From Planctomycetota bacterium (GTDB lineage Bacteria > Planctomycetota > Phycisphaerae > Phycisphaerales > Phycisphaeraceae), in contig JAJRRS010000128.1 in assembly GCA_024279275.1 (NCBI GenBank), positions 2,121 to 66,120 of the forward strand: DNA of 64,000 nt. The letters are read 5' to 3'. How positions within the stretch are numbered: the first letter of the stretch is position 1; each line of letters opens with the position of its first letter. The notes below the pieces were generated by a model. That model was not told the DNA's origin. It saw only the letters and a list, made by a program, of their open reading frames with translations, and did no database searches. Made by a program: the position numbers and the translations under genes. Positions 1-64,000 of this stretch are shown one piece after another.

Positions 1-130
1 TTTCGCAGATGACGCAGATTTCAGAGAGCCACACCCGGACACACCCTCTTTATCATCTGCGTAATCTGCGGATAACTCCTACTCCCTTCGATCGTCTCCG
101 TGCCTCTGTGACTCCGTGCGCTCTGTGTTT
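1..130. repeat. Interspersed repeat modules E (ATCTGCG iterons: inverted copy 4-20, direct copy 52-74) and G (CTCYGTG 8-mers, 96-127)
   Basis: The same strings recur at 15351-15401, 15580-15629, 36811-36893 and 37533-37563. Confidence 0.8.
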
Positions 131-197
131 GACTTGTTTTTTGCCAGCTTCTTTTCCGATTCACGACACATCGACTCCACCAGCCGGCCTCCCCCCA

Positions 198-713
198 TCA
201 CCCACCCGCACCTTCCCCCTCATCCTGCCGATTCGCCATCTGATTATTCAACGTCAGCAGCGCACTCTTATCATCCCCCACAAAACGCACCAGCCCCAGC
301 GTCTCCTCCATCGTCTTCTCCTCCTCGACCTGCTCATCCAGGAACCATTGCAGATGGCTCAGCGTCGCGTAGTCGTTCATCTCCTTGGCCAGCGCGTAGA
401 CACTGTTGATCGAGGCGGTGTTAGCCTGCTCCATCGCAAGAGCCGCCTCAAAAACCTGTGCGACCGAATCAAATTTAGCTGACGGCTTGGGGATCGCTTC
501 CAACTCGACCACCCCACCGCGATCCGACAGGTACTTGAACAGTTTGGAGGCGTGAGCCAGCTCTTCCTCATGCTGCTTCTGCATCCAGAAAGCGAACCCC
601 GCCAGATTGATCTGATCGAAGTACACCACCATCGCCAGGTAGTTGTACGCGGCGGTCATCTCGTGGTTGATCTGTTTATTGATCGCGGCTTGTATTTTCG
701 GGTCGATGGCCAA
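198..713 (-). CDS. Ferritin-like iron storage protein
   Basis: The ORF 198..764 translation has ferritin four-helix motifs (INHEMTAAYNYLAMVVYF, EEELAHASKLFKYL, WFLDEQVEEE). I prefer the TTG start at 713, preceded by an AGGAAGGA RBS. The ATG at 764 is the alternative. Confidence 0.85.
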   Translation of the reverse strand: MAIDPKIQAAINKQINHEMTAAYNYLAMVVYFDQINLAGFAFWMQKQHEEELAHASKLFKYLSDRGGVVELEAIPKPSAKFDSVAQVFEAALAMEQANTASINSVYALAKEMNDYATLSHLQWFLDEQVEEEKTMEETLGLVRFVGDDKSALLTLNNQMANRQDEGEGAGG

Positions 714-797
714 AATGAATTCCTTCCTGATTGCCTCCCCCGCCGCCGCGTGATTACAACACACAGCACCGGGGCTTTACCTTACACTTATCGGCAG

Positions 798-1220
798 ATG
801 AACAGACCAACACAAGAAGATGGCCGGGTCCACGGCGTAATCATAGGCTGCCAACGCGACGACGGCCGATGGCTGATGATCCGACGAAGTAAAAACGTCG
901 CCGCACCCCTGAAAGTCTGCTTCCCAGGCGGAGCCGTCGAAACAGGTGAAGATCGTGATGCCGCAGCGCTGCGTGAAATGCACGAAGAAGTAGGCCTGAC
1001 CGTCGAACTTATCGCCCAGGTCTGGCGTCACGACTTCACGGACCGTGCATTAACGCTGTACGGCTACCTGGCGAAGCTCAATGACCAGGCCCCACGCCCC
1101 TGTGCCCACGAGGTCGCTGAGATTATGTGGCTGACCACACAAGAAGCCGGCACACACCCCGACGCCATGCCCATGACCGACCGCTTTGTCGCCGCCTTGG
1201 AACAAGCTGTCGTTAAGTAA
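798..1220 (+). CDS. NUDIX hydrolase
   Basis: Nudix box GGAVETGEDRDAAALREMHEEVGL. I chose the ATG at 798 because the 5-prime part of ORF 552..1220 is antisense to the ferritin gene. Confidence 0.8.
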   Translation: MNRPTQEDGRVHGVIIGCQRDDGRWLMIRRSKNVAAPLKVCFPGGAVETGEDRDAAALREMHEEVGLTVELIAQVWRHDFTDRALTLYGYLAKLNDQAPRPCAHEVAEIMWLTTQEAGTHPDAMPMTDRFVAALEQAVVK

Positions 1221-1255
1221 TACGGATTCCATTAAATACATGGGCGGTCGTTTGA

Positions 1256-1284
1256 CCCTCAGCCCCCGGCTTTGCCGGGGGATT
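1256..1284 (+). repeat. Repeat module I: CCCTCAGCCCCCGGCTTTGCCGGGGGATT (hairpin CCCCCGGC/GCCGGGGG)
   Basis: An identical 29-mer occurs at 6556-6584. Confidence 0.85.
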
Positions 1285-1346
1285 GGCTTGGTAATGGGCA
1301 CGAGTTTTTATCGTCATGCGTATAAGTACCGCAACACAGCCGTTTG

Positions 1347-1388
1347 CCGTTTAGCGGCGGATCGCAGATCCGCGCGTTAGCCCAACGG
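1347..1388 (+). repeat. REP-like module J: CCGTTTAGC + hairpin GCGGATC-GCA-GATCCGC + GCGTTAGCC
   Basis: A near-identical copy lies at 9581-9621. It shares the 5-prime GTTTAGC with modules C and L. Confidence 0.85.
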
Positions 1389-1485
1389 GCCAAACTTTCC
1401 CAACGCAGACCATGTGCCGGGGTTGAACGCACGAGTATTTACAGGCCCCCGTATATTCACACCCACCCACCCCCCCCCCACAATT

Positions 1486-1911
1486 TCAAGACCCATCACC
1501 AAGCCCAAACACCGGGGGCATGTTTTTAAGCTGCTGAATCAGATCTTCACTCGCCCCGGGGATCTCAACAAAGTGCCTGATATCCTTCTCGAACTGCTCG
1601 TTGATATTTTTGGATTTCACCCGGTACTTGCTGATCGTCTCGGCCTGCTCTTTATCCGTGATCGCTTTCATCTTTGGAATCAGGTCACGCATATCCTGCA
1701 CGATCAGCAACACCTGCGGCGCCACCGCCTTCGCCTCCGCCTCGCTCTGAACATCGGCCAAAAGCTTGCCGATCTTCTCGACATTCGCCAGGTAAGACTC
1801 CATCACACGATCCGCATCCGTCGTGGCAGGGGGGTTCTCACGGTCGCCCCGGCAACCCGGCAGCAGGCTCATCACCAGGATCAAGGCAATCAGGGGCAGG
1901 TTTTTTTTCAT
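1486..1911 (-). CDS. Hypothetical lipoprotein
   Basis: The internal ATG at 1911 gives MKKNLPLIALILVMSLLPGC, a signal peptide plus lipobox Cys. I recognise no other family. Confidence 0.6.
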   Translation of the reverse strand: MKKNLPLIALILVMSLLPGCRGDRENPPATTDADRVMESYLANVEKIGKLLADVQSEAEAKAVAPQVLLIVQDMRDLIPKMKAITDKEQAETISKYRVKSKNINEQFEKDIRHFVEIPGASEDLIQQLKNMPPVFGLGDGS

Positions 1912-1954
1912 GGTATGTGTCTCCCTGCAAAGATCGGCGTTAATCGGTGTTCGC

Positions 1955-1984
1955 AATAAAAAACCCCAGGTGCGATACCTGGGG
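1955..1984 (-). terminator. Rho-independent terminator downstream of fba
   Basis: The minus strand reads CCCCAGGT-ATCGC-ACCTGGGG followed by TTTTTTATT, about 60 nt after the fba stop. Confidence 0.7.
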
Positions 1985-2041
1985 TTGGGGGTGTAGTGTA
2001 ATCCTAGCCATTAAGACCGGGGGTATCCGGGGGCCGGGGCT

Positions 2042-3094
2042 TTAGACGCCGACCGGAACCTGCGCCAGCAGGCTCTTACCTACGCTGTGTAGATCGACGC
2101 AGGCCTCCTTGACGCGGTCACACATGGCCTGCTCGCCAGCCTTCATCCATGCACGGGGGTCGTACAGCTTCTTGTTGCCGACCTCGCCGTCGATCTTCAG
2201 GACGGCGTCGTAGTTCTTCATCATGTGATCAGCAACGGCGCGGGTGAAGGCGTACTGGGTATCGGTATCGACGTTCATCTTGACCACGCCGTAGCCCAGG
2301 GTTTCTTCGATCTGGGCCTTCTCGGAGCCGGAGCCGCCGTGGAAAACCAGCCAGAACTTGGCGTCTTCGCCGTAGACTGTCTTAAGTGCGTCCTGACCCT
2401 GCTTGAGGATCTCAGGACGGAGCTTCACCGCACCGGGCTTGTAAGCACCGTGCACGTTGCCGAACGTCGCCGCGAACATGTACTTGCCGTCCTTCACTTC
2501 GCCCAGACGACGGTAAACCTCGACCATGTCTTCGGGAGTCGTGTAGAGCTTGTCTTCGGGGGTGTCTTCAGTACCTGCGGCACCGTCTTCTTCGCCGCCC
2601 ACCACGCCGGCCTCGACCTCAAGAATCTGCCCGATCTTGCTCATACGCTCAAGCAACGGCACCGCTACATCCATGTTCTCCTTCAAAGGCGAACCCGAAC
2701 CGTCCATCATGTGACTCGAGAACAACGGCAGCTTCCCAGCAGCCACGCGGCGCTCCGACTCTTCGATCAGCGGGATCAGGAATTCATCAACCTTGTCAGG
2801 CTGGCAGTGGTCGGTGTGCAGCACGATGTAGACGTTGTACTTCTCAGCCATCCGGTGGATGTGCTCAGCGATGCTGATCGCACCTTGAACCATGTCCTTG
2901 ACGCCCAGCCCCGACGCAAACGCCCCGCCGCCGGTGGAGACCTGGATCATGCCGTCGCTCTTGCAGTCGGCGAAGGCCTTGAGGGCCGCGTTGGCGGTGA
3001 CATCGCTGGACACGTTGATCGCCGGGAACGCAAACTTATTTTCATAAGCATTGTCCAGCATCTTGCAGTAGGTTTTGTAGTCGGCTACGGGCAT
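2042..3094 (-). CDS. fba: Fructose-bisphosphate aldolase, class II
   Basis: MPVADYKTYCKMLDNAYENKFAFPAINV..., VLHTDHC and LVFHGGSGS motifs. The ATG at 3094 is preceded by an AAGGAAAGAGG RBS. The longer ORF to 3364 is rejected. Confidence 0.95.
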   Translation of the reverse strand: MPVADYKTYCKMLDNAYENKFAFPAINVSSDVTANAALKAFADCKSDGMIQVSTGGGAFASGLGVKDMVQGAISIAEHIHRMAEKYNVYIVLHTDHCQPDKVDEFLIPLIEESERRVAAGKLPLFSSHMMDGSGSPLKENMDVAVPLLERMSKIGQILEVEAGVVGGEEDGAAGTEDTPEDKLYTTPEDMVEVYRRLGEVKDGKYMFAATFGNVHGAYKPGAVKLRPEILKQGQDALKTVYGEDAKFWLVFHGGSGSEKAQIEETLGYGVVKMNVDTDTQYAFTRAVADHMMKNYDAVLKIDGEVGNKKLYDPRAWMKAGEQAMCDRVKEACVDLHSVGKSLLAQVPVGV

Positions 3095-3306
3095 GGTGGC
3101 GCCTCTTTCCTTTAGTCGGATCAGGTTGGATGGGGAAAACGGTTGGTTCGCCGACCCGTGCGGTCGGCGGCACTCCGTGCGGGATCGGCTCCCGAGCGAA
3201 GAACAGCAGTATAGCAGCCCAAAACCCATCGGCCAAACCCGTCCGAACATTGCCAGGCCGACGAATATGTAACAAATGAAACCAACCGACGGAACATGAA
3301 GATTCA

Positions 3307-3436
3307 GCCACAAAAAGGCACAAAAAACACAAAAGAAGAGGATGCGTGTCAACCGATTCGCCACAAATAATAAAATCTAACCGCCCAGACACAACGATCC
3401 CCTCTGTGCATTTTGTGCCTCTTCGTGGCTACTCCC
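3307..3436. repeat. Inverted pair of module H (TTGTGCCTTTTTGTGGC family)
   Basis: 3307-3323 is the exact reverse complement of 6618-6634. A direct-orientation copy lies at 3405-3436. Further copies are at 6616-6640 and 37590-37612. Confidence 0.75.
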
Positions 3437-3510
3437 CTCTGACCAATCCGCTTCACTACCAAGCCAACCACCCGCTTCCCTCACACCCACCTTTGAGCTA
3501 CAAACCCCCT

Positions 3511-4779
3511 ATGGCTAAATCCCCCCCACGCTCTGTCACCTTCCCCAAAGGCTTCCGCGCCGCCGGCACAACCTGCGGCATCAAGCCCTCCGGCAAGCCG
3601 GATATGGCCCTCATACTCGCCGACCGCCCCTGCGCCGCCGCAGCCGTCTTCACCAAAAACCGCCTACCCGGCGCTCCGGTCATCGCTGGCAAACGACACC
3701 TACGCAACGGCTGCGCCCAGGCCATCGTCATCAACTCAGGCATCGCCAACGACGCCACAGGCCAAGAGGGTGTCGACAACGCCATCGCCACCTGCAAACT
3801 CCTCGCCCAACAGCTCGCCGACCAAGGCACCCCCGGCACCCCCGGCACCCCCATCCCCTTCCGCGACATCGTCCCAAGCTCCACCGGCCTGATCGGCCCA
3901 CAACTCCCCATGGACAAAATCGCACGCGGCATCACACAACTCGTCAAAAAACTCGCCCGCAACCCCAAAGCAGACGCCGACGCAGCACGCGGCATCATGA
4001 CCACCGACCTCACACCCAAATCCGCCAACGCATCACTCAAACTAAACAACAAAACCATCCGCCTCGGCGGCATCGCCAAGGGCAGCGGCATGATCGCGCC
4101 CAACCTCGCCACCATGCTCGTCTTTATCACCACCGACGCCGCCATCACCCCCCCCATGCTCAAACTCGCACTCCGCAAAGCAGCCGCCGTCAGCTTCAAC
4201 CGCATCAGCGTCGATCAGCACACCAGCCCCAGCGACACCGTCGCCATCCTCGCCTCAGGACTCGCCAACAACCCCACCCTCACACGCCCCGGCAAAGCCC
4301 TCAATCAATTCACAGAAAAACTCACCACCCTATGCAATAACCTGGCCTATCAGATCGTCAAAGATGGAGAAGGCGCGACGCGGGTGTTCCACGTCGCCGT
4401 GACCGGCGCACGCTCCGAACGCCACGCCGACAAGGTCGCCAAAGCCGTCGTCGATTCCCCCCTGGTCAAAACAGCCGTCCACGGCTGCGACCCCAACTGG
4501 GGCCGAATTGTCACCGCCGCCGGCTACTCAGGAGCACCCATCAACCCCAACAAGCTCTCTCTCACCATCGGCAAAACCCCTGCCCAACAGGTCCGAGTCT
4601 TCACCAAAGGCATCCCCACCAAGCTGACCCCCACCCAGAAACGCCGTTTACACACCGCTATGCAGCAAAAAGACGTCTACTTCAACCTCGACCTCGCCCA
4701 AGGCCAAGCCGCCGTAAACTGGCTGGGCTGCGACCTCAGCCGCGAATATATAAGGATCAACGCCGATTACACGACGTGA
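3511..4779 (+). CDS. argJ: Bifunctional ornithine acetyltransferase / N-acetylglutamate synthase ArgJ
   Basis: FPKGFRAAGTTCGIKPSGKPDMALI and the autoprocessing site PNLATMLVFITTDA. The ATG at 3511 gives a 422-aa product, typical for ArgJ. Confidence 0.95.
   Translation: MAKSPPRSVTFPKGFRAAGTTCGIKPSGKPDMALILADRPCAAAAVFTKNRLPGAPVIAGKRHLRNGCAQAIVINSGIANDATGQEGVDNAIATCKLLAQQLADQGTPGTPGTPIPFRDIVPSSTGLIGPQLPMDKIARGITQLVKKLARNPKADADAARGIMTTDLTPKSANASLKLNNKTIRLGGIAKGSGMIAPNLATMLVFITTDAAITPPMLKLALRKAAAVSFNRISVDQHTSPSDTVAILASGLANNPTLTRPGKALNQFTEKLTTLCNNLAYQIVKDGEGATRVFHVAVTGARSERHADKVAKAVVDSPLVKTAVHGCDPNWGRIVTAAGYSGAPINPNKLSLTIGKTPAQQVRVFTKGIPTKLTPTQKRRLHTAMQQKDVYFNLDLAQGQAAVNWLGCDLSREYIRINADYTT
3826..3852 (+). 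repeat. 9-bp tandem repeat GGCACCCCC x3 inside argJ (encodes GTPGTPGTP)
   Basis: Read directly from the sequence. The reverse complement is GGGGGTGCC, related to the GGGGGAACC repeats at 20469 and 41382. Confidence 0.9.
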
Positions 4780-4788
4780 GGGGAAAAG

Positions 4789-4936
4789 TGGGGTCTAGGG
4801 TCTGGGGTTCAGGGTCTGGCCGGAAGATGGGGTCCAGGGTCTAGTGAAGAACACCCGCTTCCTCTTCTTTTCTGGCTAGACCCCAGCCCCCAGACCCCAG
4901 ACCCAATCCCCCGGCCCCCAGACCCTAGACCCCCAA
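4789..4936. repeat. Module K: long imperfect hairpin built from GGGTCTRGGG units (left arm 4789-4845, right arm 4875-4936)
   Basis: TGGGGTCTAGGGTCTGGGGT pairs with CCCCCAGACCCTAGACCCCC. A related element with the same CGGAAG centre lies at 27950-28047. Confidence 0.8.
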
Positions 4937-5064
4937 CCTTTTGACACCCCCCCCGCCCCCGGTTACGCTTTTAATGCTGAAAAGCCGACATCCAAAGTGC
5001 GATAACTATGTGAACGAGACTTGTCCCGTGGGGACACCCAACTTTCAGTTCAGGGAGTAGTGCA

Positions 5065-6420
5065 ATGACAGCGACCACCCGACTCTTGACCGCCCTCGCA
5101 GCCTCAGCCATCACACTCGTAGGTTTCACCCCCACGCCCGTCTCCGCCGGCACCTTTGCGACCAACCAACACGAATTCATCCATCGACGCGCAGGCAAAA
5201 CGACTCCGGAAGCCCGCTCAGTCGGGAGTATCGTCGGAGGCTGGACAGAAACAGGGGGCTTTATTGCCCGAGGCTCGGGCGTATTGATCGGTGGTCGCTA
5301 TGTGCTCACCGCAGCCCACCTGGTCGACGACATGACCCCGGGGGCCACATTCACAATCAACGGCCAGAACTACGGCATGCAGCGATGGGTCGTGTCCAAC
5401 CGATTTTATAGCAGGGACCCAACAACCGGAAATCCCGACGCGAGAGCTTTTGGCGTCGGCGGCGACCTGGCCTTGGTTCAACTTGACCGCCGAGTGGTTG
5501 GTGCTCGCAATCTCAGAGCCAAGATGAATACCAGGCGAAATGAAGCCGGCAAGACCGCGACCATCGTCGGCTTCGGAAGGGGCGGCGATGGGGCCGTAGG
5601 GATCAACACCCCGGCCCCGGGTACAGGCGCACTCATACCCGATACCCCCGTCCCTAATGAAGCTGGTTTTGGCACAGACGATGCTGGGGTCTGGAACTTT
5701 CAGCCGGTCAAACGTGCTGGCAAAAACGTGGTCGAGGCGCACAGCCCCTTTGCACGCAGGACCAATCGCGAACTGGTGACCGACTTCGATGCGGCCCCCG
5801 ATCAACTCCCCGCACTTGCCGCGGCCGGTCTGCAGCCGCCCCAGTTTGACCCGTTCACCGGCACCTACAATATCGACGAGGACGATATCCCCATCAGCAA
5901 CGAGTTTGCACCGTCGGTGGGTGACAGCGGAGGCGGTCTGTTCATCAACGGCAAACTGGCCGGCATCACCTCCTGGACCACACGCGCAAACTCCGAGTTC
6001 TTCAGCCAAGCCAACTACACCCGCCTCTCACGTGGCGGATGGAGGTGGGCACGCGACAACATCAGGGCCTTCAACAACTTTCTGGCCAACCCCAACCCCG
6101 AACCTTGGAGGACCGTTGCCAAAGGCGGCAGCGGTTTCCGTGGTGTCGCAAAAATCTTTGCTGCAGCGGATGTAGGCGATGGGTCGGTGATTGCCCAAGG
6201 GGACACCATCAACATCTTCGGCCCCAGACTCTTTTTTGACGAGACGGGCGCAAAATTCACCGTTGAAATGGATGTAAGTAATCGCTTCATCTTTAACGAC
6301 CTCAATGCCGACCCCGCGCCTCTTTCCGATCTGATCGCAAATAACACCGTCCCCGAACCCGCCAGCCTCGCGCTACTAACCCTCGGCGGACTCACCCTCC
6401 TCCGACGCAAACGACGCTGA
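5065..6420 (+). CDS. Secreted trypsin-like (S1) serine protease with PEP-CTERM anchor
   Basis: Signal peptide, then triad contexts LTAAHL, GGDLALVQL and GDSGGGLF. The C-terminus is VPEPASLALLTLGGLTLLRRKRR. Confidence 0.85.
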   Translation: MTATTRLLTALAASAITLVGFTPTPVSAGTFATNQHEFIHRRAGKTTPEARSVGSIVGGWTETGGFIARGSGVLIGGRYVLTAAHLVDDMTPGATFTINGQNYGMQRWVVSNRFYSRDPTTGNPDARAFGVGGDLALVQLDRRVVGARNLRAKMNTRRNEAGKTATIVGFGRGGDGAVGINTPAPGTGALIPDTPVPNEAGFGTDDAGVWNFQPVKRAGKNVVEAHSPFARRTNRELVTDFDAAPDQLPALAAAGLQPPQFDPFTGTYNIDEDDIPISNEFAPSVGDSGGGLFINGKLAGITSWTTRANSEFFSQANYTRLSRGGWRWARDNIRAFNNFLANPNPEPWRTVAKGGSGFRGVAKIFAAADVGDGSVIAQGDTINIFGPRLFFDETGAKFTVEMDVSNRFIFNDLNADPAPLSDLIANNTVPEPASLALLTLGGLTLLRRKRR

Positions 6421-6430
6421 ACCCGACTCC

Positions 6431-6466
6431 CCGGGAACTCCGGAAATTCCGGGAACTCCGGGGGGG
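6431..6466 (+). repeat. 9-nt periodic repeat CCGGRAAYT x4 immediately after the protease stop
   Basis: The units are CCGGGAACT, CCGGAAATT, CCGGGAACT and CCGGGGGGG. Confidence 0.7.
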
Positions 6467-6500
6467 AGCGATCGCAAAACTAAATAACCCATAACCAAAC

Positions 6501-6529
6501 AACCGGCCAGTCCCCCCGACTGGCCGGTT
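6501..6529 (+). terminator. Strong stem-loop, candidate terminator of the protease gene
   Basis: AACCGGCCAGTC-CCCCC-GACTGGCCGGTT forms a 12-bp perfect stem, followed by GCTTATTAATT, which is a weak U-tract. Confidence 0.45.
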
Positions 6530-6555
6530 GCTTATTAATTCAGCCTTCCCATTCT

Positions 6556-6640
6556 CCCTCAGCCCCCGGCTTTGCCGGGGGATTCCCCGGTCCATTCTCC
6601 GGAGGATTCGCATATCTTGTGCCTTTTTGTGGCTACTCCC
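6556..6640 (+). repeat. Module I (6556-6584) followed by module H (6616-6640)
   Basis: Exact or near-exact matches to 1256-1284 and 3405-3436. Confidence 0.85.
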
Positions 6641-6672
6641 GGTTCCCTCCGGCCACCCCCGGCTTCCCCCAT

Positions 6673-7401
6673 CTACCCCCGCTTCACAATCATCGCCAGC
6701 CCAAGCCCCATCAAAACCAGACTCGCCGGCTCAGGCACAAACGTCGTATTAATCGTCAACGCATCCTTGCTGATCGTCGCCATCCCCCCCACCGCCGCAC
6801 TGGCAATCAAGTTGTTATCCATCGCGACGATCACATACGTCGTCTGGATACCCAGGTCAGCCAGGTCGATCAACGCCGCACCCAGCCAAGAGCCACTACC
6901 CGGGCCGTCAACCGGGAACACCGCCGCAGGCGCGGGGATCCCACCCGGGCTGATGACCATGTGAATCGGCTCTGCAAGCGTAATGAATTGTTGTGTCAGA
7001 TCGTCAAAGTACCGCACCGTCAAAGCCCCAGCCGCCGACACGCTCCCGCCTCCAACAATATCGTAGACCCCAGACTCAAAGATCGACAGCGTCCCGATAA
7101 ACAGCCCCGGGGCCGCATCAAACGTAAACTCCAACGCACCCGCTGTCAGGTCGGAGCTGTTATCACTGGCGCTCGCGGTGAACGAAGGCATGGCAAACGT
7201 CATCACATTGCCCGCCCCCGCAGAAGGTGTGCCGTACATCGGCAACGGATCGGTGATCGAGGTCTCGACAATATTGTCATACACCCCATCCGCCACCACG
7301 ACCGCCCCGGGATGCGCCAGGCTCGCTGCCGAAGCACACACAGCCCCCCCAAGCAACGCAGCAGCAGCCATCACACACTGTCCAGACTTGAACCTCAGCA
7401 T
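6673..7401 (-). CDS. PEP-CTERM sorting-domain secreted protein, function unknown
   Basis: The ATG at 7401 follows a GGGAGAAAGGGAAAG RBS. There is a signal peptide, and the C-terminus is VPEPASLVLMGLGLAMIVKRG. Confidence 0.75.
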   Translation of the reverse strand: MLRFKSGQCVMAAAALLGGAVCASAASLAHPGAVVVADGVYDNIVETSITDPLPMYGTPSAGAGNVMTFAMPSFTASASDNSSDLTAGALEFTFDAAPGLFIGTLSIFESGVYDIVGGGSVSAAGALTVRYFDDLTQQFITLAEPIHMVISPGGIPAPAAVFPVDGPGSGSWLGAALIDLADLGIQTTYVIVAMDNNLIASAAVGGMATISKDALTINTTFVPEPASLVLMGLGLAMIVKRG

Positions 7402-7644
7402 CAATTCTTTCCCTTTCTCCCATCCGCCCCATCGAACCCTCAGCCCCGACCCCCAGCACCCACCGGCCAAACAAAACCGGTGCAGATGAAATCTATCCCA
7501 CGCCCATAGGGAAGCTACTTGACTGTCATTTTTGGATGTAAATTGCCCCGATCTAATCGTTACAGATGGACCGCCCAGGAAATAATCATTGACCCGGTCG
7601 CGTAATCAGGGGTATACAGGGTCAACCTTAGCGGAACCTATCCC

Positions 7645-8988
7645 ATGAGAAAGACCGACAAGCCGATCATTGCCCTCACCGCCGTACTGATCCTCATCCT
7701 CACCGCCGCCCTTCTCATCAAAGCCGCCCCCACCTCCACCCCCAACGCCGCCCCTGAGCAACGCGAAGGCTCGGATATCCCCTCCCCCACATCATCAATC
7801 ATAAATCAAAAATCAGAAATCTCCCCCCCCTCCACCACCCTCGCCCCCAACGCCGTCCGCGGCGTCAACTACGCCCACATCCACCGCAACAACAAAGGCT
7901 ACGGCTCGGACGCCTCCAAACGCGAACTCACCAACCTACAAAACCTCGGCATCGACTGGATCGCAATCACACCCTTCGGCTACCAAAGCTCCGCCGACCA
8001 AAACCAGATCGCAGGCTACGACCCCAACCAACCCCTCTCCGCGTTTACCACAACCCCTCCCCCGTTTAGCCCGGTCGCCCGCGACCGGTCCCCTTCCCCA
8101 CTTCATCAATCAGCACTCACACATCAAACCTCCCCCCGCCCCTCCTCCACATCAGCACTCAGCACTCACACCTCAGCACTCACCCCCCGCCCCGGCCAAG
8201 ACCGCTCACTCACCGACCGCCACCTCGCCGAGCAAGTCGCCGCCGCACACCGGCTCGGCGTCAAAGTCCTCATCAAGCCTCACATCTGGTCACGCGACTT
8301 CTGGAACGGCGACGCCTGGCACGGCACCATCGAACAAAACTCACCCAAAGACCACGAATCCTGGCGAAAATCCTACCTACGATTCATCCTGCACCACGCA
8401 CAACTCGCCCAAGACACAAACGCCGAAGCTCTATGCATCGGCACCGAACTCATCAGCCAGACCACCCACCACCCCGACGACTGGCTCACACTCATACGCG
8501 AAGTCAAAAAAATCTACTCTGGCAAACTCACCTACGCCGCACACTGGGATCAGGAGTTCCAGGCCATCACCTTCTGGGACCAACTCGACGCCATCGGCAT
8601 CAGCGCCTACTTCCCACTGGATGCACCCGACAACGCAACCGTCAAACAACTCGTCGATGCCTGGCAACCTCACAAAAAACGGATCGAAGCGGCACACACC
8701 CTCTACAACAAGCCCGTCGTCTTCCTGGAAATAGGCTACCGCCCCGCCACAGGCACCTACCGCCAACCCTGGCTCGACCGCGGCGGCCAACCCGATCCCA
8801 TCGCACAGGCACGCGCCTACGAAGCCCTCTTCCAAACCTACGCCGACGAACCCTGGTGGCACGGCCTGTTCATCTGGAAAGTCTTCACCGACGCCCAAAG
8901 AAGCGATCACCACGGTACCGGCCCCGGCTACTCCTTCAGAAACCAACCCGCCGAGCAAGTCATCCAACAATGGTTCCGCCAACCCTGA
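7645..8988 (+). CDS. Membrane-anchored TIM-barrel glycoside-hydrolase-like protein (clan GH-A / GH113-like) carrying in-frame repeat insertions
   Basis: N-terminal TM helix, then GVNYAHIH..GYGS, WIAITPFGYQ, VLIKPHIW, CIGTELI, LTYAAHWDQE and FLEIGY motifs. The family assignment is by recollection only. Confidence 0.6.
   Translation: MRKTDKPIIALTAVLILILTAALLIKAAPTSTPNAAPEQREGSDIPSPTSSIINQKSEISPPSTTLAPNAVRGVNYAHIHRNNKGYGSDASKRELTNLQNLGIDWIAITPFGYQSSADQNQIAGYDPNQPLSAFTTTPPPFSPVARDRSPSPLHQSALTHQTSPRPSSTSALSTHTSALTPRPGQDRSLTDRHLAEQVAAAHRLGVKVLIKPHIWSRDFWNGDAWHGTIEQNSPKDHESWRKSYLRFILHHAQLAQDTNAEALCIGTELISQTTHHPDDWLTLIREVKKIYSGKLTYAAHWDQEFQAITFWDQLDAIGISAYFPLDAPDNATVKQLVDAWQPHKKRIEAAHTLYNKPVVFLEIGYRPATGTYRQPWLDRGGQPDPIAQARAYEALFQTYADEPWWHGLFIWKVFTDAQRSDHHGTGPGYSFRNQPAEQVIQQWFRQP
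7744..7821 (+). repeat. Module A variant (7744-7782) plus heptad module D (7788-7821) inside the CDS
   Basis: AACGCCGCCCCTGAGCAACGCGAAGGCTCGGATATCCCC and CACATCATCAATCATAAATCAAAAATCAGAAATC translate in frame as NAAPEQREGSDIPSPTSSIINQKSEI. Confidence 0.85.
8051..8200 (+). repeat. Module C REP (8064-8088) plus D-type heptads (8098-8192) inside the CDS
   Basis: GTTTAGCCCGGTCGCCCGCGACCGG followed by CAGCACT heptads translates in frame as PFSPVARDRSPSPLHQSALTHQTSPRPSSTSALSTHTSALTP. Confidence 0.85.
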
Positions 8989-9398
8989 TACGCACCCCCA
9001 ACCACCCATCATCCAACACAATATCAATCCCCCCCCCAACGCCGCCCCTGATCGCAGCAAAGCGGCGGGTATCCCCACCCTCCTCAGAACCCTCCCCCGT
9101 TTAGCCCGGTCGCCCGCGACCGGCTCCCCCCTCCCCCACGAAGCGCCGCGACTTGTCGCGCTCCCCCATCCCCACCCCACGCACCCACTCCACGCTTGCG
9201 GTTTAGCGCCCCTCTTCACCCCAGCACGCAAACCCCTCCCCCTCCCCACATCATCAATCAGCAACCGCAGGTCCGCGAAGCGAAATCACAATTCATACAT
9301 CTCCCCCCACCCCCTCCTCACCTCAGCAATCAGCACTCACACCTCAGACCTCCCCCACTTGGCCCAACCCCCCTCCCCCCGCTAGACTGATACACACC
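8989..9398 (+). repeat. Mosaic repeat cluster: A 9038-9076, C 9099-9123, B 9137-9160, an extra GTTTAGC at 9201, D-type heptads 9246-9350
   Basis: Each module matches copies in the 13.1, 15.0-15.8 and 16.8-17.7 kb clusters. Confidence 0.85.
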
Positions 9399-9471
9399 GG
9401 CCCTGTAGCCCAATGGCAGAGGCACGCGACTTAAAATCGCGCCAGTGTGGGTTCGAGTCCCACCAGGGCCA
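9399..9471 (+). tRNA. tRNA, 73 nt, class I cloverleaf, anticodon UAA by manual fold (isotype uncertain)
   Basis: Acceptor GGCCCTG/CAGGGCC, D arm GCC..GGC with GG in the loop, anticodon stem CGCGA/TCGCG with loop CTTAAAA, 5-nt variable region, T arm GTGGG-TTCGAGT-CCCAC, discriminator A. CCA is not encoded. Confidence 0.75.
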
Positions 9472-9580
9472 TTCACCTCCTTATGCCAATCCCGAACAGA
9501 ACTCGTACGTCAGCGGAATCCCCTCCCCGAACCGTTCACCGATATCCGCCAACCTCCGATATCCGTCAACCCAGGCCCGA

Positions 9581-9621
9581 CGTTTAGCGGCGGATCGCAG
9601 ATCCACGCGTTGGCCTAACGG
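9581..9621 (+). repeat. REP-like module J, second copy
   Basis: CGTTTAGCGGCGGATCGCAGATCCACGCGTTGGCCTAACGG, compared with 1347-1388. Confidence 0.85.
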
Positions 9622-9890
9622 GACAATCGCCCCCCCCCACATAACGTGTGTCCGGGGGCAACCGCAAAAGATTTAACGGGATTGGCATTAAAGCCTTGTC
9701 GATTCAAGACGCACCCATCAGACGTCCGATAATGTTTGCTCGCGGCAGGCTTGCCTATCTTCACACCCCAAGAACTTTGCCAAATAATATTTTCACTCAT
9801 ATCTTAATTGATAACAAGTGGTTATATGACTTTTGCACGCCCAACAACCCCTTCTTTCCCATCATGGGGGGTGTAATTTCAGAGAAAGGG

Positions 9891-9898
9891 TGTATAAT
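9891..9898 (+). promoter_or_regulatory. Candidate extended -10 promoter element TGTATAAT
   Basis: A perfect TGnTATAAT lies 70 nt upstream of the ATG at 9969, in an AT-rich stretch. No clear -35 element is present. Confidence 0.25.
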
Positions 9899-9968
9899 TC
9901 ACCTGTTGTAAAAGGAGGGGACTTCGCATCCGTAAACTCTATTAGCGTGGAGTGAAGGAGAAGTCCTG

Positions 9969-10859
9969 ATGACTGGTCAAATTAGTGCCCCACGGTCGCG
10001 CAATAGCTGCGTCCGTACCCTGTCGCTCACTGCGGCAATTCTCACAACCGGATTCTTAACGGCCAACGCCGCGCAAGCGGATGTCTATGGCTTTGAGTGG
10101 GATCGCCCCGCCGTATTCGACGGCAATGCCGGGCCTATCTATGTCAGTGATGAAGCAGGTGTCATCACCAGTATCACCACCCAATACAACTCTGACACCC
10201 AGAGCCTCTCCTTCGTCGCCGCCTTCGAGCCAGAACCCGGCACGGGCCAACTCCCCGTCGGCTTCTTCCTCGTTCTCAACAACGGCCCGATGCCCATCGG
10301 CATGGACGGCGAGTTCGCCATCCTGTACTTCGATGCCATCACCGGCGCCGCACCCACCGTCACCGCCTACGCCTACAACGGCGAAAACGGTGCAGACTCC
10401 TTCTTCGACGGGGCCGCAGCACCCGGCAACCAGGCTCCCGACCCCATCGTCTCATCGATCAACGACCCCTCCTTTGTTACCGCCGCCTCCAGCGTCGATG
10501 GCCCAGGCGGACGCGTCCTCTCCTTCACCATCGACACCACCGCCATCAACGCACACAACCCGCTCTACGGCAACGCCGTAGACTGGCAAGGCATCGGCTT
10601 CGATGAAAACATCGGCGTCTGGTTCCACCCCTACTCGAACTTGAACCCAGCCTACGGCCAAGACGGCTTCCTCCTACCCGACCCCTCCGGCGCAAGCTGG
10701 CTCACCTGGGGCCAATACCCCGACCAGGGCGAACAGTTCCACGGCTGGCTCGACGCGACCAACCAGCAATCCAACGTACTCATCCCTGAACCCGCCAGCC
10801 TCACCCTGATCGGCCTGGGCGCCATCGCACTCACAACCAGAGGCCGTCGCAACGCATAA
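9969..10859 (+). CDS. PEP-CTERM sorting-domain secreted protein, function unknown
   Basis: Signal peptide (LTAAILTTGFLTANAAQA). The C-terminus is IPEPASLTLIGLGAIALTTRGRRNA. Confidence 0.75.
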   Translation: MTGQISAPRSRNSCVRTLSLTAAILTTGFLTANAAQADVYGFEWDRPAVFDGNAGPIYVSDEAGVITSITTQYNSDTQSLSFVAAFEPEPGTGQLPVGFFLVLNNGPMPIGMDGEFAILYFDAITGAAPTVTAYAYNGENGADSFFDGAAAPGNQAPDPIVSSINDPSFVTAASSVDGPGGRVLSFTIDTTAINAHNPLYGNAVDWQGIGFDENIGVWFHPYSNLNPAYGQDGFLLPDPSGASWLTWGQYPDQGEQFHGWLDATNQQSNVLIPEPASLTLIGLGAIALTTRGRRNA

Positions 10860-11070
10860 ACAACAACACCCCCGGCACAGGCCGATTCATCGGCCGCCTC
10901 CTGCCGCTCGCGGCTTCGCGTAGTCCAGAACCACACGCAACAAAGGGATTCTTGAACACCCGCCAACATAGATAATTTTCCGATCTGCTAGTTTCGATCG
11001 GTGTAGTTTGCTAGGGATCTGGACAGGCTTATCCTCCCAGGTAGGTCCGACCAGATGCCCAACCCACAAA

Positions 11071-11109
11071 CGTTTCGGGTGTGTTGCACAGCCACCCGAA
11101 GCGTTTTTT
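11071..11109 (+). terminator. Rho-independent terminator with no adjacent plus-strand CDS
   Basis: CGTTTCGGGTG-(11-nt loop)-CACCCGAAGCG forms an 11-bp stem, followed by TTTTTT. The nearest plus-strand stop is 210 nt upstream. Confidence 0.65.
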
Positions 11110-11158
11110 CATGCGCCCATCAACCACGAGTGCCGTGTAATTTAACCGTGCGAGTTAT

Positions 11159-11183
11159 GTTTAGCCGCCGCGGCCACGCGGCG
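11159..11183 (+). repeat. REP-like module L: GTTTAGC + hairpin CGCCGCG-GCCA-CGCGGCG
   Basis: A reverse-complement copy lies at 56240-56264. Confidence 0.8.
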
Positions 11184-11261
11184 TATTCGATGCACTAAAC
11201 TGACCACCCGAACCATTAATGCATCGTTGCGAACGATAGTGAATCAGCTCAATCTCCCCTT

Positions 11262-11293
11262 AACAAAAAAAAGCGACCCATCAAGGATCGCTT
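11262..11293 (-). terminator. Rho-independent terminator of tRNA-Ala
   Basis: The minus strand reads AGCGATCC-TTGAT-GGGTCGCT followed by TTTTTTTT. Confidence 0.65.
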
Positions 11294-11327
11294 TTCGTTG
11301 TTTTATGGGTCCAAAACCCGTATTAAG

Positions 11328-11400
11328 TGGAGCTGACAGGGATCGAACCTGCGACCTTCTGTATGCCATACAGACGCTCTCCCAACTGAGCTACAGCCCC
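11328..11400 (-). tRNA. tRNA-Ala (anticodon GGC)
   Basis: The reverse complement is GGGGCTGTAGCTCAGTTGGGAGAGCGTCTGTATGGCATACAGAAGGTCGCAGGTTCGATCCCTGTCAGCTCCA. It has the G3:U70 Ala identity pair and anticodon loop ATGGCAT. Confidence 0.92.
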
Positions 11401-11574
11401 ATAGTGTCCCTCCCGGCGCGGGAAGTATAAGCCCCACAGCCCCCCGCAGCAACCCGATCCCCCCCGCCTCCAGCGACCCAGAAGCCTCCAATACCGTCAT
11501 CTATCGACCAGATCACCCTATTACACAACCACCCCGGATGTGCTATCATTTAATGCTCGGCTGAATCTGTCCTC

Positions 11575-12339
11575 ATGGAGACCCGCGTGTCGCTTCAAGA
11601 AAAGCTGTACGACTTATTTCTGCTGGATCAACAGGTGCGAGGTCTAAGGACCCGCCTCGATGCAGCCACCCGCAGGCTCACCCTACAAGACAAGAAACTA
11701 GGCCAACTCCGCCAGCAACAAGCAGAGCTGGCCGACCAGTTCAAGCACGCCCAGGCCGAAGTCTCCACGCTCGAGCACCAGTCCAACGACGCCGAAGAAC
11801 GTGTCACCAAGCTGCGCGAGCAGATGAACAGCGTCCGCAACAACAAAGAATACTCAGCCATGCTCGTCGAGGTGAACACCCTCAAGGACGAAAAAAGCAA
11901 GCTCGAAGACCAGGCCCTTGCAAAGATGTCCACCTCAGACGACCTCAAACAACGACTCGAAGACGTCAAGACCCAGGCCGACACCCAGGCCAAGCTCGTT
12001 GAATCCGCCAAAACCGAGGTCATAAACGCCAAGAACGAAGTCGGCGTCCAACTCAACGACGCCACCGAAAAACGTGAAGCAGCCGCCTCACTCATCCCCG
12101 CCGACATCCTCGCCACCTTCGAACGACTCGCCGACCACTACGACGGCGAAACCATGGGCCAAATCGAAGAGCAGGACAGACGACGCCGTGAATACACCTG
12201 CAACGGCTGCTATATGGAACTACCCATCGAACGCGTTAACGCCGTTATGGTCAAGCCCGACACTTTAGTCACCTGCCCAAGCTGCAACCGCTTCCTGTAT
12301 ATCAAGCAGGAACTCAAAGCCGAGATCGGCGCAAAATAA
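11575..12339 (+). CDS. Coiled-coil protein with C-terminal C4 zinc ribbon (COG1579/DUF164-like)
   Basis: Long heptad-rich region, then CNGCYMELP...CPSCNRFLY. Confidence 0.75.
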   Translation: METRVSLQEKLYDLFLLDQQVRGLRTRLDAATRRLTLQDKKLGQLRQQQAELADQFKHAQAEVSTLEHQSNDAEERVTKLREQMNSVRNNKEYSAMLVEVNTLKDEKSKLEDQALAKMSTSDDLKQRLEDVKTQADTQAKLVESAKTEVINAKNEVGVQLNDATEKREAAASLIPADILATFERLADHYDGETMGQIEEQDRRRREYTCNGCYMELPIERVNAVMVKPDTLVTCPSCNRFLYIKQELKAEIGAK

Positions 12340-12417
12340 CCACCCACGGGCTGACCTCGTCCCTACGACTCGGCAACCCACACAACCTTCAACCATAATA
12401 TCCGGGAAAATATCACC

Positions 12418-13131
12418 TTGAAACTCACGATCCACTTCGATGGCGGCTCGCGAGGCAACCCAGGCCCAGCATCCGCTGGCGTCGTTATCATCGCATCAGA
12501 CACCGGCAAACCCCTACACGAAGCCGGCTACTTCCTGGGCAAATGCACCAACAACGTCGCCGAATACCAGGGCCTCCTCCACTCCCTCGAACAAGCCAAG
12601 ACTCTCAAAGGCACCTCCCTCGATATCTACAGCGACTCCCAGCTCCTCGTCCGCCAGATCACCGGCCAATACCGCGTCAAATCCCCAGACCTAAAGCCAC
12701 TCTACCAGGAAGCCATCAAACGCCTCCACACATTCGACGACTGGAAAATCCAGCACATCCTCCGCGATAAAAACCAACGGGCCGATGAATTAGCCAACCT
12801 CGCCATGGACCACAAAGCCGACATCACCGCCGACACCCCACCCGCAACCTCCACTCCCAACTCAAGCCTCACCCCTCACCCCTCAACCCTCTCCACCACC
12901 CCCTGCTGGTCCGCCAAACTCACCGGCAAAGACGGCAAATGCATCGCCGGCTGCTCCACACGCAACGAATACACCTTCGGCCCAACCACCCCCGACGGCT
13001 TCTGCGTACACGCCACCCAAGCCATGCTCAACGACGGCCCACTCCAATGGAACCCCAAAAAACGCTCCGGAACCTCCCGCTGCCCAGCCTGCAACCTCAA
13101 CATTCAGATCAACATCATCCACCGCGGATAA
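12418..13131 (+). CDS. RNase HI-family domain fused to a Cys-rich C-terminal domain (TIGR04076-like)
   Basis: TTG start. IHFDGGSRGNPGPASAGVVI, NNVAEYQGLLHSLE, IYSDSQLLVRQ and NQRADELAN are RNase H motifs. The C-terminal region has CIAGCS...TPDGFCVHA...CPAC. Confidence 0.8.
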   Translation: MKLTIHFDGGSRGNPGPASAGVVIIASDTGKPLHEAGYFLGKCTNNVAEYQGLLHSLEQAKTLKGTSLDIYSDSQLLVRQITGQYRVKSPDLKPLYQEAIKRLHTFDDWKIQHILRDKNQRADELANLAMDHKADITADTPPATSTPNSSLTPHPSTLSTTPCWSAKLTGKDGKCIAGCSTRNEYTFGPTTPDGFCVHATQAMLNDGPLQWNPKKRSGTSRCPACNLNIQINIIHRG

Positions 13132-13474
13132 GCCCCCATCCCCCCTCAACCTCATCACCAACTCCCAACGCCGCCCCCTGAGCGCAGCGAAGGGGCGGAT
13201 CTCGCCTCCAAAACACTCTCTCCTGACCTTCCCCCACGAAGCGCCGCGACTTGTCGCGTCCCCTCTCCCCCATTTAGCCCGGTCGCTCGCGACCGGCTCC
13301 CCTCCCCACATCATAAATCGGGGCCTCTGAATAACCTCGGCGGAGGCTGATTTAGCAGCCGTGATTGCACGGAATCACACTCACTGAAGGGTTATTCAGA
13401 GATCCCAATCATCAATCACACATCATAAATCCCCCTCCTCCCCCCTCAAATACACATCGCTTTTAGCCGAACCT
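13132..13474 (+). repeat. Mosaic repeat cluster: A 13167-13202, B 13235-13258, C variant 13272-13296, D 13305-13320 and 13405-13435, unique 12-bp inverted repeat 13325-13336/13389-13400
   Basis: Module matches to the other clusters. The inverted-repeat arms are CTCTGAATAACC and GGTTATTCAGAG. Confidence 0.8.
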
Positions 13475-13513
13475 GTGATTACAATAGAGCTTAGCCCCAC
13501 CCAAGGATCTGCC

Positions 13514-13903
13514 ATGCTTATCCGTAAACCCAGCGACACCCAATCCCGAGTCATGGACATGCCCGGCGCATCAGGCGTCACCATGAAACTCATGGTCGGC
13601 TCAGACGACGGCGCACCCAACTTCGCCATGCGCATCTTCGAGGTTCAGCCCGGCGGACACACCCCTCGCCACCAGCACAACTACGAACACGAAATCATCA
13701 TCCTCGAAGGCCACGCCCACGTCGGCACCAGCGATGACGAATCCCAAGATACCACCGCCCAAGCCGGCGACGTCCTCTTCATCCCCGCCAACCAGACCCA
13801 CCAGTTCCGCAACACCAGCCAAAACGTCCTGAAGTTCATGTGCATGGTCCCCACCGAATTTGACTGCGCCGGCTCCACCGAACCTACTCCCGGCTCGTTC
13901 TAA
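13514..13903 (+). CDS. Cupin domain protein
   Basis: GGHTPRHQHNYEHEIIILEG and GDVLFIPANQTHQFRN, the two cupin motifs. The ATG at 13514 follows an AAGGA RBS. Confidence 0.8.
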   Translation: MLIRKPSDTQSRVMDMPGASGVTMKLMVGSDDGAPNFAMRIFEVQPGGHTPRHQHNYEHEIIILEGHAHVGTSDDESQDTTAQAGDVLFIPANQTHQFRNTSQNVLKFMCMVPTEFDCAGSTEPTPGSF

Positions 13904-14005
13904 TCGCCGATGAATATATTACCCACCAGCTTTGACGCATCCGACCGCGACAACGACAAGTAGCCCTCAACCCGGTTTTGTTTCTTTTTCGATAAGGGTC
14001 AACAC

Positions 14006-15037
14006 ATGCCCAATCAGCCCGCCAAACGCCGTAACTTCTTCGCCACATCCGACGGCATCTTCGTCGCATCTGCACTCCTGATGACCGCCTCCGCTGTCGT
14101 CGCGCTCACCGCCTCCGTCGTACTCGCCAAGGTCACCTTCCAGGACCACGCCACCGAACTACTCTCACAATACGCCGCCTACATCTTCAGCATCCTCCTC
14201 GCCATGGCCAGCCTCTTCGCTCTCATCGCCGGCGCAGTCCGCTGCGGGGTCTACGGCCGAGCCGGCGCACCCGCCCCCCAATCCGCCAACGACTCCGGCG
14301 ACGTCCTCACACAACTACAGATCATCTCCGACCGCATGCTCCTAAGCGACACCGCCAAACGCATCGCATACCGCCAGGAAGACGTCAACGCACTCCGCGA
14401 AGCCATCGCCGACGACATCAAACGCAAAGACTTCGACGCCGCTCTCGTCCTCGTTCAGGAAATGAGCCAGACCTTCGGCTACCGCGAGGAGTCCGAAGAA
14501 TTCCGCGAACAAATCATGGCCGCACGCAGCACCGTCATCGATGCACGCCTCACCGTCCTCCTCCAACGCCTCGACCAGATCATCGCCGCACACGACTTCC
14601 CACAAGCACTCTCAGACGCCCTGAAAATCATGCGGATCTACCCCGACCAGGTCCGCGTCCAAAACCTCGACCAGATCGTCAACCAAGCCCAGGAAACCTA
14701 CAAACACCAGATCGAACGCGACTTCCTCGCCGCCGCTCAGAAAGACGACGTCGACGGCGCTATCGCACTGCTCACAGAACTCGACGCCTTCCTCACCGAA
14801 CGCGAAGCAGAACCCTTCCGCGAAGTCGCAAGAGGCGTCATCGGCAAAAAACGCGACAACCTCGGCGTACAATTCAAGATGGCCGTCCACGACAAGGAAT
14901 GGCTCAAGTCCATCCGCGTCGGCGAACAAATCATCAAAGAATTCCCCAACACACGCATGGCCGAAGAAGTACGCGAACGCCTGGACCAACTCCGCGAACG
15001 CGCCGCCGGCCAACAAGCCGCCCAACAAGCCCGCTAA
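14006..15037 (+). CDS. Hypothetical membrane-anchored helical protein
   Basis: Two N-terminal hydrophobic helices and a long helical C-terminal region. Codon usage is consistent with the neighbours. No family recognised. Confidence 0.6.
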   Translation: MPNQPAKRRNFFATSDGIFVASALLMTASAVVALTASVVLAKVTFQDHATELLSQYAAYIFSILLAMASLFALIAGAVRCGVYGRAGAPAPQSANDSGDVLTQLQIISDRMLLSDTAKRIAYRQEDVNALREAIADDIKRKDFDAALVLVQEMSQTFGYREESEEFREQIMAARSTVIDARLTVLLQRLDQIIAAHDFPQALSDALKIMRIYPDQVRVQNLDQIVNQAQETYKHQIERDFLAAAQKDDVDGAIALLTELDAFLTEREAEPFREVARGVIGKKRDNLGVQFKMAVHDKEWLKSIRVGEQIIKEFPNTRMAEEVRERLDQLRERAAGQQAAQQAR

Positions 15038-15773
15038 CCCCATCTTCACCTGACACCACCACCCCAAAGCCGCAGGCTGCGAAGCTGCCGCGGATCTCCC
15101 CACGTTTCTCCCTCACCATCTCCCCCCTCCTAACGCCGCCCCTGAGCGCAGCGAAGATGCGGGTATCCCCCCACCACCAAAATACTGACCTTCCCCACGA
15201 AACGCCGCAACGTGTCGCGTCCCCCCTCCCCCGTTTAGCCCGGTCGCCCGCGACCGGCTCCCCTCCTCACATCATCAATCATAAATCAACAACCATAGGC
15301 CACCGAAGCTAAATCATAAATCCCCCTCCCCCACGAAACGCCGCGCCCCGGCACGCCTTTCCCTATTCCAAATCTGCGTCATCTGCGCAATCTGCGGACA
15401 CCTCCCCCTCCCCTCTTCACATCAGCAATCATAAATCACAATTCATACCTCCCCCTCCCCACATCAGCACTCAGCAATCACACATCAGCACTCCCCCCCC
15501 ACCCCCAACGCCGCCCCTGAGCGCAGCGAAGGGACGGGTATCCCCCCACCCCCGTTTACCTCAATCACTCACGCCCTGCCACGCCTTTCCCTATTCCAAA
15601 TCTGCGTCATCTGCGCAATCTGCGGACACATCCCCTCCCCACATCAGCAATCATAAATCACAATTCATACCTCCCCTCCCCCTCCTCACCTCAGCACTCA
15701 GCAACCGCAACTCCGCAAAGCGATATCTTCTCTCCACCGTGCAACTCCCTCCCACATCGCTACACTGTCCGCC
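15038..15773 (+). repeat. Largest mosaic repeat array: A 15132-15170 and 15507-15546, B 15196-15219 and partial 15332-15345, C 15233-15257, E 15351-15401 and 15580-15629, many D heptads
   Basis: A 735-bp gene-free interval composed almost entirely of modules separated by C-rich CCCCTCCCC linkers. It contains an internal ~100-bp duplication (15352-15454 vs 15580-15675). Confidence 0.9.
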
Positions 15774-16802
15774 ATGCCCACAACCCACCAAGCCGTCTTG
15801 ATACCCGGCGACGGCATCGGCCCCGCCGTCTCCGCCGCCGTTCTCAAAATACTCAAAGCCGCCGACGCTCCCGTCGCCTTCCACCAGCACCACGCCGGCA
15901 TCGCCGCCCTTGCAGACTCCGGCGAAGTCCTACCCCAGTCCACCATCGACGCCGTCCGTGAGCACCACGTCGCACTCAAAGGCCCATGCACCACGCCCGT
16001 CGGCAAAGGCTTCTCCTCCGTCAACGTCCAACTACGCAAAAAACTCGACCTCTACGCCGCCATCCGACCCGTCCGCAGCCTCCCAGGCGTCCCCACCCGC
16101 TACACAGACGTAGACCTCGTCATCTTCCGTGAAAATACCGAAGGCCTCTACTCCGGCATCGAAAACGAAATCACCGACGGCGTCGTCACCAGCCTCAAAA
16201 TCGCCACCCGAACCGCCTGCACTCGCATCGCTCAGCGGGCTTTCGAGTACGCCAAAAAACGTGACCGTAAAAAAGTCACCGTCTTCCACAAAGCCAACAT
16301 CCTCAAACTCAGCGACGGCCTCTTCCTCGACTGCGTCGAAAAAGTACACGACGAACAGTTCCCCGACATCCCCTACGAAACCCAAATCATCGACGCCGGC
16401 TGCATGAAGCTCGTACAGGACCCCACCCAGTTCGACCTCCTACTAATGGAAAACCTCTACGGCGACGTCATCTCTGACCTCACCGCAGGACTCGTCGGCG
16501 GCCTCGGCGTCGTCCCCGGATCTAACATCGGAGAGACCGACGCCGTCTTCGAAGCAGTCCACGGCAGCGCACCAGACATCGCAGGCAAAGGCATCGCAAA
16601 CCCCCTCGCCCTACTCATGTCCGCCGTCATGATGCTCAACCACCTCGCCGAATCACGCAAAGATGACCGCTGCCTCACCGCCGCCAACGCCATCAAAAAT
16701 GCCTACAACAAAGCTCTTGAGGACAACCAAAAAACCGGCGACCTCGGCGGCAACCTCAACACCGACCAATTCGCCAACGCCGTCATCCAACGACTCACCT
16801 AA
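15774..16802 (+). CDS. Isocitrate/isopropylmalate dehydrogenase family protein (NAD-dependent IDH-like)
   Basis: LIPGDGIGPAV, NVQLRKKLDLYAAIRP, FRENTEGLYSG, NLYGDVISDL and HGSAPDIAGKGIANP motifs. Confidence 0.9.
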   Translation: MPTTHQAVLIPGDGIGPAVSAAVLKILKAADAPVAFHQHHAGIAALADSGEVLPQSTIDAVREHHVALKGPCTTPVGKGFSSVNVQLRKKLDLYAAIRPVRSLPGVPTRYTDVDLVIFRENTEGLYSGIENEITDGVVTSLKIATRTACTRIAQRAFEYAKKRDRKKVTVFHKANILKLSDGLFLDCVEKVHDEQFPDIPYETQIIDAGCMKLVQDPTQFDLLLMENLYGDVISDLTAGLVGGLGVVPGSNIGETDAVFEAVHGSAPDIAGKGIANPLALLMSAVMMLNHLAESRKDDRCLTAANAIKNAYNKALEDNQKTGDLGGNLNTDQFANAVIQRLT

Positions 16803-16825
16803 CCCCCCCCAGTTTGCCCCTCCCC

Positions 16826-17647
16826 AACGCCGCCCCTGAGCGCAGCGAAGGGACGGGTATCCCCCACCCCTCCCCGTTTAGCCCGGTCGCCCGCGACCGG
16901 CTCTTCCACTCCCCCCTGCGACCGGCTCTAACCCTCTAAACCCGCGACAAACCCCCATCGCTGCCGCCGCAACCCCTGCCTCACCGGATTACCTTCGACA
17001 TACTTCACACACTGCCCCACACGCTCAGACGTATCCAGATAAACAATCCACCCACCCATCGCCCAAGGTGTCGGCACCCGACCGTGACGATCAACACACC
17101 CCGCCAGCGGGCGAACACCCTCAGCACTCATCCGCCTTGTGCCTGCACTTTTTAACCGCTGCGATATCTCTTCCCCGTCGAGCCTGTGCCGAGCAACCAC
17201 CATATGCACATGGTCCGGCATGATTGCACACGCATACACATTCAACCCTGTCTGCTCAATTACCTGCCCAAACCCACGCCCCACCGCCCGCGCCTGAACG
17301 CCCGTTAACCGTACCGGCGGGTACTTCAACACCCCTTGCATCTCGCGCCGTCGGCCACGGTCGTAATTTTGATGTGCCACCGATCGCGTCGTCTCAACCT
17401 TCGTCGCCATACCAAACCGTTGAAGATGTCTCGCCCAAACCCTCGTTGACCACGAACCCCGCGACTCATTGGGAAGCCAAAACCCATAGGTAGACCAGAT
17501 GATATGGGAAGCGATAGCCATCAGGATTCCACCGTATCAAAGATACTGGTCGCGGGCGACCGGGCAAACACAAGACGACACTCCCTCCCCCCATTTAGCC
17601 CGGTCGCCGCCTCCCCCTCCCCGTTTAGCCCGGTCGCCCGCGACCGG
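16826..17647. mobile_element. REPtron-like unit: RAYT-type transposase gene bracketed by module C REPs
   Basis: Module A lies at 16826-16865 and module C at 16876-16900. A partial C at 16918-16928 overlaps the transposase stop. A partial C lies at 17593-17608 and a full C at 17623-17647. Confidence 0.7.
16928..17521 (-). CDS. HUH/Y1 transposase of IS200/IS605 TnpA type, REP-associated tyrosine transposase (RAYT)-like
   Basis: HUH motif PDHVHMVVA and catalytic Tyr context VKYVEGNPVRQGL. It is 197 aa, has no partner tnpB and is flanked by REPs. Confidence 0.8.
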   Translation of the reverse strand: MAIASHIIWSTYGFWLPNESRGSWSTRVWARHLQRFGMATKVETTRSVAHQNYDRGRRREMQGVLKYPPVRLTGVQARAVGRGFGQVIEQTGLNVYACAIMPDHVHMVVARHRLDGEEISQRLKSAGTRRMSAEGVRPLAGCVDRHGRVPTPWAMGGWIVYLDTSERVGQCVKYVEGNPVRQGLRRQRWGFVAGLEG

Positions 17648-17725
17648 CTCTTATCTTTCTCACCGCCGCCTGGGACACCCTTCCCTCACCTCAGCAATCA
17701 GCACTCACACATCAGACCTCACCCC
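17593..17725 (+). repeat. Partial C, full C (17623-17647) and D heptads (17686-17725)
   Basis: The D module supplies the last four codons and the stop of the minus-strand CDS 17712..18329. Confidence 0.8.
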
Positions 17726-18329
17726 CACCCTCCAACCGCCGCATCATCCCACCCATCTGCTCCTTGAACCGCTGATGCTCCGCAGGATCGGTTTCACGTT
17801 GATGGGTCAGACGCCGCGACCCGTCGGCCAGGTAGTTCATCCGATGGGCCGTGTCGATCAGACGCTGATAATTCCGCACGATCGCCTCCTCTGCCCACAG
17901 CCGCGCGAACGGCGGAGTGTTCACATCGTGCGCCAGTCGCACCAGCCGTTGGATCGACGCCAAAATCAACCGCTGAAACTCGCCAAGCAACTCATCACCC
18001 AACGCCAGGTCAGGCGTCAATGCGTGGTCCTTACGGATGGCCGACCGGTCACGGCGGACAGTCCGCACACTGATCTTCATCAACTCCGCAATCTCCGTCG
18101 TCGAGAACCCCTCATGCGTCAGGTGATCCACACAACGCTGCCTCGTTTCCATCGGCAACTCTTTCGGCGAAACCCGCCCCGCATGTATCTGCTGCACCAA
18201 CGCCGTGACCGCCTCCCTGTCCGCCTCCGCCTTATCCCCAGCCCCTCCGGCCGAGGCGCATCGAGCCTCAACCTCCCCCACAACTTGTTCTGGATCGCCA
18301 GCCACAACAGAATCGGATGTCTGAAGCAC
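17712..18329 (-). CDS. Helix-turn-helix protein (sigma-70 region 4 / resolvase-type HTH-like), function unknown
   Basis: GFSTTEIAELMKISVRTVRRDRSAI. The remainder is helical and I do not recognise it. Confidence 0.55.
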   Translation of the reverse strand: MLQTSDSVVAGDPEQVVGEVEARCASAGGAGDKAEADREAVTALVQQIHAGRVSPKELPMETRQRCVDHLTHEGFSTTEIAELMKISVRTVRRDRSAIRKDHALTPDLALGDELLGEFQRLILASIQRLVRLAHDVNTPPFARLWAEEAIVRNYQRLIDTAHRMNYLADGSRRLTHQRETDPAEHQRFKEQMGGMMRRLEGGGEV

Positions 18330-18637
18330 TCGAAAAACCCCTTGAGAGGCGGTAACAACCGCGATTGACTGTACGGCTTATGTTAGGTATCATACCCAGC
18401 ATGGCCCCCACGATCAACCCCAGGCTTCACACTCAAAACAAGCCTTTCTCAAACCCAGGGCGGACGGCCTACCCCCAGAACCCGGACATCGCACAACCCA
18501 CGACCACCCAATCATTTACACCACTTATCACCTCACATGGGGGGAGGGGGCCGGACATGACCGCCCCACACAGTCCGACACAGGTTGCGTTATCCTTAAC
18601 CCCAAGATCACAAACCCTTCAACGAGAAACGCAAACC

Positions 18638-19498
18638 ATGCCACAAGTAATAGATTGGTCCATACCCGGCTCGGATGGCCGCACCATCCTCGGCAACACA
18701 CACATGCCCGACGGCGGACATGAAAAAGCCATCGGCGTCATCCTCATCTGCCACGGCTTCAAGGGCTACAAAGACTACGGCTTCTTCCCACACATGGCAC
18801 AAGCCGCCGCATCCGCCGGCCTCATCGCCCACCGCTTCAACTTCTCCCACTCCGGCATGACCAACAACACCGACACCTTCGAGCACCCCGACCTCTTCGA
18901 GCAGGACACCTGGCGCAAACAATCCAACGACCTCAAAGCTGTCATAGCCGCCGTCGAATCCGGCGAACTTCAAGGCCAACACAAACCACTCACCATCTTC
19001 GGCCACAGCCGAGGCGGACTCACCACCCTCCTAACGGCTGGTGATCAGGGTGCAAGCAAGCAACTCGCAGCCGTCATCACCGCCGCCTCACCCAGCGCTG
19101 CCAGCCGACTCGATCCCGATCAGATAGAAATGCTCAAGCGCCTCGGCCGATTGCCCTCCCCATCATCACGCACCGGACAAACACTCCACGTCGGACGCAT
19201 CTGGCAAGACGAAATCGACGAAGACCCCACCTGGCACGACCCCTGCCAAGCCATCGCCGCCATCAACTGCCCCGTCTTGCTCATCCACGGCACCGACGAC
19301 ACCACCGTCCCTATCTCCGAAGCCCACGAACTACACCAAGCAAAACCTGATGCCAAACTAGAAATCATTCCGGGGGCAGGCCACACCTTCAACGCCCCCA
19401 ACCCCCTGCCACTTAACCAGTCACCTCCCCCCGAAACCCAACAGATGATCGCCGCCGCTTGCGGCTTCGCAGTCGATTGTTGCAAAAGTAAAACGTAA
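18638..19498 (+). CDS. Alpha/beta hydrolase
   Basis: ILICHGFKGYKDY and the nucleophile elbow GHSRGG, with the late motif LIHGTDDTTVP...GAGHTF. The ATG at 18638 is preferred over the longer ORF from 18365. Confidence 0.8.
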   Translation: MPQVIDWSIPGSDGRTILGNTHMPDGGHEKAIGVILICHGFKGYKDYGFFPHMAQAAASAGLIAHRFNFSHSGMTNNTDTFEHPDLFEQDTWRKQSNDLKAVIAAVESGELQGQHKPLTIFGHSRGGLTTLLTAGDQGASKQLAAVITAASPSAASRLDPDQIEMLKRLGRLPSPSSRTGQTLHVGRIWQDEIDEDPTWHDPCQAIAAINCPVLLIHGTDDTTVPISEAHELHQAKPDAKLEIIPGAGHTFNAPNPLPLNQSPPPETQQMIAAACGFAVDCCKSKT

Positions 19499-19509
19499 CC
19501 CCAAACCGG

Positions 19510-20970
19510 TTACCGCTTGATCGTCCCCAGATCAACCACCACCCCGCCGGGCTGATAATAGTCCACCCCCAACGTATCACGATCCAGAAACGTAAACACC
19601 ACCGCACTCGCCCGCAGCCGCTCCACGAATCCCAGATCCCCCGCACCAGGCCCCGCATACGAAGCATTATTAAACTGCTGTGCATGGAAATGATAATGAG
19701 CAAGCCCCGTATACATCCGTCGGATCAGCGCGTCAGACGAATAAAACTTCAGATCATGCAAACGAATCTCCGGCGGATACGCCAATGCAACAACCCGTCC
19801 ACCCTCACCAACCAACACCCCCCCATGCTCCGATGTCCTGTCAACCAAATCCCGATCCGCCTGCATGAACAACCCCGCCACCAACGCACGATCCGCCAAC
19901 GCATCAAGCAAGAGTTCGATCGTCATCAGGTCAGCGAAACACAACGACTCAGCATGGTCCGCCAAGGATTCCGAGGGCAACCCCAACGCAGCCCCCACCT
20001 CGGTACGAACCGTCCCCTGCCCAGGACCAATCAACCCTGCAACACGCGACAACAGCATGCCCTTACTCAACCCCGGGTCCGAAATACCAGCCATCATGAC
20101 CGTCGGCAGATGCCGCAGCTCAAGCCCCTCCCGCTGCTTGTCCGTCAACCGCCCAGCCGACCGCTGGGCACGCTCCCAATATGCCCCACCCGACTGGCTA
20201 CGTACCTGCATCAACCAAAGCACCGCCTCGCGATTCACCGGCAAAACGCTCAACCAACGCGCCGCCTTAAGATCAAGAATCACCGGCTCCCGCGAATCCA
20301 TCCCCAACAACAACCCCCGCGCCTGATCAGCACCCACCAGCCGATGCATCAAAACCCACGCATCCACTCGCGCCGCCGTCGTAACCGTTTCATCGTCACT
20401 GACGAACACCTCCCACACCGCCTGCTCAACCGTTACCCCCGGGTTCAGCGCCTCGATCGCCGCACGTTCCGGGGGAACCGGGGGAACCGGGGGAACCGGG
20501 GGAGCCGGGGGAGCCGGGGGAGCCGGGGGTTGATCGTCTGTGTAAAATCGCGATTGTTGTGCGTAGCTGCGCACCAGCGCCACCGTGAAACCCGGGTCGC
20601 CATGCTCCACCGCACGATCTATCAAGAGCTTTCGCACCGCCAAGAGATCAACCTCTCGAAGGTGTTCCCGCGCAGCAGCCCAAAACGCATCCTGATCGTA
20701 TTCAATCAGCCGATCCATCGACCACAACCGCAACGCCGTCGGCTGAGCATCCGACCACAGCACACGGTACATCACCGCCACCGCACGCCGAGCATCGGGC
20801 AGGTCAGACAGATTGCCTAATTGCTTCGCCGCCGCCAGACGCCGGCCCGGGTCTCTATCACGATCGAGCATCACCGCCAGCGGATCGGCCACGGGCGTCG
20901 GCCCACAACCCGACAGGGAGGCTAACAATGCTATTGAAACCACCAACCACCCGACAACTTGCTTCATCAC
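19510..20970 (-). CDS. Lipoprotein with a diverged JAB/MPN (JAMM)-like C-terminal domain
   Basis: MMKQVVGWLVVSIALLASLSGC lipobox. The C-terminus has SEHGGVLVG ... HYHFHAQQFNNAS...GAGD, which resembles but does not exactly match E..HxHx7Sx2D. Confidence 0.55.
   Translation of the reverse strand: MMKQVVGWLVVSIALLASLSGCGPTPVADPLAVMLDRDRDPGRRLAAAKQLGNLSDLPDARRAVAVMYRVLWSDAQPTALRLWSMDRLIEYDQDAFWAAAREHLREVDLLAVRKLLIDRAVEHGDPGFTVALVRSYAQQSRFYTDDQPPAPPAPPAPPVPPVPPVPPERAAIEALNPGVTVEQAVWEVFVSDDETVTTAARVDAWVLMHRLVGADQARGLLLGMDSREPVILDLKAARWLSVLPVNREAVLWLMQVRSQSGGAYWERAQRSAGRLTDKQREGLELRHLPTVMMAGISDPGLSKGMLLSRVAGLIGPGQGTVRTEVGAALGLPSESLADHAESLCFADLMTIELLLDALADRALVAGLFMQADRDLVDRTSEHGGVLVGEGGRVVALAYPPEIRLHDLKFYSSDALIRRMYTGLAHYHFHAQQFNNASYAGPGAGDLGFVERLRASAVVFTFLDRDTLGVDYYQPGGVVVDLGTIKR
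20469..20529 (+). repeat. 9-bp tandem repeat: CCGGGGGAA x3 then CCGGGGGAG x3 (+ partial), inside the CDS
   Basis: It encodes PPAPPAPPAPPVPPVPPVPP on the minus strand. The DNA unit is the same as at 41382-41413. Confidence 0.9.
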
Positions 20971-20975
20971 AGGCC

Positions 20976-22181
20976 TCAGCGTGTCATCATCCGGTAGTCC
21001 AGCCGAGGCAGCCCCAGCTCCGTCAACACCGCACGCGCCTGCTCCGCAGAATAGGTCGGCAGTTCCATCTGCTCTACACCGAGCAGCGCATCAAGCACCG
21101 AGCGATGCTTGCCAAGAACCGTGACATGCAGCGTGTCGTCAGTGGGCAGCCCCGCGAGCGTAGCCGCCTTCTTGATCGCATCATCGAGATAACCGATCTC
21201 ATCGATCAGCTTGGCTTCCTTCGCCTCAGCAGCGGTAAAGATCTGCCCGGTCGCGATCTCGCGCACCTCGTCCTCGCTCAAAACCGACGCCCTGCCCTCA
21301 GCGACGATCTGGACAAACCGTTCGTGAGCACTATCCAAAAGCACCTGCACCACCTGCCGGTCTTCATCCGTCCACGACCGCGTGATGTCGTTAGCACGAT
21401 CCTTGTTCGGCGAGCCGGTCGCGACCATCGTGATCGGTTCGATCCCGATCTTTTCAAGCAAACCCCCGACGGTGAACAACTGCCCCATCACACCGATGCT
21501 CCCGGTCACACAGGTCGGCTCAGCATAAATCTCATCCGCCATCGCAGAAACATAATAACCCCCGCTAGCCGCATACGAACCATAGCTCGCAATGATCTTG
21601 ATATCCGGATGAGCTATACGGAACTCGCTGATGTAATGCCATATCCGATCCGATGCACCCACCGAACCACCGCCGGAATCCACCCGCAGCACAATCGCCG
21701 CCGGGGGATTGTCGTTAAGTGCCTTGATCGCCTGGCGGACATACACCGCTGTGTCATCGGTAATCACCCCCGTCACCGGCAGGATCACGACACGCTTCTC
21801 CGTCGTCCCCTCCTGAAACACCTGCTCGACCACCGGCCCAACCGACACGCTCTGCGAAAAAATAATCGCGAAGTAGATATTCATCACGATCGACGACACA
21901 AAAACCGTCGTGATCAGCGAGGTCATCACCTTGCTCGCCACACCACCCGACGCCTTTGGAGGCGGCCCGTAATACGCCGGGGGATATCCCTGCCCGCCCG
22001 GGGGCGGCGGCGGCGGTGGTGGTGCCGAAAACGACGGGTCGATCGGCGGTCGGCCCTGTGGCTGGGAACTTTGTTGCGAATCAGGCTGGTCGGGCATTAG
22101 AAAACCTCGGTCTTTATAGTTCGGAGCGGAAGGGCCATACGCATACCTAAATACGCCTGATCCCACTGTAAGATCGGCCAT
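20976..22181 (-). CDS. sppA: Signal peptide peptidase SppA (S49 family, 36K type)
   Basis: VDSGGGSVGASD, SYAASGGYYVS and GSIGV motifs. The N-terminus is Pro-rich with one TM helix. An alternative start lies at 22097. Confidence 0.88.
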   Translation of the reverse strand: MADLTVGSGVFRYAYGPSAPNYKDRGFLMPDQPDSQQSSQPQGRPPIDPSFSAPPPPPPPPGGQGYPPAYYGPPPKASGGVASKVMTSLITTVFVSSIVMNIYFAIIFSQSVSVGPVVEQVFQEGTTEKRVVILPVTGVITDDTAVYVRQAIKALNDNPPAAIVLRVDSGGGSVGASDRIWHYISEFRIAHPDIKIIASYGSYAASGGYYVSAMADEIYAEPTCVTGSIGVMGQLFTVGGLLEKIGIEPITMVATGSPNKDRANDITRSWTDEDRQVVQVLLDSAHERFVQIVAEGRASVLSEDEVREIATGQIFTAAEAKEAKLIDEIGYLDDAIKKAATLAGLPTDDTLHVTVLGKHRSVLDALLGVEQMELPTYSAEQARAVLTELGLPRLDYRMMTR

Positions 22182-22275
22182 TTAGGCAGGCCAGCTATAT
22201 AATCCAACGAAGCCGCAACCCTTACCCAAAATTGAATTTACAACATCATGGAGCCTCAGCGCCAAGGCGGCTATC

Positions 22276-23106
22276 ATGCCCGGTATGACTAACCACCTGC
22301 ATATTGACCCCTTCAGCGGGATCGCTGGAGATATGTTCCTCGCAGCCGCCATCGACCTGGGTGCCCCCCTGGATGAGATACTCAAGGCACTTAAACCCGT
22401 AAGCGTCGCCAAGCCCTACAAAGTCACCACCCAACGCGTCCAGCGCCACGGGATCGGCGCGGTCGATCTGAAAGTCCACATCGATCACAACGACACCCAC
22501 GACCATCACCATCAAGAAGCCCACCACCATCACCACACCCATTACCGCGACATCATGGCGATGATCGACCAGATGGACACCACCGACCGGGCAAAAGACC
22601 GCGCCCGCCGGGTGACGACCAAGCTCGCCGAAGCAGAAGCCCAGGTCCACAGCATGCCCATCGATAAAGTCCACTTCCACGAGGTTGGCGCAGTCGATTC
22701 AATTATCGACATGCTCGGCTCAGCCGTCGCGTTGGAGTTGCTCGACGTGGACACCCTCTCATGCGGAACACTCCCGATCTCCCACGGCTTCGTGAAGTGC
22801 GACCACGGCATCATGCCCGTTCCCGCACCCGCAACCGCCTACCTCATGCGCGGCCTCCTCACCGCTGGCGTTGACCGCAAGGGCGAACTGGTCACACCCA
22901 CCGGCGCAGCCATCGCAGCCGCCCTGTGTGAAACCTTCGGCCCACCCCCAGCCATGACCCTCCAAGGCGTCGGATACGGCGCAGGCGACCGTGAAGACCC
23001 AAAAATCCCTAACCTGTTAAGGCTCATGCTCGGCGAAGTCACCGCCCACCGGGGGGGCAGACAAACTCCTACATCGCAGCCGATACCAACCGCCCAGAAC
23101 GCATGA
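22276..23106 (+). CDS. larC: LarC (DUF111) nickel-insertion protein, N-terminal domain only
   Basis: HIDPFSGIAGDMFLAAAIDLG, the His-rich tract HDHHHQEAHHHHHTH, HFHEVGAVDSIID and VTPTGAAI. The ORF ends at 276 aa without the C-terminal domain. Confidence 0.75.
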   Translation: MPGMTNHLHIDPFSGIAGDMFLAAAIDLGAPLDEILKALKPVSVAKPYKVTTQRVQRHGIGAVDLKVHIDHNDTHDHHHQEAHHHHHTHYRDIMAMIDQMDTTDRAKDRARRVTTKLAEAEAQVHSMPIDKVHFHEVGAVDSIIDMLGSAVALELLDVDTLSCGTLPISHGFVKCDHGIMPVPAPATAYLMRGLLTAGVDRKGELVTPTGAAIAAALCETFGPPPAMTLQGVGYGAGDREDPKIPNLLRLMLGEVTAHRGGRQTPTSQPIPTAQNA

Positions 23107-23158
23107 CGCCCCACCGCCCCGTGCCGTCCCACATGATCCACATGGAGTTAGCCACGCT

Positions 23159-24073
23159 GTGAAGTTGAGTTATGTCACCTGGGCTTTCACCGGGGCCATG
23201 TTGATTGGGTTGTGTGCCTTTCTCTACACGAAGGCAGACTCACCGACACAGCTAACCAACGCCCGTGGACTCGCGATGCAACGCCTCCCCGCCGAGCTTC
23301 CCAAGCTATCCACGCCGAGCAATCCAAACGACGATGCCGCGATCTATTACGAACAAGCGATCGATCTGTATGCCCAACAGCGCAACGCACGACCCAAGAC
23401 ACCCGAACACGACAAACTGCTCACGGGGATCTGCGAGTTGCTGGAGCTTGCCGCACAGGCCGGGCGTGTCCCTGATGGGTTCATGGATAGCCACATCCCC
23501 GTCAAGATCGGAGTCTACCCAGACTTTGACGACGCGCTCGAAGAAATATTTACACTCGCGATCTACCAGTCAGCTTATCGATATTCCCACAAAGACCCCG
23601 ACGGTGCCCGCGACCTGGCACTGGCCGTCTGGGTGTTTGGCCAACGGATGTTCGAGCACAACGTCCGCCTCTACAACCGCAACACCGGCCTGGACATGAT
23701 GGAGTCCGCAGGCTCACTGCTCTACGACATGTCCACCAACGACCCCACACTGGATACCGGGGCCTTACACGCATGGTCCCAAGCCATCGACCAAATCCGC
23801 CGCCACTGGCAACCAAAATTGGAAGCGATCATGGGTATCAACCCGCCGATCGGCGACCTTCTAAACATCGCACTAAACGACCAGGACCGAATGTTCCGCA
23901 TCGAAGCAACCCTCCGCCTGGGAATCCACAAGCACAGCCCCGTCGGCCAAGGCAACCTCCGGGCAATTCAAGACACCATCCAGTCTGCCCTACAATCAGA
24001 CGACCCCATACTGGCCGAAGCCGCCAAAGCCGCCGACGCCATGACACTGCAACAAAAACGTAAGCTCTACTAA
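23159..24073 (+). CDS. Hypothetical membrane-anchored protein
   Basis: GTG start, N-terminal TM helix and a helical body. The stop lies 14 nt before the M48 peptidase gene. Confidence 0.55.
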   Translation: MKLSYVTWAFTGAMLIGLCAFLYTKADSPTQLTNARGLAMQRLPAELPKLSTPSNPNDDAAIYYEQAIDLYAQQRNARPKTPEHDKLLTGICELLELAAQAGRVPDGFMDSHIPVKIGVYPDFDDALEEIFTLAIYQSAYRYSHKDPDGARDLALAVWVFGQRMFEHNVRLYNRNTGLDMMESAGSLLYDMSTNDPTLDTGALHAWSQAIDQIRRHWQPKLEAIMGINPPIGDLLNIALNDQDRMFRIEATLRLGIHKHSPVGQGNLRAIQDTIQSALQSDDPILAEAAKAADAMTLQQKRKLY

Positions 24074-24087
24074 CCGGCACACGCTTC

Positions 24088-25590
24088 ATGCAGCTACTGA
24101 TCATCGCCATGATGTTGTGCCTCTTCGCCCACGACCAGGCACCGTCACTGATTTGGACCGACCTGCCCTGGCCTATCGTTCTGCTGGGCGTGTTGGTTCC
24201 CAAGCTGCTGGCCATATTTGCCTACGCGCTCGCCTGCCGATCGACACACCGGCAACTGATGTCCGGTGACGCTGCCAAACGCCTGCGTCGGCTTGAACGG
24301 ATCAGCGGGATCTTCCGTATGACGGGGCTTGTCTTGTTGGTTTTAGACCTGCACCTCGGGCTACTGGTTCTAATCCGAAACCAGATCACAAACCTCTCAG
24401 GGATCCTGAATCCAATACTGATTGATGAGGCATTGGCCCTTTTCCCGACGCTGATGTTTCTGGGCCTTGGCTGGTGGGCGTATTACCCGATCGACCGTCG
24501 CCTCCGCGAAGCGTCCATGATGAAACGCTTCGATCAAGGCCTACCCGTCTACCCCATGTGGACGCGCTGGCAGTATGTCGTGTCGCAATTCCGCTACCAG
24601 GTCGCACTGATCCTCATACCGTTGCTTTGTATTTTCACATGGTCCGAAACTGTACACCTGGCTGTAACCCATAGCTGGTTGGGCATGACAACTCAGTCGG
24701 AATCCTGGTGGCTACTCAGCGGAAGCCTCACCATCTTCCTGCTCACCCCCCTGATGATCCGATTGATCTGGGACACCGTCCCCTTGCCCGACGGCGAGAT
24801 CCGCCAACACCTCCTGGCCATGTGCAAGACCCACCGCGTCCGCGTGCAGGAACTACTCCTCTGGCGAACCTACGGCGGAATGATCAACGCAGCCGTCATG
24901 GGACTGATCGCCCCCCTGCGCTTCATCCTCATCACCGACGCCCTCCTCCAACAAATGCCCAAGCCTCACGTCGAGGCCGTCATGGCACACGAGCTGGCCC
25001 ACGTTAAAAAACGCCACATGATCTCACTGGTCATCACCGCCATCGCACTGATGGTCATCGTCGAAACCGGTGCTGTACTCGTGCTGGCTAGCCACGGAAT
25101 CCGATTCGAAGAGTCGGAACAATCATTGGTCATTACGATGGACAACGTACACACCACCTCAGCGGGGGTGGGAATACCGGGGGTATACAGCGGCGGGATA
25201 GATTCTTCACAGGCCCTTGTGTTTGCAACGATGGCGATGTCTGCCGCCGTGTGGGTGGTGGGGTTTGGCTGGGTATCCCGTCGAGCAGAACGGCAGGCGG
25301 ACAGCTTCGCCGTCGCCCATATTGCACGGGAAAGAGGCGCAGACACCGTAGAACCCCAGGACGCCAACACTATGATCGGCGCACTACAACACATCGCCGA
25401 GCTGAACCACCTGCGTGTGGAGAAACACAGTTGGCGGCACGGCTCAATCCAATGGCGACAGGACTATCTAAAATCACTCACCGGCTCGCCCATCAACCGC
25501 CTCCCGATCGACAGTCTGATGCGCTGGGTCAACGCTTTGTCTGTGACGGCCGTGGTCGTGATCGGACTGGTACAATGGTGGGTATCGTAA
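24088..25590 (+). CDS. M48-family integral-membrane zinc metallopeptidase
   Basis: HELAHVKKRH (HExxH) embedded among multiple TM helices. Confidence 0.8.
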   Translation: MQLLIIAMMLCLFAHDQAPSLIWTDLPWPIVLLGVLVPKLLAIFAYALACRSTHRQLMSGDAAKRLRRLERISGIFRMTGLVLLVLDLHLGLLVLIRNQITNLSGILNPILIDEALALFPTLMFLGLGWWAYYPIDRRLREASMMKRFDQGLPVYPMWTRWQYVVSQFRYQVALILIPLLCIFTWSETVHLAVTHSWLGMTTQSESWWLLSGSLTIFLLTPLMIRLIWDTVPLPDGEIRQHLLAMCKTHRVRVQELLLWRTYGGMINAAVMGLIAPLRFILITDALLQQMPKPHVEAVMAHELAHVKKRHMISLVITAIALMVIVETGAVLVLASHGIRFEESEQSLVITMDNVHTTSAGVGIPGVYSGGIDSSQALVFATMAMSAAVWVVGFGWVSRRAERQADSFAVAHIARERGADTVEPQDANTMIGALQHIAELNHLRVEKHSWRHGSIQWRQDYLKSLTGSPINRLPIDSLMRWVNALSVTAVVVIGLVQWWVS

Positions 25591-25615
25591 CCCAATCCCA
25601 TACCTGGATACCAAC

Positions 25616-26494
25616 ATGCGATTCACAAAAATGCACGGCCTGGGCAACGACTACATCTACATCAATGGCTTTGATCCATCAGATGTCCCCGACGACCCAA
25701 CAACACTCGCCAAACTAATCTCCGATCGCCACTTCGGCGTCGGCGGCGACGGCCTGATCCTCCTGCTACCCGCACAAGACGGCTCCGATGCGCACTGCCG
25801 CATGCGCATGTTCAATATCGACGGCTCCGAAGGCGAGATGTGCGGCAACGGCATACGCTGCGTCTGCAAACTCGCTCACGACAGCGGCGCCGTCACCGCC
25901 AACCCCATGAAAATACAAACCGGCAACGGCGTCCTCACACTGGATTACACACTCAACACGAACAACAAAGTCGATTCCGTCACCGTCGATATGGGTGAAC
26001 CCAAACTGGACCCCGCACAAGTGCCCATCGACACCGCCGGCATGACCGCAACCGACCAGCCCCAGACCTTTAAGTTCACGATTGATGAAACTGGCGAACG
26101 ATTCACCGGGACGTTCTGCTCCACCGGCAACCCCCACGTCACGATCTACGTCGATGGTGTCTCATCAATCAACCTCACCCAACTCGGCCCAAAACTGGAA
26201 CGACACCCCTTGTTCCCAGCACGCATGAACGTCCACTTCGCTGAGGTGATTTCCAACAACGAAGTCAAAGTACGCCACTGGGAACGCGGCAGCGGCATCA
26301 CCCTCGCCTGCGGCACCGGCGCCAGCGCGGTCTGTGTCGCCGGCGTATTAACTGGACGAAGCAGCCGAAAGATCACCGCACACCTGCCCGGCGGCGCGCT
26401 GACCCTTGAATGGAAAGAATCCGACAACCATCTCTACATGACCGGCCCCGCCACCGAAGTCTTCACCGGCGAATGGCCCGAACAGGCCGATTAA
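25616..26494 (+). CDS. dapF: Diaminopimelate epimerase
   Basis: MRFTKMHGLGNDYIYI, GNGIRC, STGNPH and ACGTGASA, including both catalytic Cys contexts. Confidence 0.95.
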   Translation: MRFTKMHGLGNDYIYINGFDPSDVPDDPTTLAKLISDRHFGVGGDGLILLLPAQDGSDAHCRMRMFNIDGSEGEMCGNGIRCVCKLAHDSGAVTANPMKIQTGNGVLTLDYTLNTNNKVDSVTVDMGEPKLDPAQVPIDTAGMTATDQPQTFKFTIDETGERFTGTFCSTGNPHVTIYVDGVSSINLTQLGPKLERHPLFPARMNVHFAEVISNNEVKVRHWERGSGITLACGTGASAVCVAGVLTGRSSRKITAHLPGGALTLEWKESDNHLYMTGPATEVFTGEWPEQAD

Positions 26495-26595
26495 ACGAAC
26501 CCCTCATCACATCACAGCCGCAAGGCTACGCCTCGCATGTCTTCCCCCTGCAGCGCCATACTTGCCCAGAAACTTAAAAACAAGAAACTTAAAAA

Positions 26596-27945
26596 TCACA
26601 TCCCCAGCAACCGCTCGACAAAGTTGATGTCGATGTCGTTGCTGACGAAGTTCCCATTACGCACGAGGTCCGCATGCAGCGGGATCGTCGTCTTGATCGG
26701 GTCGATCTTAAACTCCCGCAGCGCACGCTTAAGTGTTGCGATCGCCTCGTCGCGCGTCGGCTGATGAACGATCAGCTTGGCGATCATCGAGTCATAGTTA
26801 GGCGGGATGCGGTAGCCAGAGTGGCAGTGGGTGTCGATACGTACCCCAGGCCCACCCGGCGCATCGAAGTGTTCAATAACCCCAGCGCAGGGCGTAAAGT
26901 TCTTCGCCGGATCCTCAGCATTAATACGCACCTCGATCGCGTGCCCCTTCTGCTTGATCTGCTTCTGCGTGTACGAGAGTTTTTCTCCCGCAGCGATGCG
27001 GATCTGCTCTTTGAGGATATCCACGCCGGTGACCATTTCGGTCACAGGATGCTCAACCTGAATGCGGGTGTTGACCTCCATGAGATAGAACGTCTTGTCC
27101 GCACTCATGAGAAACTCAACCGTCCCAGCCGAGTAATACCCTGCGGACTTGCACAGACGGACCGCTGCTTTGCAGAGCTTCTCACGCTCGTCCTTTGTGA
27201 TCACCGGGCAGGGCGACTCCTCGATCAGCTTCTGCTTACGCCGTTGCATCGTGCAGTCGCGTTCATAGAGATGAATAAGGTTGCCGTGCTGGTCGCCGAG
27301 GATCTGAACCTCGACGTGACGTGCGTGCTCGATGAATTTTTCAAGATAGACCGTGCCGTCCCCGAATGCGGCTTCTGCCTCCTGACGCGCAGCCTTGATC
27401 CCCGATCGCAATGACATATCGTTGTGAGCCACGCGCATCCCACGCCCGCCCCCGCCCGCAGCCGCCTTGATGATGACCGGGTACCCGATCTCCTTGGCGA
27501 TCTTGACCGCGTCGGCCTCGGCCTCGGGGTCGATCTTGCCCTTGGACCCCGGGCTGGTCGGCACCTTGTTCTTGATCGCCAACTGCTTGCACTGAACCTT
27601 ATCACCCAACAGACGCATCGACTCCACACTCGGCCCAATGAATTCGATGTTGCACGACCGACACACCTCCGCAAAGTGCGCGTTCTCCGCCAAAAACCCG
27701 TAGCCGGGGTGGATCGCATCGACGTTAGCGACCTCGGCGGCAGCGATGATCCTCGCGATGTTCAGATACGACTCCGCAGGCGGTGGGGCACCGATGCAGA
27801 TCGCCTGGTCCGCGATCTTCACGTGCTTGGAGTCTTTATCCGCAGTCGAATAAACAGCGACCGCCTCGATGCCAAGGTCGTGTGCTGCGCGGATGATCCG
27901 TACGGCGATCTCACCTCGATTTGCTATCAGAATGCGTGAAAACAT
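26596..27945 (-). CDS. accC: Acetyl-CoA carboxylase, biotin carboxylase subunit
   Basis: [38 protein letters not shown] and [14 protein letters not shown]-like motifs. Length is 449 aa. Confidence 0.97.
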
Positions 27946-27949
27946 GGTG

Positions 27950-28047
27950 TTGGGTCTGGGGTATAGGGTATAGGGTCTGGTCGGAAGGGAAACAAAAATC
28001 TGATCGGTATAAGGTCTTATCTGGTTAGACCCAAGACCCTAGCCCCC
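27950..28047. repeat. Module K-like hairpin element in the accB-accC spacer
   Basis: GGGTCTGGGGTATAGGGTATAGGGTCTGGTCGGAAGG ... CCAAGACCCTAGCCCCC, compared with 4789-4936. Confidence 0.7.
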
Positions 28048-28048
28048 A

Positions 28049-28516
28049 CTAATCCGGCTTGATCGCGTACAGCGGTTGGTCGAACTCCACTGCTTGTCCG
28101 TTCTCGACCAAAATCTTCGTGATCGTCCCGCTGGTCTCCGCCTTGATCTCGTTGAAGACCTTCATCGCCTCGATGATGCAGACAACCGTGTCCGCATCCA
28201 CACGGTCGCCGACATTGGCGAAGGCCTTGGCGTCGGGGCTGGATGCCGTATAGAACGTGCCGACCATCGGGCTGTCAATCGTCTCGCCGTTGTCTTCTTC
28301 GGCGGGTGCTTGGGCCGCAGCCGCAGGGACTGCCGCAGCAACGGCTGGGACAACTCCGGGCACCGCAGCGGGAACAAGTTGAACCCCCGCCCCCCCGGCT
28401 CCCTGACTATTACGCCGAAGTTTCACCGGCCCGCCTTCTGCCTGAATATCCAACTCCGTCAGGTCATTATCGACCATGAGCTTAATGAGTTGCTTGAGTG
28501 TCTTAAGATCAACCAT
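28049..28516 (-). CDS. accB: Biotin carboxyl carrier protein
   Basis: CIIEAMKVFNEIKAE biotinylation motif after an Ala/Pro linker. Confidence 0.95.
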   Translation of the reverse strand: MVDLKTLKQLIKLMVDNDLTELDIQAEGGPVKLRRNSQGAGGAGVQLVPAAVPGVVPAVAAAVPAAAAQAPAEEDNGETIDSPMVGTFYTASSPDAKAFANVGDRVDADTVVCIIEAMKVFNEIKAETSGTITKILVENGQAVEFDQPLYAIKPD

Positions 28517-28611
28517 GGAAATTTCCTGTTTGCCCGTCGCTATTTCACACCGCTTACGTTGGCCGGTGGCCGGACCCTGTGACCACGCCCAATCGGCGTG
28601 GGGTATTGAAC

Positions 28612-29736
28612 TTAGATAATCGCGGATTCAAGGCTCTTGGGCAAATTACTTAGCACCTTATGCCCCTTAGGCGTCACCAGCACGTCATCCTCGATCCGCA
28701 CGCCCCCCACACCCGGCAGATAAATCCCCGGCTCCACCGTCACCACCTGACCAGCCTCCAACACCCCCGCAGCCTTGCTCGCCAGCACCGGCAACTCATG
28801 GATATCCAACCCAATCCCATGCCCAAGCGAATGCCCAAACCGATCCCCGTACCCAGCCTTTTCAATCACCCGCCGAGCGACCGCATCGATATCACTCTGC
28901 CGCTTGCCCGGCCCAATCGTATCGATCGCCGCCATCTGCGCATCCAAAACTATTTTATATATCTCCCGAATCTTCGGCTTCATCTTCCCCACCGCCACCA
29001 CACGGGTCAGGTCCGAGCAATCCCCCCCCCACTTCGCGCCCCAGTCAATCAACACCGACCCCCCAGCCTTGATCTTCGTCTTCCCCGGCACAGCATGAGG
29101 CAAACTCGCATTCGCACCCGCCGCAATGATCGATGGGAAACTCACCCCATCGGCGCCCAGCGCACGCATCCGGTATTCCAGATACGCCGCGACTTCGTAT
29201 TCACTCAGCCCCGGCTTAATAAACTCACACGTCTCACGGAACGCCTGCTGCTGAATCGAAATCGCCCTGCGGATCGCCTTGACTTCACCAACATCCTTAA
29301 CAGCACGCTGCGCAAACATCCCATCATCAATGGCAAGGATCCGCCTCGCGCCCAGATGTTTCGCCAACACCTTGCGCAACAAAACCGTGACACACCCCGG
29401 CTGCACCGTGATCTTATCTAGCTTCAATCGCCGGGTCAGCGCCGCCAGCTCCTCCGCCAGGCTCTTGCTCCGCATAATCACCACCGCATGCGGCGCTTCT
29501 TTTTGTATCTGTTCCTCAAAGCGAAAATCGCTGAGGATATAAACCTTCGCCCCGCGCATCGGGATCAAAGCCCACGAGTCATCCCCGACAAACCCCGTGA
29601 GGTAGCGTATGTCGCACGGGTTAGTCACCAGCAACCCCGAAGCACCCGTCGGCCTCAAACGCTTGCGCATCACACGCACCCGCTCGCTTAGCCACAATGT
29701 AGGGGCCGCCTTCTTGACGGTTTTCTTCTTCGCCAT
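28612..29736 (-). CDS. M24-family Xaa-Pro aminopeptidase
   Basis: HSLGHGIGLDIHELP and VEPGIYLPGVGGVRIEDDV motifs. Confidence 0.9.
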   Translation of the reverse strand: MAKKKTVKKAAPTLWLSERVRVMRKRLRPTGASGLLVTNPCDIRYLTGFVGDDSWALIPMRGAKVYILSDFRFEEQIQKEAPHAVVIMRSKSLAEELAALTRRLKLDKITVQPGCVTVLLRKVLAKHLGARRILAIDDGMFAQRAVKDVGEVKAIRRAISIQQQAFRETCEFIKPGLSEYEVAAYLEYRMRALGADGVSFPSIIAAGANASLPHAVPGKTKIKAGGSVLIDWGAKWGGDCSDLTRVVAVGKMKPKIREIYKIVLDAQMAAIDTIGPGKRQSDIDAVARRVIEKAGYGDRFGHSLGHGIGLDIHELPVLASKAAGVLEAGQVVTVEPGIYLPGVGGVRIEDDVLVTPKGHKVLSNLPKSLESAII

Positions 29737-29775
29737 CGTTAGTTTCCCTGATCGGTAGCCGAAACGGGCCGATGT

Positions 29776-30177
29776 TTACTTATACACTTTCGCGGGATCA
29801 AACACCTTCTTGGCCACCAGCTTCAACGTCCCATCCGCCTGAACCTCGCGGTAAAAGCACGAGTTGTACCCGACGTGGCAGCAAGGCCCATGCGATTTGC
29901 ACTTGAGCAACACCAGGTCCTGATCGCAGTCAACCCGCACCTCGACGACTTCCTGAACGTGGCCGGAGCTTTCCCCCTTGATCCACATCTTGTCGCGCGA
30001 CCGGGAATAGAAGGTCGCCTTCTTCACCTCGAGCGTCTGCTTCAGCGCCGCCTCGTTCATCCAGGCCATCATCAGGATTTCGCCCGAGTCGATATCCTGA
30101 ACGATCGCGGGGACCAACCCCTTCTCGTCGAACTTGATGTCCAGCTTGTCGGTCGTTTCGCGTTGGGTGTCGCCCAT
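29776..30177 (-). CDS. hisI: Phosphoribosyl-AMP cyclohydrolase
   Basis: GLVPAIVQD, MMAWMNEAAL, FYSRSR, WIKGESSGH and CDQDLVLL...CH motifs. Confidence 0.93.
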   Translation of the reverse strand: MGDTQRETTDKLDIKFDEKGLVPAIVQDIDSGEILMMAWMNEAALKQTLEVKKATFYSRSRDKMWIKGESSGHVQEVVEVRVDCDQDLVLLKCKSHGPCCHVGYNSCFYREVQADGTLKLVAKKVFDPAKVYK

Positions 30178-30249
30178 ATCAATAGCTCCTGCTCTCTGTA
30201 TTTCGAGCCAAGCATTATAACAGTTAAGGCCGAACCGCGGCGAGTTGTG

Positions 30250-31131
30250 TCAGGGCCTGGGCGGGACGTCCAGATCCACAATCTCGTCCGGCTTCATCAC
30301 ACGCTTGAGTATCTCAAAGTCAAAATGAGCGTCCTTGATCCGTGTCCCCCGTGTCGTCAGCCCCTTGAGTTTCAGCGTCATCCGTGCCTCTTGCCCTAGC
30401 ACATAAACTTCGACAACCCGGTGCATCACCGGCTCAGGCCCGTCCGCTTCATCTCTCCCGGTCTTGAGTTTGGAGGGCTTCGACAGCACACACTTCACCG
30501 CCGACTCACCCACAGCATTCAATAGATCAACCCGAACCGGCCTTGCCGTCACCGGATCAATCAGCATCCGCAATCCAAGCCCCGGCGGCTCCACAAGGTA
30601 GTACCCCGCCACACGCTCAACCTCCGGCGCCTCGGGAACAATCGCCGAATCAATCGGCACCAGCCCCAACACATACAACAAGTCACCCGGTTTCACCGGC
30701 AACGGAAAATCTTGTGGGTCCAACTCATCAAGATTCTCAAACCGGCCCACATAAGCAACCCGCTCATCTTGCAGATCAAACAGCCAGTAACGCTCCCCAT
30801 CACCTCCAGCCCAGAACCCCCTGCCGAACTCCTGAATCTCCAACGCGATCTTGTCCGGGTTCACAAACATGAACCGCCCGTCCCCGTGCTCAGACTTCCG
30901 CTTGCCCTTCTCATCACGCCACACAAGATCAACCCGAGCCTCCGCCCAGACCCGCCTCAAAGATCGAGTCGTCTCGTTGTACCGCTCAATCAATTCGCTA
31001 TAAGTCGGCAGCGGCTCCGCTGTCTCGATCGGCTTGGGCAGCAAAGTCTCTGGCACAATCGGCTGAACAGGTTTACACCCCGTACACCACATGGCCAACA
31101 ACACACAAGCTATCACCGCCCCGCAACGCAC
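30250..31131 (-). CDS. Hypothetical lipoprotein
   Basis: MRCGAVIACVLLAMWCTGC lipobox. It lies 2 nt downstream of the preceding gene. Confidence 0.6.
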   Translation of the reverse strand: MRCGAVIACVLLAMWCTGCKPVQPIVPETLLPKPIETAEPLPTYSELIERYNETTRSLRRVWAEARVDLVWRDEKGKRKSEHGDGRFMFVNPDKIALEIQEFGRGFWAGGDGERYWLFDLQDERVAYVGRFENLDELDPQDFPLPVKPGDLLYVLGLVPIDSAIVPEAPEVERVAGYYLVEPPGLGLRMLIDPVTARPVRVDLLNAVGESAVKCVLSKPSKLKTGRDEADGPEPVMHRVVEVYVLGQEARMTLKLKGLTTRGTRIKDAHFDFEILKRVMKPDEIVDLDVPPRP

Positions 31132-31133
31132 CG

Positions 31134-31820
31134 CTAAAACTCCGCCTGAAGAATCTCGCCGAGCTGCTGCATCACCTGCTCCACCCGCGTCTCGTCGAGC
31201 TTAGGATCCAGCACCTCAAGCCTGACATCCGGGTGCCACTTCCCCAGCATCCCCTTGGCAAGGTCCAGCTTAGGCGTGAGCTTCCACCACGTCTGCTCCA
31301 CCTGCTCGCCATCCACCTCGCCGATGCGTGTCTCATTCCCGTCGTAACGCAGCAGCTTCTTACGCATCAATATCAAGGCTAACACATACCGAAACGCCAA
31401 CCGGTCCGGCTCCGTCGCATCCGCCAGCCGTTCCAAAAGGTTCATCAACATCGCATCATCGACGAACATCTTCTTTTTTTGGTTAGGCTCAGGAACCGTA
31501 GACTTCCAATACCCAAACAAGCCCTCCGGCCTAAACCCGCCCTCCCAAGCATCACTACTGATATCAATCCGACACATCCCAAGAGCCGTGAGCGCCGCGA
31601 CCGCCTTATCCTTAGCCGACCCCCCGGATTTACCACCGGATTTACCGCCAGCCTTACCCCCCTCGGCTTTAAGTTCCTCCGCCGCGCTCGCCGTCTGCTC
31701 CTCGGTCAGCTCAACCAGCGCCGCAAAATAAGACTCACCCGGCACCAACTCCCGACCACTAGATGCACAAACCCCACTGGTCCGCGGTATCTCATAACTG
31801 GGTGTGTTAAATTGCGACAT
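31134..31820 (-). CDS. Hypothetical protein
   Basis: Coherent ORF in the folD-to-accC minus-strand gene string. It contains a GGKAGGKSGGKSGG low-complexity tract. No family recognised. Confidence 0.55.
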   Translation of the reverse strand: MSQFNTPSYEIPRTSGVCASSGRELVPGESYFAALVELTEEQTASAAEELKAEGGKAGGKSGGKSGGSAKDKAVAALTALGMCRIDISSDAWEGGFRPEGLFGYWKSTVPEPNQKKKMFVDDAMLMNLLERLADATEPDRLAFRYVLALILMRKKLLRYDGNETRIGEVDGEQVEQTWWKLTPKLDLAKGMLGKWHPDVRLEVLDPKLDETRVEQVMQQLGEILQAEF

Positions 31821-31860
31821 AGTTCTCTTACTAAAGACTAATGGCTAAAGGCTAACTTCT

Positions 31861-32763
31861 TCACTCCAGTTCGGACACGCCCAACTGCCGCGCCGCACCG
31901 ATCGATGTCTGATCGATCAGCACCGCCAACGTCATCGGCCCAACGCCCCCAGGCACCGGCGTGATCATCGAACACTTCGGCGCACAGTCATCATAATCCA
32001 CATCCCCGACGTTACCCTTGGGACTCGGATTAAACCCCGCATCAATCACGATCACGCCTTCCTTAAGCCAATCCGCCTTGACGAAGTCCGCAATACCCAC
32101 CGCCGCAACCACGATGTCCGCCATGCGCGTGATGCTCGGCAAATCAACCGTCCGCGAATGGCAGATCGTCACCGTCGCATGCGAAGCCAGCAGCAGCATC
32201 GCCATCGGCTTACCCAGGATCACGCTCCGCCCAATCACCACCGCGTGCTTCCCCTTCACATCAATATCGTAAGCCTTCATCATCCGCATGATCCCCTCGG
32301 GTGTCGCCGAGCCGAATCCAGGCAGTGCGTAGGTCATCGTCCCGAAGCTGTGGAACGTCACGCCATCCACATCCTTCGCCCCCCCGATCGCCTCGAATAC
32401 CGCCCGCTCATCAATCTGCTTGGGCATCGGGTGCTGCACGAGAATCCCATGCACACTCTTGTCGTTCGCCAGTTCCGTCACCTTCGCCACGACTTCTTCC
32501 GTGGTCGACGTGTCAGCCATATGAATCTTGATCGACTTCATCCCGTGCTTCACGCACAGCTTCCCCTTGCGATCCACATACTTCTCACTCGCCGGATCGC
32601 TCCCCACCAGCACCGTCGCCAGGCACGGCGTAACACCCGTCTTCTCAATAATACGCCTCACCCGCTTCTCGCAATCCGCGAGCAGGGCATCGGCGATGGG
32701 CTTACCTTTAATAACAACAGGGTTCGTCGTGGTGGTACTCATGGACGGATTATAGGGACTCAT
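31861..32763 (-). CDS. folD: Bifunctional methylenetetrahydrofolate dehydrogenase/cyclohydrolase
   Basis: VLVGSDPASEKYV, GILVQHPMP, VVIGRSVILGKPMAMLL, VTICHSRT and PVPGGVGPMT motifs. Confidence 0.95.
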   Translation of the reverse strand: MSPYNPSMSTTTTNPVVIKGKPIADALLADCEKRVRRIIEKTGVTPCLATVLVGSDPASEKYVDRKGKLCVKHGMKSIKIHMADTSTTEEVVAKVTELANDKSVHGILVQHPMPKQIDERAVFEAIGGAKDVDGVTFHSFGTMTYALPGFGSATPEGIMRMMKAYDIDVKGKHAVVIGRSVILGKPMAMLLLASHATVTICHSRTVDLPSITRMADIVVAAVGIADFVKADWLKEGVIVIDAGFNPSPKGNVGDVDYDDCAPKCSMITPVPGGVGPMTLAVLIDQTSIGAARQLGVSELE

Positions 32764-32860
32764 CCCCTCCCCGGCACATCCTCAGTTTGACCCCTCGACC
32801 CGGGATACCTCACCCCAACACGCGAGACTCTATCAGCCCATGCAATCCGTCCCATGTAAA

Positions 32861-32910
32861 GCCACTCTTATAAGATCAATTTTAATTTATAATTGATCTT
32901 GCCGAGTGGC
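32861..32910. promoter_or_regulatory. AT-rich 50-bp nested palindrome in the folD/cinA divergent region
   Basis: GCCACTC-TTATA-AGATCAATT-TTAATTTAT-AATTGATCT-TGCC-GAGTGGC. Confidence 0.3.
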
Positions 32911-33021
32911 TCTCATCCCAGCCTGCCAATTGATTCTAAATCCATCGTGATGCCTGACCCGTCATAGCAAAATTGTGGGTGATGGTGCGGCATAGCGGAG
33001 AGGTGTTTACAATCACAGGCT

Positions 33022-34326
33022 ATGCAAGCAGTAATCCTATCCATCGGCGACGAGCTGATCCTCGGCCAGACCGTCGATACGAACTCCGCCTACCTCGCCG
33101 CTAAGCTCGCCGAGTCAGGCATCCCCACCCTCTACCACCACACACTCCCTGACGACCCCAAACTCATCACCGACGCCATCACACAAGCCTCCCAACGCGC
33201 CCAATGCATCCTGATCTCCGGCGGACTTGGCCCCACCAAAGACGACCTCACACGCCACGCTCTCGCCGACGCCATGGCCGTCGATCTACAAGAAGACCCC
33301 GCCAGCCTTGACATGATCGAAGCCTTCTTCGCCGAGCGCAAAATACCCATGTCAGACGCCAACCGCGTTCAAGCCATGCTCCCCGTCGGATCTACCATGA
33401 TCCCAAACCACCACGGCACAGCGCCAGGCATCCACGCTACACTCAACAACGCCGACATCTTCGTCATGCCCGGCGTACCACAAGAAATGCGGGCGATGTA
33501 TGACACCGCCATCCTCCCCGCACTACGACAACACGCAACCACCACTAAAACCATACTCACCACCAAAATCAACACCTTCGGCATGGGCGAATCAGCCGTC
33601 GGCAAGATCCTCGGCGACCTGATGACCCGCAACCAAAACCCAACCGTCGGCACCACCGTCAACAACGCCATCGTCTCCATACGCATCCGCAGCGAATCCA
33701 ACAACCCAGACGACGCACGCGACCGACTGGAACAAACAGCCCAACAAGTCGAACAACGCCTCGCCCCCATCACCTTCGGTCGCGACGACCAGACCCTCGC
33801 CGCCACACTCGTCACCGCATTGCAAAACGCCAACCTCACACTCGCCACCGCCGAAAGCTGCACCGGCGGACTCATCAGCAAACTCATCACCGACGTCCCC
33901 GGCTCAAGCAACGTCTACGCAGGCGGCTGGATCACCTACACCAACGATCTAAAACAATCCCAACTCGACGTCCCCGCTGAATTAATCCAACAACACGGCG
34001 TAGTCAGCGCCCCCGTCGTCTGCGCCATGGCACGAGGCGCACTAAAACACACCCAAGCCGACCTCGCCATCTCTATCAGCGGCATCGCAGGCCCCACCGG
34101 CGGCACACCCCACAAACCCGTCGGCACCGTCTGGCTCGGACTCGCCCACAATGACGCTCTCAATAACACCCCACAATCAAAAGCCATCCAGATCCGCCTC
34201 CCCGGCGGCCGCCACGCCGTCCGAACCCGCGCCGCCCTGTCCGCCCTCCAATGGCTCCGCCTGCACCTCGCCAACCAACCACCTTCCCACATGACATGGG
34301 TCGTTAGCACTCACTCCGAACCATAA
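33022..34326 (+). CDS. cinA: CinA-family protein (MoCF-binding domain + nicotinamide-nucleotide amidase PncC domain)
   Basis: ILSIGDELILGQTVDTNSAYLA, ISGGLGPTKDDLT, ATAESCTGG and GIAGPTGG motifs. Confidence 0.9.
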   Translation: MQAVILSIGDELILGQTVDTNSAYLAAKLAESGIPTLYHHTLPDDPKLITDAITQASQRAQCILISGGLGPTKDDLTRHALADAMAVDLQEDPASLDMIEAFFAERKIPMSDANRVQAMLPVGSTMIPNHHGTAPGIHATLNNADIFVMPGVPQEMRAMYDTAILPALRQHATTTKTILTTKINTFGMGESAVGKILGDLMTRNQNPTVGTTVNNAIVSIRIRSESNNPDDARDRLEQTAQQVEQRLAPITFGRDDQTLAATLVTALQNANLTLATAESCTGGLISKLITDVPGSSNVYAGGWITYTNDLKQSQLDVPAELIQQHGVVSAPVVCAMARGALKHTQADLAISISGIAGPTGGTPHKPVGTVWLGLAHNDALNNTPQSKAIQIRLPGGRHAVRTRAALSALQWLRLHLANQPPSHMTWVVSTHSEP

Positions 34327-34386
34327 AAGATATACTTAGCCTGCCACACCGACCGATACCCGACACCCGAACCCCGATACCCGATC

Positions 34387-35127
34387 ATGCCCCCCATCCC
34401 TCCCACAGGCCGAATCGACGTCCACAGCCACATGCTCCCGGGCATCGACGACGGCTGCGAAACCATCGAAGAATCCATCGCCAGCATCAACCTCTTAAAA
34501 CAAGTTGGCTACACCGGCACCATCTGCACCCCCCACCTCTGGCCGGACATGTTCCCCGACAACACACCCGCCAACATCCAACGCTGGACCGATGAACTTG
34601 CAGCACAACTCGCCGACCGCGGAATCGACTACGCCCTCTGGACCGGCGGAGAACTGCGACTCGATGAAGATGTCATCGACTGGATGAAAACCCACGGCGT
34701 ACCCACACTCGCCAACTCCCGCTACGTCCTCACCGACTTCTGGGAAGACAACTGGCCCAAGTACGTCGATCAGGCCTTCGATTGGCTCATCGCTCAAGGC
34801 TATCAACCCATCCTCGCACACCCCGAACGCATCGGCATCGCTAAACTCGACACCCTCATCGAACACCTCGACGCCATCACCGCACGCGGCGTCCTGCTGC
34901 AAGGAAACTTCCGCTGCATGACCGGCGAAGACGGCTACCTACAGGACCAACGCATCCGGCAATTCCTGACCGAAGATCGCTACTGGCTTCTCGCCATGGA
35001 CATGCACCGCCCAGACGCACTCCCCTCACGCCTCGACGGCATGCAAATGGTCGTCACCGAGTTCGGCCAAAACATAGTCGACATCACCACCATCCAACGC
35101 CCCCGCACCATACTCGCAACACCCTAG
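34387..35127 (+). CDS. PHP-domain tyrosine-protein phosphatase (CpsB/CapC family)
   Basis: IDVHSHMLPGIDDG, TPH and ILAHPER motifs. Length is 246 aa. Confidence 0.85.
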   Translation: MPPIPPTGRIDVHSHMLPGIDDGCETIEESIASINLLKQVGYTGTICTPHLWPDMFPDNTPANIQRWTDELAAQLADRGIDYALWTGGELRLDEDVIDWMKTHGVPTLANSRYVLTDFWEDNWPKYVDQAFDWLIAQGYQPILAHPERIGIAKLDTLIEHLDAITARGVLLQGNFRCMTGEDGYLQDQRIRQFLTEDRYWLLAMDMHRPDALPSRLDGMQMVVTEFGQNIVDITTIQRPRTILATP

Positions 35128-35302
35128 CGGCGATCCGTCTTTACACCTTGACGTCTTCACTTCGCCCGCCTCTCACACCCGTGCGCTGGGTTCCATGCAA
35201 CCTGTCAGGCAACGTGAAAGACAAGACCATTTCCACTCATTACCAGCACCTATCTTGCCTATTTACCAGGTAAACACCCGGCAAAATTCTTCAGAAAAAC
35301 CA

Positions 35303-35331
35303 TTGACGCACCCGCCTCCCTCCCAGACAAT
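35303..35331 (+). promoter_or_regulatory. Candidate sigma-70 promoter TTGACG-N17-GACAAT
   Basis: It lies 37 nt upstream of the ATG at 35368. Called by sequence match only. Confidence 0.25.
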
Positions 35332-35367
35332 AATCCAGGCCTTTCTCTTCTTTTATGGAGTTCACTT

Positions 35368-36651
35368 ATGCGACGTAACTTGAGGGCGGTGTGCGCGGTC
35401 GTTCTGGGGATCCTTTCAACTCAAGCAGCCACGATGGCTGCTACCTTTGACATCATCGGCCAAGACTTTGTTGGCGGCGTCCAGTTCATCAATGGCAGCC
35501 TCCGCCCGTCGATCGGCGAAGATGGCAAAGTCGTCTTCGCCGCATCAAAACTACCCGCCGGCGAACAATCCTTCTTCGTTGGCGATGGATCAAACCCCTT
35601 ATCTTCCGCTACATACAGCCTGTCAGGTTACGACAACGTAGGCGTCGTGAAGATCGATTCCTCAGGCACCGTCTCATTCGTCGCCACACGCAACGCAACC
35701 CCCATGGACTTCCGCGGCGTCTACCGCACCGACACCTCAGGCTCCGCCTACTCAACCGTCTTCGAGGTTGAGAATGTCTTCGGCCCACCCCTGATGCCCG
35801 ACCCCCAATCACGCCTCGCCGTCTCCGCCAACGGCACACTCGCATTCAGCAACATCGTCAACGGCGAAGGCGCACTCTACACCGCGCCACAAGCCGGCAC
35901 CGCCACCGTCCTGCGTCAAGGCTCCGGCACGTTCTTTAATAACCTCCCCTTTGACGTCAATGACTCCGGCGCCGTCGCCATCCAGATGGAATACACCGAC
36001 CCCAATAACGGCCTGTCACGCGGTATCCTCATCTTCGACACCCCCGGCGAAGGCCTCGCCACCATCGAAACCACCATCGAACGTGTCGGCGTCGGCAACC
36101 AACCCAAACTCGCAATCAATAACCTCGGCCAGGTCGCCTTCATCCTGGACTTCACCGCCACCATCAACTACTTCGACCCACCACTCCCAAACGGCGGCAC
36201 ACCCAACGGCTCACAAATAATCACGCCCGGCGTCTACATGTCCACCCCCTCCGCATTCGGCACCCCCTTCGCTTTTACCAAGATCGCCGACACCAGCGGG
36301 GCGTTTAACGCCTTCAACGAGATCCGTCTCAACGACGACGGCACTATCGTCTTGGAAGCCAGCGTTGAAATCTCACCCGGGAACTTCGAGACCGGCATCT
36401 ACACAGGCGGTGACCCCATCGCCGACGAACTGGTCCGCACAGGCAAGACCATCAACATCAACGGTGAAGACAACTTCTTCTCCATCATCCGACTCGGCGA
36501 CCTCAACAACCAGGACCAACTCACCTTCCAAACCAGCGACTTCCTCACCACCGACCAACGCGTCTGGCGAGTAAACAACGTCCCCGAACCCACATCAATG
36601 ATGCTATTGCTCGCCGCCGCCACAACATACCTCTCACGCCGAAAGGCCTGA
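35368..36651 (+). CDS. PEP-CTERM protein with tandem D/NxxGxVAF-type repeats
   Basis: Repeated DGKVVFAA, SGTVSFVA, NGTLAFSN, SGAVAIQM, LGQVAFIL and DGTIVLEA strands. The C-terminus is VPEPTSMMLLLAAATTYLSRRKA. Confidence 0.8.
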   Translation: MRRNLRAVCAVVLGILSTQAATMAATFDIIGQDFVGGVQFINGSLRPSIGEDGKVVFAASKLPAGEQSFFVGDGSNPLSSATYSLSGYDNVGVVKIDSSGTVSFVATRNATPMDFRGVYRTDTSGSAYSTVFEVENVFGPPLMPDPQSRLAVSANGTLAFSNIVNGEGALYTAPQAGTATVLRQGSGTFFNNLPFDVNDSGAVAIQMEYTDPNNGLSRGILIFDTPGEGLATIETTIERVGVGNQPKLAINNLGQVAFILDFTATINYFDPPLPNGGTPNGSQIITPGVYMSTPSAFGTPFAFTKIADTSGAFNAFNEIRLNDDGTIVLEASVEISPGNFETGIYTGGDPIADELVRTGKTININGEDNFFSIIRLGDLNNQDQLTFQTSDFLTTDQRVWRVNNVPEPTSMMLLLAAATTYLSRRKA

Positions 36652-36810
36652 CTACCAGGAAAACCACAATATAGATCGTATGCAAAGGCCTACAAAAGTA
36701 GCCCAACAATTATCTCAAGACCCCATCTCACCAATCCCGCTCCCGCTTGGTGCAAACACCACTCTCCCGCCGTGTCCACCGTTCGTGGGGAAGGTCACAT
36801 CGCTCGACAT

Positions 36811-36893
36811 TCCGAATCTGTGTAATCTGCGCAATCTGCGGACACGCCCCTCCCCCGCTTTCTCCGTGTCTCTGTGACTCCGTGCGCTCCGTG
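36811..36893 (+). repeat. Module E (36811-36845) followed by module G (36862-36893)
   Basis: Matches 52-127 and the E copies at 15.3-15.6 kb. Confidence 0.85.
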
Positions 36894-37399
36894 CCCCCGC
36901 CTTGGCCTCCTCACCTTTCTTGTCTCCCTCAACATCCTCCACACCTTCACAGCCCACCCCCTCCGACCGTCCCCGTGCGCACATCCCCGACGATTCTCCA
37001 ATCAAAAATCCGCCACAACGCACATCCCCTTACCAACCCAGCCAACAAGACTTAACCCCACCGCACCGAACGCCTCGACCGCATCCATGCGCACAAACCT
37101 GACGCATTCACCATAGATAGAGGCGTATCCAATTTCTGGTTCGCCCCTGGAACCCGGATAACACATCCGGGGGCCGACAACCTCACGACGGCGATCGACA
37201 GCTACCCTGAGTATCCAAAGATTAAAAGGACCGGGACTCGCGGGCTGCCCTCACGCAACGCTGCACTCAAAAAGTGTATGCCGGTGACGGGACTTTGTAG
37301 CGGATCGCCCCGGCTAGATAGCGGATCAACAGCACACGGGCCTGGCCCGGTCCCAGCGATCCCCTGGCTGCCGCTACCGCCGGTGAATCGTGAGGCTTT

Positions 37400-37612
37400 A
37401 GATTGATGACCTGTGATGGATGATAGATGATGCGAGGAACAAGACTTAAACACAGAGAGTACAAAGCACACCAAGACACCGAGAAGATCAACACACCGCA
37501 CGAAGCGCCGCGACTTGTCGCGTCCCCTTCTTATCTGTGTCATCTGCGCAATCTGCAGACACTCTCTTCTTCAGTCCTCTTCCGATCCCTTCGCGCCTTC
37601 GTGGCTATCCTA
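37400..37612. repeat. Inverted D-type heptads (37400-37437), module B (37499-37522), module E (37533-37563), module H variant (37590-37612)
   Basis: TGATTGATGACCTGTGATGGATGATAGATGATG is the G-rich complement of the D modules. B and E are in direct orientation. Confidence 0.75.
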
Positions 37613-38876
37613 CGCCCCCTCTGCGGTGAACCCTATGCCTCAACACCGCCACACAACCCAACCCCACCACCAGCCCCGCCGTCGGCTCAGGGACCACCAC
37701 CAATGACGGCGCCCCCGCGTTCCAATTCCCAAGCACCGTGTTCAGATCCTCAATCCCCACAAAACCATCCGCACTCGGATCCCCAGCACTATAAAACCCA
37801 GGCAGAACAAATTGGTTCCAATGACTCAGAACAGTGTTGAGGTCATCGATCCCAACAAACCCGTCGGCATTAAGGTCGCCAATGATAACCGGACGGTCCG
37901 GATCGCCGGTCGCAACGACATCCACTTCGATGCCGAGATTTGTCCCAGTCGCAATCGTGTCAGGCGCGTCAAGCCATTCAAGCCAGACGCTCAGAGAATC
38001 ATCGTTAGGACTCGTTGTGCCAGCAAGAAATCCCTGCACACCCAGCCGCATCCCATTCGTATTAGTCAGGTCAATACGGATCGTCGGGCTGTCGGCAAAC
38101 CAGGTGGAACCAGGACTCTTAATCAATTCGATCCACCCCCCAACCTCATCAGCCGCAGAGAACAGATGGCTATTGCGTGCGGTCGCACTGGTGAGTTGCA
38201 GTGTCTGGATATCACCATTGACATCTTCATAACGGATCATGTCAGCATCGTAGACGCTGGAAGTCGAGAACATGCTCGACACCGTCATCATCCGAAAGCG
38301 ATCGTTGCCGGTAAAGAATCCGGTAACAAGATTGATGTTCTGATCGGAGGTGAAGTCGACGGTCAACCCAACCGTGGTTTTGCCGACGATCGGATCGGGG
38401 AACGAGCGTGTGGTAGTCAGGCTGGCCTGTGTGCCAAAGTCCCCAACGATCTGGCTGGCATATCGCAAGGCCGAAGTAGCTGTGACATCCCCGCGTGTAA
38501 CGGTAGGAATGAACTGCAACCCAGAGGTAGTGCGGAACGAAGCCGAGCCGACCACGCTGGTCCCCAGAGCCGCCCCGCTACCGTCGGGCTTCTGGTAGGT
38601 GTTCCGCAGGAAGGTGTTGGTGTGAAGATCAACAAAGACCAGCGGGAAACTCCCCGTGCCCGGCACCTGGTCGAACGCCTCAACGATCTTGTGGTTATGC
38701 CCACCAATCAGCGAGTTGTTAAAGAAGATCGGGACCGCCGGCTCAAGCACACCGCCATCGGCAGCACGCAACGCGAGTGTGCCGTCGTCGAAAATTACCT
38801 GATCGCTTGCGACCGCAGGCATAACGGCCATAAAGCAGATCGGCAACAGTTTCCACGCGGTCATCCGGCGACTCAT
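37605..38876 (-). CDS. Secreted protein with two dockerin-like repeats and a PEP-CTERM anchor
   Basis: GDLNADGFVGIDDLNTVLSHWNQ and GDPSADGFVGIEDLNTVLGNWN, followed by VPEPTAGLVVGLGCVAVLRHR. Confidence 0.8.
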   Translation of the reverse strand: MSRRMTAWKLLPICFMAVMPAVASDQVIFDDGTLALRAADGGVLEPAVPIFFNNSLIGGHNHKIVEAFDQVPGTGSFPLVFVDLHTNTFLRNTYQKPDGSGAALGTSVVGSASFRTTSGLQFIPTVTRGDVTATSALRYASQIVGDFGTQASLTTTRSFPDPIVGKTTVGLTVDFTSDQNINLVTGFFTGNDRFRMMTVSSMFSTSSVYDADMIRYEDVNGDIQTLQLTSATARNSHLFSAADEVGGWIELIKSPGSTWFADSPTIRIDLTNTNGMRLGVQGFLAGTTSPNDDSLSVWLEWLDAPDTIATGTNLGIEVDVVATGDPDRPVIIGDLNADGFVGIDDLNTVLSHWNQFVLPGFYSAGDPSADGFVGIEDLNTVLGNWNAGAPSLVVVPEPTAGLVVGLGCVAVLRHRVHRRGGVG

Positions 38877-38948
38877 TCTTCCCTCCTGTCACAACTCATA
38901 GTATTCACCATACCACCGACTCGGCAAGGATTTATACGCATAAATGTG

Positions 38949-41471
38949 CTATTTCAATATCACCACAACCCGATGCTCACCGTTTGGTGCCTCAGGCGGC
39001 GGGATGACAGCCCCATCGATCCGTTTGCCATCGACCGTAACCGACGCAACGGTAAGACCCGCCCCGTCGGGACGTGTAACCTCGATGTGATACACATTGC
39101 TACGGTAACGCCTGGTCATCTTAAACCCCGGCCAATGCGACGGGATGCACGGGTCGATCAGCAACCCCTCCCATGTCGGCCGAACACCCATGATCGATTC
39201 CATCAGCACCCGGTAAACCCATGCCGACGATCCCGTGTACCACGTCCAGCCACCACGCCCATACAGCGGCGAGTCCGGACCATCGACATTCGCAGCCATG
39301 ACATAAGGCTCACACTGATACAACTTCGCGTCCATCCCCCGCTGCGGTGGCGACATCTTGCGGAACAAATTCCACGCCTTGTCAGGCCGCTTCAGTTGGC
39401 ACTCCATCTGAATAGCCCAGGCGGCGGCATGAGTGTACAGCCCGCCGTTCTCGCGCGTGCCCGCAGCATAGCGTGTCAGATATCCGATACGCGGGTCGGG
39501 GTTCGTGTAAGCCGGTTGCAAAAGTACCGCGCCGTAGTCCCGGTAGAGTTTTGTCTCCAGCGATTCGAGTACCGCCTCTTTGCGATCGTCGGGAACGATG
39601 CCGCTGAGGATCGACCAGACCTGCGGGTTCAGGTGGATCTTGCCTTCATGTGCGGTGTCGCTACCAACAAGCGTACCGTCGTCGCAACTCGCGGCCCAGT
39701 ACCATTGGCCGTCCCAACCATGAGTGTTTACCGCATCAGTGAGGCTCTTGATCTCCGCACGGTAATGTTCGACACGCTGCTGCTCTTGCGCGGGCAACTT
39801 GCCGTTTTTAATCGCACGTTCAATTGCGGGGCAGAACTCATTGAGGATCGCAACCAGGAACTGCGCCACCCAGACGCTCTCGCCCTTGCCTTCCCAACCG
39901 GTGACGGAAAACCCGTCATTCCAATCCCCGGTCCCGATCAACGGCAGCCCGCGTTCGCTGCGCTTAGAGAACGACCGTTCGATCGCCCGCGTGCAGTGTT
40001 CGTAAAGCGTGCCGGTGTGATCGGCATCAATCGCTTGATCGAGATAGGGCGCGGTCTCGTTGAAGATACCAAAGTCGGCTGTCTCTTTGAGGTAGTTGCA
40101 AGTTACAAATGGCAACCAGAGCAGGTCGTCGGAGAACTGCGACTCCATGCCGTCTTCCGTGATCGGGTGCCACCAGTGCTGGACGTGACCCGCCGAAAAC
40201 TGATGCGCCGCGTGGAGCATGATCTGCGCCTTGGTTCGCGTGGGGTCCAGGTGCAGGAAGAGTTGACTGTCCTGCAATTGATCCCGGTAGCCAAACGCCC
40301 CCCCGGTCTGGTAGTACGCGGTCCGCCCCCAGATACGCGACGACAGCGACTGGTACTTCAGCCAGCGGTTGACCATGAGGTTCACACCGTCGTCAGGCGT
40401 GTCGGCTTGCGATGCATCCATCCAGCGCGACCAGAACTTTTCAACCTCACGCATGGCCTTATCGACCGCGTCGGGTTGTTGATACTGTTGGACACTCTGC
40501 TCAGCTTGTTCGCTGGAATCAGCAACGCCCAGCGTAAATATCATCGTCTGGGATTCACCCGGTGCAAGTTCGACTGGCACACGCAGACTCGCCACCGAGT
40601 CGTCCCATCGGCCGGTCGTCTTGGCGACATATCCTCCTTCGCGCAACGCCATAGGCGACGCGTTCGTGCCGTACTGCCCGATGAAAGCTTCTTTGTTGCC
40701 GGACGCCGCAGAAGCGGGAAGGTCCACACTGTGGAACGCGACCTTGTCCCAATCACGGTTCCAGTGCTGCCCCTTTTCGTTTTGGATATCCCACATCCGC
40801 TTGGTGGCGAAGACCGCGCGATGGTCGTCTGCGAGTTGGGTTTCAAGAAACGTCTTATGAAACTCCCGGTGAGTGTCGGGCGCGACGCCTAAACACCATT
40901 CGAGATAGGACCAGACCGACAAAATCCGTTTACGCTTGCCTTTGTTAGTTAGCGTGAGCCGCCAGATCTCAACCGATTCACCCGGCGGAACTGTCAACGT
41001 CATCTGTGTCTCGACGTCTTGGTTGACTGTCGTGAAAGTAGTGTACCCGATGCCGTGTCTGCATTCGTATGATTCGTAATCCTTGCAGACAGGCTTCCAC
41101 GAGGGCGACCAGAACTCGCCGGTGTCTTCGTCGCGGATGTAGAGATATTTTCCACATGAGTCAGAAACCAGATCCTGGTCCCAGCGTGTAATGCGGTTAA
41201 GCCCCGCGTGTGTCTGCCACGAGTAACCGCCACCGATCTGTGAGACCACCAGGCCGTAGTCACCCGGGCAGATCACGTTGACCCAAGGCTTGGGCGTGTC
41301 CGGGCGCGTGATGACATACTCGCTGCCGTCGGCAGTGAAGTAGCCGTAGCCGTTGTCAAACAGCTTGCCTGACAGTGAGCTGGGGGAACCGGGGGAACCG
41401 GGGGAACCGGGGGCATTGACTTTCACGGGTTTGATAATAGGTCGGGTCACTCTAGTCACAACATACTCCAA
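38949..41471 (-). CDS. GH94-family glycoside phosphorylase (cellobiose/chitobiose/laminaribiose phosphorylase-like)
   Basis: FDNGYGYFTADGSEYVITRPDTPKPW, GGAFGYRDQLQDS and GTGDWNDG motifs. Length is 840 aa. The N-terminal 35 aa carry the 9-bp repeat. Confidence 0.88.
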   Translation of the reverse strand: MEYVVTRVTRPIIKPVKVNAPGSPGSPGSPSSLSGKLFDNGYGYFTADGSEYVITRPDTPKPWVNVICPGDYGLVVSQIGGGYSWQTHAGLNRITRWDQDLVSDSCGKYLYIRDEDTGEFWSPSWKPVCKDYESYECRHGIGYTTFTTVNQDVETQMTLTVPPGESVEIWRLTLTNKGKRKRILSVWSYLEWCLGVAPDTHREFHKTFLETQLADDHRAVFATKRMWDIQNEKGQHWNRDWDKVAFHSVDLPASAASGNKEAFIGQYGTNASPMALREGGYVAKTTGRWDDSVASLRVPVELAPGESQTMIFTLGVADSSEQAEQSVQQYQQPDAVDKAMREVEKFWSRWMDASQADTPDDGVNLMVNRWLKYQSLSSRIWGRTAYYQTGGAFGYRDQLQDSQLFLHLDPTRTKAQIMLHAAHQFSAGHVQHWWHPITEDGMESQFSDDLLWLPFVTCNYLKETADFGIFNETAPYLDQAIDADHTGTLYEHCTRAIERSFSKRSERGLPLIGTGDWNDGFSVTGWEGKGESVWVAQFLVAILNEFCPAIERAIKNGKLPAQEQQRVEHYRAEIKSLTDAVNTHGWDGQWYWAASCDDGTLVGSDTAHEGKIHLNPQVWSILSGIVPDDRKEAVLESLETKLYRDYGAVLLQPAYTNPDPRIGYLTRYAAGTRENGGLYTHAAAWAIQMECQLKRPDKAWNLFRKMSPPQRGMDAKLYQCEPYVMAANVDGPDSPLYGRGGWTWYTGSSAWVYRVLMESIMGVRPTWEGLLIDPCIPSHWPGFKMTRRYRSNVYHIEVTRPDGAGLTVASVTVDGKRIDGAVIPPPEAPNGEHRVVVILK
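41382..41413 (+). repeat. 9-bp tandem repeat GGGGGAACC x3 (+ partial) inside the 5-prime end of the GH94 CDS
   Basis: It encodes PGSPGSPGSP on the minus strand. The unit is identical to 20469-20495 but read in a different frame. Confidence 0.9.
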
Positions 41472-41507
41472 TCAATACAACAAACAAACTCCGGCGTGTG
41501 AAACGAA

Positions 41508-42884
41508 TCACCCCTTGAGGCCGGACATGGAAATCCCCTCGATAAACGTCTTCTGAGCCAGAAAAAACAGGGCGATGACAGGTAACACCACCAGCGTGCT
41601 GGCCGCCATCAGGTAATGCCACTGCGTGCCGCCGCTCTTGCTCTGGAAGAACTGCAGGCCAAGCGCCAACGTAAAATCATTCTGGTCCGTCAGGTAAATC
41701 AGCGGCCCCAGGAAGTCGTTCCAGGTGCCCATGAATTGAAACAGCGCCACCACCGTGATCGCCGGGCGTGCCAACGGCAGGATGATCTGCCAGAAGATCC
41801 GTATCTCGCTGCACCCGTCGATCTTTGCGGATTCGGACAGGTCCTTGGGGATCGTCCGGAAGAACTGGCGCAACAGGAAGACGTTGAACGCGCCCGCAAA
41901 GAAAGTCGGGACCCACAACGGCTTGAGCGTGCCGATCCAACCAAGGTCACGGAACATCGTGAACAGCGGGACCATCACCACCGGGAACGGGATCATCATC
42001 GTCGCCATCACGACCAGGAAAACCTTGTCCCGCCCGGGCCATTCGATACGCGAGAACCCGTAGGCGACCAGCGTGCTGGAGCAGACCGTCCCTATCACCG
42101 TCAGCACGCAGAGGACGAGCGTGTTCTTAAGATAAGTCGGGAACATCTTCATCGCATCGATCGCCTTGGCGAAGTTGCCCCAACGAAGCGATATCTTTTC
42201 TTGCAAGTCTCCGACCGTGGCGGCCCGTTGTTCGACCTGCACATGCGCCAGTTCTGTTCGGTCGTCCCAAGGGATCAGCGATTTTGTCAGCAACCCCGGC
42301 AAGACGGTGAGCGTTTCGGTTTCGCCGAACGATGCTTCGGTGTCCTTGATCGTCTGGTCGTAGGTCTTGCGGAGATCGGTTTGATCGACGGATATCTTCG
42401 ACATGTACCCCTCGGCATCGATCACGACGACATAAACTTGCCCGTCGTCTTCATGTCCGACGCCATTGCCAGCGATTCGTGCGGGACGCAGTCCGGCCTG
42501 AGTGTTCGCCTGCAAATGGTAATTCACCGTCACTGCCACGGGAGCGGTAGCGTCGGGATCAAAGTCAGAATCTACTGGCTTTACCGGAACCTGTTCACCG
42601 TCGATTTGCATTAACCATTGATACGCGATCTGCACGGTGATCGGCGTGTCGGGGCCGGCGTAGTTTTCATCATCCGGGGAAGGGAGTTTTTCTACCCCCA
42701 CCGAGAGGCCTTTGCCGTCCACGATCATCAGTTGCTTGTACGCCAGCCAACGCGGGGGCGAACTCATCGCCTGGTCGATCGGCTTGAGCGCGGTGGACAG
42801 CATCCACAACAGCGGGATCGTGAAGATCGCCGCGCCGCCAAGCAGCACAACGTAAAGCATCAGCTTCCGCAGGCGGTTTGCCAT
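41508..42884 (-). CDS. Carbohydrate ABC transporter permease (MalG-like) with a ~190-aa extracytoplasmic insertion
   Basis: The EAA loop region is SESAKIDGCSEIRIFWQIILPLARP. There are six TM segments. The insertion lies between TM1 and TM2. Confidence 0.88.
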   Translation of the reverse strand: MANRLRKLMLYVVLLGGAAIFTIPLLWMLSTALKPIDQAMSSPPRWLAYKQLMIVDGKGLSVGVEKLPSPDDENYAGPDTPITVQIAYQWLMQIDGEQVPVKPVDSDFDPDATAPVAVTVNYHLQANTQAGLRPARIAGNGVGHEDDGQVYVVVIDAEGYMSKISVDQTDLRKTYDQTIKDTEASFGETETLTVLPGLLTKSLIPWDDRTELAHVQVEQRAATVGDLQEKISLRWGNFAKAIDAMKMFPTYLKNTLVLCVLTVIGTVCSSTLVAYGFSRIEWPGRDKVFLVVMATMMIPFPVVMVPLFTMFRDLGWIGTLKPLWVPTFFAGAFNVFLLRQFFRTIPKDLSESAKIDGCSEIRIFWQIILPLARPAITVVALFQFMGTWNDFLGPLIYLTDQNDFTLALGLQFFQSKSGGTQWHYLMAASTLVVLPVIALFFLAQKTFIEGISMSGLKG

Positions 42885-43771
42885 CAGCTATCCCCCCCAT
42901 AGTAGACGTGCTTGCGGGAGGCTGCGGTCGCGCCCCAAGTCATCAGGATGATAATGACAAACAGCACCCACGCCATCGCGCAGGCGTAGCCCATGTTAAG
43001 GTAAGAGAAGGCGTTCTGATACAGATTGACCGCGTAGAACAGGGCCGAGCGGTTGGGGCCGCTGCCGCCGAGCATCACGAACGGACGGACGAACTCCTGC
43101 AGCGCGCCGATGATCCCCATGATCAGGTTGAAGTAGATCGCTGGCGAGATCATCGGCACGGTGATGTGCATGAGCCTGACGGGTGCGGATGCGCCGTCGA
43201 TCTGTGCCGATTCATACAGCGCCCGGGGCACGTCCTGCAACGCCGCCAGGAAGATCACGATCGTCCCGCCGACCTGCCAGACGCCGGACATCACCAGCGT
43301 CGGTTTGACCCACGCCTCATCGGTCAGCCAACCGGGGCCGGTGATACCGATTTTTGATAGCGCGTAATTCACCAAACTATAATCGCCGTTGAATAGCCAT
43401 ATCCAGATCATCGACACGCCCACCAACGGCACGATCGACGGCAGGTAGTAAGCGGTGCGGAAGATCGACCGACCTTTGACTTCCTGATTGAGCATCACCG
43501 CGATCAGCAGGGACAGGATCAAACCCAACGGGATCGAGAAGATCGCGAAGTAGAACGTGTTGTAGAGCGCCTTCCAGAAGACCGAATCGCCCACCATGTC
43601 CTGATAATTCAGCGTCCCGATAAAGGCGGGCTTGTTCAGCACGTCGTAGTCGCAGAACGAGTAATACAGCGATGTACACAGCGGGTAAAGCCCGAACACG
43701 GCGAAGCCGACGATCCACGGGCTGATGAAGCCCAGGCCTTTCACGAGGTTTTGACGTTCACCTTTGGTCAT
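42884..43771 (-). CDS. Carbohydrate ABC transporter permease (MalF-like)
   Basis: YESAQIDGASAPVRLMHITVPMISP. The ATG at 43771 overlaps the upstream stop as TGATG. The alternative start at 43783 would add 4 aa. Confidence 0.88.
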   Translation of the reverse strand: MTKGERQNLVKGLGFISPWIVGFAVFGLYPLCTSLYYSFCDYDVLNKPAFIGTLNYQDMVGDSVFWKALYNTFYFAIFSIPLGLILSLLIAVMLNQEVKGRSIFRTAYYLPSIVPLVGVSMIWIWLFNGDYSLVNYALSKIGITGPGWLTDEAWVKPTLVMSGVWQVGGTIVIFLAALQDVPRALYESAQIDGASAPVRLMHITVPMISPAIYFNLIMGIIGALQEFVRPFVMLGGSGPNRSALFYAVNLYQNAFSYLNMGYACAMAWVLFVIIILMTWGATAASRKHVYYGGDS

Positions 43772-45258
43772 CACCCGCCCCACTCCGCCACACGCTCGTC
43801 CTTAACCATGTCCCACCGTCGAAGCACGCGATCGAGCCTGCGTTGGACTCGTTTCTGGACATCGCCAAGCGCCTCTTCGACGGTCGCGGAACCTGCGTGG
43901 ATCCGATCGACCGCGGCCAGCATCTCGTCTTTGTATTCGTTCCAGATCGATAGACGGGGAACGATCACCGCGTTGGGGCTGTTCGCCAGGTCTATAAAGA
44001 CTTGGATCGAGGGGTTGGGGTGGATGCTGACAAATGAATCGCTGACCTGCGTAAGCGGGCTGAACTTGCGTTGCCCCATGCACAGTTTTTCCATCGGGCT
44101 TTGTAAGTTGACATAGCGGATAAACTCGAACGCTTCGTCGGGGTGACTCGCGCCGCGGGGGATCACCAGAACGTCCGACTCGATAATGGCGACCGGTGCC
44201 GCCCCCTCTGGCAGCGCCGACGGGAATGCCGCCGCGCCCCAACGCATACCTGGAGCGAATTGATCGATGAAGTTAAACATCCACACGCCCTGTAACACCA
44301 TCGCGACCTGTCCGCTAAGGAACGGGTCCTGCGGCGAGGCGGCGTTGCCGAACGAAGCGCCGAACGTGTCCAGATTACGTCGGCCGTACTTCTGAGAATA
44401 GCCCGCAAACCAGTTAAAGGCCTCGATGTTTTTATCGTTAGCCGCTGTGGCCTGACGCTCACCGTCCCACAACTCGCCACCGAACCAGTAGCCCCACAAC
44501 TCAACAAACATGCCGGGCACTTTCGGGGAATGCCCAAGCTGGATGATCTTAAAATCCTTGGCGTCCCGCTCCGCATCCGTCAATTCAGGGAATCGCAAGC
44601 GGACGTTTTCACCATCGCGCTTCAACTCGACGATCGTAAGTTGCTCGGCCATCGCATCGAGTTCGGCGATCGTGGTCGGCGGTTTGTCAGGATCCAGACC
44701 GGCCTCCTCAAATAGTCGCTTGTTCCAGTGCAATGCGACCGACGCTGGCGTTGTGGGCAGCGCCCAGGAGAATCCCCGGTGCCGACAACACGCCCAGATC
44801 GCCGGGATGTAGTCCGCCTCCGTGATCCCCGCGTCACGCAGGTAATCATCCAACGGCGTGAGCGCTCCCTTCTCGGCAAACACCGGGACCGTATGCGTCC
44901 AGACTCCCGCCACGTCCGGCGGGTTGCCGCCCGCCGTAGACAGCAGCAGTTTTTGATCCACATCGCTGACCGACAGCATCTTCACGAAGATACGGTCCTG
45001 CGACGCGTTGAAGTCGTCCACCACCGCACGCATCGCCTCGGCCTCGAAGCCGGTCCACTTCTCCCAGTACCGCACGATCACCCGTCCGTCCGGTGTATGA
45101 GTCGGCTCGTCGTTACCGCAACCCTGCAAACCGATCAGTAGCACCGCTAACAATCCAAACGTCAACACGCTTCCACACAGACACACCCACCGCCCCGCGC
45201 CGCTGCGGCATCGGGCGTCATGTCTCTGGCTAAATGTCTCACGGTCGAGATCGTCCAC
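43771..45258 (-). CDS. ABC transporter extracellular solute-binding lipoprotein (sugar-binding family 1)
   Basis: The lipobox is LIGLQGC. It has the typical SBP size and sits next to the two permease genes. Confidence 0.8.
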   Translation of the reverse strand: MDDLDRETFSQRHDARCRSGAGRWVCLCGSVLTFGLLAVLLIGLQGCGNDEPTHTPDGRVIVRYWEKWTGFEAEAMRAVVDDFNASQDRIFVKMLSVSDVDQKLLLSTAGGNPPDVAGVWTHTVPVFAEKGALTPLDDYLRDAGITEADYIPAIWACCRHRGFSWALPTTPASVALHWNKRLFEEAGLDPDKPPTTIAELDAMAEQLTIVELKRDGENVRLRFPELTDAERDAKDFKIIQLGHSPKVPGMFVELWGYWFGGELWDGERQATAANDKNIEAFNWFAGYSQKYGRRNLDTFGASFGNAASPQDPFLSGQVAMVLQGVWMFNFIDQFAPGMRWGAAAFPSALPEGAAPVAIIESDVLVIPRGASHPDEAFEFIRYVNLQSPMEKLCMGQRKFSPLTQVSDSFVSIHPNPSIQVFIDLANSPNAVIVPRLSIWNEYKDEMLAAVDRIHAGSATVEEALGDVQKRVQRRLDRVLRRWDMVKDERVAEWGG

Positions 45259-45263
45259 GCTGA

Positions 45264-47198
45264 TTACTCCAACACCAGTTCGCCGAGCTGGATACGCCCG
45301 GCTTGTTCCTTGAATCGCCAGTTGAGCTTCATCGACGAATCGCCTTGTGCGCTCACACTCTTAACAGCGACCGATGCCTGCATCTTCAAGCCCGACTTGG
45401 GGGTAACGCTCAACACACGCCAGGGGATCGCCGCCTTGACCTCGTAGCCGTCGTCGGTCTGCGTGACGGTTTGCTCGATCTGGTCTTGACGTCCGCCGAA
45501 CCATTCCCCGACCTTGTCAGTCACAGCAAAGCCGAACTGAAAATCCTTATCGCTGCCCCAGACCAGCCCGTCGTTCTGTGGGTCGATGTACAATTCGACG
45601 CAGTCCTGTTCGTAAAGCTGGTCGGCGTCCAAAGTATTCACAACCTCGCCATCGGTAACGCGCACAACTATATATAGCGCCTGATCGTCCCAAGCGAACG
45701 CAAAGCTCGCTGAGACCTCGTTATCTTTACGGGGTTGCCCTTTCTCCAGACAATCCTCGGCGGTCACGGCGTGCCAGTCGGCCTGCTCCCAGCCGTGCGA
45801 CAGCGGACGCGCCTTCGCGGTACGGTTGCCCTTGTTCCAACTGGCGCTGAGCATCTCCGAGGGGATCGACTCCAGGCCGTAGACCGACGTGCTTTCATCT
45901 TTCACTTCACCCTCGGGGCGGAACCCGCCCAGGTCCATCGCCTGTTGGATTTCCGGGTTGGCCATGAAGTGTTTCCACACGAACCCGCTGCGGTAGTTTT
46001 CGATCATCATCAGCGTGATGCCGACATCGATACCGATCACGTGGTCAGCGGTGTAGCCGGTCTGTGGGTTGAAGGCATCGACGAATCCATAATGCTTCCA
46101 GACCCGGTCGCCGTAGGTTTTTTTCATGTGGCGAAGTGTGCGGATGCATTCGTCCGGCAAAAACGGGATCGACCCGGCGGCGGCACAGGGGACGACGGTG
46201 CCATCGATGTTGCCGGTGGCGGGTGGTCCACCCCATGCGGTGTACCCCCCGGCGTAGTCCGACGCGGTGATGCCCCAGAGGTCTTGACTGAAATGCGGAA
46301 AACGTTTGGCGAGTTTGATGCACATCTGCCGGTGTGCGCGTGTGGCGAGTACGGAGTTTCGGAAGTAGTTAGCGACGTCATCCCGCTTGCCACGGTAGTC
46401 GACGAAGGCATGTGAGAACTGGTGTGTGAATAGTGGCGGGCAGGCCATGTAGGTGAGGCCGTCGTAGGTGATGACGGGTTCGCGTTTCCAACTATTCCAG
46501 ACTTCGGGGGGTAGCGGGTGTGTGCTGGATCCCAGGCCCATCAGATAGATCATGGTGTGTTCACTGTAGCCGTCCCAGGTCGCGTTGAGAAATCCGTTCT
46601 CGGGATTCCAACCCATCGACAGGGTTTTGCCGTTGTTGAGCATCCAGGGCCAGTCGACTCGCTCGTATATTTTTGTTGCAAGCTCTTCGACTTCCGTGCC
46701 TTTGTAATACTGCCGGGCGGTCAACACACCGGCCATGAGCAGCCCGGTATCGATGGAGGAAAGCTCGCAGTCCCATACACGTTCGCCGGTCTTGTTGTTA
46801 ACGAAGTGATAATAAAACCCGTGTTCGTGGGGCATTTTCTCCCAGATAAACTTGAGCGTGGTCAGGACACGTTGGTAGGCTTGGTCGTGCTCGACCCAAC
46901 CTCGTTCATCGGCGACACAGACTGCGGCGAGTCCGAAGCCGGTCGAGGCGATGCTGGCCTCGGAATACTTGCCGCTACCGTCGGCTAAGGCGCGGTCGGC
47001 GATCAAGCCCGTGGTAGGCTCGGCCTGCTCCCAGAAGAACATGAAGCAGCGGCGTTCAAGCTCATCCAGAAAAGCATCATCGTCCTCGCCATCGACACGG
47101 GCTGACTCAGCAACCGGCACCGGTGCCGATGCAAATGCCTGGAACCCTACAAACAGGATGCTCAACATACAGATAGCGCTGATCGTTTTAATAGACAT
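45264..47198 (-). CDS. Secreted GH144-like (putative glucoamylase / DUF3131 type) glycoside hydrolase with C-terminal CBM9-like domain
   Basis: FFWEQAEPTTGLIADRA, ASIASTGFGLAAVCVADERGW and a C-terminal DCVELYIDPQNDG module. Assigned by motif recollection. Confidence 0.7.
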   Translation of the reverse strand: MSIKTISAICMLSILFVGFQAFASAPVPVAESARVDGEDDDAFLDELERRCFMFFWEQAEPTTGLIADRALADGSGKYSEASIASTGFGLAAVCVADERGWVEHDQAYQRVLTTLKFIWEKMPHEHGFYYHFVNNKTGERVWDCELSSIDTGLLMAGVLTARQYYKGTEVEELATKIYERVDWPWMLNNGKTLSMGWNPENGFLNATWDGYSEHTMIYLMGLGSSTHPLPPEVWNSWKREPVITYDGLTYMACPPLFTHQFSHAFVDYRGKRDDVANYFRNSVLATRAHRQMCIKLAKRFPHFSQDLWGITASDYAGGYTAWGGPPATGNIDGTVVPCAAAGSIPFLPDECIRTLRHMKKTYGDRVWKHYGFVDAFNPQTGYTADHVIGIDVGITLMMIENYRSGFVWKHFMANPEIQQAMDLGGFRPEGEVKDESTSVYGLESIPSEMLSASWNKGNRTAKARPLSHGWEQADWHAVTAEDCLEKGQPRKDNEVSASFAFAWDDQALYIVVRVTDGEVVNTLDADQLYEQDCVELYIDPQNDGLVWGSDKDFQFGFAVTDKVGEWFGGRQDQIEQTVTQTDDGYEVKAAIPWRVLSVTPKSGLKMQASVAVKSVSAQGDSSMKLNWRFKEQAGRIQLGELVLE

Positions 47199-47280
47199 AG
47201 CTCCTCAAATTCCCGCCGGCACAGACAACGGGTTAAAATCTTCGGGTGGCCATACTCGGATCGTGAGCCTCGGCCCTAAA

Positions 47281-49713
47281 TTACATCTGCGATTCGTCCC
47301 CGGCCTCCCACAGGCTCAACGGCGGCGCGTATGAATGATCCGCATCCGTCGTGTCGCCCCCAGACATGGCGTGCATCATATCCATCGACATGAACGCCGA
47401 TCGTGATCCCTGCTGCCAACTCGCGATACCCGATCGCTGCGTCGCAGTTAACGAACGCCCCACAGTTGCATCTGTTGGTTCTTTCAAGGATCGCGATCGC
47501 GAATTTCTGTCGGTCACCACCACTTCCGTAGCAGCCGCGGAAACGGGTTCCGACGTGCTCAGCACCGACGTAACGGTGGCTGATTCACTCAAGGCTTCCG
47601 CGGTCGGCGGGGTACTCGCGTTCCAGTTGCCTAACACCGTGTTCAGGTCATCTATACCCACAAACCCGTCGCCGCTAGGATCGCCTGCAAACCAATCACC
47701 CGGTGCGACCGCCTGGTTCCAGTTACCCAGCACGGTGTTGAGATCATCAATGCCTACGAAGCCGTCCTTGTTCAGGTCGCCGTTGAGCAGTTCATCGGGG
47801 AACACCAGGTCCAGCGCCGCTTGGACTTCGGGCAGGTCATTCAGAAAGCGGCTGTCGTCGTAGAGGTAATCCATGTATGCCATGGTCGCCAGCGAGGTGT
47901 TCCAGAGGTCGTTGTTGGCGGGGTAACTGGTGGGTTCAGCGGCTCCGGTCGCCCAGATCGCCGAGTCACTTAGACCAAACGGGCCGTGGAGGTTGTGTTG
48001 CAGACTGTTGCGGAGCGCCGCCTCGGCAAACTGCGGCTCACCCAGGAAGCTAAACGCCACCGACCAGGGCATGAAGACGTCAGGCTCGCCGAAGTTGTTG
48101 TAAGCGCTGAACTGCTGATACTGCGACCCGCTTGATCCTGCATCCGGCTGGAGGAACAGGCCACGCCCGTTCTGCTCGAAATAATCGTGTACGTCTTTCT
48201 GATATTTCACGGCGTTGTCGAACGGGTTGGTGCTCTGGAACCCGTTGGGGAAGTTATCCGTGCCGCGGTCGTTGGTATCTACATAAAGGTCAAATAACCA
48301 CTGCACGAACGGCGGGCGGAACTGGGTGAATGTGTGGTTGAACTGTGTGTTCGCCGGGTCGACCAGGAAACTGGCTGCCCGAACGGTCCCGGAGTGAAAG
48401 TTCGTGGTGATATCGACGTGGTTGACCTGCGCCAGGTGCGCCGCCAAAGAGATGGTCCATATTTCTCCGCCGTAGCCGTTGTACCCCGCGTTGATAAACG
48501 AGTCGGTGTCGTGGTTGTAGGCGAACGACCAGCCGCCGCCGGGCAGTTGGAACGAGGCGAAGTCGAAACGGTCGAGCAGCGTCTCGATGCTGGTGTTTAA
48601 GTTTGCATCGATGCCCGCCTGCGATTTGTAGCCGTACAACGCCAGGAACATGAATGCGCCGTCGATGACGGATTCTTCGGGATTCGTCGGGGTAAAGGTC
48701 ACGCGATCCATGTATCGGGCGGGCAGGAATCCCCCGCCCATTGCGGCTTGGTTGTCCATCCCGGTGTTCATGGTCACGACCATCTGTGTGAGCAAGGCAT
48801 CCGCCTGGACCCGTGTAACCCAACCGCGTTCGATCGCTCCGGGGAGCAGCTTGATCAGGGACGATGTGGTGTTCATCGCCATAACCCGGCCACTCTGGGC
48901 ATTGGTTTCCAGCGCGCCGGTCGCCGGATCGGCTGCGCCAAAGAGGCTGCGGAACTGGCGTTCGGCTAAACGTTCGATGAGGTCGTTGATCGGGGCGGTG
49001 GCGGGGTCCAGTACACCGCCGGGTTCGACGAAGACCATGTCGTCGAGGATAACCTGGCCGTTGACCGCGGAGCCTTGATTGGCTTCGACCAGCAGCGCGA
49101 ATTGTCTGGCACGGGTAAAGTCCGGGTTGCCCGCGATCACCCAGCCGGGTGCCGCCAGGTCCAATGGCACGACAATCTCGGTCCATTGATCTGCCGCAGC
49201 GATCACATAGTTCTGGCTCGCCCGGTGTGAGTTGCTGTCGCGGTAGTCTTTGACCTCGAAGCGGAGTGTGAAGCTCGACCCGGTCTGGTTCCGCAGGAAG
49301 AACCGGACCTCGTTAAAAGCTGTGATGTCGCGTGTGTCGGTGTAGAGGTTGCTGGGTTCTGTGCCGCCCAGCGTGGTAATGACAAAACCGAACCCACCCT
49401 GCGTGACGTTGACGTTCATCTTTACCGCGCCGTTGCCGGTGCGGACCAGTGCCGGGTCGTTGGTGTGAGACACCGTTGCGTTGAACGCAAGATTCGTGAC
49501 CCCGCCGAAGCGGTTCAGCAGGTTGTTGCCGCCGGAGACGGTTTCGCCATCCAGTAGCGGAATCTGGCTGATGTCCTGAGACAGTGTCAGCGAGGCCAAT
49601 TCTTCCGGGGCAAAGACACTGGCCGGTTGGGCACTAAGCAATATCCTCGGTTCCAGAGGTTCCAGTAAGTGTTGCGAGTGAGCCGGCATACACGGGCACC
49701 TTTCCCTTGCCAA
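47281..49713 (-). CDS. Large secreted protein: LEPLEPRILLSA N-terminus, distant GH144-like alpha/alpha-barrel region, two dockerin-like repeats
   Basis: AIERGWVT and FMFLALYGYK resemble the neighbouring GH144-like protein. It also has GDLNKDGFVGIDDLNTVLGNWNQ and GDPSGDGFVGIDDLNTVLGNWN. Confidence 0.65.
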   Translation of the reverse strand: MARERCPCMPAHSQHLLEPLEPRILLSAQPASVFAPEELASLTLSQDISQIPLLDGETVSGGNNLLNRFGGVTNLAFNATVSHTNDPALVRTGNGAVKMNVNVTQGGFGFVITTLGGTEPSNLYTDTRDITAFNEVRFFLRNQTGSSFTLRFEVKDYRDSNSHRASQNYVIAAADQWTEIVVPLDLAAPGWVIAGNPDFTRARQFALLVEANQGSAVNGQVILDDMVFVEPGGVLDPATAPINDLIERLAERQFRSLFGAADPATGALETNAQSGRVMAMNTTSSLIKLLPGAIERGWVTRVQADALLTQMVVTMNTGMDNQAAMGGGFLPARYMDRVTFTPTNPEESVIDGAFMFLALYGYKSQAGIDANLNTSIETLLDRFDFASFQLPGGGWSFAYNHDTDSFINAGYNGYGGEIWTISLAAHLAQVNHVDITTNFHSGTVRAASFLVDPANTQFNHTFTQFRPPFVQWLFDLYVDTNDRGTDNFPNGFQSTNPFDNAVKYQKDVHDYFEQNGRGLFLQPDAGSSGSQYQQFSAYNNFGEPDVFMPWSVAFSFLGEPQFAEAALRNSLQHNLHGPFGLSDSAIWATGAAEPTSYPANNDLWNTSLATMAYMDYLYDDSRFLNDLPEVQAALDLVFPDELLNGDLNKDGFVGIDDLNTVLGNWNQAVAPGDWFAGDPSGDGFVGIDDLNTVLGNWNASTPPTAEALSESATVTSVLSTSEPVSAAATEVVVTDRNSRSRSLKEPTDATVGRSLTATQRSGIASWQQGSRSAFMSMDMMHAMSGGDTTDADHSYAPPLSLWEAGDESQM

Positions 49714-49811
49714 TCATTCAGACGGGTCATGCCAACGAGGATTGGAATCCCGGGCATGAAACACATCATACCTGCGTGGTGATCGGTCCGGTCCGGGCAC
49801 TGGCGTCTGGA

Positions 49812-50597
49812 TCAGGGTTGAGATGTTTGACCAACCTTGTCGGGATTCCCCCACCGGTACCAGACATCATTGCCCACGGGGTCTTTGCGGGCGGTCAACG
49901 GATCGCGGTATTCCTTACGGTCCATGTGTTCGGAGTGACCGTCAAGAAAACTCAGGTTCTCACCGTTCCCATGCCGGGCTATATCCGGGTTCAGTATGGA
50001 CCCGTCTTCATTGGTCGATCCCCAGTCTATGTCGATGGCGACCACCGTCCAGGTTGTGTAGGGCAACTGTCCGATGGGCCGGTCGATCACGCCGTCGGGC
50101 GGAGTGTTCAGTGCCTGTGTGGTCCCGATGTTGTCGTTGAGTTTATAGTCGGTGTACTTGGGGATATTGTTCCAAAGCAGTTCGGTGGGGAACTTGGGCT
50201 TAAACTTGGATTCGTAACGACCGTTGCCGAAGAAGTTCGGCGCCTGCCAGTTCCAGAGCTGGCCGCTGCTGGAGGTCGCTTCTGCGGAGGGGCATAGAAA
50301 TATCTGGTCGCCGCCCAGATACGAGTTCAGCAGGTAGACCTGGTCTCCCTGACGATTGAAACTTGGGATCAGGGGCAGGTAGTCATCAAAATCGTTCGCG
50401 TAATACTGAGCGGCCAGCGCGATCTGCCTGACATTGGACAGGCACTTGGAGGTCTGCGCAGAACGGCGTGCGGCACCTAATGCCGGGAGCAGGATCCCCA
50501 CCAGTAGCGCGATGATGGAGATCACCACCAGCAGCTCGATCAGTGTGAACCCGGTGGCTCGGCCTGTCCTGGTGTTTGGGGTAAGTTCGCGGGTCAT
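49812..50597 (-). CDS. Prepilin-type N-terminal cleavage/methylation protein with H-X9-DG motif (DUF1559-like pseudopilin)
   Basis: [25 protein letters not shown] and [13 protein letters not shown] motifs. Confidence 0.88.
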
Positions 50598-50747
50598 AGC
50601 TGTGGACTCCTCACCCCAACGGTTTGGGGGGGCGGTGTGTTTGGTTTCAATGCTTCGATCAGCAAAGCAAGTATCAAGCAGGTTTCACAAGGCCTTGTAA
50701 GCGGAGGGGCCCGAGTTAACGGCCCCCTCCGGGAGAGTGCGATCCAA

Positions 50748-51509
50748 TCAGCGTTTACGACGCAGCATCGCCAAGCCACCAAGGCCCATCAGGCCGAGGC
50801 TGGCCGGCTCGGGCGTGATGACGACGTTGTTGAACGTCGTGGTCACCTGGCTGGTGGTCGTGGGGGCACTGGGGATGTTCTGGGCGTACATCCCAACGGA
50901 GTGTGCCACCGGTCCGCCCTCGGTGTTGGACCAGTTCAGCGGGCCGCTTGTTTCCAAACCGGCACCGCGATCGATGAGGTATTCGACCGTACCCGGTGAG
51001 CCGAAGACCCCGCTGGATTGGTAAACCATCTTCATGAAGATCGTGCTGCCGGGGACGTAGCCGTTGGCGGCACCCGCTGCGGCAAAACTGAAGAACGGGG
51101 CACCACCGCCGAAGGCGACGATCTCGCCGTTGTCCTTAATCAGGAACAGCGCGTCGCCTGTCACGGGGGCGTTCAGGCGCAGCCCCGCCTCGGCGGACGC
51201 GTCGGTGAGGCTGAGTGTCACGTCGGCTTCGATCGAGAAATCCTCAAGCAGATCAAAACTCTGGTCCGACGCGCCGCCGTCACTGGACGCTACCGCGTCG
51301 TGACGGTTTGCCCAGCCTCCGGTCCCGAACGGGCCTTCGCTAAACTGAACCGAACTGAGGTTGTCGGTCGTGGTCACCAGCGTACTGCTGGGGAAGTCGT
51401 TGAACACGCGCTCATTGATCTTCAGCGAAGTCGCGGCGGACGCCGACTGCGTGATTGCTAAACCAATGATTGCTGTTCCTGCCAGTTTCATCATGTTCAT
51501 ACTTCTCAT
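50748..51509 (-). CDS. PEP-CTERM secreted protein, paralog of 51637..52662
   Basis: NERVFNDFPSSTLVTTTDN aligns with VERNFNDFPNSTLVTTNNY in the neighbouring gene. The C-terminus is TPEPASLGLMGLGGLAMLRRKR. Confidence 0.8.
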   Translation of the reverse strand: MRSMNMMKLAGTAIIGLAITQSASAATSLKINERVFNDFPSSTLVTTTDNLSSVQFSEGPFGTGGWANRHDAVASSDGGASDQSFDLLEDFSIEADVTLSLTDASAEAGLRLNAPVTGDALFLIKDNGEIVAFGGGAPFFSFAAAGAANGYVPGSTIFMKMVYQSSGVFGSPGTVEYLIDRGAGLETSGPLNWSNTEGGPVAHSVGMYAQNIPSAPTTTSQVTTTFNNVVITPEPASLGLMGLGGLAMLRRKR

Positions 51510-51636
51510 TTCTCCGTCTCCTGTCTGTTAAATAAGGACTTGAAACTATGGGCGATACGTCGCCCTTGTGATTGATTTTCGTGGGCCGTCGATCGGTCCG
51601 GCCCGGCTCGCGGCGGCAACCAAACGGTAGCCCGGT

Positions 51637-52662
51637 TTATCGGCGCCGGCGTAGCATGGCCACACCACCCAGACTCAGCAGTGCGAGCGTGGTCGGTTCG
51701 GGCACGGCTCCGGAAGCGGGGGGTGTGCCCGCGTTCCAGTTGCCCAAGACCGTGTTGAGGTCGTCGATCCCGACAAACCCGTCACCCGAGGGATCGGCAG
51801 CCGGGTCGGCGGGGGGCACGTTCTGGTTCCAGTTACCCAGGACGATGTTCAGGTCGGCGATACCCACAAACCCGTCGCCGTCCAGGTCGCCTAGAAGCGG
51901 TGGCGATAGCTGACCGATGCTGATATTGCTGAAGGTGGTGACCACGGCATCGGTGGAGATGTTGACGGCGTTGATGGCGTTCTGTGCGTAGACGCCGACT
52001 TCCGATCCATCGATCACGCCGTTCTCGGTGTTGAAAATCTCAAGCGGGCCTGTGGAGATGCCATCGACCAGATATTCCATGGTCGCTGGCATGACACCGC
52101 CCGCGCCGTCGCCGGGTGTGTAGACCATCTTCATGTTGACGGTCGTGCCCGGCGTGTAAGGCGTGCCGCCGAAGTTTCCGATGTTGGTGCTGGCGAACGG
52201 CAGGAACGAGCCGAACGCAGCGATCTCGCCGTCGGAAGTAATGATGAACAACCCCTCACCACCGACCTTGGTGTCGATGCGTATCCCGGCTTCCTTGCGG
52301 GGGCTGGTGAACAAAGGATCAAGATTTACATCCACACTCAACTCCCAGCCTTCACTGTTCTGGAAAGCGTACCGGGTGGAACCGCTGTCCGAACTGAACC
52401 ACGCCTGGTGCTGGTTCGCGAAGGGGTTTGGGATATTGATCAGGTCCGGGGGATCAAAGCTCGACTCATCGAACTGCAATATCGTGGGGTAATTGTTTGT
52501 CGTCACCAGCGTGCTGTTGGGGAAGTCATTAAAGTTCCTCTCTACAACTACAAAGCTGTTGATGTCCGTGACCGCGGCCCTAGCCGAGTTGGTCAAGGCC
52601 GAGCCTGTCAAGGCCATCGCGACCACGGCTGAGCAGGCCGCCGCAGATTGACTACTGTTCAT
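51637..52662 (-). CDS. PEP-CTERM secreted protein with two dockerin-like repeats
   Basis: The ATG at 52662 follows a GGAGGAATGGGATC RBS. It has GDLDGDGFVGIADLNIVLGNWNQ and DPSGDGFVGIDDLNTVLGNWN, then VPEPTTLALLSLGGVAMLRRRR. Confidence 0.8.
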   Translation of the reverse strand: MNSSQSAAACSAVVAMALTGSALTNSARAAVTDINSFVVVERNFNDFPNSTLVTTNNYPTILQFDESSFDPPDLINIPNPFANQHQAWFSSDSGSTRYAFQNSEGWELSVDVNLDPLFTSPRKEAGIRIDTKVGGEGLFIITSDGEIAAFGSFLPFASTNIGNFGGTPYTPGTTVNMKMVYTPGDGAGGVMPATMEYLVDGISTGPLEIFNTENGVIDGSEVGVYAQNAINAVNISTDAVVTTFSNISIGQLSPPLLGDLDGDGFVGIADLNIVLGNWNQNVPPADPAADPSGDGFVGIDDLNTVLGNWNAGTPPASGAVPEPTTLALLSLGGVAMLRRRR

Positions 52663-52760
52663 GATCCCATTCCTCCAAGTTAGTAAAGCCGAACTGATCG
52701 GTACGAACAATTAATAAGAAAATCCATCTATCCAGGTCCGCGATACACATCGCGTCACCC

Positions 52761-52776
52761 GTGTAAGCCCTTACAC
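52761..52776. promoter_or_regulatory. Candidate LacI-family operator GTGTAAGCCCTTACAC
   Basis: A 16-bp palindrome (7/8 half-site match) lies 100 nt upstream of the start at 52662 and 79 nt downstream of the LacI gene stop. It resembles the TGTAAnCGnTTACA-type operator consensus. Confidence 0.35.
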
Positions 52777-52854
52777 TCTTGCTGGCAAAAACAATTGCCT
52801 CCGACTCATCCTCAAAATCAATCGCCGGCACGACTCGTGCGGGCGTGTAAAACG

Positions 52855-53928
52855 TTAAGATTTCTTCTCCACACCACATGAACGCCGAACGACCAGGTCG
52901 GTTGCCAGCACCTGCTCGAGTTGTGTCCGTCCGCCTGTAACCAGATTGATCGCCGCTTGGGACGCGACCCGGCCCATCTCACGCATCGGCGAACGCACGG
53001 TGGTCAAGCCCAGGTAACGCGCCGCCTGAACGTCGTCGAACCCGACCAGAGCCATGTCGTCTGGCACGCTCAGCCCACGCTCGCGCATCGCTTCCATTAC
53101 GCCCATCGCCATCGGGTCGTTGAGCGCAAACATCGCGTCGGGAAGCGGCTTGCCCGAGTCAAGCCAATTGTTCATCAGCTCATAACCGCTTTCCCATAAA
53201 AAATTGCCCGGCCAGACCAGGTCTTTATTCAGCTTGTATCCGGCGTGCTTCGCGGCACGCTGGCATCCGTCGAAGCGTTGCTCGGCATCAATCGTCCCGT
53301 CCGGGCCTTTCAAGATTGCGATACGCTTGTAGCCCAGCCCCAGCAGGTGCGACATCGCCGCGCCGGCACCGGAAATATTATCGATCATCACCGACGCGAC
53401 CCGCGCGCCTTTCACCGGGCGATCGATCAAGACGATCGGCAACTCACGCTGCGAAGCCTGGCGTACGAACTGGTCTGACATCCCCAGGCTCATGAGGATC
53501 AGCGCATCAACGCGGCCCGCCTGGAGGTACTCGGCGATCCGGCCGTGCTCATCGTCTTTACCTTGAGAAAACGCGACCATCAGGTGATAGTCCCGGCTGA
53601 CCGCGTATTCGTTGATGCCCTTGAGCACCTCACTGAAGAAGCCCGAATCGATCCCGGGGAAGACCACGCCGATGGTGTCGGTTTTCTGCCGGGCCAAGGC
53701 GCGGGCGGAATGGTTTCGCATGTAACCCAATTTCTCGATGGCTTTGAGAACACGACCCCGTGTGGCCGGGCTGACCTTGGGTGATTGATTGATGACTCGG
53801 GACACGGTCGCGGTGGAGACTCCGCTTTGACGGGAGACATCCAGAACGGTGACCGGACGGGCAAAATCGCCCGTGCCATCCCGAAGAATGGTATCGCTTA
53901 CATCAGGCATGTAATCGTTTACATTCAT
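52855..53928 (-). CDS. LacI-family transcriptional regulator
   Basis: The HTH is VTVLDVSRQSGVSTATVSRVINQSPKVSPATRGRVLKAIEKLGY, followed by a periplasmic-binding-protein-like effector domain. Confidence 0.92.
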   Translation of the reverse strand: MNVNDYMPDVSDTILRDGTGDFARPVTVLDVSRQSGVSTATVSRVINQSPKVSPATRGRVLKAIEKLGYMRNHSARALARQKTDTIGVVFPGIDSGFFSEVLKGINEYAVSRDYHLMVAFSQGKDDEHGRIAEYLQAGRVDALILMSLGMSDQFVRQASQRELPIVLIDRPVKGARVASVMIDNISGAGAAMSHLLGLGYKRIAILKGPDGTIDAEQRFDGCQRAAKHAGYKLNKDLVWPGNFLWESGYELMNNWLDSGKPLPDAMFALNDPMAMGVMEAMRERGLSVPDDMALVGFDDVQAARYLGLTTVRSPMREMGRVASQAAINLVTGGRTQLEQVLATDLVVRRSCGVEKKS

Positions 53929-54125
53929 GGGCGTATCTTACCGCATCTCGTGGGGGTGTCAAGCCTATTTGTAACACTTGGAACGATTATTTGAGGGATT
54001 TTTTCCAAAGCCAGCCACCTTGTCAAGATGAGAGGAATCTGCAATCAACACCCGAATCGCCTATGTAACCCATTTATGTTTAGATGATTACGTGGGTCGC
54101 AACCGGCCATCACTCAAACCAAAAG

Positions 54126-55994
54126 TCACCGACCACGTCGTGGACGGCCTCGAAGGCACATCCCCATCGCCGCACCAAACAAGGTCAATCCGGCGGGTTC
54201 GGGGATCAAGCTCGATGGCTGGACCGGCGGTGGTGATCCCGCGTTCCAATTGCCCAGGATCTCGTTGAGGTCATCGATGCCGACAAACCCATCGCCGGAG
54301 GGGTCGCCCTTGCGATGCAGGCCGAACACGACCGACTGGTTCCAGTTGCTAAGGACAATATTAAGGTCGGTGATGCCGACGAAGCCATCACCGTCCAGGT
54401 CGCCGGGGAGGTAGGTTTCCATCGCTAATAGAACCTGATTCGGCGCGACATCGAAGAACTGTTGGACGATGCCGCTGGGCCAGTAGATTGTGATGTTGTC
54501 GATGTTGCCAACGAGTGCGCCCAGGCCGAAGTGTGCGGTCATCTGGTTTTGGCTGAGGTAGTTGGTGCCGCCATCGATCTCGCGTAGCTGTTCGTCGCCG
54601 GTGACGGTGCTGTCGGGGTCGATGATAATTCGTGCGCCGATGCCGTCGCGGTTGGACTCGGTGCCTTGTGTTTTCACACGGAGCCAGGCGTTGCCGTTGG
54701 CGGAATCGTTTCGGTAGAAGACCGGTGCCCCGCCGTGGTTGATGACGAGTGTGTCCAGGTCGCCATCGTTGTCGTAATCGAGTGTGAGCAGGCCACGACC
54801 TTGCGCGGTGTCGGTGATGCCCTGGGCGGTGGTGACGTCGGAGAATGTGCCGTCGCCGTTGTTGCGCCAGAGTGTGGTGGGGTCTGCATCGAAGACGCCG
54901 GGGAAGCCGTTGGTGGCCATGAGATCGAGGTTGCCGTCGTTGTCGTAGTCAAGCCAGGTGGTGCCCCACCACCAGCCGGAGGGCTGAATACCTGCATCAA
55001 ACGTCTGCTCTGAGAAGACACGGTTGCCGTCGTTGCGGTAGAGTTTGTTGCCAAATTCGGTGGTCGGGCTGGGGGTTCCGTTGAGGATGGCTGTGACATA
55101 CCAGTCCAGATCGCCGTCGCCGTCGAAGTCGCCGATGGTGGATCCCATGCCGGCGCGGTCGGTCCCGACATTGGCGGCGGCTGTGCCGTCGGTGAACGTG
55201 CCGTCGCCGTTGTTCCAAAACAATTGGCTGGTAACGAAATCCGCAGCGATCGCCAGGTCGGGGTTGCCGTCGCCATCCATATCAGAAAACCGTGGCGAGA
55301 AACGGTACGCGGTGGTGTCGGGATATACGTTCAGCCCCGCAGCCACCGTGACATCGTCGAAGTGCCCAGGGTTGACCGCACCCTGGTTGCGCAACAGTCT
55401 GGATGATGATTGCGAAGCAAGCGAATTCCAGTCACTGGTCATCGCATCGAGGTAGCCGTCGCGGTTGTAATCGCCCAGCGCGATCCCCATACCGTTGGTG
55501 GGGATGGTGGTGGTGATGTCCGCGCCGTGCGCGACGGCGTCTTCTGTGAACGTGCCGTCACCGTTGTTGATGTAGAGGTAGTACCGGTTGCCGTTCGCAG
55601 AGAGGGGGACGACGGCGGAGACATAAAGATCCAGATCGCCGTCGTTATCGATATCGCCGAACACCGGGCCGTTGGTCGGGAGGTTGGCGGTGAAGCCGGC
55701 AGTTAAGGAGACATCCTGAAACGATCCGTTGCCCAGGTTCTTGTAGAGGACGTCGGTGCCGTCGATGCGTGTGAAGAACAGATCGACCAGGCCGTCGCCA
55801 TCAAAATCGCCCGCCGCCGCCCCACCGGTCATGGCCGCTGGGCCTGACTGGATGCCAGCCGCCTGGACGTGGGTGATGCCCGAATCGATAGCTGAAATCT
55901 GGGTAAACGCGCCTTGCACCGACGCTCCCGCAAACAGCACACCGACGCACGGAGCAAACAGCCATGTATAACTCACCCGCAACATCTTTAGCAT
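54126..55994 (-). CDS. FG-GAP/VCBS repeat + ASPIC/UnbV (CRTAC1-like) protein with dockerin-like repeats and PEP-CTERM anchor
   Basis: FGDIDNDGDLDLYV-type repeats, GIGARIII...REIDGGTNYLSQN, GDLDGDGFVGITDLNIVLSNWNQ and IPEPAGLTLFGAAMGMCLRGRPRRGR. The ATG at 55994 gives a signal peptide. Confidence 0.85.
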   Translation of the reverse strand: MLKMLRVSYTWLFAPCVGVLFAGASVQGAFTQISAIDSGITHVQAAGIQSGPAAMTGGAAAGDFDGDGLVDLFFTRIDGTDVLYKNLGNGSFQDVSLTAGFTANLPTNGPVFGDIDNDGDLDLYVSAVVPLSANGNRYYLYINNGDGTFTEDAVAHGADITTTIPTNGMGIALGDYNRDGYLDAMTSDWNSLASQSSSRLLRNQGAVNPGHFDDVTVAAGLNVYPDTTAYRFSPRFSDMDGDGNPDLAIAADFVTSQLFWNNGDGTFTDGTAAANVGTDRAGMGSTIGDFDGDGDLDWYVTAILNGTPSPTTEFGNKLYRNDGNRVFSEQTFDAGIQPSGWWWGTTWLDYDNDGNLDLMATNGFPGVFDADPTTLWRNNGDGTFSDVTTAQGITDTAQGRGLLTLDYDNDGDLDTLVINHGGAPVFYRNDSANGNAWLRVKTQGTESNRDGIGARIIIDPDSTVTGDEQLREIDGGTNYLSQNQMTAHFGLGALVGNIDNITIYWPSGIVQQFFDVAPNQVLLAMETYLPGDLDGDGFVGITDLNIVLSNWNQSVVFGLHRKGDPSGDGFVGIDDLNEILGNWNAGSPPPVQPSSLIPEPAGLTLFGAAMGMCLRGRPRRGR

Positions 55995-56239
55995 GGCCCC
56001 TCCACACAAATCACAACTCTCTCCCAGCCTGGCTCGAAAATGTAATCGATTACATCTGGGTAATATACCACAATTCTGGACCATTACCACATAAATCCAC
56101 GGCAATGCCGATCCCGTTTATTTACGTCGGTCAACCCCGGCACACGGCGAGCGTTAGGGATGATCAGAGAATTCGAGCGGATATACCTTGCTCGTAGCAT
56201 TGCGTTCAGGGTTCAGATGGTTAGTTAAAGCACCAAGCT

Positions 56240-56264
56240 CGCCGCGTGGCCGCGACGGCTAAAC
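56240..56264 (-). repeat. REP-like module L, inverted copy
   Basis: The reverse complement is GTTTAGCCGTCGCGGCCACGCGGCG, compared with 11159-11183. Confidence 0.8.
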
Positions 56265-56293
56265 CTTGCTGGCTACGATGAAAATAAACCTTT

Positions 56294-58048
56294 CTAATAG
56301 AGGTCCAGGGCCTCTAACATGAACGGCACACGTTCCCGTCTCATGCCGCTTGGGTAGCTGATGATTAATGTGACGGCGTCAGGGTCCAGGCTCTCGCTGA
56401 CACTCCATTCATGGTATTGGATTTCTGTTGATCGTTTTGTCACGCCGGCGGTGGTGTTGATTTGATTCGTCGATTCGTAGCTATTGACATCGTTCGCCCC
56501 GGGTATCTCAACGGAGAACTGCAGGGCTGATATCTCGGGGGGCCCGGCCATCTCTAACTCGAACCGGCCTTGGATCTGACGATTGGAGGCATCGGTTTCG
56601 ACGTGGCGTTTGTAACGCTTTATTTTCAGGGTGGCACCGGGCAGGATGTCTGCGAGGTCGATCAGCTTGTCCGGGTTGGCACGGACGCGTGGGATGCGGT
56701 GCTTGCTCCAGTCGTCGAATGCGGTGACGATCAGGGTGCCTTCCACCTCTTCGATCGCTTCGGCGCCGGGGGCGGGCAGGCTCAGGATGACTTGAAATGA
56801 TACTGAGTTGGAATCATCATCGGACGAGTTGGACCTGCCGTAAGAACCGTATCCATATCTGTCGAATCCGGCGTCCGTCTTTTTGTACTCCTTGATTTCG
56901 TTGCCCTGGTCGTCGATGGCCCGCTGGACCTTGACCTTCCCCACGCCCAGCAGTTTGGCGTTTTCAGGGGCGTACAGCTTGGCCTGGATCTTCGCGCTGT
57001 TGTTGAACTCCTGAGAGAACATGTCAGCGCGTCGGCCCAGCTTGTCTTTGGCATTCGGCAGGAGGACGACGGTTGAGACGGCGAGGGTTTCGGCCTCGGC
57101 ATAGTAGCCGTCGGGCGCTTCGACGATTGGGATATCCGCGTAGGGATCGTCTTGCTCTTGGGAGTCATAGTCAAGGGATTCACCAATCTCTTCTGAGTCC
57201 AGGGGCAGCGTAGATATGTCAAGGACGCCGGGGTCGGCAACGATCGTGAACGGTTCATCAAACATCGCAACAATATGATCCAGCGATTCGTTGTCGGCTG
57301 CGTCGATCTCAAACCAGGTCTGACTTTCCTGGGCATTGGGTAATGGGCTTGAGACGATCGCGCCGGGCAGGGTTAATCGGAAAGATCCTTTGAACTTTTG
57401 TGCTTTGAGCATTCGGCGCATGCGGGAAAGATCGGGCTTGGTCAGCTCCCTGAAGGTCGCGGTTGCGACGAGGTGGCCCTGGTCGTCCTGTTCAAGGCGG
57501 AACGATTCGATGCCGGCCGACCGCCAGTAGTAGGTCCCGTGTTTCACGAACAGTTCGAGGCTGTCGAAATGGGTTGCGCCTTCGGCCTGGACGGTGTCTT
57601 CCTCCACCGTGACGGAGCGCATCTCCTGGGTGATGCCTTCTATGTTTTTAAGTGGACTCTTTTCACGGGAGAGTTCGGTGAAGCCCTCGATAATCTGTTG
57701 GTCGGTGAGGGGCGTGTTGGAGTCGAGTAGGTCTTGTTGAGGCGTCCGTTCCTCGATGACCACGCCGTCTTCGAGCACGTCTACCCAGCCCGTCTCGTCT
57801 CCGTAGTGGCGGCTCATTCGTGTGGTTGGATCGGACCAACGGACCATCTGTTCAACCTGGGCGCGGTTGAGTGTGTAGCGTGTGCTGAGGTCAACGGAGC
57901 CGTCGTCGTTGACGGTGACGGCCAGGTGGTATTCGCTTGCGCAGCCGGACAGCAGCAGAGAGAAGCCCAACGCCGCCAAGAGAAGGATGCGGTGAAATCC
58001 TGTGCGGATGTGTTTGTTTGTGTGTTTGATGTTACTCACTTCATTCAC
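56294..58048 (-). CDS. Hypothetical lipoprotein, paralog of 58041..59714
   Basis: GTG start and lipobox LLLSGC. The N-terminus HLAVTVNDDGSVDLSTRY parallels HLTINADGSGTVVIQTTM in the upstream gene. Confidence 0.65.
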   Translation of the reverse strand: MNEVSNIKHTNKHIRTGFHRILLLAALGFSLLLSGCASEYHLAVTVNDDGSVDLSTRYTLNRAQVEQMVRWSDPTTRMSRHYGDETGWVDVLEDGVVIEERTPQQDLLDSNTPLTDQQIIEGFTELSREKSPLKNIEGITQEMRSVTVEEDTVQAEGATHFDSLELFVKHGTYYWRSAGIESFRLEQDDQGHLVATATFRELTKPDLSRMRRMLKAQKFKGSFRLTLPGAIVSSPLPNAQESQTWFEIDAADNESLDHIVAMFDEPFTIVADPGVLDISTLPLDSEEIGESLDYDSQEQDDPYADIPIVEAPDGYYAEAETLAVSTVVLLPNAKDKLGRRADMFSQEFNNSAKIQAKLYAPENAKLLGVGKVKVQRAIDDQGNEIKEYKKTDAGFDRYGYGSYGRSNSSDDDSNSVSFQVILSLPAPGAEAIEEVEGTLIVTAFDDWSKHRIPRVRANPDKLIDLADILPGATLKIKRYKRHVETDASNRQIQGRFELEMAGPPEISALQFSVEIPGANDVNSYESTNQINTTAGVTKRSTEIQYHEWSVSESLDPDAVTLIISYPSGMRRERVPFMLEALDLY

Positions 58049-59714
58049 CTTCTTCCTGGGTCTGCTGTGTCAGGGGTAGGTCCGTCAACTCGACGGGGAT
58101 CTGGACCCGGGTGCTGGCGGCGTCGATCAGGATTGCGATCGACAGTGGGAGCTGGGGTCGGCCGGGGATCATGATCTCCATTTGTTGAACATCTGAGCCG
58201 CCGTACTCCGACTGAAGATAGGTTGGCCAGGGTTGGCCTTGCTTGTCGAAGACTTGTATCTCTTTCACGATGGCATCTTGTGATTCGAAGCTTAAGGAAA
58301 GGGTCAGGCCCGGTCCCTGGAACTGGGCACCGCTTATTTGCAGGGTTGTTCCGGTCTCGCGTAGTGCCGGGTGGTCGATGTTGTCTTCATCATCATCCCT
58401 ATAGAACGTGTCATCGTCCTGATCCGCTATGGTTTTTACGGCGTTGGGGAGTTTGATGACCCTTGGCGATCCGCCGTACAGGGCGTTGATCGATCCGGAG
58501 AGAGTCTTGAGGTGGGTTGCGGTGATGTCGGGCGTGTCGAATTGGATGGTGAGGTAGTGGTCGACCTGTTCTGTGTTTTTGGGTTTGTTTTCTTCGCCGT
58601 ACCAGCCGTAGTTTTCGTTCAGGTCGTACCTGTTTCCGTATCGGGAATACTCGTCTTCATCGGATGGGACGAGTTCATTGCCTTGGTTATCAGTTACGGT
58701 TTCAAGCTCGAACTTACCCCACCGAAGCGGCTCAAGCTCCTTGGGGAGCGAAACGACCGCGACAACAATCCCGATGTTATCACCGCCCCAGCCTCGACCG
58801 GTGTAGTTGCTCGTGCGTTTGATCAATACCGCCAACGGGGTCGCCTGGGCCTCGGCCAGGACACGTTGAGAATCGATAGCTGGGGAGGCTTGATTGTTAG
58901 TGCCGCCCTCGGCGAGAGAATCAAAATCGCCCAGATCCAGGCGTGTGGGTGTGACCGGTGTGAAGGAGATTCCTTCGTTAGAGCAGCTCGCGGTCATCAC
59001 CTGTTGAAGCTGTGTTAAGAATGCCTCGGGGGTATCGGAATCTTCGCGTGCGATCTTCCAGACGGCGGTTGAGCCTTCGGATTGTGCGGATTCGTCGGCG
59101 GTCAATTCGCCGGGCAGAGTCAGCGTGAAAGTGGCCTTGAACTTGTCTTCAATTTCCTGGATTTGCTTCTGATCGAATGACATCATACCCATGGTCATGG
59201 CCGATTCGTCATCCTCTTCATCAAGGGCGCCGGCGAACGCGGCGATTCCCTGGAGGCCGCTACGGCTTTTGACCGTGAGCCGACCGGTGGTCTTGTCGGA
59301 TTCGATCGCCAACGAACGGGCCTTGGCGTAGGGGGTTTCCAAGAGGTCGTTGATAGCCTTGAACGACACGGTGATAGTAGACGTGATGGTGCCGTCGGCT
59401 TGCTCGGTTTGTTCTTCGATGGTGAACCCGTCGCCGGGGAACAGGACGGTCGCGGCGTCGGTATTCATGGGGGGATACATCAGCGTCGGGGCCTCCTGCA
59501 TCATCCCCCCATACATATCCAGGCCCTCGATTGTTTCGTTCATGGTGGTCTGGATCACGACGGTGCCGCTGCCATCAGCGTTGATCGTCAGGTGGTCGCT
59601 GACACTGGTACACCCAACAAGCGACAGACCCATCGCGGCGAAGAGGGTCACAAGCAGGTACAGGCGGGTGGGAAACATGGGGTACGTCCTTTCGGCAAAT
59701 ATCGATCCGGTCAT
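58041..59714 (-). CDS. Hypothetical lipoprotein
   Basis: The lipobox is LSLVGC. There is an ATGA overlap with the upstream HEAT-repeat gene and an 8-nt overlap with the downstream paralog. An alternative start lies at 59678. Confidence 0.65.
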   Translation of the reverse strand: MTGSIFAERTYPMFPTRLYLLVTLFAAMGLSLVGCTSVSDHLTINADGSGTVVIQTTMNETIEGLDMYGGMMQEAPTLMYPPMNTDAATVLFPGDGFTIEEQTEQADGTITSTITVSFKAINDLLETPYAKARSLAIESDKTTGRLTVKSRSGLQGIAAFAGALDEEDDESAMTMGMMSFDQKQIQEIEDKFKATFTLTLPGELTADESAQSEGSTAVWKIAREDSDTPEAFLTQLQQVMTASCSNEGISFTPVTPTRLDLGDFDSLAEGGTNNQASPAIDSQRVLAEAQATPLAVLIKRTSNYTGRGWGGDNIGIVVAVVSLPKELEPLRWGKFELETVTDNQGNELVPSDEDEYSRYGNRYDLNENYGWYGEENKPKNTEQVDHYLTIQFDTPDITATHLKTLSGSINALYGGSPRVIKLPNAVKTIADQDDDTFYRDDDEDNIDHPALRETGTTLQISGAQFQGPGLTLSLSFESQDAIVKEIQVFDKQGQPWPTYLQSEYGGSDVQQMEIMIPGRPQLPLSIAILIDAASTRVQIPVELTDLPLTQQTQEEGE

Positions 59715-62700
59715 CGGGTCATCTCCCGCATCTTCACGTTGATTTTACGGCGGAGGGCACGGGCTTCGGTGCCGCGTACACCCCTGAGCCAATTCAATAA
59801 TTTCCGCATCTCGTATTCGCTGTCCACCTGGAGCATCTCTTGGCGCAGGGGTTCCAGGAAGCGTTCGTCTTTGGTCAGCAGCAATGCAACGAGCAGGATG
59901 CCGGGGACTTCCTGGCGGTTGCCGGCATTCCATACTTCCAGACGTTTTTCCAGGCCTGAGAAGTCGCCGTACTGCGCTAAGGTCAGAGCGATGATGTCTG
60001 AAGTGTTTGCATCTTCGATTTGTGTTTCGGCGAGTGATTTCAAGGCTGGGAGGAAGTCTGGTTGTCGATCAATCACGTGGGGCGGGCGCGTGTCACGGCG
60101 GCTGTTCCAGGAGCGCTTGATGCGCGTTTTGTCGTAAACGAACTGAGAATCGGACGGTGGGAGGTCGGCGGCTAAGCGTAATGGGGCGGCCAAGACACCC
60201 GCTGCGGCGGCGGCACCGACGTCCGGCGAGGGGTCGGCGATCATCGGGCCGAGCGTCGATTCGATCTGGACAGCGGTGGGTTTGGTCGCAAGATAAGCCT
60301 GAATCGCGGCGCGTCGGACCCACGGGTTATCATCGATCAAGGCGGGTTGTATGGACTCGGGGGGGAGGGTGCCGGGGCGCAAGATGGAGATAAAGATGCC
60401 TGTCGCGCGTGGGAGAGGTTGCGGTGAGGCGACCAGTTGTTTCACCAGTTCACCTGCTTGTTCATCAGTCATGGCGATGATGAGCGACGGTCTGTTGTAC
60501 TCTCCGACGACCGCGCCGAGGATCTCGTCAAGCTCGTCGTCGCGGGCGGATTCGAGGATGCGGGTAATGCGTGCCGGGTTGAGCAACACCTGTTTGACTT
60601 GGGGCTTGGCGCGATTCGAGGCGGCTAGCAATCGTGCGTAGCCCCCGGGTTCATCAGCCATCTTGTTGACCACCGCCAACCCCTCGGGCAGCGGTATGCG
60701 TGCGAGCAGGAGCGCAGCGACCAGGTCAGGGTTCATCCCGGTGGACGGATCGAACAGCCGGTCTTCGCTGACGAGCGTGGAGATAGCTGCGAATTCGGCC
60801 TTTGGATCGCCGGTGATAAACCTTGCGAACAGGTAGGCTGGGTTGGGGTGTTGCGGGGGGTGCTCCACGAGTAATTCATACCAGCGTCGGTGCATCTCCG
60901 CGATCGGGTTGGTTTGATCCGGCGAGTTGTCGGCTGGTTGAGTTGCGTTGGTGTTATCAGAGTTATCCGGTGTGTTAAACAGGGTGATGTCAACGGGATT
61001 GTCTGCATCGACACGATCAACGACAACCGCCTGGACAGGTCGTGTGCCACCGAGGTATGTCTTTATGGGGGTTGTTGAAGTAGTAGCGATGCCGGTACCG
61101 AGCGCACCGAAGTTTTTCTGTTTTTCGCCGGCGTTAGTCAGACCGTAGTGGAAGCCGACCAGTGGGACGATCATGGAAACGGCTTGGGCGCGGACCTCGC
61201 TGTCGGCATCGGCGAGTGCTGCGTCTGCGTATTCGATCGCCAGGGAGTAGGACCGTACACGCAAGACTTCTACACCGCGGCGGCGTATGGCGGGGTTATT
61301 AGAGGCCATGACATCGTTCATCAAAGGACGCCAATGCGCGTCGGCGTTGCGTTGACGGCTCTGGTTGGACATCACGGAGGCAAGGATGTCCAGCCTCACC
61401 GGGTCGCTTGAGTCGCGGTACATGGTGAGGATGCGGTCGACGGCGATGGCGTTGTCCTGCTCGAGAAGGAATTCGATGACCAACGGCCTCATCGTTTCCT
61501 GTCGAGAGACCAGAGCGAGAAGTTTGTCGACGCTGGGTTGAGCGTTCATTTCTTTTAGGGCCATGAGCGCGGACTTGACCACGAACGTATCTTCGTCCTC
61601 GAGGCTTTTTTCGAGCTTGGGCACGGCACGGCGTATCTCGAGCTTGCCCAACGCTTCGGCGGCGGCGGCTCGGACACGCCATCGCGGGTCTTGCAGCGCC
61701 TTGATTAAGACATCACCCTGCTTCACGGCCTTGGCTTCTTCCAATGCGGCGATGGCGGCGATGGCGACGACTTCATCGGAATCGTTCAGGGCCGGGGCGA
61801 GGTATTTGCCCGCATCGGGCGAGCCGGATGCGCCGAGTTGTTGGGCGGCGACCATCCGCAGGTTCGGGTCGTGGGCCTTGAGCATCGTGGCGGTTGCGGC
61901 CAAGGCGTCCTTGCCGCCCACGGTCGAGAGCGCGTGGATGGCGCTTTCACGGACGAGCGTGTCGTCGTCATTGATTAGTTCGCGCAGCGGCGGGAGGGCA
62001 ATAGCCCCGGCGGACCCGAGACGATCCGCTGCGGCCTGGCGTTGCTCACTGGTGCCGCGTGCCAGATCACGGCGGACGGCTAAGTCGGCCTCGGTGCGAT
62101 CTGGCACAAGGATCGCCCAACGCACGTCCTCGAATAGCAGGACCGCCTGGTATTCGTTCTCACGCTCGGCTCGCGCGATCGCGTTGCGCACGGTCGGGAG
62201 CGCGGCAGAGCCGGTGTCTACCAGGATCGTCATGGCGCGTGTCCTGCGGACCGGGGCGGAGGCAAATACGCCATCAATCGCGTCGTCGAGGGTGCGTTCT
62301 TCTGCGGGTGTGAGCTGACGGACGAGTTGTGGCGAGGGGAGTTTGCCTAAGTCGGCCCACCACCCGGTCAGGGCGTCGGCCTGCTTGTCGCGGTTGGCTT
62401 GAGACAGCCAAGGCTCATAGATCGGGGCGTCCGGCGCAAGGTATTTAAGCGTTTCGTATGCGGCGATCCGGGTGCCCAGGTAATGGTCGTCGAGCGCATC
62501 GATCAGGGGTGTGACCGCGTCTTCACGGTGGTCAAGCAGCGTGGCGCGGGCACGCCTTCTCATCGAGGGGTCGCGGCTGCCGAGTGACTTAACGGCGTCG
62601 GCGATGGGGTTTTTAGCACGGCCTGCGGTGCGGTTCAGCGGCAAGCCCTCCCACACACCGTCGGCAACGCGCCGCCTGGCTTGTTTAACCCACTGGATAA

Positions 62701-63103
62701 ACGCCTCCGCATCCAGCATGCCGGAGGTTCGGGAGATAATCTTGAATTCGGGTGTCATCAGCAGGAGGGTCGGGATCTGATCCACCTCGAATTTTCGGGT
62801 CCACTCAAAGCCCATATCGACTTCCATCTCGACGGTGTGCAGCAGGCCGATGCGGTCGCGGACCTGATGGTTCCAGATGACCTGCTCGCTGAGTTGATGG
62901 GATGCGGGGTCTGTCAGGGAGAAGAATACGATGAGTACAAGCGAGTTATCTTCCGCCGCAGAGAGGCGGGCGGATTTGATGCTGTAGTGAAGCTCAGGCG
63001 GGAGCGTGTTGGCCTGGCTATCCGTGTATGGGGGGGCAGGGGGCGCAGCGATGACGTAGGAAGCCATCGAAATAAACAGGGTATAAATGATGGTCCTAAT
63101 CAT
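59711..63103 (-). CDS. Large secreted HEAT-repeat protein with an N-terminal thioredoxin-fold-like domain lacking CxxC
   Basis: The ATG at 63103 gives a signal-like MIRTIIYTLFISMASYVIAAPP. HEAT/PBS-lyase-like repeats are present (DPRWRVRAAAAEALGKL, DPNLRMVAAQQLG, DDTLVRESAIHAL). The thioredoxin-like stretch is LVLIVFFSLTDPAS...IPTLLL. Confidence 0.7.
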   Translation of the reverse strand: MIRTIIYTLFISMASYVIAAPPAPPYTDSQANTLPPELHYSIKSARLSAAEDNSLVLIVFFSLTDPASHQLSEQVIWNHQVRDRIGLLHTVEMEVDMGFEWTRKFEVDQIPTLLLMTPEFKIISRTSGMLDAEAFIQWVKQARRRVADGVWEGLPLNRTAGRAKNPIADAVKSLGSRDPSMRRRARATLLDHREDAVTPLIDALDDHYLGTRIAAYETLKYLAPDAPIYEPWLSQANRDKQADALTGWWADLGKLPSPQLVRQLTPAEERTLDDAIDGVFASAPVRRTRAMTILVDTGSAALPTVRNAIARAERENEYQAVLLFEDVRWAILVPDRTEADLAVRRDLARGTSEQRQAAADRLGSAGAIALPPLRELINDDDTLVRESAIHALSTVGGKDALAATATMLKAHDPNLRMVAAQQLGASGSPDAGKYLAPALNDSDEVVAIAAIAALEEAKAVKQGDVLIKALQDPRWRVRAAAAEALGKLEIRRAVPKLEKSLEDEDTFVVKSALMALKEMNAQPSVDKLLALVSRQETMRPLVIEFLLEQDNAIAVDRILTMYRDSSDPVRLDILASVMSNQSRQRNADAHWRPLMNDVMASNNPAIRRRGVEVLRVRSYSLAIEYADAALADADSEVRAQAVSMIVPLVGFHYGLTNAGEKQKNFGALGTGIATTSTTPIKTYLGGTRPVQAVVVDRVDADNPVDITLFNTPDNSDNTNATQPADNSPDQTNPIAEMHRRWYELLVEHPPQHPNPAYLFARFITGDPKAEFAAISTLVSEDRLFDPSTGMNPDLVAALLLARIPLPEGLAVVNKMADEPGGYARLLAASNRAKPQVKQVLLNPARITRILESARDDELDEILGAVVGEYNRPSLIIAMTDEQAGELVKQLVASPQPLPRATGIFISILRPGTLPPESIQPALIDDNPWVRRAAIQAYLATKPTAVQIESTLGPMIADPSPDVGAAAAAGVLAAPLRLAADLPPSDSQFVYDKTRIKRSWNSRRDTRPPHVIDRQPDFLPALKSLAETQIEDANTSDIIALTLAQYGDFSGLEKRLEVWNAGNRQEVPGILLVALLLTKDERFLEPLRQEMLQVDSEYEMRKLLNWLRGVRGTEARALRRKINVKMREMTR

Positions 63104-64000
63104 TTCGGTTCCGTGTGGTCGATGATCGCCCAATCTTGCGAGAACGCGAAGTCGGGGTCGTGTTTGCCGTAGTGACACTGCCGGCAGTCCGTCTCCCTGC
63201 TGAGGCGTGCGATGCCTTTGCACGCACCCTTTAATAAGGCTTCGCCGGGTCCGTGACAGCTTTCACAGCCGACGTTTCCCAGGTTGGGAGTTTTTCGCAT
63301 CGATATGTAGCCGTCATTAGCGCCGTAGGCCACGACGTGGCAGACGATACACTCGGGGGATCGGTCGTAACCGGATCGTTGTAGCGACTGCATGGCGTTG
63401 GCGTGCCGCTGTGACTGCCAGTTCTGATGGACGGCTGTGTGGCATTGGATGCAGGCGTCGGACCCGACATAGCCGTTGCCCGGCTCGGCCTGGATCGGTG
63501 AAATCAGGGGTGAACCCGGGCGGTTTTCTGAGAGGTCGAAGCTGCGCCCATCGATCTGTTGTTTGTACCAATCGATCGATGCCTTGGTGACCTGGGGGTC
63601 GCCGGTGTATTGGTTATCTAACAGCACGGCGCGGCCTTGGGCTGTCACGGGTTGGCCGGGCGTTTGGATCAGTGTGATGTCGGCGATGTAGCGTGACTCG
63701 CCGTAGACCGATGCGATGATCGTGCGGTTGACAAGCGTGGGCGGGAGGCTGTCGCCGCGGCCTCGGAACAAGATAACATCTATTTCAGGGAAGCGCTGAG
63801 CGAGGTCGCGGACGCCTTGCTGGGTCAGGTCTGCGAGAACGACAATCGTATCGATGTCATCCGGGAGGTTTGCTAAGAAACGGCTGATCGCCTGATCGGG
63901 TGGATCGACTCGGAGGCTTGGGTTGATTTGCTTGTAGGCGTTGTCAACGACACCCGTCACCGCGATCCGTCGGCCGGCGGATTCGATGAGGATGTAGGTC
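63100..64000 (-). CDS. Multiheme c-type cytochrome domain fused to a metallophosphoesterase/5-prime-nucleotidase-like region (5-prime partial, runs off the window)
   Basis: Four CxxCH motifs are present: CIQCH, CIVCH, CESCH and CRQCH. The reading frame stays open from 63960 to the window end (…TYILIESAGRRIAVTGVVDNAYK). Confidence 0.7.
   Translation of the reverse strand, partial: TYILIESAGRRIAVTGVVDNAYKQINPSLRVDPPDQAISRFLANLPDDIDTIVVLADLTQQGVRDLAQRFPEIDVILFRGRGDSLPPTLVNRTIIASVYGESRYIADITLIQTPGQPVTAQGRAVLLDNQYTGDPQVTKASIDWYKQQIDGRSFDLSENRPGSPLISPIQAEPGNGYVGSDACIQCHTAVHQNWQSQRHANAMQSLQRSGYDRSPECIVCHVVAYGANDGYISMRKTPNLGNVGCESCHGPGEALLKGACKGIARLSRETDCRQCHYGKHDPDFAFSQDWAIIDHTEPK

Follow-up and report, generated by a model that had tools for sequence, protein, structure and literature searches.

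The coexistence of a domesticated transposase with its own non-autonomous repeats is best documented for pairs of REP elements and RAYT transposases. A high copy number across the genome is a hallmark of REPs, and in Escherichia coli these elements have both host-element and mobile roles. To our knowledge, almost everything that has been learned about REP/RAYT systems comes from Proteobacteria. REPs and RAYTs are nevertheless already known in Planctomycetes, namely the REP families GTAG-20 and GTAG-21 of Rhodopirellula baltica, described together with the GTAG-tagged REPs of Opitutus terrae (PMC3733652), and the class 3 TnpAY1 proteins of Planctomycetes and Acidobacteria, which have Y----Q and NHVH motifs and a CnGA foot (PMC6006769). 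Given these reports, the original prediction for the locus described here overstated its novelty in holding that no such system with as many co-resident module types was known to have been characterized in a Planctomycetota-like genome. The supplements of these two papers contain no comparable planctomycete RAYT sequence and no GTTTAG motif. In the TnpAY1 classification, Y---NP is the signature of class 2 (RAYT) proteins and Y---Q that of IS200 (PMC6006769).

We analyzed a 64-kb stretch of DNA from a Phycisphaeraceae genome (the window), in which a gene for an HUH/Y1 transposase lies among copies of a 25-nt hairpin element that we call REP-1 (Table 1). We put the probability at roughly 80% that this locus is a REPtron, that is, a single-copy, vertically inherited, class-2-like TnpAY1 RAYT located between cognate REP copies. 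The predicted association of a RAYT with a REP that is also found away from the gene held up for the protein fold, motifs, and profile scores and for the context, residence, and hairpin association of the gene, and it failed in its side claims on orientation and novelty.

Table 1. Positions of the transposase gene and of the tagged hairpin elements in the window
Feature	Position	Strand	Evidence or context
RAYT-like HUH/Y1 tyrosine transposase gene, 197 aa	16928..17521	-	ORF, Pfam, NCBIfam, Y1 fold
REP-1, intact	16876..16900	+	Exact match; covariance model R1, 36.6 bits
Partial REP, 12 nt, GCGACCGGCTCT (3' arm GCGACCGG plus CTCT)	16918..16929	+	Read from sequence
REP-1, degenerate (GTTT-GCCCGGTCGCCCGCGACCAG)	17545..17568	-	Weak model R1 match, 13.2 bits
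REP-1, truncated, ATTTAGCCCGGTCGCCG (ATTTAG tag and 5' arm, without 3' arm)	17593..17609	+	Sequence
REP-1, intact, distal upstream of RAYT	17623..17647	+	Exact match; model R1
REP-1, dispersed, exact	15233..15257	+	Intergenic mosaic downstream of gene 14006-15037
REP-1, dispersed, 2 mismatches (ATTTAG tag, loop CTCG)	13272..13296	+	Downstream of RNase H-like gene 12418-13131
REP-1, dispersed, exact	9099..9123	+	111 nt downstream of GH113-like gene, upstream of tRNA-Leu
REP-1, exact, in frame within GH113-like gene 7645-8988	8064..8088	+	Translated FSPVARDR
REP-3, GTTTAGCCGCCGCGGCCACGCGGCG	11159..11183	+	Covariance model, 38.1 bits
REP-3, second copy, GTTTAGCCGTCGCGGCCACGCGGCG	56240..56264	-	Covariance model, 28.9 bits
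REP-2, third tagged hairpin type, GTTTAGCGGCGGATCGCAGATCCGCGC	1349..1375	+	Model, 16 bits, weak
REP-2, second copy	9582..9608	+	Model, 15.3 bits, weak

Like the E. coli K-12 REPtron (TnpAREP/YafM, 4ER8; subclass 2.2; PMC3479197, PMC6006769, PMC8266576), the locus combines an apparently single-copy HUH/Y1 gene with inverted hairpin copies, each hairpin having a conserved unpaired 5' foot that ends in A-G. The protein likewise carries Y---NP followed by NPVK.G...W.F, and the REPs, as in E. coli BIMEs, are part of mosaics that include other short motifs. In contrast, the two proteins are ~11% identical in a structural alignment, and the window protein has ~60 extra residues between strand β1 and helix αA, W-A in place of W-Q, and a C-terminal tail of 22 residues after the Tyr helix, compared to ~50 in TnpAREP. 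The DNA elements also differ, with a foot of GTTTAG(C) instead of the GTAG of E. coli REPs and a short, perfect 7-bp stem that lacks the bulge needed by the E. coli enzyme. E. coli has hundreds of REPs, compared to seven copies of REP-1 within the 64-kb window.

The locus shares short perfect stems and an apparently single-copy, vertically inherited gene with the RAYT-REPIN systems of Pseudomonas and Stenotrophomonas (Bertels group 3, subclass 2.5; PMC3116915, PMC5581495), as well as inverted, REPIN-like REP doublets, which are found beside the gene and elsewhere in homologous loci (e.g., L088, L089, and L022). Unlike those REPINs, the dispersed copies in the window are singlets in one orientation rather than doublets, and the proteins differ in their motifs (DHVH, W-A, and YVE.NP here versus DH[LF]H, WQ, and YI[VI]ANP) and in their median length (197 aa here versus 151 aa). 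The GTAG REPs of R. baltica and O. terrae resemble the elements described here in being tagged palindromes that accompany tyrosine transposase genes of PVC-superphylum bacteria, in occurring as several families per genome, and in lying in frame in coding genes. Their GTAG foot is also present at locus L088, where a 62%-identical relative uses the same hairpin, its foot being a plain GTAG. Most members of the family differ from these systems in having two extra T residues in the foot (GTTTAG). Class 3 TnpAY1 proteins are similar in coming from Planctomycetes and in their W[TA] motif, enlarged core, and REPtron-like flanking secondary structures, but the window protein, set apart from class 3 by the description of that class, has Y---NP, (P)DHVH, and GTTTAG instead of the class 3 features. 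The TnpA proteins of IS200/IS605 elements (IS608 and ISDra2) have the same fold and HUH/Tyr chemistry and use a hairpin with a 5' guide on single-stranded DNA; these elements are, in contrast, multicopy and autonomous, with Y---Q, same-strand ends, and often tnpB, none of which was seen here.

The window protein has a Y1 fold with intact HUH, Tyr, and NP residues. As the original prediction had it, CDS 16928-17521(-) encodes an HUH protein with a C-terminal Tyr motif, since both AIMPDHVHMVVA and CVKYVEGNPVRQGL are present in its 197-aa ORF. H104-V-H106 makes up the HUH motif, Y174 within YVEGNP is the catalytic Tyr, and residues H104, H106, Y174, N178, and P179 are invariant in an alignment of 26 relatives. 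Profile searches, which had been proposed along with the prediction, placed the protein above the cutoff of the Pfam Y1_Tnp model (24.1 bits; cutoff, 23) and gave a higher score with the NCBIfam RAYT model (REP_Tyr_transpos, 45 bits) than with the IS200 model (NF033573, 24 bits; cutoff, 55). Against the REPtron reading, the score of 45.2 bits for the RAYT equivalog model (NF047646) is below its curated cutoff of 80, a bit score that applies to the window protein only, as the relatives were judged by E-value. This result argues against membership in the curated, proteobacterial-type equivalog and not against membership in the wider RAYT class. REP_Tyr_transpos was matched by all 26 aligned relatives at an E-value of ≤1e-3, with a best E-value of 2.6e-14.

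The best 30 PDB matches to an AlphaFold model of the transposase (pLDDT, 86; pTM, 0.82) were all IS200/IS605 TnpA proteins or E. coli TnpAREP (4ER8), and among the PDB matches 4ER8 had the best root mean square deviation (3.8 Å) and the best query-normalized TM-score (0.49). When PDB sequences were searched, the single window sequence gave marginal matches only, and it was the family profile that matched ISDra2 TnpA (2.6e-5) and E. coli TnpAREP (4ER8; 6.6e-4). The profile alignment to 4ER8 spans W..W...Y...NPvk.G..W.F, and YVEGNP of the window protein aligns with YIYINP of TnpAREP. The residue that follows W153 is A, G, or V in the 26 relatives and never Q; the W-A of the window protein, in place of the W-Q that contacts GTAG in E. 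coli, counts against the REPtron reading.

The 25-mer GTTTAGCCCGGTCGCCCGCGACCGG is present as exact copies at 8064, 9099, 15233, 16876, and 17623 and with two mismatches at 13272, as the original prediction listed them. All six copies are on the + strand, and there was no occurrence of the 25-mer in 100 dinucleotide-preserving shuffles. In the five exact copies, the identity spans precisely 25 nt, and the surroundings differ. These elements had been described as scattered through the window, but all seven copies of REP-1, including one on the - strand, are confined to 9.6 kb of it (8.06 to 17.65 kb), and the four dispersed copies lie 1.6 to 9 kb from the transposase gene. The copy at 16876-16900(+), with its GTTTAG tag, 7-bp stem, and 4-nt loop, forms a DNA hairpin of -8.4 kcal/mol; it lies 3' of the RAYT stop, at a distance of 27 nt, and runs opposite to the gene. 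Its inverted partner is the - strand copy at 17545-17568, which has the same orientation as the gene and precedes the ATG by 24 nt. Thus, the gene is bracketed by inverted REPs in the classic REPtron layout, and the same-orientation flanking copies that had been considered unusual reflect an overlooked - strand copy. The - strand copy has lost one tag base and has one stem mismatch, a degeneracy that counts against the REPtron reading; in L006 and L007, the equivalent element upstream of the homologue is intact. The copy at 17623-17647(+) forms a head-to-head doublet with this element. Both of the predicted partial copies are real, the one at 16918-16929 being a repeat of 16893-16904 that overlaps the TAG stop of the RAYT gene by 2 nt and the one at 17593-17609 consisting of the tag and 5' arm only.

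The transposase gene has long resided at an orthologous site and evolves under purifying selection. Its neighbors encode Iso_dh and an HTH/sigma-region-4 protein, and positions 18597-16624 of the window are collinear, at 71% nucleotide identity, with a locus (L006) in another Phycisphaeraceae MAG. Comparison to a 77%-identical orthologue gave a dN of 0.167, a dS of ~1.0, and a dN/dS ratio of ~0.17. The gene, though on the - strand, has the same extreme local strand skew as its surroundings. There is no second copy of the gene in the 64-kb window, each of the 83 homologous loci screened has one (83/83), and the protein clusters of the family are mostly represented by one contig each. We found no tnpB in the 64-kb window around the gene, and the hairpins near it repeat one sequence in inverted orientation, both in agreement with the predicted absence of tnpB and of insertion sequence (IS) ends.

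The hairpins are also associated with the gene in its relatives. Across 85 homologous loci, tagged hairpins occur at 2.0 per kb less than 300 nt from a RAYT gene, compared to 0.055 per kb elsewhere (~37-fold), and 90 of the 114 covariance-model matches fall in these gene-proximal stretches. In 53 of 71 metagenome loci, the two flanks have an inverted repeat of ≥12 nt in common; TTTAGC is found in 41/71 upstream flanks and its reverse complement in 40/71 downstream flanks, with only 6 plus 4 occurrences in gene bodies. Inverted flanking REP copies are present in the window and in L006, L007, L088, L089, and L090. One geometry, with a GTTTAG(C) foot, a 7-bp stem, and a 4-nt loop, is common to 80 of the 106 unique tagged hairpins. 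All seven stem pairs changed on both sides, with 103 compensated cells observed versus 31 in shuffles, although the covariance model and stem statistics were built on sequences preselected for the tag and then for a hairpin, so that the percentage of paired cells is partly by construction. The layout of a gene with inverted tagged hairpins recurs in a family that comprises hundreds of relatives; the foot stays constant, as does its distance to the loop, and the stems show covariation. The occurrence of GTTTAG(C) in most family members, in place of the canonical GT[AG]G foot, counts against the REPtron reading. When the contigs of other genomes were searched with the exact pattern only, the 25-mer was found at seven sites in two related Phycisphaeraceae MAGs (6 plus 1), with unrelated flanks and sharp boundaries. 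These seven copies stand alone, without mosaics, and none adjoins a RAYT gene.

Alternatively, the hairpins could be selected host regulatory or structural elements (mRNA 3' stabilizers, terminator-like elements, or protein-binding sites) and the HUH protein a domesticated processing factor for single-stranded DNA or RNA that binds them but has stopped moving them. In line with this idea, five of the six + strand REP-1 copies have the sense orientation and are found inside + strand genes or close behind their 3' ends, an identical 25-mer kept in three species-level genomes fits purifying selection, the copy number is apparently low, and the gene has been long retained. The copy at 8064 is, however, not extragenic but in frame in ORF 7645-8988, inside a segment of ~40 aa of the GH113-like protein that is absent from ten homologues, which points to insertion and not to a regulatory site that was there ancestrally. 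The sharp boundaries and unrelated flanks at independent sites fit mobility, and the catalytic residues are invariant across the family, so we regard a purely host-selected origin as unlikely. No T-run follows the REP-1 stem at the window copies, and for this reason, and because one copy is coding, a terminator role was rejected for them; in the other MAGs, where GTTTT(TT) follows 3 of the 7 copies, REP-1 may have a terminator-like role. Host functions of this kind are compatible with the REPtron explanation.

It is quite improbable that the system is dead, with the RAYT an inactive relic and the nearby REPs spread within C-rich mosaics by local duplication, recombination, or slippage. The clustering of the seven REP-1 copies within 9.6 kb, embedded in A/C/D/E mosaics with recurring orders, and the degenerate state of the start-codon-proximal REP would fit such a history. 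However, the gene is full length, retains all the invariant residues, and has a dN/dS ratio of ~0.17, the identity of five copies extends over exactly 25 nt in differing surroundings, and the same 25-mer occurs alone and mosaic-free in other genomes. An ordinary autonomous IS200-type IS, in which the hairpins just beyond both gene ends would be subterminal left and right ends moving with the gene, is very improbable despite the shared IS200/IS605 TnpA fold and HUH/Tyr chemistry and the best PDB sequence match being ISDra2 TnpA, given the motif Y---NP instead of Y---Q (PMC6006769), an IS200 model score (24 bits) under both its cutoff (55) and the RAYT model score, the presence of just one gene copy in the 64-kb window, as in every locus, orthologous placement at 71% nucleotide identity together with a dS of ~1 and a dN/dS ratio of ~0.17, flanking hairpins that are inverted copies of one sequence and not two same-strand ends, hairpins at many sites without the gene, and the lack of tnpB at the locus; the multicopy IS200 TnpA named beforehand as the outcome that would overturn the original prediction is thus not what we found in the window or in the homologous loci.

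The window contains further tagged hairpins, of which REP-3 has the tag and geometry of REP-1 with a different stem. The C-rich mosaics that hold the REP-1 copies also contain modules A, C, D, and E, with CCCCTCCCCC linkers separating the elements, and the module order C-REP-D recurs at 13232-13319 and 15193-15280. All of the dispersed REP-1 copies have one orientation and lie in mosaics that contain four or more other repeat modules, which counts against the REPtron reading. Among these other modules, only module C has a link to a RAYT in our data, as a near-identical hairpin is found beside a single homologue. Module A was rejected as a hairpin or REP because it folds no better than shuffles (z = -0.04). 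A permissive Rfam scan of 7.0 to 18.5 kb found two tRNAs and nothing else, showing that no module corresponds to a described RNA family. The short proline- and serine-rich ORFs called over the mosaics are probably artifacts. In 5/5 singlets of other MAGs and in 6/6 + strand copies in the window, GTTTAG is on the strand that is locally C-rich, a bias that may stem from replication or from transcription.

By analogy with E. coli TnpAREP (PMC3479197, PMC8266576), a REPtron at this locus would use the REP as a 25-nt single-stranded DNA element with an unpaired 5' foot, GTTTAG(C), a 7-bp G+C-rich stem, and a 4-nt loop. The RAYT would bind the folded hairpin on single-stranded DNA, read the foot through residues around W153/W158, and cleave by means of Y174 and a metal held by H104/H106. 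The cut site, probably a C^T, would be set by the conserved A-G in the foot, and, if it acts as the E. coli enzyme does, the RAYT would also join strands and so copy or move REPs. The idea that the CT in the CCCCTCCCCC linkers is a cleavage site stays speculation, since the copies in other genomes lack such linkers.

The RAYT/REP unit thus appears genuine, and its RAYT apparently belongs to an unclassified branch with an extended foot and a ~60-aa insertion. The transposase family is large and apparently mainly planctomycetal, with at least 265 clusters at 50% identity that match with an E-value of ≤1e-30. A broader proposal, which we put forward tentatively and hold to be rather doubtful as a whole, is that these proteins form a TnpAY1/RAYT subclass outside the published 12-subclass scheme that is widespread in Planctomycetota, with a distinct mode of foot reading and of mosaic assembly. 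In this joint proposal, an invariant ~60-aa β1-αA insertion together with W-A would read a foot of 6 to 7 nt, GTTTAGC, placed at a constant distance from the loop. The enzyme or its paralogues would build multimodule C-rich mosaics at C^T sites, and these mosaics would land in frame in genes, strictly on one strand, in a region of extreme skew.

The in-frame REP in a loop of a glycoside hydrolase indicates that such elements shape coding sequence in this genome. Across the family, the foot (GTTTAG) and the geometry from foot to loop are fixed while the stems covary, which amounts to a clean natural experiment in guide and hairpin reading by Y1 enzymes, and the family offers pairs of protein and DNA for specificity swaps.

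We found a 197-aa open reading frame that includes AIMPDHVHMVVA and CVKYVEGNPVRQGL where the original prediction had placed a RAYT-like (REP-associated tyrosine transposase) coding sequence with HUH and Tyr motifs. The predicted recurrence of the 25-mer hairpin repeat (REP-1) was recovered as well, as were its two partial copies (see the table for positions). All six REP-1 copies are on the plus strand, and the 25-mer occurred 0 times in 100 dinucleotide-preserving shuffles. The same prediction had called the flanking REPs unusual for sharing one orientation. However, using the 18-nt palindromic core as the query revealed a minus-strand copy 24 nt upstream of the RAYT ATG, which makes the REP bracket of the gene inverted, so the supposed unusual layout disappears. 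This copy has lost one tag base, has one stem mismatch, and scores only 13 bits with the covariance model of tag and stem. Folded as single-stranded DNA, intact REP-1 is predicted to pair into a stem of 7 bp closed by a 4-nt loop, leaving the GTTTAG 5' foot unpaired (-8.4 kcal/mol, z = -2.8).

The pairing of hairpin and gene is also seen in homologous loci from other contigs. For example, in L007, where the homologue is 68% identical, GTTTAGCCCGGTCGCCTGCGACCGGG precedes the gene by 55 nt and the exact reverse complement follows it after 13 nt, and the flanks of L006, from a Phycisphaeraceae MAG contig (GCA_029260695.1), are laid out as in the window, including an additional inverted copy farther upstream. 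Flank statistics were drawn from 80 metagenome loci, 71 of which had enough flank. In 53 of the 71, the two 250-nt flanks shared an exact inverted repeat with a length of 12 nt or more; TTTAGC was found in the upstream flank in 41 and its complement in the downstream flank in 40, with only 6 and 4 occurrences, respectively, within the gene bodies. The RAYT-flanking repeats have the consensus G-T-T-T-A-G-C with a G+C-rich stem after it, and of 106 unique tagged hairpins, 80 have a 4-nt loop that starts exactly 9 nt past the G of TTAG. Among 45 distinct sequences, changes on both sides were observed at 7/7 stem pairs, with 103 compensated stem cells compared to 31 in shuffles, and this covariation signal was lost once the partner was slid by one column. 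Since the training sequences were picked for carrying a tag with a hairpin after it, their percentage paired partly reflects that choice, while the fixed foot, geometry, stem diversity, and clustering at the gene are unaffected. Scanning 517 kb of homologous loci with the covariance model gave 114 matches (E<=0.01), 90 of them no more than 300 nt from a RAYT gene, and the density of tagged hairpins was 2.0 per kb near RAYT, 0.055 elsewhere, and 0.02 inside the gene. In a 62%-identical relative (L088), the hairpin is the same but its foot is plain GTAG, which connects these repeats with the GTAG superfamily described by Di Nocera et al. (PMC3733652).

The window protein lies barely above the cutoff of the Pfam Y1_Tnp family (24.1 bits; cutoff, 23) and below those of the NCBIfam equivalogs for RAYT (45 bits; cutoff, 80) and IS200 (24 bits; cutoff, 55), and the same NCBIfam behavior was seen in 26/26 aligned relatives. 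A family profile matches ISDra2 TnpA (2.6e-5) and Escherichia coli TnpAREP (PDB 4ER8; 6.6e-4), the latter alignment spanning P-W-..-W, the catalytic Tyr, N-P-V-K-.-G, and a distal W-.-F. The best 30 PDB matches of the AlphaFold model (pLDDT 86, pTM 0.82) were Y1 transposases only, with the lowest rmsd to 4ER8. Residues H104, H106, Y174, N178, and P179 are invariant in the family. In the scheme of Quentin et al., RAYTs (class 2) are recognized by Y---NP, IS200 transposases by Y---Q, and class 3, which is rich in planctomycetes, by Y----Q (PMC6006769); by the Y---NP criterion, the window protein is class-2-like. No subclass among the 12 tabulated in PMC6006769 has its combination of DHVH, W-A, YVE.NP, 197-aa length, and an insertion of ~60 residues that separates beta1 (4-11) from alphaA (74-91). 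The family has 1293 matches in a 90%-identity collection, mostly with Planctomycetota source names and many with the JGI automatic name 'REP element-mobilizing transposase RayT'; at least 265 of the 50%-identity representatives have E<=1e-30.

We found one RAYT copy in the window and one per locus in 83/83 loci screened. The window gene is next to an isocitrate/isopropylmalate dehydrogenase gene and one for an HTH/sigma-region-4 protein, and no tnpB was found among its neighbors. L006 is collinear with window positions 18597-16624 (71% nucleotide identity), with a common gene order of hydrolase, HTH protein, RAYT, and dehydrogenase, and the two RAYT orthologues differ by a dN of 0.167 and a dS of ~1.0. 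The L006 gene (7236-7829) would be full length with a GTG start at 7236; its public protein, P0026 (136 aa), begins at an internal ATG. The window RAYT gene shares the extreme strand bias of its surroundings, with a plus-strand GC skew of -0.35 despite minus-strand coding, and this favors long residence. The gene neighborhoods of other relatives differ, so the position of RAYT is not fixed family-wide. Across ~7.6-36.6 kb (7600-36650), the plus-strand GC skew is -0.26 to -0.42 and the AT skew up to +0.3 in genes of both orientations, far above usual bacterial strand bias and irrespective of gene direction; GC skew is close to 0 between 38 and 47 kb and ranges from +0.04 to +0.14 from there to 64000, with a cumulative-skew minimum near 46 kb.

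Four REP-1 copies in the window lie 1.6-9 kb from the RAYT gene, and longer homologous loci have additional singlets and inverted doublets kilobases from it. The exact 25-mer is present in two other Phycisphaeraceae MAGs in low counts (seven sites, 6 and 1; exact matches only), with identity running from GTTTAG to CCGG between unrelated flanks, and none of the seven sites falls in the 8-kb locus of a RAYT. A GH113-like gene, annotated by NCBI as a full 447-aa product, contains the 8064 copy in frame. There, a ~40-aa surface-loop segment (...PPPFSPVARDRSPSPLHQSALTHQTSPRPSSTSALSTHTSALTP...), made of the REP and two D modules, is unique to the GH113-like protein of the window in an alignment with ten homologues (58-72% identity). 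This insertion difference is the closest to direct mobility evidence that we obtained. A second in-frame mosaic, in the N-terminal linker, is also present in homologue P0122.

The mosaics in which the REPs are embedded are C-rich and also contain four or more further repeat modules, connected by CCCCTCCCCC linkers, all on the plus strand. No copy of module A, D, or E turned up in 90 related loci, and the mosaic modules had no Rfam match. Module C has a near-identical counterpart on metagenome contig L087, a head-to-head hairpin doublet (4233-4260) that precedes a 44%-identical RAYT homologue by 58 nt; module C may serve a different RAYT as its REP. The gene upstream of that homologue appears isocitrate dehydrogenase-like, judged from its translated 3' end. 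Further hairpins of the window have the GTTTAGC foot with differing stems (two copies each of REP-2 and REP-3 and a single one), and the genome probably has several REP subfamilies. The mosaics resemble E. coli BIMEs in architecture only. Long Pro/Ser/Thr-rich ORFs across them are most likely artefacts of repeat composition rather than genes, and the D1 and D3 repeats look like repeated protein modules. The tRNA-Leu gene is directly downstream of a mosaic, with a REP-2 hairpin 110 nt after it.

Positions of the RAYT gene, repeats, and neighboring features in the window
Feature	Position	Strand	Detail
RAYT ORF	16928-17521	-	
REP-1 (module B), exact	8064, 9099, 15233, 16876, 17623	+	GTTTAGCCCGGTCGCCCGCGACCGG
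REP-1, two mismatches	13272	+	
REP-1, partial	16918-16929		3' arm + CTCT
REP-1, partial	17593-17609		tag + 5' arm
REP-1, extra copy	17545-17568	-	GTTT-GCCCGGTCGCCCGCGACCAG
Intergenic mosaics	7735-8200, 9030-9370, 13160-13445, 15120-15730, 16815-16930, 17580-17735	+	
Additional mosaic stretches	46-86, 36816-36856, 37496-37573	+	
Module A			AACGCCGCCCCTGAGCGCAGCGAAGGG.CGGGTATCCCC
Module C	9134-9161, 13232-13259, 15193-15220, 37496-37523		CACGAAGCGCCGCGACTTGTCGCG
Module D			CACATCAGCAATCAGCACTCACACATCAGACCTC
Module E			ATCTGCGTCATCTGCGCAATCTGCGGACAC
REP-2	1349-1375, 9582-9608	+	GTTTAGC foot, differing stem
REP-3	11159-11183(+), 56240-56264(-)		GTTTAGC foot, differing stem
Single tagged hairpin	13350-13375	+	GTTTAGC foot, stem of its own
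GH113-like gene	7645-8988	+	
GH113 segment	8054-8195		REP + two D modules
Second GH113 mosaic	7740-7835		modules A + D
Pro/Ser/Thr-rich ORFs	14899-15312, 17499-18368, 17504-17767, 8433-9104	+	e.g., PRLARSPATGSPP
Tandem 9-mers	20457-20538, 41368-41431		(GAACCGGGG)n, 21 kb apart
D1, D3 repeats	37.7, 47.6, 51.8, 54.2 kb		82-113 nt, within large minus-strand genes
tRNA-Leu(TAA)	9399-9471	+	
tRNA-Ala(GGC)	11327-11400	-	

In E. coli, a TnpAREP monomer binds the folded REP and grips its GTAG foot, the C^T cleavage site is set by A3 and G4 of that foot, and the Tyr makes a 5'-phosphotyrosine link before strand transfer (PMC3479197, PMC8266576). The window RAYT would act by a mechanism modeled on this one. 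Here, the A-G of the foot does not vary, and the catalytic residues remain intact. The stem, perfect and short, resembles those of the second TnpAREP/REP group, with Stenotrophomonas-type perfect palindromes (PMC8266576). In contrast to the E. coli system, the RAYT/REP pair has a longer foot, W-A for W-Q, and a conserved post-beta1 insertion (YGFWLPN[DE].RGSWS...), differences which suggest, as a working hypothesis, that the foot is read in an altered way.

REPs with tyrosine transposases were reported in the planctomycete R. baltica in 2013 (PMC3733652) and the planctomycete-rich class 3 TnpAY1 in 2018 (PMC6006769); because of these reports and the automatic RayT names of homologues, the kind is already known, and the RAYT/REP of the window is a variant of it. 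The branch with the insertion and a GTTTAG(C) foot at fixed geometry appears undescribed in the literature searched.
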